From positions 1 to 13,093 of the forward strand of contig CAXHNU010000082.1 of assembly GCA_964017555.1 (NCBI GenBank): a stretch of DNA of 13,093 bases, written 5' to 3'. Shown piece after piece: positions 1 through 13,093 of the stretch; the stretch's first letter is position 1, and the number at the start of each line of letters is the position of its first letter. The translations under genes were made by a program, and so were the position numbers. This DNA comes from an uncultured Butyricicoccus sp. (GTDB lineage Bacteria > Bacillota > Clostridia > Oscillospirales > Butyricicoccaceae). The notes under the pieces are model-generated. The model had not been told where the DNA came from and ran no database searches. It saw only the letters and a program-made list of their open reading frames with translations.

Positions 1-43
1 GCCCCGGGACCCCGCCGCCTTTTGAAAAAGGCGGGCGAAAACT
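1..43 (-). terminator. GC-rich hairpin after the porB stop (possible operon terminator, partly outside the window)
   Basis: Minus-strand RNA CGCCCGCC-UUUUUCAAAA-GGCGGCGGGG starts 6 nt after the TAA stop. No U-tract is visible within the window. Confidence 0.25.
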
Positions 44-973
44 TTATTTACATTTGGCGGTCAGCACTGCCCATTTATGGTCAACCCATTTTTGGGCTTC
101 TTCAATCATCCATTCATTGCCTTTCTTAAAGCAATGTTTGAAGCGTCCTTGTACCTTCATAAATTCTTCTACAGGAAGTTTTTGTTTTGGTTCATAGGTC
201 AAGTGGTATTCACCCTCCACCACTTCAAACAATGGCCATACGCAACATTCCACGGCAAGTTTTGTCACTTCCGCGATATTTTCAGAAGGATACCGCCAAC
301 CACGCGGGCAAGGGGATAATACATTGAGAAATGCGGGACCAGGGGTATAGATTGCCCGGTGTGCTTTTTCATGCAAATCTTTAAAGTTGCCAAGGAACGT
401 GGACTGGGCAACATAGGGAATACCATGAGCAACCATAATTTCGGTCAAATCTTTTTTATTTTGGCGTTTGCCGCTGGAAGCGGAACCATATGGTGTTGTG
501 GTGGTATCGGCAAAGCGTGAGGTGGAAGAAGAACGCTGAATCCCTGTGTTCATATAGGCTTCATTGTCATAACAGACATAGACCATATCATGACCGCGCT
601 CCATGGCGCCGGAAAGCGACTGGAAACCGATATCATAGGTGCCGCCGTCGCCGCCAAAGGTGATAAATTTAAAAGTATCATCAATTTTGCCGCGGCGTTT
701 CAGGGCATTATAGGCAGCTTCTACGCCGCCGCAGGTTGCCGCAGCGTTTTCAAAGGCATTATGGATATAGCTGTCCATCCAGGCGGTATAAGGGTAAAGG
801 AAAGAGGATACTTCCAAACAGCCGGTTGCATTGGTGACAACCGCTTTATCTTCCGGGTTCAGTGCGCGCATGACTGCGCGGACTGTAATCCCTGCGCCGC
901 AGCCTGCGCATAAGCGGTGCCCGCCGACAAAGCGTTCCGGTTTGGAAAGCTCCTGTTTGAGATTATATGGCAT
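44..973 (-). CDS. porB: 2-oxoacid:ferredoxin oxidoreductase beta subunit (TPP-binding; pyruvate/2-ketoisovalerate synthase PorB/VorB type)
   Basis: 309-aa ORF with TPP-binding GDG motif region (FGGDGGTYDIG) and Cys cluster ligands (CAGCGAG) typical of OFOR beta subunits. Start ATG at 971-973 is preceded by GAGGAG. It is last in a coupled four-gene operon. Stop TAA is at 44-46. Confidence 0.88.
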   Translation of the reverse strand: MPYNLKQELSKPERFVGGHRLCAGCGAGITVRAVMRALNPEDKAVVTNATGCLEVSSFLYPYTAWMDSYIHNAFENAAATCGGVEAAYNALKRRGKIDDTFKFITFGGDGGTYDIGFQSLSGAMERGHDMVYVCYDNEAYMNTGIQRSSSTSRFADTTTTPYGSASSGKRQNKKDLTEIMVAHGIPYVAQSTFLGNFKDLHEKAHRAIYTPGPAFLNVLSPCPRGWRYPSENIAEVTKLAVECCVWPLFEVVEGEYHLTYEPKQKLPVEEFMKVQGRFKHCFKKGNEWMIEEAQKWVDHKWAVLTAKCK

Positions 974-1001
974 AGTATTGCTCCTCGCTTGTCATCAAGA
1001 A

Positions 1002-2183
1002 TTATTCACGCTGCCCAAGATGGCGGTAACGCGCGCCGGTATTGCCGGTGCGGATGATTTCATCCAGGGCATCAAAAATGGTTTCGCAGTCCTGCACGCG
1101 GAAATCGCGCCCGCCAAGCCCATAAACATAGTTAATGGTTTTGGGGCGGTGGTCAAGGTCATACAAAGCGCCGCGCACTTCCGCGCCCAGCGGGCCGCCT
1201 GCGTTTGAGAACGATTCTGCTTTATCCAAAATAGCAAGGGCTTTCAAATGCCCAAGGGCAGCGGCAAGTTCTTCCGCCGGGAAGGGGCGGAACACACGCA
1301 GTTTGAGCATCCCGACTTTTTTGCCTTGTGCGCGCAGTTTATCGACGGTAGCGCGGGCAGTGCCAGCAGAAGAACCGATCAGCAGTACCGCGGATTCTGC
1401 GTCCTCGAGCTGATAAGTTTCAAAGAAACCATAACTGCGCCCAGTCATTTCGCCGAATTTTTTGCCGACGGCAAGAATAACTTCTTTGGCATTTTTCATG
1501 GCTTCCACCTGACCCATTTTGGCGTCCATGTAATAGGGGGAAACGCCATAGGGACCAACGGCAAGCGGGTTGTCATGTTTGAGTAAGTAATGTTCAGGTT
1601 CATAAGTACCGACAAAGTTTTTCACATCGGCGTCGTCGCATAATTCTATATTTTCGACCGCATGGGAGGTAATAAAGCCATCCTGGCAGACCATCACCGG
1701 CAGGCGTACCGCCGGGTTTTCGCCGATTGGCATGGCTTGCAGGTAATTATCATAGGCTTCCTGGTTATTTTCGGCATAGATTTGAATCCAGCCGGCATCC
1801 CGTGCGCCCATGGAGTCGGAATGGTCATTGTTAATGTTAATGGGGCCGGACAGTGCGCGGTTGACACAAGCGAGTGTCACCGGCAGGCGGGAAGAAGACG
1901 CGACATAAAGCAGTTCCCACATCAGCGCAAGCCCACAGGAAGAAGTTGCGGTGACAGCGCGTGCGCCAGCGGCTTCCGCGCCAATACAGGTGGACATCGA
2001 AGAATGTTCGGATTCCACTGTGACATATTCGGTGTTGACCTCGCCGTTTGCGACATATTGGGCAAAATATTGGGGGATTTCAGTTGATGGGGTGATTGGG
2101 AATGCCCCCATCACATCAGGGTCAATTTGTTTCATGGCATAAGCCACGGCTTCATTGCCGGAAAGGCGATCTCGTTTAGCCAT
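1002..2183 (-). CDS. porA: 2-oxoacid:ferredoxin oxidoreductase alpha subunit
   Basis: The six-frame ORF extends to 2288, but the ATG at 2181-2183 (MAKRDRLSGNEAVAYAMKQ) is preceded by AAGGAGGAG and matches the conserved PorA N-terminus. Gives 393 aa. It overlaps the upstream delta-subunit stop by 8 nt, indicating translational coupling. Confidence 0.88.
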   Translation of the reverse strand: MAKRDRLSGNEAVAYAMKQIDPDVMGAFPITPSTEIPQYFAQYVANGEVNTEYVTVESEHSSMSTCIGAEAAGARAVTATSSCGLALMWELLYVASSSRLPVTLACVNRALSGPININNDHSDSMGARDAGWIQIYAENNQEAYDNYLQAMPIGENPAVRLPVMVCQDGFITSHAVENIELCDDADVKNFVGTYEPEHYLLKHDNPLAVGPYGVSPYYMDAKMGQVEAMKNAKEVILAVGKKFGEMTGRSYGFFETYQLEDAESAVLLIGSSAGTARATVDKLRAQGKKVGMLKLRVFRPFPAEELAAALGHLKALAILDKAESFSNAGGPLGAEVRGALYDLDHRPKTINYVYGLGGRDFRVQDCETIFDALDEIIRTGNTGARYRHLGQRE

Positions 2184-2487
2184 CTGCGTGCTCCTCCTTA
2201 TGGAATGTAATCGCCTGGAATGGGCAGACTTTTGCACAAATGCCGCAGCCCTTGCAATGGTCAAAATCAAAATCAAGGCGTTTGCCATCCGTCACCGGGA
2301 TGGAGGAATCCGGGCAATATGGCGCGCAAAGCAAACATTGTTTGCATTTGGATTCATCCCAAGTTGGGGTTTGGGTGCGCCATTCCCCGGTAATGGTCAG
2401 GCGGGCTGTGCCCGGCTCATAGATTTCACAACCGGGCGTCAGTTCATACCATTTGGATTGTTCATTGATATTTGCTGCTTTTTTCAT
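2176..2487 (-). CDS. porD: 2-oxoacid:ferredoxin oxidoreductase delta subunit (2x[4Fe-4S] ferredoxin)
   Basis: 103 aa with two CxxCxxCxxxCP ferredoxin motifs (CKQCLLCAPYCP and CKGCGICAKVCP). Its ATG overlaps the gamma-subunit stop (ATGA). GAGGTG RBS. Confidence 0.85.
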   Translation of the reverse strand: MKKAANINEQSKWYELTPGCEIYEPGTARLTITGEWRTQTPTWDESKCKQCLLCAPYCPDSSIPVTDGKRLDFDFDHCKGCGICAKVCPFQAITFHKEEHADG

Positions 2488-3062
2488 CCGATTTGCACCT
2501 CGCGCATGGATTTCGCCAGTGCATTCATATTGCCTTCAATAACTTGGGGCTTTGTGGAAAATTTATGTTGGAATGATGCTTTCATATCGCTGACAAAACG
2601 GTTTGGCTCCACAACGCCGGAAACCTTGACCGCAGCGGCAAGCATTGGGGTATTCGGGAAGTTTTTACCAAGAGTTTCCTCAGAAATGCGGCGTGCGTCA
2701 ATGGTGCAGACCTTGCCGGCATAGCCGTTGAGCATGGGGCGGATTTCTTCCGGAGTTTTTTCGGTGTTGATGATGATTGCGCCTTCATTGGACAGCCCAG
2801 CGGTCACATTGACCGATTCAAGCAAGGTTTCATCAACAACGACAACATAGTCGGGATTGTAAATATTGGAATGCACGGTGCAGCGTTCATCAGAAATGCG
2901 GTTATACGCGGTAATCGGTGCGCCCATACGTTCGGGGCCATATTCCGGGAAGCCCTGGACATATTTGCCCGATGAGAAAGCAGCGTCTGCAAGCAGTAAG
3001 CAAGCTGTTTTGGCGCCCTGACCGCCGCGCCCGTGCCAACGGATTTCAACTGGTTTGTTCAT
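2484..3062 (-). CDS. porG: 2-oxoacid:ferredoxin oxidoreductase gamma subunit
   Basis: 192 aa starting MNKPVEIRWHGRGGQGAKTA, the hallmark N-terminus of POR/VOR gamma subunits. Strong RBS AGGAGGAAAATACC before ATG at 3060-3062. First gene of the operon. Confidence 0.85.
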   Translation of the reverse strand: MNKPVEIRWHGRGGQGAKTACLLLADAAFSSGKYVQGFPEYGPERMGAPITAYNRISDERCTVHSNIYNPDYVVVVDETLLESVNVTAGLSNEGAIIINTEKTPEEIRPMLNGYAGKVCTIDARRISEETLGKNFPNTPMLAAAVKVSGVVEPNRFVSDMKASFQHKFSTKPQVIEGNMNALAKSMREVQIG

Positions 3063-3372
3063 GGTATTTTCCTCCTATCATCTTGTGAAAAGTGTTTCGT
3101 GACAAAATATAAAAAAGCAGCCGTCCGTAAAAGGACAGCTGCTGAAAAAGCGCTGTAAACCACCTGTTACCGTACCATCATACGTTCTCCTAGAATAACG
3201 GCAGGAGAAAACCGGCAAAGCCTACTTGCCCAAAGCAAAAGGGGGGTTCGGTGTGCAGCTCAGGAGTGATTTTCGGCAACGCGCGACTCGCACCGGGCTT
3301 GCACTGTCCCCGGTTCGCTGTGGCTTTTGCTGCGTGCTTACTCTCTCCGTCAAAGCCTTTATTTGTTTCATT
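3063..3372 (-). ncRNA. Structured 5' leader of the por operon (about 310 nt). Candidate T-box-like or riboswitch transcription attenuator with mutually exclusive antiterminator and terminator.
   Basis: A near-consensus promoter lies upstream. The terminator sits at the 3' end. An alternative pairing GUAACAGG (3163-3170) with CCUUUUAC (3127-3134), plus inner helix ACAGC/GCUGU around a 7-nt bulge UGGUUUA, would consume the terminator 5' arm. AGG-UGGUUUA-CAGCG resembles the T-box core AGGG-UGGNACC-GCG. GGAGAGAGUA sits near the 5' end like a T-box stem I start. Several internal hairpins are present (CCGGG..CCCGG at about 3268-3290; UUCUCCU..AGGAGAA at about 3177-3205). Confidence 0.45.
3104..3144 (-). 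terminator. Intrinsic terminator (attenuator) inside the por operon leader
   Basis: Minus-strand RNA CAGCAGCUGUCC-UUUUAC-GGACGGCUGCU (one G-U pair) is followed by UUUUUUAUAUUUU. The U-tract ends about 40 nt before the porG ATG, leaving no room for a separate promoter, so this is a regulatory terminator rather than a gene-end terminator. Confidence 0.7.
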
Positions 3373-3379
3373 GACTAAT

Positions 3380-3408
3380 AGTATAAACTGTTTCCCAGTT
3401 TGTTGCAA
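3380..3408 (-). promoter_or_regulatory. Sigma-A type promoter TTGCAA-N17-TATACT driving the por leader and operon
   Basis: On the minus strand, -35 TTGCAA is the reverse complement of 3403-3408 and -10 TATACT is the reverse complement of 3380-3385, with exact 17-nt spacing. Predicted TSS is near 3372. Confidence 0.55.
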
Positions 3409-3499
3409 CCGTGAAAAAACACAAAATCCAAGGTGAAATTCCGTCAGGTATGCACAGAAGTCCACCTGACATGGAAAAATAAAAATTTGTCCGCGAAGA

Positions 3500-4423
3500 T
3501 TATGCCATTTTCTTTGGGCTGCCATTGTCAAATGGCACATCATAATGGTGCAGCAACAGCCAGCCCGCGTCAAATTCGGCAGCATACTGCCCGGCAAGGT
3601 GCGCGGCGGTATCCATTGCGGATTCCATCAGTTCGGGTACGGATTCGGTGCGTTCGGTTTCGGGCTGCCATAGGTTATGCCATGCGGCGTGTTCCAGGTT
3701 CAGGCAATTCCATTCCGGCGGATCGATTTTCATATGGCTGGTCAGCAATGCGCCGCGCCCGGCAAGCCCTTCCAGCTTCTGCAACCCGTGGTAGATGGAA
3801 GCGTTTTCACTGTAAAGGAAGTTTTCCACAGTCAGCATTTCACGGAATGCGGCGCGCAGATCGGCAGTGCTGACACGCAGCCCATAAACTGTGCCAAGCA
3901 GGTAATGCAGCAGCACAGCCTGCACCGCAATTTCTTCATCCGACGCGGCATAATATTTGCCGGGGTCAAAATCGGTCACTGGCGCATGGTATTCCTGTTC
4001 ATACAAAGCATAATCAATATCGCTTTCAATCTGGCAATGGACTGCGGAGGGGTTTAGTTTGGGATCAGCTTCCAAACATTCATGCTGGCGGCAATAGACA
4101 TAGGGATGCACTGTGCTGTCCAATGCGTAATGGCACAAAAAGCCATAGAAATAGGCTTCTGCAATGGCACGGTTATCCCCTGTCATGCGGTTGACCGCGC
4201 GGGCAAATGCAAAAAACAATTCATCAGTGCATTCTGAGTGCATTTGGTTGCCATATTTGTGCAGCGGGCTGCCAAAAGCCAGCTTGCGATAAAAAAGCGG
4301 ATCGGGGCCTTGAAGCCCCCAATTAAAAGCAGCCGGACGCCGTACAGCGGCAAGCTGCACAACTGCGGGGAATTTATCCTGTACAAGTTCACCAAACAGG
4401 TAATGTGATACAAAATCTGCCAT
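3500..4423 (-). CDS. Zinc-dependent phospholipase C / nuclease P1-fold family protein, cytoplasmic (no signal peptide)
   Basis: 307 aa. N-terminal HYLFGE and the internal CHYALDSTVHPYVY motif align with the Zn-ligand motif HYLGDxxQPMH of B. cereus PLC-fold enzymes. RBS GGAGAGG. Stop TAA at 3500-3502. Confidence 0.55.
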   Translation of the reverse strand: MADFVSHYLFGELVQDKFPAVVQLAAVRRPAAFNWGLQGPDPLFYRKLAFGSPLHKYGNQMHSECTDELFFAFARAVNRMTGDNRAIAEAYFYGFLCHYALDSTVHPYVYCRQHECLEADPKLNPSAVHCQIESDIDYALYEQEYHAPVTDFDPGKYYAASDEEIAVQAVLLHYLLGTVYGLRVSTADLRAAFREMLTVENFLYSENASIYHGLQKLEGLAGRGALLTSHMKIDPPEWNCLNLEHAAWHNLWQPETERTESVPELMESAMDTAAHLAGQYAAEFDAGWLLLHHYDVPFDNGSPKKMA

Positions 4424-4457
4424 AGCAAAACCATCCTCTCCAAATGCGTTATCTCAT

Positions 4458-4466
4458 ATTATACAA
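4458..4466 (-). promoter_or_regulatory. Extended -10 promoter (TTGTATAAT) for the PLC-like gene
   Basis: The reverse complement of 4458-4466 reads TTGTATAAT (TGnTATAAT class), about 35 nt upstream of the start codon. No good -35. Confidence 0.35.
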
Positions 4467-4510
4467 CTTTTTGGCGGATTCGGAAAGGGAAAATCGAAAA
4501 TTCACAAGAT

Positions 4511-4553
4511 TTTTATAAAAAAACCCTTCCCGCACAAAGCCAGAAAGGGTTTT
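4511..4553 (-). terminator. Rho-independent terminator of the Mrp/NifX-like operon
   Basis: Minus-strand RNA AAACCCUU-16 nt loop-AAGGGUUU is followed by UUUUUUUAUAAAA. It begins about 10 nt after the TGA stop at 4562-4564. Confidence 0.7.
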
Positions 4554-4561
4554 AGAGTGAA

Positions 4562-5005
4562 TCAGTCAATTTTCGGCAGACTGCGCAATGCTTCTTCGGG
4601 CACATGGACAGGTCCACAGCCAGCGCATTTGGAACAGTCATGCATACACGCCATGGGGTCATTGGGATCTTCTTCGCGGCAGGCTTCTAAAATGCCGGGA
4701 TCGCCTTGTTTTTCGCCGACAATGAATTTTGCGGCGGCTTCTTCGGCTGCGCCGGTGACGCCAGGCACCAGCACAATGCCGAGCATTTCCAGCGCATTGC
4801 GCAGAGCAATGCCAAGCGCATTGCAGATAAATACATCTGCCTGCGCCATACTCACAAATGTCAGCAAAGCAGTCGGGCTGCTGCCGGGCGCGGCAGCAAG
4901 TTCCTTTGCACAGGGTGTGCCATTTTCCACAGTAACCAGCAGGTATTCCGGACAGCCAGCGGCGTCAGCAACCATGCCATCCTGACAGGCAATTGCAATT
5001 TTCAT
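4562..5005 (-). CDS. NifB/NifX-family (dinitrogenase FeMo-cofactor-binding fold, DUF134-like) protein with Cys-rich C-terminal tail
   Basis: Start chosen at ATG 5003-5005 (MKIAIACQDG), which has an AGAGGAAAA RBS. The six-frame ORF start at 5026 is a GTG overlapping the upstream stop. 147 aa. C-terminal motif ACMHDCSKCAGCG. Confidence 0.65.
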   Translation of the reverse strand: MKIAIACQDGMVADAAGCPEYLLVTVENGTPCAKELAAAPGSSPTALLTFVSMAQADVFICNALGIALRNALEMLGIVLVPGVTGAAEEAAAKFIVGEKQGDPGILEACREEDPNDPMACMHDCSKCAGCGPVHVPEEALRSLPKID

Positions 5006-5022
5006 GGAATTTTCCTCTACTT

Positions 5023-5841
5023 TCACAGCATATCTTCCAGCACACGCATTGCGCCATGTAATGCCTCCGGCAGTTTGACGTCCTCGATATCGCCGCGGTC
5101 AACCGCGGCGGCAAGGTTCGGGTCAAGCGGCAGCCGCGCAAGCACAGGCAAATCATATTCAGCGGCAACCGCGTCCAGCTTGCTTTTGCCAAAGACTTCA
5201 ATTTGCTTGCCGCAGTCCGGGCAGACAAGATAGCTGTAATTTTCGATGATGCCCACAATCGGGATGTTCATCATTTTTGCCATTTTTACCGCTTTGCCCA
5301 CAATCATCGAAACCAGATCCTGTGGAGAAGTCAGCACAATAATGCCGTCAACCGGCAGCGATTGGAACACAGTCAGCGGAACGTCGCCCGTGCCGGGCGG
5401 CATATCGACAAACATAAAATCGACATCTTTCCAAATCACATCTGCCCAAAACTGTTTTACGGTTTCGGCGATAATAGGGCCACGGTAAATCACCGGGTCG
5501 TCGGTATGGTCAAGGACAAAGTTAATGGAAACCATATCAATGCCGGTTTCAGAAGTTTTGGGGAAAATGCCTTCTTCACAGCCTTCCAGCCTGCCGCTGA
5601 CACCAAAGGCTTTTGGGATGGATGGACCAGTGATATCCGCGTCCAAAATGGCGGTATGATATCCTTTGCGGCACATGGCAACCGCAAGCATAGATGTTGC
5701 AAGGCTTTTGCCAACGCCGCCCTTGCCGGAAATCACGCCAATGACTTTTTTAATGCTGGATAGATTATTTGGTTTAACAAGCAGGCTTTCGGGTTCGCCG
5801 CAGCCAGCTTGGCAGGAATCGCAGTTATGTGAGCAACCCAT
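5023..5841 (-). CDS. Mrp/NBP35 (ApbC-like) P-loop ATPase, iron-sulfur cluster carrier
   Basis: 272 aa. Walker A GKGGVGKS and the conserved CPDC cluster-bridging motif are present. N-terminal extension MGCSHNCDSCQAGCG has 4 Cys. RBS AAAGGAGC. Confidence 0.85.
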   Translation of the reverse strand: MGCSHNCDSCQAGCGEPESLLVKPNNLSSIKKVIGVISGKGGVGKSLATSMLAVAMCRKGYHTAILDADITGPSIPKAFGVSGRLEGCEEGIFPKTSETGIDMVSINFVLDHTDDPVIYRGPIIAETVKQFWADVIWKDVDFMFVDMPPGTGDVPLTVFQSLPVDGIIVLTSPQDLVSMIVGKAVKMAKMMNIPIVGIIENYSYLVCPDCGKQIEVFGKSKLDAVAAEYDLPVLARLPLDPNLAAAVDRGDIEDVKLPEALHGAMRVLEDML

Positions 5842-5881
5842 AAATTTTCACAGCTCCTTTTAATTCAGTATCGTTGGCTTT

Positions 5882-5910
5882 AGTATATCGCATTTCGGGC
5901 TGTTTATCAA
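5882..5910 (-). promoter_or_regulatory. Sigma-A promoter TTGATA-N17-TATACT for the Mrp/NifX-like operon
   Basis: On the minus strand, -35 is the reverse complement of 5905-5910 and -10 is the reverse complement of 5882-5887. Spacing is 17 nt. Confidence 0.5.
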
Positions 5911-5926
5911 GGGAATTGTACAAAGA

Positions 5927-5963
5927 GCGCCGCCCCTGGCTGCCTGCGGCAGCCAGGAGCGGC
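5927..5963 (-). terminator. GC-rich hairpin (10-bp perfect stem CCTGGCTGCC-TGC-GGCAGCCAGG plus outer GCCGC/GCGGC) downstream of the flotillin gene. Putative terminator.
   Basis: It lies 26-60 nt beyond the flotillin stop (5989). The downstream minus-strand sequence GCUCUUUGU is only weakly U-rich, so termination efficiency is uncertain. Confidence 0.35.
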
Positions 5964-5988
5964 ATAAAGCCCAAAAGGGCATATTATA

Positions 5989-7380
5989 TTATTGTTCATC
6001 CGGCAAAGTGGGTTCAGCGGGCGGTTTGATGGGTGTGCCAAGGTAAGAAGGCATTTCAAGACCCGCTTGTTTGAATAAATCCTGCATTGGCGGGATCGCC
6101 TGCATCAGCCCGGATACAAAACCGGCTGTAGAGGATTTGCCGTCTTGGGCGCCATTGTCCCAAACGGTGACTTTATCAATTTTCAGATTGCTGATGGCAT
6201 CCACCTGGATACGGGTGAGTTCTTCCAGTTTATCCGCAATCATAAGCTGTACGGCGGCTTGTGGGTCGCCAGCGGCGGCGCTGACCAGCGCCGCAATACC
6301 TTTCGCTTGCTGCTCCAGAATTTCGCGTGCGCCGCGTGCTTCCGCTTCCATGCGAGCATAAATCGCGTCGGCTTCGCCGCGCGCCTTGCGGCGCGTGACC
6401 TCGGCTTCCGCCTCGGCAGCGATTTCCGCCTGCTGTTTATCGATTTCCGCTTTTACGATAATATCCGCCTGTTGGGTTGCTTTTTCCAGTTCGGCACGGG
6501 TTTGTTCTGCCTGTTGCTGGGCAATATAGGCTTCTTGTTTTGCTTTTGCTGCCTGTACGGCTTCTGCTGCGGTTGCCTGCCGCAAGGCTTCGGCTTCCTT
6601 TTCACGGCGGCGGGCTTCGGATTGAGCAACTTCAATTTTTGCGCTGTTTTCGCCATCAATCGCGGAGGCGTTTGCCGCCGCAACTTGTACGCGCTGATCC
6701 CGCTGGGCATTTGCCTGACCGATTTCACCGTCACGGTTTTTCTCCGCGACCGATTTTTTCGCGTCATTGATTGCTTTTGCGGCAGCTTCCTTGCCAAGCG
6801 CGTCAATATAACCGGATTCATCATTGATATCGGTGACATTGACGTTAATCAGCCGCAAACCGATTTTTTTGAGTTCAATTTCGACATTGTTAGATACTGC
6901 GACAAGGAATTTATCCCGATCGGTATTGATTTCCTCGATATCCATCGTGGCAATGACCAAACGGAGCTGACCGAAAATAATATCTTTTGCAAGTTCCTGG
7001 ATTTCGCTGAGTTTTAACCCGAGCAGGCGTTCCGCGGCATTTTGCATCACGCCGGGTTCGGTGGAAATGCCCACGGTGAACCGCGACGGCACATCAATGC
7101 GGATATTCTGCTTGCTGAGGGCGTTTTTCAGGTCAACACTGATGGAAATTGGGGTTAAGTCAAGGTATTGGTATGACTGAATCACCGGCACGATAAATGC
7201 CGCGCCGCCATGGATACATTTTGCAGTGCGGGTCTGACCATTTTTATCCGACCCGACCTTACCATAAATGACCAGGATTTTATCCGCGGGGCATTTGCGG
7301 TAACGCGACAAAATGGCAATCAACGCGGCAAACAGCACCACCACAATGATGCAGATTGAAATAAGAAGCTGGAATGGCAT
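5989..7380 (-). CDS. floT: Flotillin / SPFH (band-7) domain protein, FloT/YqiK-like
   Basis: Start chosen at ATG 7378-7380 (MPFQLLISICIIVVV, N-terminal TM hairpin) with RBS AAGGAGGAAAAAT. The six-frame ORF extends 17 codons further without an RBS. SPFH domain is followed by a long Ala/Glu/Gln-rich coiled-coil, typical of flotillins. Confidence 0.85.
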   Translation of the reverse strand: MPFQLLISICIIVVVLFAALIAILSRYRKCPADKILVIYGKVGSDKNGQTRTAKCIHGGAAFIVPVIQSYQYLDLTPISISVDLKNALSKQNIRIDVPSRFTVGISTEPGVMQNAAERLLGLKLSEIQELAKDIIFGQLRLVIATMDIEEINTDRDKFLVAVSNNVEIELKKIGLRLINVNVTDINDESGYIDALGKEAAAKAINDAKKSVAEKNRDGEIGQANAQRDQRVQVAAANASAIDGENSAKIEVAQSEARRREKEAEALRQATAAEAVQAAKAKQEAYIAQQQAEQTRAELEKATQQADIIVKAEIDKQQAEIAAEAEAEVTRRKARGEADAIYARMEAEARGAREILEQQAKGIAALVSAAAGDPQAAVQLMIADKLEELTRIQVDAISNLKIDKVTVWDNGAQDGKSSTAGFVSGLMQAIPPMQDLFKQAGLEMPSYLGTPIKPPAEPTLPDEQ

Positions 7381-7443
7381 ATTTTTCCTCCTTTTCTGTG
7401 ACACATGATGTGGATCGTTTATTTTCTGCAAAAGGGTACTTAT

Positions 7444-8115
7444 TTATGTTTCTTCCCGTTCCACAATGAGCATATCCCCCCGCAAATCGACAATACGTAC
7501 ACTGGTACCGGTTGGAATTGCGTCGCCTTCCGTAATGGCACTGCATTCCCGCAGCTGTCCCTGCACCTGTACCATCACCTTGCCGGGGCTTACACCCTTG
7601 GCAGCAATCGGCAGATAGACCCGCCCATTTTCGCCGATGGCGTTTTTTAAGCTGATGGTACCATTTTCCGCGAGTTTTGACGAAGCCTGCACCAATTTTG
7701 CCACCAAAAACATCGCAATGCCGCCCAGCACCAAACCAAACAGCAAGCTGAATAATGGTTCTGTGCCCGCGTGGATGGATGCAATGGATGACCAGGAAAA
7801 CACGGTTAAAAATGCAACAATGGTTTGCAGCGTCAGCAGGCGCATGGCTGTGGCATCGCCAGGGCTGCTGCCATCTGTATAATGCTGGATATCCATTTGG
7901 TCAGGCATATCAAAATCCAAACTCACATCCACGCCATCCGGCACATCCAGGTCAAGCCCGGAAGTATCGCTGTAATTGACACCTTCCCCGCTGTCACTGC
8001 CAAGCATACTCATCAGCGTTTGGATCACAAGCAGCAAGGTGGACGGCACCGCCATGCAGTAAAGCACCCGCAAGATATCGCTGAGGCTTTCCCACCATAC
8101 TATCATTTGTTCCAT
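7444..8115 (-). CDS. NfeD-family membrane protein (YuaF-like flotillin partner with C-terminal OB-fold)
   Basis: Start chosen at ATG 8113-8115 (MEQMIVWWESL) with RBS AAAGGGGG. Hydrophobic TM region, then an OB-fold-like C-terminus (VMVQVQGQLRECSAITEG..VRIVDLRGDMLIVE). Lies 63 nt upstream of the flotillin gene, the conserved NfeD-flotillin operon arrangement. Confidence 0.75.
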   Translation of the reverse strand: MEQMIVWWESLSDILRVLYCMAVPSTLLLVIQTLMSMLGSDSGEGVNYSDTSGLDLDVPDGVDVSLDFDMPDQMDIQHYTDGSSPGDATAMRLLTLQTIVAFLTVFSWSSIASIHAGTEPLFSLLFGLVLGGIAMFLVAKLVQASSKLAENGTISLKNAIGENGRVYLPIAAKGVSPGKVMVQVQGQLRECSAITEGDAIPTGTSVRIVDLRGDMLIVEREET

Positions 8116-8151
8116 ATGGCAGCCCCCTTTCCGATTCATTCGCCTCAAAAG

Positions 8152-8166
8152 GTAAATTTAATTTAC
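8152..8166. promoter_or_regulatory. Perfect 7-1-7 inverted repeat GTAAATT-T-AATTTAC (operator O1), immediately downstream of the NfeD promoter -10
   Basis: Palindrome read directly from the sequence. It covers about +1 to +20 of the predicted NfeD-flotillin transcript, a classic repressor position. Confidence 0.5.
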
Positions 8167-8170
8167 ACAC

Positions 8171-8199
8171 ATTATACGCCAGCGTTAAGATTTTGTCAA
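8171..8199 (-). promoter_or_regulatory. Consensus sigma-A promoter TTGACA-N17-TATAAT for the NfeD-flotillin operon
   Basis: On the minus strand, -35 TTGACA is the reverse complement of 8194-8199 and -10 TATAAT is the reverse complement of 8171-8176. Exact 17-nt spacer. Confidence 0.6.
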
Positions 8200-8236
8200 T
8201 TACAATCGTGTTACATCCAAAAAAATAATTTCCCTC

Positions 8237-8265
8237 TTGCTATTTGCACAATGGTCAGGTATACT
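8237..8265 (+). promoter_or_regulatory. Sigma-A promoter TTGCTA-N17-TATACT for the XRE regulator gene
   Basis: -35 at 8237-8242, -10 at 8260-8265, 17-nt spacer. Confidence 0.5.
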
Positions 8266-8269
8266 TTTA

Positions 8270-8284
8270 GTAAATTATACTTAC
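8270..8284. promoter_or_regulatory. Imperfect copy of the operator (GTAAATT-A-TACTTAC, O2) overlapping the start of the XRE transcript
   Basis: Shares the half-site GTAAATT with O1. The second half matches 5 of 7. Sits between the -10 and the RBS of the XRE gene. Confidence 0.35.
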
Positions 8285-8303
8285 GTCAGAAGGGGTGGTT
8301 ATC

Positions 8304-8903
8304 ATGCCGGCATCTGGGCTGGGGAAAAAACTAAAAGAAGCGCGCCTTGCCAAAAAAATGACGCAAGCCGAAGTTGTCGGCAATTTTATCACCCGCAATA
8401 TGCTCAGCCAGATTGAAAGCGGCGCGGCTATGCCGTCGGTGAAAACCTTATCTTATTTGGCTGGCGTGTTGGATATCCCGCTGTCCGAGCTAATGGGCGA
8501 CGGCGATGGGCATGACGAAGCGCTGGACAGCTTCCAAATCCTTCAGGATGCAAAAAAGCGTTTATATGCCGCTGATTATACCGGTGTTCTTATTTTATGC
8601 GAAACCATGCCGGATATTATTCAAGATGAATTATCCGCGCTTGGGGCACGCGCCTGTCTTGGGCTGGCGCGTGCGATGATTGAAAAAGATGCGTTGGCAG
8701 ATATCACCCGCTTGATGCGGCAGGCAATCCAATATGCCAGCCAGGGACTGTATGCCAATGAAGCGCTTGCCGCGGAATGCGCGCTGCTGCTTAACCAGCA
8801 AGCCACCCGGCTTGGGCAATATTACCTGTCGCTGGCGGCGCCAGGACTGCCGGACACACAAAAAACAGCAGCCCCGGCGGATCAGCCGGAAGCTGCTGAG
8901 TGA
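8304..8903 (+). CDS. XRE-family (Cro/CI-type HTH) transcriptional regulator with an alpha-helical C-terminal domain
   Basis: Start chosen at ATG 8304 (MPASGLGKKLKEARL) with RBS GAAGGGGTGG. The six-frame ORF begins at an upstream GTG. The HTH region (LKEARLAKKMTQAEVVGNFITRNMLSQIESG) is typical of XRE. 199 aa. Confidence 0.75.
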   Translation: MPASGLGKKLKEARLAKKMTQAEVVGNFITRNMLSQIESGAAMPSVKTLSYLAGVLDIPLSELMGDGDGHDEALDSFQILQDAKKRLYAADYTGVLILCETMPDIIQDELSALGARACLGLARAMIEKDALADITRLMRQAIQYASQGLYANEALAAECALLLNQQATRLGQYYLSLAAPGLPDTQKTAAPADQPEAAE

Positions 8904-8932
8904 AATTGGAAAAGGAGCTGCAACTTTCAGTT

Positions 8933-10129
8933 TTAGCCTGCGGTGGCGTTGACTGGTTTTTCCGCTTTGCTGTTCATCACAACTTTGAGCAGGATTGGGG
9001 TAATGAGGGTTGTGACAATGACCACAAGCACAATGGCGGGGAACATATGGGCATCCACCAGCCCAACAGCGGCGCCTTTCTGCGCGACAATCAGCGCGAC
9101 TTCCCCGCGTGATACCATGCCTACACCAATGGATAAGGCTTCATGCCCATTAAAGCCGCAGGCACGTGCGCCCAGCCCGCAGCCCGCGACCTTGCTGAGC
9201 ACAGCAACAACAAGCAAGGCAAATGAGAAAAGAAGGATTTCGGCATTCATGCCATCCAGCACGGTTTTAATGCCAATAGACGCAAAGAAAATCGGAGAAA
9301 AGAACATATAGTTCATCACATTGATTTTTTTCGCGACATATTCGCGCAAATCCATGATATTACATAAGATAAGCCCGGCAAAATAAGCGCCAGTAATATC
9401 AGCAATGCCAAAATAGCGTTCAGAGATATAGGCGAGGATGAGGCAAAACGCAATGGACATAATGGCAAGGCGGCGATGGTTTGCCCAAATAACATCCATC
9501 CGCTGAAACGCATGATAAAAAACCAGCGCAACCACAGCAATAAAGACAAAAAACATACCAATCCGCGCAAAAACCATCAGCGGCACCACGGTAGGATCAG
9601 CAAACCCACTGATAACGGTTAAAATAATAATGCCAAGGATATCGTCAATCACTGCGGCGCCTAAAATCGCAATGCCGACTCTGCCTTTGAGTTTGCCCAT
9701 TTCGCGCAGGGTTTCCACCGTGATGGAAACTGAAGTCGCGGTCAGCACAACGCCGATAAACAATGCCTTGAGGAAATCCAAAGCATCAGTGGTATCGCGG
9801 AAAAACAGTTCATAGCAAATGGTACCGCCAATCAACGGCACAATAACGCCGATTAATGCAATGACAAAAGAAGCAACACCGGTTTTTTTGAGTTCGCTGA
9901 GGTCGGTATCCAAACCAGCCAGAAACATTAGCATAATGACGCCGATTTCCGATGTTTTCAGCAAGAAATCGGTTTCGCTAACGGCATTCAGCACCGAAGG
10001 CCCCAGCAAAATGCCTGCCAGCAGTGCGCCGACAACCTGCGGCATATGGATACGTTCTGAAATCAGCCCAAGCAGTTTGGTGGACAACAAAATAATTGCA
10101 ATAATTACCAAGAAATCATAGGATTCCAT
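8933..10129 (-). CDS. Cation:proton antiporter, CPA2 family (Na+/H+ or K+/H+ exchanger, NapA/KefB-like, no KTN domain)
   Basis: 398-aa polytopic membrane protein. N-terminus MESYDFLVIIAIILLSTKLLGLISERIHMPQVVGALLAGILLGPSVLN is diagnostic of Na_H_Exchanger family proteins. RBS AAAGGGAG. Confidence 0.85.
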   Translation of the reverse strand: MESYDFLVIIAIILLSTKLLGLISERIHMPQVVGALLAGILLGPSVLNAVSETDFLLKTSEIGVIMLMFLAGLDTDLSELKKTGVASFVIALIGVIVPLIGGTICYELFFRDTTDALDFLKALFIGVVLTATSVSITVETLREMGKLKGRVGIAILGAAVIDDILGIIILTVISGFADPTVVPLMVFARIGMFFVFIAVVALVFYHAFQRMDVIWANHRRLAIMSIAFCLILAYISERYFGIADITGAYFAGLILCNIMDLREYVAKKINVMNYMFFSPIFFASIGIKTVLDGMNAEILLFSFALLVVAVLSKVAGCGLGARACGFNGHEALSIGVGMVSRGEVALIVAQKGAAVGLVDAHMFPAIVLVVIVTTLITPILLKVVMNSKAEKPVNATAG

Positions 10130-10143
10130 TTTGATTCACACTC

Positions 10144-10192
10144 CCTTTGCAGAAAGGGGCAAGCCCCCGTTTTTTTATCAGCACAAGTATAG
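10144..10192 (-). promoter_or_regulatory. Antiporter promoter (extended -10 TGCTATACT) and structured 5' UTR with two overlapping hairpins, one of which sequesters the RBS
   Basis: TGCTATACT is the reverse complement of 10184-10192. In the UTR, GGGGGCUUGCCCC (10156-10168) and CCCUUUCUGCAAAGGG (10144-10159, which contains the AAAGGGAG RBS) are mutually exclusive alternatives. Confidence 0.3.
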
Positions 10193-10286
10193 CACGATTT
10201 ATACCAGATGGCTGTTAAGATGTCGTTAAAGATTCCATTCGGGCGGCAGGCAATTTTTTTGATGATACCCCTTGTCTTATCGGGCG

Positions 10287-10295
10287 TGTTATAAT
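10287..10295 (+). promoter_or_regulatory. Extended -10 promoter TGTTATAAT for the two-component operon
   Basis: TG at 10287-10288 and TATAAT at 10290-10295. RBS GGGAAGGGGG before ATG 10327. Confidence 0.4.
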
Positions 10296-10326
10296 AAAAT
10301 GGGGGATTGGGAAGGGGGCGTTTTCC

Positions 10327-11448
10327 ATGATAAACCTTACAGCAAAAATAACCCATTGGGCGTCTGTCAACTGCCTGAAAACGGCAGCTATTTTATGCGC
10401 CGCTACCGCGGCAAATGCAATCTTACTGCAGCGTTTCCAAATGATCAGCAGCGCAACAGAATTATATACCTTGGGCGTTTTACTGGTGTCGCTAAACACG
10501 GCTGGCTATTTATGGGGCATTATTGCGGCTGTAGCAAGCGTGCTGTGCGTCAACTACTTTTTCACTTATCCGCCATTCCATCTGAATTTTACGATTGAAG
10601 GTTATCCGGTCACATTTCTGATTATGCTGACAGTTGCCATCACCACAAGCGCCTTGGGCGGGCGGGTCAAAAAACAACGGGAACTCGCCCGCGAACGCAC
10701 CCGCTTGACCGAAGAACGCCAGCGTATTTTAATTGAAACCGAAAAAGAAAAAATGCGGGGCAATTTACTGCGGGCGATTTCACATGACCTGCGCACGCCG
10801 CTGACTGGTATTTTGGGGGCGTCAGGCGCCCTGCTGGATAATGATGGGCTGATAGACCCGACAAGCCGCCGGGAACTGCTTTCCGGCATTCATGAGGACG
10901 CCGAATGGCTGCTGCGTATGGTGGAAAATATTTTATCCATCACACGGATTTCCGGCGGGGCATTGTCGCTGAAAAAAGTATGCGAACCACTTGACGAAGT
11001 GTTTTCCCAAGTTGCTGCCAAATCGCGCAAACGGTTCCCACAGATTGAATTATCCATACAAATGCCGGATAAAGTTGCACTTGTGCCCATGGATGAAATG
11101 CTGATTGTACAGGTGCTGATAAACCTTGTTGACAATGCCATGCTGCATGGGGGCGGCAATGCTGTCGCGCTTTCCGCGGAAATGGAAAATGATATGGTAC
11201 GAATTATTGTGCGTGACCATGGGCAAGGCATCCCGCCAGAGGATTTGCCAACTTTATTTGATGGGTTTGGTTCACGGGACAAAGAATCCAGCGATGCCAC
11301 CCGTGGGCTTGGGATTGGGTTATCCATATGCCGCACCATTGTAGAAGGGCATGGCGGGCATATTTTTGCCCGCAACCTGCCAGATGGTGGGGCGTCTATC
11401 AGTTTCACATTGCCGACAAAGGAGGCTGCATCTTATGCCGAATCCTGA
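10327..11448 (+). CDS. Sensor histidine kinase, minimal KdpD-like (DUF4118 membrane domain, HisKA, HATPase_c; lacks the KdpD N-terminal, Usp and GAF domains)
   Basis: 373 aa. Three to four TM helices with the KdpD-type motif FFTYPPFHLNFTIEGYPVTFLIMLTVAITTSALGGRVKKQ. H-box ISHDLRTPL. C-terminal GLGIGLSICRTIVEGHGGHIFARNLPDGGASISFTLP closely parallels the E. coli KdpD C-terminus. Confidence 0.85.
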   Translation: MINLTAKITHWASVNCLKTAAILCAATAANAILLQRFQMISSATELYTLGVLLVSLNTAGYLWGIIAAVASVLCVNYFFTYPPFHLNFTIEGYPVTFLIMLTVAITTSALGGRVKKQRELARERTRLTEERQRILIETEKEKMRGNLLRAISHDLRTPLTGILGASGALLDNDGLIDPTSRRELLSGIHEDAEWLLRMVENILSITRISGGALSLKKVCEPLDEVFSQVAAKSRKRFPQIELSIQMPDKVALVPMDEMLIVQVLINLVDNAMLHGGGNAVALSAEMENDMVRIIVRDHGQGIPPEDLPTLFDGFGSRDKESSDATRGLGIGLSICRTIVEGHGGHIFARNLPDGGASISFTLPTKEAASYAES

Positions 11449-12139
11449 AAAAATATTAGTGGTAGAGGATGAAACCACAATTTTACGCGTTTTAGAAACC
11501 ATTTTAGCCGCCAATGGATATCAGGTGTTATCTGCGTGCAATGGCACGCAGGCACTTTCCATGGCAAGTTCCCATTGCCCAGATTTAATCCTGCTTGACC
11601 TTGGTTTGCCAAATATGGATGGGACAGAGGTCATCAGGCATTTACGGGAATGGTCAGGCGTACCGATTTTGGTGGTATCCGCACGTGACCAGGAAGAAGA
11701 AAAAGTGCGGGCATTTGATTTGGGAGCGGATGATTATATTACCAAACCATTTGGCACCAGTGAATTGCTGGCACGTATCCGGGCAGCCCGCCGCCATGCG
11801 AATCAATTGGCAGCCGAACGGGCTTTGGTATCGCCATCATATGAATTTCAAGATTTCCGCATTGATTTTGAACGGCGGGTCGTTACCGTTGGTGGACGCG
11901 AAATCCATTTGACACAAAATGAATATAAAATTGTAGAACGGTTAGCGCGACAACCTGGGCGGGTATTGACATATGCAACCCTTTTGCATGATATTTGGGG
12001 GCCATATAAAGGGGAAGACAATCAAATTCTGCGTGTCAACATGGCAAATATCCGACGCAAATTAGAAAAGAATCCTGCAGAGCCGCACTATATCTTAACA
12101 GAAAATGGGGTAGGCTACCGCATGGCAGATGGGGATTGA
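11435..12139 (+). CDS. OmpR-family response regulator, KdpE-like
   Basis: Start ATG 11435 ([13 protein letters not shown]) with RBS AAGGAGG. Overlaps the kinase stop by 14 nt. Strong similarity pattern to KdpE ([54 protein letters not shown]). Winged-helix C-terminus. Confidence 0.9.
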
Positions 12140-12768
12140 CATAGGGGACATTGTTTTGCAAATGAATACGGCGCGGTCGCGCCAGTCGCACCCGTTGGTC
12201 CTGTCGGGCCTGTTGCGCCCGGGGTTCCGGCTGCGCCGGTTGCTCCCGTTGGCCCTGTCGGGCCTGTTGCACCGGGGGCTCCGGCTGCGCCGGTCGCGCC
12301 TGTTGGCCCTGTCGGGCCGGTTGCACCGGGGGCCCCGGCTGCGCCGGTTGCTCCCATTGGTCCTGTCGGGCCTGTTGCGCCAGTCGGACCCATTACAGTT
12401 AGCAAAGTGTAATCCGGAGAAGTGCCCGGCACACCCGTTGGGTTATCCCGGTTCACCTGATACAAAGCGCCATCATGCGAAACAACTGTACCCAATGGGT
12501 AATTTACCCCTGGTACAAATGGCTGTACCGCTTCTATCCCTGCGCCAGTAGGGCCAGTCGGACCGGTTGGCCCAGGCCGGCCTGGACATCCCGACATCCC
12601 ATCGCGCCCTCTTGGGCCGCGTGGACCAGTTGGGCCTGTTGGCCCAACCATGCCGCCCCCTGGTCCGGGACCGGGACCAGGGCCAGGTCCGGGGCCAGGG
12701 CCGCAAGGATTAAACGGCGGGCAGCCAGAACCGCCAAACATACCGCCATAATTGAACGGGTTCTCCAT
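12115..12768 (-). CDS. Collagen-like triple-helix repeat protein (GXT repeats; BclA/exosporium-like or surface fibre protein) with two collagen-like segments flanking a 50-aa non-collagenous core
   Basis: Strong RBS GAAGGAGG 7 nt before ATG 12766-12768. N-terminal Gly/Pro-rich (GP)x7 segment. First collagen-like segment ([13 protein letters not shown]..) has about 11 triplets and the second ([22 protein letters not shown]..) about 31. 3' end overlaps the convergent response-regulator gene by 25 nt. Confidence 0.7.
12191..12394. repeat. Tandem 54-bp repeat (about 3.8 copies) encoding the 18-aa unit [18 protein letters not shown] of the collagen-like protein
   Basis: Units begin at 12191, 12245, 12299 and 12353, with a few substitutions per copy. 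Confidence 0.8.
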
Positions 12769-12798
12769 CGAAAAACCTCCTTCTTCTGGATATCCCCC

Positions 12799-12814
12799 CT
12801 GCCCATATGGGCAG
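12799..12814. promoter_or_regulatory. Perfect 16-bp palindrome CTGCCCAT|ATGGGCAG, candidate operator upstream of the collagen-like gene
   Basis: Read directly from the sequence. Lies 5 nt past the stop of the upstream partial ORF and about 30 nt upstream of the collagen-gene RBS. The zero-length spacer makes an RNA hairpin unlikely and a dimeric DNA-binding site more likely. Confidence 0.3.
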
Positions 12815-12819
12815 AAAGG

Positions 12820-13093
12820 CTATTCCATACTATGTGCAGTATCCGCAGAAGGTGATTTTGCCATTTCCCGTTCTATCAGCACCATATTTTCTTTGAGCCG
12901 TTCATCCTGCGGTGCAAGTATAACCGCCTGTTTGATATCATCAAATGCTTGCTGCACCCGCCCTGTATAATAATATCCAAGCGACCGCAAATCCCAAGGC
13001 AGACTGCCCCATGCGCTGCTTTCACAGATATATGTCCGAGGACGCTCTGTAATAGATAATGCCTTATTTAACATATAAATCATGCCATCCCAT
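12820..13093 (-). CDS. Hypothetical protein with TPR-like helical repeat, 5'-truncated by the window edge
   Basis: The ORF is open to the window end. The first in-window Met is at 13081-13083, but the frame stays open through 13093, so the start is unknown. Sequence LGYYYTGRVQQAFDDIKQAVILAP resembles a TPR helix pair. Confidence 0.3.
   Translation of the reverse strand, partial: WDGMIYMLNKALSITERPRTYICESSAWGSLPWDLRSLGYYYTGRVQQAFDDIKQAVILAPQDERLKENMVLIEREMAKSPSADTAHSME

Follow-up and report, generated by a model that had tools for sequence, protein, structure and literature searches.

A four-subunit oxidoreductase operon behind a long leader

The window (the whole stretch of DNA analysed, 13,093 nucleotides from an uncultured Butyricicoccus sp.) carries on its minus strand a leader of about 260 nt, with a promoter on its 5' side and a terminator with a U-tract at its end. 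Behind it stand exactly four genes for a 2-oxoacid:ferredoxin oxidoreductase (OFOR), in the order gamma-delta-alpha-beta (3062-44); convergent spoVA genes come next. The promoter, translation start and genes are as follows.

3380..3408, minus strand: sigma-70-type promoter, with -35 TTGCAA at 3408-3403, a 17-nt spacer and -10 TATACT at 3385-3380
3060..3076, minus strand: ribosome-binding site AGGAGG (3076-3071) and start codon ATG (3062-3060) of the gamma-subunit gene
2484..3062, minus strand: OFOR gamma, 192 amino acids (Pfam POR, 1.7e-40; TIGR02175 PorC_KorC, 213.7 bits, cutoff 81.1)
2176..2487, minus strand: OFOR delta, 103 amino acids, 2x[4Fe-4S] ferredoxin-like (Pfam Fer4; TIGR02179 PorD_KorD, 98.2 bits, cutoff 60.05)
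1002..2183, minus strand: OFOR alpha, 393 amino acids in the gene calls of public contigs (Pfam POR_N and PFOR_II)
44..973, minus strand: OFOR beta, 309 amino acids, thiamine-diphosphate binding, last gene of the operon (Pfam TPP_enzyme_C)

The domain set of a four-subunit OFOR is complete: POR, 2x[4Fe-4S], POR_N with PFOR_II, and the thiamine-diphosphate domain were all found with Pfam, and the TIGR02175 and TIGR02179 models were passed. The mechanical open reading frame for the alpha subunit runs from 2288 and encodes 428 amino acids.

The original prediction had placed a TTGCAA-17-TATACT promoter upstream of this operon, and we found it at 3408..3380 on the minus strand; transcription probably starts near 3373. 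In 22 of 32 orthologous loci, the GA motif of stem I is preceded, at a distance of 24-39 nt, by a TATACT or TATAAT hexamer. The predicted distance of about 40 nt between the U-tract and the first gene is likewise present, with the U-tract ending at 3104 and the gamma start codon at 3062.

The leader aligns to the full length of the T-box model

The region 3362-3104 on the minus strand is very probably a class I transcriptional T-box riboswitch. Its modules follow one another in this order.

3257..3357, minus strand: stem I with basal helix, K-turn/GA motif, specifier loop, AG bulge and distal loop (Rfam alignment)
3267..3274, minus strand: 3' side of the specifier loop, GAA-A-AUC-A, with the Ile codon AUC (3270-3268) followed by the conserved purine A (3267)
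3215..3256, minus strand: stem II with the S-turn motif CCGAA ... AAGUAGG (Rfam alignment; GAA and AGUAGG conserved, apical part variable)
3185..3214, minus strand: stem IIA/B pseudoknot, with hairpin CGG-UUUUCUCCUG-CCG, F-box CCGUUA and, pairing with the loop of that hairpin, the 3' strand AGGAGAA (3191-3185)
3171..3184, minus strand: stem III, CGUAUGAUGGUACG, flanked by purines (5', GAA-C-G; 3', GUAAC; 3189-3166 in all)
3127..3170, minus strand: T-box sequence and antiterminator, with helix A1 GUAA.AGG/CCU.UUAC, bulge UGGUUU(A) at 3162-3156 and helix A2 (A)CAGC/GCUG(U)
3104..3143, minus strand: intrinsic terminator with an 11-bp stem (3143-3116) and a U-tract (3115-3104), its 5' arm being the antiterminator 3' strand

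A T-box-type terminator/antiterminator switch with an isoleucine AUC specifier in front of an OFOR operon was the core of the original prediction, and it is borne out by a full-length Rfam alignment, an invariant specifier and covariation. Searching RF00230, the check proposed for it, gave an alignment covering the model from position 1 to 219 of 219, each module in its place (E=1.3e-11, Rfam E-value mode), although its 56.2 bits lie below the gathering score of 93 bits. At the gathering threshold, Rfam returned no match over the whole window. The leader matched no other Rfam family (next-best E-value, 1.7). Scores in this range are usual for the group: one orthologous leader (L045) reaches 94.4 bits, above the gathering score, further orthologous leaders score 69-87 bits, and most members overall fall at 56-87 bits. 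As the folding energy of the whole leader is unremarkable (z = -0.92), support for it comes from comparison with other sequences rather than from thermodynamics. Against the T-box reading we count the sub-gathering Rfam score, a bulge without the 3'-ACC, a basal A2 pair that is mostly A-U instead of G-U, and weak promoter-like matches downstream.

Stem I contains the K-turn/GA motif UGA...GGAG-AGAGUA at 3354-3339, the AG bulge ACAGCGA at 3321-3315 and the distal loop GACAGUGCAAG at 3308-3298. The element GGAGAGAGUA had previously been suspected to resemble the start of a T-box stem I; in the Rfam alignment it forms the 5' strand of the K-turn and of the specifier loop in stem I. Both elements of the putative distal platform, the bulge and the loop, agree at the sequence level with the consensus AGAGA / GGUGaaA of Rfam, and the platform positions A45, G46, G48, A49, G60, U61, G62 and A65 are invariant in our alignment. 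Many of the stem I pairs, at alignment columns 7-111, show compensatory changes (RNAalifold).

The specifier and the 3' side of stem I read GAA-A-AUC-A-CUCC-UGAGC (3274-3258). GAA-N-AUC-A is invariant in 33/33 leaders (the window plus 32 loci), the base N before AUC being A, G, U or C. The codon named earlier, AUC followed by A, was therefore right and its location was not: it had been sought at 3215-3225, which is the 3' side of stem II, and lies at 3270..3267.

Further downstream, the strands of the pseudoknot covary across loci (UUCUCC/GGAGAA, CCCC/GGGG, CCUC/GAGG, GCUUUG/CGAAGC), with a mean helix of 5.1 pairs compared with 3.7 in shuffles; the hairpin CGG/CCG is invariant and CCGUUA is conserved across leaders. 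Stem III pairs at columns 184-201, where the pair 185/200 is GC in 13 leaders, AU in 11 and GU in 8. A purine-flanked RRRxG-stem III-AA motif is a described feature of T-boxes (PMC7583486).

Two covarying and mutually exclusive folds

The terminator has the predicted form, with AGCAGCTGTCCTTTTACGGACGGCTGCT at 3143..3116 making 11 pairs (7 G-C), followed by TTTTTATATTTT to 3104. An alternative pairing of GUAACAGG with CCUUUUAC plus an ACAGC/GCUGU helix had also been proposed; it is the minimum-free-energy fold of segment 3170..3127 alone, at -11.3 kcal/mol, and once the 3' arm is added the terminator is favoured at -24.0 kcal/mol. Antiterminator cells were paired in 93.4% of cases, compared with 37-59% when the partners were slid, and 0 of 500 shuffles scored as high; at column pair 214/257, AU and GC each occur 14 times. 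Terminator pairs at columns 249-274 also show compensatory changes (RNAalifold). The antiterminator 3' strand (3139-3127) doubles as the terminator 5' arm, which makes the two folds mutually exclusive, and both pairings covary. Compensatory changes occur in 21 of 35 RNAalifold pairs, across stem I, stem III and the terminator. The antiterminator covariation that the prediction had asked of homologous leaders is present, and the terminator, both stems I and III and the IIA/B pseudoknot covary as well.

Within the T-box sequence, UGGU is invariant and follows immediately on helix A1. By established knowledge it matches the A73 discriminator base of tRNA-Ile; the window-related loci scanned contained no tRNA-Ile gene for a comparison of this base. 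The bulge, described earlier as the 7-nt UGGUUUA, folds here as 6 nt (UGGUUU), its A closing an A-U pair, and the window shares with L002, L003 and L025 a 1-nt deletion relative to the 7-nt bulge of the family. The 3' half of the bulge varies (AUA 13, ACA 5, others) and is just UU in the window, the canonical 3'-ACC being missing. Of 28 leaders, 21 have A-U as the basal pair of A2 and 7 have G-U, the U being invariant. Structural or sensing roles have been assigned to both the bulge ACC and the A2 basal G-U pair (review PMC7583486). We nevertheless read these deviations as a trait of the lineage that does not exclude the leader from the T-boxes, because the leaders of isoleucyl-tRNA synthetase genes (ileS) in the same lineages deviate in the same way.

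Kinship with ileS T-boxes

These ileS leaders came from a metagenome pattern scan with AGTAACNGGTGGTNNNNCG, in which at least 6 of the 120 matches listed are real leaders and most are chance matches. Four sibling leaders from gut Clostridia (L200, L090, L146, L126) precede a gene for isoleucyl-tRNA synthetase (TIGR00392, 966-968 bits). They belong to the same sequence family as the OFOR leader (nhmmer E from 1e-22, for the partial L126, to 1e-46) and share with it the GAA-N-AUC-A specifier, the AGUAAC-(A/G)GG-UGGU core, the non-ACC bulge and the terminator layout; they differ in the synthetase gene downstream and, in L146, in a longer stem III and stem II. Against RF00230 the bona fide ileS leaders of this type score 74-87 bits, which is also below the gathering score. 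Two further metagenome leaders, the complete L198 and the partial L199, stand before OFOR genes and carry the Ile specifier where readable.

This kinship bears on the fallback offered with the original prediction, that the leader might be a T-box-like attenuator of a different or new class that senses, for example, a metabolite or a protein. The sub-gathering Rfam score and the shortened, ACC-less bulge of the window's leader speak for such a class, which we nonetheless consider extremely unlikely: T-box modules are all present in canonical order and covary, the AUC-A codon and UGGU do not vary, the same variant stands 5' of ileS, and ortholog L045 exceeds the Rfam gathering score while no rival family comes near. 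The non-ACC bulge was also considered as the mark of a new class and rejected, since ileS leaders have the same bulge.

The leader is conserved within one clade of the oxidoreductase

Of the 80 closest genomes, counted at the species level, 32 keep the T-box leader ahead of the orthologous gamma gene, with family matches at E = 1e-51 to 1e-68 (nhmmer). All T-box loci fall within one alpha-subunit clade, in which 8 further loci have no T-box, a point against our reading; the clade is separate from Oscillibacter-type operons, whose alpha subunits are 62-65% identical and which have no T-box. Among the 48 loci without the leader, nhmmer detected no divergent T-box and no other RNA family, and Rfam searches of 8 of them returned just tRNAs and a group II intron fragment. 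No metabolic neighbour is conserved: the flanks vary by lineage (AI-2E transporter, acyltransferase, DUF3825, IMS polymerase and others), and the loci compared share no amino-acid or acyl-CoA gene as a constant operon neighbour.

Might the leader be a relic, or be bypassed by a promoter that lies after the terminator, ahead of the start codon, and drives most operon expression? The original prediction saw no promoter there. We found two matches, at 3105..3077 and 3089..3061, each fitting 9 of 12 promoter positions; they are weak and lie in a stretch that is unconserved in the alignment. Just 20-86 nt separate the U-tract from the gamma start in all but one of the 32 orthologous loci (252 nt in L060), and purifying selection acts on all helices, the codon and UGGU across 32 species. 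A relic or bypassed leader is therefore very unlikely.

Enzyme family and substrate

By its sequence, the operon is a stand-alone OFOR of the pyruvate/2-ketoisovalerate (POR/VOR) family, an unusual target for a T-box. In the literature searched, no paper links T-boxes to these oxidoreductases; the surveys PMC2271356 and PMC2650889 lay outside that search, and an earlier mention is possible. The best solved relative of OFOR alpha is the POR alpha chain 9bt4_B (1.6e-89). Among NCBIfam models, alpha scores 472.7 bits with PorA_Arch (cutoff 550) and 351.3 with the VOR alpha model (cutoff 646), and the other subunits score 356.3 (beta, PorB, cutoff 405), 192 (gamma, PorC, cutoff 270) and 93.5 (delta, PorD, cutoff 120). 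The subunits thus score closer to POR than to VOR models, and none reached an NCBIfam equivalog cutoff for the Por, Vor, oxalate or phenylglyoxylate enzymes. This proximity to POR makes a role in forming 2-oxobutyrate from propionyl-CoA about as likely as the VOR-type role of the original prediction, whose idea of reductive branched-chain amino-acid synthesis stays a reasonable one. We rejected the active-site motifs PITPST and NRAL.GPININNDH as a discriminator of substrate, since they are identical in the T-box clade and the T-box-free clade and contain no residue that tells the two apart.

These comparisons also lend themselves to another explanation, that the T-box is real and the enzyme is an ordinary pyruvate:ferredoxin oxidoreductase/pyruvate synthase or a catabolic enzyme, coupled to tRNA-Ile to serve, for example, general carbon or redox supply during amino-acid starvation. 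The top-scoring PorA, PorB and PorC models, the nearest solved structure and the absence of conserved isoleucine-pathway neighbours in the loci compared all point this way, as do the substrate-site residues Thr, Arg and Ile of Desulfovibrio PFOR, whose positions align with the two motifs. T-box-regulated genes, by established logic, raise the supply of their cognate charged tRNA, and the specifier is Ile in every one of the 33 genome leaders and in the two readable metagenome OFOR leaders. A cell short of isoleucine would work against itself by breaking down an isoleucine-derived 2-oxoacid, and even the POR equivalog cutoffs were missed by all subunits. On balance, we regard an ordinary or catabolic enzyme as unlikely, if still a serious candidate, and favour a role in isoleucine supply.

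A proposed link to isoleucine synthesis

The RNA architecture, Ile specificity, conservation, covariation and kinship with ileS T-boxes are direct results of the sequence comparisons made here; tRNA-dependent antitermination by the leader is what we infer from them. Transcription would begin from the promoter at 3408-3380, and the stem I codon AUC (3270-3268) would face the GAU anticodon of a tRNA-Ile held by stem II, the IIA/B pseudoknot and the distal platform of stem I. If this tRNA is uncharged, its 3' ACCA end would pair with the bulge UGGU (3162-3159) and stabilize the weak antiterminator (3170-3127), allowing RNA polymerase to continue into the gamma-delta-alpha-beta operon (3062-44). 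With charged tRNA, the stronger terminator (3143-3104) would form and transcription would stop about 40 nt 5' of the start codon.

The reading as a tRNA-Ile T-box that gates an OFOR operon has our strong support; that the enzyme aids isoleucine synthesis is somewhat more likely than not. Induction of the OFOR on isoleucine starvation would imply that it works in the biosynthetic direction, and it is from the regulator alone that we deduce the direction and substrate of the enzyme. It would carboxylate an acyl-CoA with reduced ferredoxin and so supply an isoleucine precursor; the candidate reactions, which we rate roughly evenly, are 2-methylbutyryl-CoA to 2-oxo-3-methylvalerate and propionyl-CoA to 2-oxobutyrate. 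Rumen bacteria and methanogens have an accepted route to isoleucine that runs by the reductive carboxylation of 2-methylbutyrate (PMC2812497), and PorA, a member of the PFOR superfamily, acts on branched-chain 2-oxoacids in Clostridium sporogenes (bioRxiv 10.1101/401489). We found no report of T-box control in these systems in the literature searched.

We see a more specific proposal as evenly balanced: that the Ile T-box marks a POR-like four-subunit enzyme as a dedicated, ferredoxin-dependent reductive carboxylase that makes isoleucine from exogenous 2-methylbutyrate or propionate in gut and rumen Oscillospirales, and that this T-box subfamily senses aminoacylation without ACC and mostly without the G-U pair. 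The Oscillospirales concerned are Butyricicoccus, Agathobaculum, Intestinibacillus and relatives; cultured carriers are Agathobaculum desmolans ATCC 43058, Intestinibacillus massiliensis and Agathobaculum sp. Marseille-P7918.

T-box specificity is a built-in functional label, and here the Ile specifier ties to isoleucine supply an OFOR operon that homology leaves unassigned, as it matches no equivalog. If the proposal is true, it would put a gene to a pathway that physiology has recognised for decades and give a genetic entry to isoleucine synthesis from short-chain fatty acids by reductive carboxylation in the abundant gut Clostridia that produce butyrate, with a bearing on cross-feeding of branched-chain fatty acids and propionate and on the prediction of auxotrophy. 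It would also bring an iron-sulfur enzyme of CO2-fixing redox chemistry into the T-box regulon. As Ile-subfamily leaders, those of ileS included, mostly score below the Rfam gathering score, routine annotation overlooks them. The non-canonical bulge of these leaders offers a natural test of the roles proposed for the ACC trinucleotide and the G-U pair.

Comparison with known systems

In its four-subunit domain layout, the OFOR described here resembles archaeal POR/VOR enzymes, the POR of PDB 9bt4 and the Moorella oxalate oxidoreductase 5c4i; it differs from the named Por, Vor, oxalate and phenylglyoxylate enzymes in that it satisfies none of their equivalog models. The PorA of C. sporogenes and the carboxylation of 2-methylbutyrate together provide a precedent for a ferredoxin-dependent OFOR that joins branched short-chain acyl-CoAs and branched-chain 2-oxoacids. 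The C. sporogenes enzyme runs oxidatively, whereas we propose the reductive direction.

Class I transcriptional T-boxes are exemplified by the tyrS and glyQS leaders of Bacillus subtilis. The leader shares with this class a long stem I with a K-turn, a specifier loop with codon and purine, the AG bulge and the distal loop; the S-turn of stem II, the IIA/B pseudoknot with CCGUUA and the purine-flanked stem III; and a competing terminator with a U-tract. It differs in the 3' half of the bulge, which is variable (AUA, ACA, UUA, AGA, UAA and others) instead of ACC, and in the basal pair of helix A2, A-U in three quarters of the leaders (21/28) and otherwise G-U (7/28), where the class has a conserved G-U. 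The regulated genes set it apart as well: they encode a ferredoxin-dependent oxidoreductase, in place of the usual aminoacyl-tRNA synthetase, classical biosynthetic operon or transporter.

An isoleucine T-box upstream of an oxidoreductase operon

Judged from its architecture, specificity, conservation and covariation at the sequence level, the leader is an isoleucine T-box ending in a terminator before the operon. The RNA falls within a known family, and the notable point is its target, a 2-oxoacid:ferredoxin oxidoreductase (OFOR). The literature searched contained no paper linking T-boxes to enzymes of this kind, although an earlier mention is possible.

No Rfam family reached its gathering score in the window. 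In E-value mode, all 219 positions of the T-box model RF00230 aligned to 3362..3128 (56.2 bits, E = 1.3e-11; runner-up family, E = 1.7), with every T-box module present and in order. Most members of the subfamily, including the ileS leaders described below, scored 56–87 bits; L045, an OFOR-linked orthologue, reached 94.4 bits against the gathering score of 93.

Features of the leader (modules without coordinates are from the RF00230 alignment)
3408..3380, minus: promoter TTGCAA-17-TATACT (consensus scan)
minus: K-turn, UGA..GGAG-AGAGUA
minus: AG bulge, ACAGCGA
minus: distal loop, AGUGCAA
minus: specifier loop, GAAAAUCA
3270..3268, minus: isoleucine specifier codon AUC, invariant in 33 leaders
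minus: stem II S-turn, CCGAA/AAGUAGG
minus: IIA/B hairpin with CCGUUA
minus: stem III
minus: T-box sequence, AGGUGGUuuACAGCG
3143..3116, minus: terminator, 11-bp stem with 7 G–C pairs, then TTTTTATATTTT (consensus scan)
3076..3071, minus: AGGAGG preceding the gamma-subunit start at 3062

Every one of the 33 leaders (the window and 32 related loci) has GAA-N-AUC-A in its specifier loop, with AUC-A invariant and N being A, G, U or C. AUC is the preferred isoleucine specifier (TBDB, PMC7778990). The original prediction gave AUC followed by A as a low-confidence candidate at about 3215–3225; the codon lies at 3270..3268.

Terminator and competing fold

Folded alone, 3170..3127 formed an antiterminator (GUAA.AGG/CCU.UUAC plus ACAGC/GCUGU, leaving a UGGUUU bulge; −11.3 kcal/mol), exactly the alternative helix that had been proposed from reading the sequence. 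When the 3′ arm was added to the folded segment, the terminator replaced this helix (−24.0 kcal/mol). The folding energy of the entire leader was ordinary (z = −0.92). The scan also gave two weak promoter-like matches after the terminator and before the gamma start codon, in a stretch that is unconserved in the alignment. A TATACT or TATAAT hexamer occurs 24–39 nt 5′ of stem I in 22 of the 32 loci with the leader, and in 31 of them the U-tract stands 20–86 nt before the start codon. In L060, a Syntrophomonas locus, approximately 250 nt of unassigned sequence (2750–3000) separates the T-box terminator from the gamma-subunit gene.

Conservation and covariation

We compared the 80 closest gamma-subunit loci, on contigs from one genome per species; the window was 99% identical to a Butyricicoccus MAG. 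The same leader was present in 32 of these loci, and an HMM built from the leader alignment matched those 32 (E 1e-51 to 1e-68) and none of the remaining 48. Among the cultured carriers are Agathobaculum desmolans, Agathobaculum sp. Marseille-P7918 and Intestinibacillus massiliensis; MAGs of Butyricicoccus and Oscillospiraceae are numerous among the rest, which also contain two Anaerovoracaceae and one Syntrophomonas. Three loci (L043, L071 and L079) come from bins named Eggerthellaceae, Flexilinea and Barnesiella intestinihominis, yet carry a Firmicute-type isoleucine T-box and OFOR operon; L071 and L079 are almost identical to one another, and binning contamination seems a likelier source than genuine hosts.

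Applied to the 32 aligned sequences, RNAalifold predicted 35 pairs, recovering stem I, the IIA hairpin, stem III and the terminator; 21 of the pairs show compensatory changes. The antiterminator pairing, specified by hand and scored against slid partners and 500 shuffles, was present in 93.4% of cells compared with 37–59% for slid partners, and no shuffle equalled the observed pairing or covariation. The predicted antiterminator covaries across homologous leaders, as at column pair 214/257 (AU in 14, GC in 14). The IIA/B pseudoknot strands also covary, for example UUCUCC/GGAGAA, CCCC/GGGG, CCUC/GAGG and GCUUUG/CGAAGC.

The regulated operon and its surroundings

The operon consists of exactly four genes, and convergent spoVA genes adjoin its end.

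Subunits in gene order
OFOR gamma, 192 aa: Pfam POR
OFOR delta, 103 aa: two 4Fe-4S motifs
OFOR alpha, 393 aa: POR_N and PFOR_II
OFOR beta, 309 aa: thiamine-diphosphate binding

For alpha, the mechanical start at 2288 (428 aa) would overlap the delta gene by approximately 110 nt (2184–2288, minus); the ATG at 2183 in public gene calls (393 aa) agrees with homologues. Subfamily models of the pyruvate/2-ketoisovalerate family are passed, and no subunit reached an equivalog model. Pyruvate-type (POR) models outscore 2-ketoisovalerate-type (VOR) models, and among solved structures a four-subunit POR (9bt4) comes closest. When alpha subunits were placed in a neighbour-joining tree, every T-box-linked operon fell in one clade, together with eight loci without the leader; an Oscillibacter-type clade (62–65% identity) had no T-box. 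Two T-box-less loci of the former clade, L007 and L010, carry, in the region approximately 60–150 nt upstream of the gamma gene (locus positions about 2850–2940), a TTGACA...TATAAT promoter followed 3′ by a near-palindrome (AGTTGTCTGACAAGT in L007, AGTTGTCGGACAAGT in L010) that could be an operator for a protein regulator in place of the T-box.

Flanking genes of T-box loci showed no conservation, and none was informative.

Genes upstream of the leader
3500–4423, minus: 307-aa protein directly 5′ of the promoter
within 4562–5841, minus: Mrp/NUBPL-type iron–sulfur-transfer P-loop ATPase, 272 aa (Pfam ParA, 9.9e-84)
within 4562–5841, minus: small protein, 154 aa, weak dinitrogenase FeMo-cofactor-binding family match
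5989–8148, minus: SPFH/Band 7 protein (480 aa) adjoining an NfeD-like protein (234 aa)

The ATPase and the 154-aa protein are possibly an Fe–S maturation pair beside an Fe–S enzyme; in flanking-ORF clustering of T-box loci they grouped with no other locus. The 307-aa protein could be assigned to no family: its one match, to Zn-dependent phospholipase C, is sub-threshold, NCBIfam gave none, and its conservation is confined to L001–L003. SPFH/Band 7 and NfeD-like proteins are a usual membrane pair and appear unrelated to the T-box–OFOR finding.

Proposed function

Under the mechanism established for T-boxes, tRNA-Ile(GAU) in its uncharged form would pair with AUC through its anticodon and with UGGU through its ACCA end, stabilising the antiterminator and permitting read-through into the operon; with charged tRNA, the terminator would form. 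An enzyme switched on when isoleucine runs short would be expected to supply it; by this regulatory logic a reversible OFOR would run reductively, carboxylating an acyl-CoA. Candidate reactions are 2-methylbutyryl-CoA to 2-oxo-3-methylvalerate and propionyl-CoA to 2-oxobutyrate. Methanobrevibacter ruminantium is accepted to make isoleucine by reductively carboxylating 2-methylbutyrate (PMC2812497), and PorA of Clostridium sporogenes, in the PFOR superfamily, processes all three branched-chain substrates (bioRxiv 10.1101/401489). The POR-like scores slightly favour a small substrate (2-oxobutyrate); we regard 2-methylbutyryl-CoA and propionyl-CoA as about equally likely. PFOR substrate-site residues did not differ between the two alpha clades and so give no indication of substrate. 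We give an OFOR function not dedicated to isoleucine a smaller but appreciable probability. The finding links a candidate set of genes, open to testing, to a long-known physiological pathway of abundant gut anaerobes.

A non-canonical bulge shared with ileS leaders

The core of the leader family is (A/G)GG-UGGU-NNN-ACG. UGGU is invariant and directly abuts helix A1, and the final three bulge bases, canonically ACC, vary (AUA in 13, ACA in 5, then UUA, AGA, UAA, GAA and others), bearing out the earlier remark that ACC is not conserved here. One base of this triplet has been lost in the window and in three relatives. The basal pair of helix A2 is A–U in 21 and G–U in 7, with the uridine invariant. 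According to a review (PMC7583486), the canonical ACC has a role in discriminator stabilisation, and the A2 G–U pair provides, through its uridine, the main steric sensing of the 3′-aminoacyl group.

A core-pattern scan of metagenomes yielded six true leaders among the 120 matches listed, which were mostly chance. Downstream of two lie OFOR gamma genes, and the other four precede genes whose products start MY(D/Q)KV...; two of these products, read full length, are isoleucyl-tRNA synthetase (TIGR00392, 966–968 bits).

Metagenome ileS leaders (locus coordinates)
L200, 5612–5841, minus
L090, 208–440
L146, 4654–4929
L126, 2805–2920, minus

These four leaders, from gut and other metagenomes, scored 74–87 bits against the gathering score of 93, so routine Rfam annotation would overlook even them. 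The bulge departs from ACC in every one (UGA twice, AUA and AAA), and the three full-length leaders share the AUC-A specifier and overall sequence with the OFOR leader. The fallback in the original prediction, a divergent or new attenuator class, was therefore rejected, as the deviant bulge recurs in front of ileS. The leader is instead a sibling of the ileS T-box of the same lineage, with a non-ACC bulge in both, and it supplies a naturally occurring variation on the T-box discriminator.

Follow-up and report, generated by a model that had tools for sequence, protein, structure and literature searches.

The 13,093-nucleotide stretch of DNA analyzed here (the window), from an uncultured gut Clostridia bacterium (Butyricicoccus sp.), encodes a split MrpORP-like pair, that is, an Mrp/NBP35-family ATPase and a NifX-like partner that bear matched, undescribed Cys4-His arms at their free ends; the pair is a variant of a known system. 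By analogy, each of these four-cysteine/histidine arms probably holds a metal cluster. Taken as a whole, the explanation that the two proteins form an unfused carrier pair of the MrpORP type, with the arms as cluster sites, seems to us somewhat likely. The features concerned are listed in Table 1.

Table 1. Genes, regulatory signals and sequence motifs of the Mrp-partner operon, in window coordinates
Feature	Position	Strand	Description
Mrp/NBP35-family P-loop ATPase gene	5023..5841	minus	272 aa; iron-sulfur cluster carrier type
Mrp N-terminal Cys4-His arm	5797..5841	minus	residues 1-15; MGCSHNCDSCQAGCG; Cx3Cx2Cx3C
Deviant Walker A GKGGVGKS	5704..5727	minus	residues 39-46; read from sequence; invariant in 49 Mrp sequences
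C-P-D-C motif, the family's cluster-bridging CXXC	5212..5223	minus	residues 207-210; C207 and C210 invariant (49 sequences)
NifX/NifB-like (Di-Nase, PF02579-type) partner gene	4562..5005	minus	147 aa
Partner C-terminal Cys4-His arm	4610..4660	minus	residues 116-132; DPMACMHDCSKCAGCGP; Cx3Cx2Cx2C
Sigma-70-like promoter of the two-gene operon	5882..5910	minus	TTGATA, 17 nt spacer, TATACT
Intrinsic terminator	about 4517..4553	minus	13-bp stem (hairpin about 4520-4553), then U7 run

The identities given to both proteins in the original prediction were upheld. Mrp matched PF10609 at 281 bits (Pfam cut-off 27.1 bits), and its best NCBIfam match was the MrpORP model NF041136 (322.7 bits, model positions 1-234), compared with 193 bits for the ApbC model. 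Motif definitions for the Walker A sequence (GKGGhGK[ST]) and the C-terminal CXXC were taken from the MrpORP literature, and Mrp contains both; it was mutagenesis of MrpORP that identified the CXXC as the site of the bridging [4Fe-4S] cluster (PMC6345978). The core was modeled by AlphaFold2 with a pLDDT of ~90, and among solved chains the nearest are A. fulgidus 2ph1, 3kb1/6oby and Cfd1 6g2g. The partner scored 24.7 bits with PF02579, just short of the 26.3-bit Pfam cut-off, and its homologues have precomputed PF02579 matches and the NCBI name NifB/NifX. Its core was also predicted with a pLDDT of ~90, and Foldseek matched the model to PH0822, TM1816, MTH1175, orange protein 2wfb and NifX 9ian_F (E values of 3e-7 to 1e-3); AlphaFold2 and Foldseek together confirmed the predicted NifX-type fold. 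The best NCBIfam match of the partner was again NF041136 (37.1 bits, E 2e-9, model positions 265-363). As had been proposed, the NifX-like protein is found outside a nif context: neither the window nor any of the related loci examined contains nif genes. Within the window there are also no further PF02579 or MinD-like genes and no orp gene cluster.

MrpORP (Desulfovibrio DVU2109 / Dde_3202) is a published fusion of Mrp and Di-Nase domains that carries Fe-S clusters on both domains and hands its P-loop cluster to targets (PMC6345978). The two window proteins consist of the same modules in the same order, Mrp P-loop/CXXC followed by Di-Nase/NifX-like, and their matches to NF041136 are collinear. 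PMC6345978 lists 99 fused Mrp-Di-Nase proteins, some of them from Clostridia. A single in-frame natural fusion was found within the clade (P0183), which is missing the start (~13 residues) of its NifX-like domain. The suggestion of a split or fused ancestor is supported by this fusion, by the collinearity and by MrpORP itself. There are several differences. MrpORP is one polypeptide, whereas the window has a separate gene for each module, with translational coupling between the two; each window protein by itself falls below the 450-bit equivalog cut-off of the model; and the orp gene cluster setting is missing. Two Di-Nase motifs, CXHFGHCE and CDH, for which a role as [3Fe-4S] ligands has been proposed in MrpORP (PMC6345978), are absent from the partner, which has ...DAAGCPEY... 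and ...ICN... at positions judged equivalent by eye and keeps only C18 of the first motif. More generally, the partner core does not have the HFGH and GxGH His motifs usual in its relatives but has retained C18 (at least 90% conserved) and an invariant C61. Additional N-terminal cysteines are a shared feature, since four were noted in MrpORP (PMC6345978), but there they are arranged as CX3CX20CXC or CXCX5CX4C, in contrast to Cx3Cx2Cx3C with a His in Mrp here. NF041136 spans neither arm, and the C-terminal Cys4-His arm of the partner is an extra element.

The two genes form a conserved, tightly coupled operon. The promoter-like site at 5910-5882 fits the consensus at 10 of 12 positions in a consensus scan, and is located just downstream of the terminator (5964-5928) that ends the preceding flotillin/NfeD operon. 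At the other end, the 66-nt stretch containing the terminator (4500-4565) has a predicted RNA fold of -20.5 kcal/mol (z = -4.3), equaled by none of 200 shuffles. The predicted two-gene unit with its own promoter and terminator is consistent with these data. The translation start assigned to the partner needs correction: rather than the GTG at 5026, it is most likely the ATG at 5005, 17 nt past the Mrp stop codon, which has a GAGG 8 nt upstream and gives a protein that agrees in length with homologues of 146-147 aa. Mrp and partner are adjacent in 56/58 genome loci of Butyricicoccaceae (Butyricicoccus, Agathobaculum and Intestinibacillus), with intergenic distances of -4 to +33 nt, and in 124/125 loci with an x2-spaced tail when metagenome loci are included.

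Both Cys-His motifs are present at the ends of the proteins where the original prediction had placed them. The Mrp arm peptide is MGCSHNCDSCQAGCGE. Across 49 Mrp sequences C3, C7, C10 and C14 never vary, and conservation of H5 is at least 90%; the pattern C-x-[HC]-x-C-x2-C-x(1-4)-C was present in 116 of the 120 closest Mrp proteins. The partner reading frame runs to DPMACMHDCSKCAGCGPV, followed by 14 more residues (16 from the last G of GCG), and its tail reads C-MHD-C-SK-C-AG-C. In 57 partner sequences there was no variation at C120, C124, C127 or C130, and conservation of H122 was at least 90%; the strict motif occurs in 114/120 homologues. One family member, P0248, is missing the fourth tail Cys. 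Acidic (REEDPNDP...) and rich in Cys, the tail is the best-conserved stretch of the partner, even in clades at 30-40% identity. A reading of the tail as a RiPP/SCIFF-like Cys-rich peptide was rejected, as there is no radical-SAM maturase nearby and the tail belongs to a folded domain protein.

Both arms are outside the core domains, as had been claimed. The Mrp arm falls beyond PF10609, the MrpORP model and every solved structure; no solved structure of a direct relative spans either arm, and PDB matches begin at about Mrp residue 26. The sole PDB match to the tail was a disulfide-rich plant peptide (E 0.07), which was judged to be spurious. In the apo AlphaFold2 models both arms are low-confidence coil, with a pLDDT of 43-55 for the Mrp arm and means of 47-68 for partner residues 101-140 (below 50 for residues 125-132), as is expected for metal-dependent segments.

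The likeness of the two arms, as judged from their sequence profiles, exceeds chance. An hhalign comparison of the Mrp-arm and tail profiles gave a probability of 96% (P 4e-9), and the arm-profile score of 34.2 was reached by 0/200 column-permuted controls (mean 9.3, sd 2.6, max 18.6). A tail HMM scored its own family at 40-57 bits, Mrp N-termini at 17.6 or less and everything else at 7.2 or less, among 5,127 ORFs from 75 loci that include ferredoxin-type proteins. Column permutation and the HMM ranking together ruled out a chance or compositional likeness of two Cys-rich peptides. The conserved core common to both is M-x-C-x-H-[ND]-C-x-x-C-x(2,3)-C. Of the shared pattern first proposed, C-x-H-(N/D)-C-x-x-C-x(1,2)-G-C-G, the portion up to the third cysteine stands, preceded by a Met (M-x-C-x-H-[ND]-C-x2-C), but the end does not: the last Cys gap is x3 in the Mrp arm versus x2 in the tail, and GCG is variable in Mrp orthologues (NCG, SCG, NCS and NCN). 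Across paired loci, differences between the arms track phylogeny, with no clear co-variation signal.

A motif that recurs on many unrelated proteins was named beforehand as grounds for abandoning the proposed pairing. The two family patterns matched 99 stretches in 596 Gb of representative genomes, of which 62 were family members, and neither this search nor the 5,127-ORF ranking revealed the tail as a ubiquitous add-on of unrelated proteins. Clustering at 50% leaves essentially a single representative (P0029) of the full-length family with the tail, apart from fragments and a small number of divergent members (e.g., P0253 and P0248). Conservation of the pairing across genomes held for the three genera above but is not complete. 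Tail-bearing partners without an adjacent Mrp occur in two clades, and an arm-bearing Mrp without an adjacent partner also exists. In a sister clade the tail-bearing protein is directly upstream of GluQRS (NF004314, 301.7 bits against a cut-off of 256) rather than Mrp in 6/6 looked-up or genome loci, and the genes upstream of that pair vary. Overall, GluQRS linkage was seen in 16/17 x3-spaced loci; the Mrp-like x3 tail spacing belongs to the clade without Mrp linkage. In one MAG, genes for an arm-bearing Mrp and a tail-bearing partner both seem to be present but unlinked (MGM9649121 and MGM9649184). DUF134, which the original prediction had linked to Mrp, is absent from the Mrp-partner locus and was fused only to distant PF02579 relatives.

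The N-terminal motif of eukaryotic Nbp35, a CIA scaffold, is CX13CX2CX5C. Mrp here does not show this spacing; it has a compact Cx3Cx2Cx3C within its first 14 residues together with a conserved His, and Nbp35 is without a NifX-like partner. What the two share is an additional four-Cys site ahead of the P-loop domain, on top of the bridging CXXC toward the C terminus (PMC6345978). For the partner, a parallel in architecture is IssA (Pyrococcus furiosus PF2025), in which a NifX/IPR003731 globular domain is followed by a functional but unstructured C-terminal tail that handles iron-sulfur species (PMC5524996). The IssA tail, however, is ~70 residues long, cationic and Gly-/aromatic-rich, with one Cys, and binds thioferrate electrostatically (PMC5524996), whereas the partner tail is acidic, with four invariant Cys and a His in 11 residues. 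The fold of the partner is shared by orange protein (ORP/Orp8) and by NifX/NafY (2wfb at E 1e-3; NifX of the NifEN complex as 9ian_F). These proteins lack a Cys4 tail, their cores binding cofactors of the Mo-Cu or FeMo type non-covalently, and the window has none of the nif or orp genes of those systems.

The ferredoxin maquettes are synthetic peptides with a Cx3Cx2Cx2C spacing identical to that of the partner tail; the 16-mer FdM1 KLCEGGCIACGACGGW and the 11-mer CGGGCGGCGGC both assemble [4Fe-4S] (PMC10946529). The Mrp arm is one residue longer in the last gap (x3). Since the tail has the spacing of [4Fe-4S]-binding maquettes of 11-16 residues, the arms may be read as cluster-binding, and by this analogy each terminal arm most likely ligates its own Fe-S cluster, probably [4Fe-4S]. 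We infer metal binding by the arms, the cluster type and any inter-arm transfer. Literature searches found neither a published description of the arm motif nor documentation of a natural terminal arm of the maquette kind.

Under the favored explanation, both genes would be expressed from one transcript with translational coupling, producing an Mrp ATPase with a bridging CXXC and a partner of NifX/Di-Nase fold. The Mrp arm may have a role akin to that of the N-terminal cluster of eukaryotic Nbp35, and the partner arm could supply ligands lost by the degenerate NifX core. The pair would then have up to three cluster sites and may work jointly in cluster storage or delivery. Several points count against this cluster-carrier explanation: the x3 versus x2 last gap, the GluQRS-linked tail, the unpartnered Mrp, P0248, the sub-450-bit scores and the missing Di-Nase motifs.

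The arms could instead be zinc or other single-ion knuckles, structural or part of a metal chaperone, which we consider unlikely. A cluster of four Cys and one His inside a 12-residue span is able to bind Zn, and the protein encoded directly downstream of the sister-clade tail gene, GluQRS, is a Zn enzyme. Distant PF02579 proteins also have Cys/His-rich linkers fused to an FKBP_C domain, and SlyD-type FKBP proteins are metallochaperones. However, in a zinc ribbon a beta-hairpin of about 10 or more residues lies between the two CxxC knuckles, whereas the four Cys of each arm are packed into 11-12 contiguous residues with, in the tail, the [4Fe-4S] maquette spacing. The host organisms, all strict anaerobes, have an abundance of Fe-S proteins, and both host families handle Fe-S or FeMo clusters (PMC6345978; PMC5524996). 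A further view, quite improbable in our estimation, is that the Cys4-His arm represents a natural, maquette-like peptide that carries a cluster and is portable, having been placed on both the Mrp N terminus and the NifX-like C terminus. The tail might then derive from capture of an Mrp 5' end; the Met conserved at two residues ahead of its first Cys corresponds to the initiator Met of Mrp. The tail-bearing protein would use it as a mobile arm for loading or receiving a metal center from different clients, Mrp in Butyricicoccus and Agathobaculum and GluQRS in the sister clade.

It is possible, though doubtful, that the arms are functionally independent, their likeness coming from ligand chemistry or peptide ancestry, with no hand-over and an operon link that is specific to a clade. 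The unaccompanied partners and Mrp described above agree with this, as does the lack of evident arm co-variation, and many other PF02579 proteins bear unrelated Cys/His-rich tails. Set against it are the near-universal adjacency and translational coupling in three genera, the repeated fusion of the same two domains (PMC6345978; P0183) and the apparent co-occurrence of both modules in one MAG even though they are unlinked. Service to the adjacent 2-oxoacid:ferredoxin oxidoreductase (OFOR), as raised in the original prediction, did not hold up. The genes neighboring the pair are flotillin/NfeD, a PLC-like gene and the OFOR, whose four-subunit operon (POR gamma, delta, alpha and beta; 44-3062) is ~1.5 kb downstream of the pair in the source genome, but the terminator and the unrelated PLC-like gene stand in between. 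Of the related loci from other genomes, only L005, which is from the same species, has OFOR, flotillin, NfeD and the PLC-like gene beside the pair. With no conserved synteny to back it, a dedicated role in OFOR maturation is rejected as highly improbable.

The family to which this unfused carrier pair belongs offers a naturally split, small and soluble system in cultivable gut anaerobes (Butyricicoccus pullicaecorum and Agathobaculum butyriciproducens). Its candidate ligand peptides are free termini of 11-15 residues and are open to deletion, swapping and synthesis. If the arms bind no clusters, what is left is an Mrp operon of the ordinary kind whose partner protein is decorated. If they do, they would be natural counterparts of the designed ferredoxin maquettes and would provide a way to probe how strict anaerobes traffic Fe-S clusters.

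The genes for the Mrp/NBP35 ATPase (Mrp) and its NifX-like partner lie next to each other on the minus strand, between a promoter-like site and a hairpin. Mrp has the Walker A sequence GKGGVGKS and C-P-D-C at residues 207-210, and the AlphaFold2 core of the partner (pLDDT about 90) matches PH0822, TM1816, MTH1175, orange protein and NifX. The original prediction that both proteins carry Cys-His motifs was correct, because MGCSHNCDSCQAGCG opens Mrp and DPMACMHDCSKCAGCGP is found at partner residues 116-132. Two details required minor correction: the partner most likely starts at the ATG at 5005, 17 nt past the Mrp stop codon and 8 nt past a GAGG, and the arms do not share an identical pattern, with a last Cys gap of three residues (x3) in Mrp versus two (x2) in the partner.

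Features of the Mrp operon and of other genes in the window
Feature	Position	Strand	Description
Promoter-like site	5910-5882	-	TTGATA, 17 nt, TATACT; precedes the two genes
Terminator of the flotillin/NfeD operon	5964-5928	-	Strong; immediately before the promoter-like site
Mrp/NBP35 ATPase	5023-5841	-	First gene; 272 aa; PF10609, 281 bits
NifX-like partner	4562-5005	-	147 aa; PF02579, 24.7 bits, slightly below the 26.3-bit cut-off
Operon end		-	13-bp hairpin, then U7
Collagen-like protein	12115-12768	-	GPT/GAT triplet repeats; similar to spore-former collagen-like proteins of the exosporium or BclA type
NfeD-like and SPFH/flotillin-like proteins	5989-8148	-	NfeD-like membrane protein, then the SPFH/flotillin-like protein (PF01145; 480 aa; long coiled region rich in Ala, Glu and Gln); classic NfeD-SPFH operon
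Phospholipase C (PLC)-like protein	3500-4423	-	307 aa; sub-threshold Zn-dependent phospholipase C match (PF00882, 23.7 bits; cut-off 26.8); separates the OFOR operon from the Mrp pair; conserved in the same species only
2-oxoacid:ferredoxin oxidoreductase (OFOR) alpha subunit	1002-2288	-	Mechanical ORF start 35 codons upstream of the gene-caller start (2183); the longer ORF runs into the delta-subunit gene; called genes in L001 agree with the shorter, 393-aa form

The arms are strongly conserved. The strict tail motif is present in 114 of the 120 closest partner homologues, and in an alignment of 57 sequences with identity down to 52%, C120, C124, C127 and C130 are invariant, H122 is nearly so, and the preceding E-D-P-[DN]-D-P-M is conserved almost as well as the cysteines. 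In 116 of the 120 closest Mrp homologues, the first 20 residues include C-x-H-x-C-x2-C-x(1-4)-C, mostly with NCG, SCG, NCS or NCN instead of "GCG"; all four cysteines are invariant (49 sequences). Numbered from the first Cys (0), both motifs have His at +2, Asp/Asn at +3, further cysteines at +4 and +7, and a fourth at either +10 or +11; Met often occupies -2 (88% of tails and 83% of Mrp sequences). Comparison of the tail profile with the Mrp N-terminus profile by hhalign gave 96% probability (P 4e-9, 20 columns) and a score of 34.2, compared with 9.3 ± 2.6 (maximum 18.6) for 200 column permutations of the N-terminus profile; the likeness depends on order and spacing, not on Cys content alone. 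A tail HMM was run on all 5,127 ORFs of 75 loci: scores were 40-57 bits for its own family, no more than 17.6 bits for Mrp N-termini and at most 7.2 bits for all other ORFs; 18 of the 61 Mrp N-termini outscored every other ORF. The motif observation is confirmed and statistically solid.

The best NCBIfam model for both proteins was NF041136, "iron-sulfur cluster carrier protein MrpORP", which Mrp matches over positions 1-234 (322.7 bits vs 193 bits for ApbC) and the partner over 265-363 (E 2e-9); from this coverage, the operon is a collinear, split version of MrpORP, and the system is a predicted split, MrpORP-like Fe-S carrier pair. MrpORP is a Desulfovibrio fusion of an Mrp/NBP35 domain, where a transferable [4Fe-4S] cluster is bridged by the CXXC motif, and a "Di-Nase" (PF02579) domain carrying a [3Fe-4S]-like cluster; the catalogue of these fusions has 99 entries, some from Clostridia, and the fusion has several independent origins (PMC6345978). 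A 406-aa metagenome protein of the same clade as our pair (P0183; PF10609 + PF02579) is an in-frame fusion that bears both Cys arms. In its NifX-like domain the first ~13 residues are missing, and the protein may represent a true fusion or an assembly/deletion artefact. The partner differs from MrpORP in that the proposed Di-Nase ligand motifs, CXHFGHCE and CDH, are absent; HFGH and GxGH, typical of distant relatives, have been lost, and only C18 and C61 are kept. Both arms lie outside the MrpORP model and the Pfam domains, and solved relatives leave them uncovered, with alignments beginning at residue ~26.

Scanning 185,579 species, each represented by one genome, returned 60 loci, nearly all from unnamed Clostridia MAGs or titled with a genus of the Butyricicoccaceae (Butyricicoccus, Agathobaculum or Intestinibacillus); two were labelled Coprococcus eutactus and Bulleidia sp. 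Mrp is directly upstream of the partner in 56 of 58 informative loci, from a 4-nt overlap to a 33-nt gap; one exception has no upstream sequence and the other is from a different clade. With metagenome loci added, Mrp is upstream in 124 of 125 loci with x2-type tails (Cx3Cx2Cx2C) and enough upstream DNA. The sole exception, L114:1491-3441, is probably a chimeric metagenome contig, with an Agathobaculum-type NifX-like gene directly after two genes resembling, by eye, those for ribosomal proteins L3 and L4. The original interpretation is partly supported, in that the proposed operon and split/fused relationship hold. A role of the pair in serving the OFOR found no comparative support because the flotillin, NfeD, PLC-like and four OFOR subunit genes recur as neighbours in the same species only.

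Profile searches with divergent members revealed more clades in which E-[DN]-D-P-[ML]-x-C-[MLI]-H-D-C-x-x-C is retained as the core, and their gene contexts limit the reading of Mrp and the NifX-like protein as partners. The tail of the P0253-like clade (...CMHDCAKCMAGCHDRP) has the Mrp spacing, Cx3Cx2Cx3C (x3-type), and reads CMHDCAKCMAGCH or CMHDCSKCSGCH in GluQRS-linked loci; the core is without C18 and C61. This clade never adjoins Mrp. The next gene in 6/6 looked-up or genome loci encodes the tRNA glutamyl-Q(34) synthetase GluQRS (NF004314, 301.7 bits), 6-130 nt downstream (L061, L071, L072, L075, L076 and L077; e.g., L071:4001-5439), as it does in 16/17 x3-type loci overall, and the upstream genes vary. 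The P0458 clade sits among glyoxalase genes, and an arm-bearing Mrp, P0239, is followed by the ATP synthase operon instead of a partner gene; therefore, the arm is a module able to work without linkage to an Mrp gene. Accessions MGM9649121 (P0239-type Mrp) and MGM9649184 (GluQRS-linked tail protein) are 63 apart at NCBI, which suggests that the two genes are present, unlinked, in a single MAG.

AlphaFold2 models of the apo proteins show each arm as low-confidence coil (pLDDT 43-55 for Mrp residues 1-20; averages of 47-68 for partner residues 101-140, with 125-132 below 50). The partner tail has exactly the Cx3Cx2Cx2C spacing of two ferredoxin maquettes, the 16-residue KLCEGGCIACGACGGW and the minimal CGGGCGGCGGC, each of which assembles a [4Fe-4S] cluster in vitro (PMC10946529), and eukaryotic Nbp35 has an extra stable N-terminal [4Fe-4S] cluster (PMC6345978). 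The best-supported reading, in which metal binding, the type of cluster and transfer between the arms are inferred, is that each flexible terminal arm would by itself supply a full set of Fe-S ligands; the two would bring the pair to three cluster sites at most. Given the linkage to GluQRS, a Zn-related role for the arm is still a serious competing reading. The searched literature held no account of matched terminal Cys4-His arms or of this tail module being linked to GluQRS.

The distant NifX-like proteins P0270, P0310, P0311, P0273, P0276 and P0367 have long linkers rich in Cys/Gly or Cys/His (e.g., CEGGCGGCGGCGGGCGGCGG), with FKBP_C after the linker or DUF134 before the protein. Some of the more distant Firmicutes PF02579 proteins are fused to one of these two domains, the FKBP_C domain being taken as SlyD-like. 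Other Cys/His-rich tails are common at the C terminus of these distant proteins. A metal-binding tail is a general theme on the NifX-like fold, of which the partner tail is a sharply conserved example.
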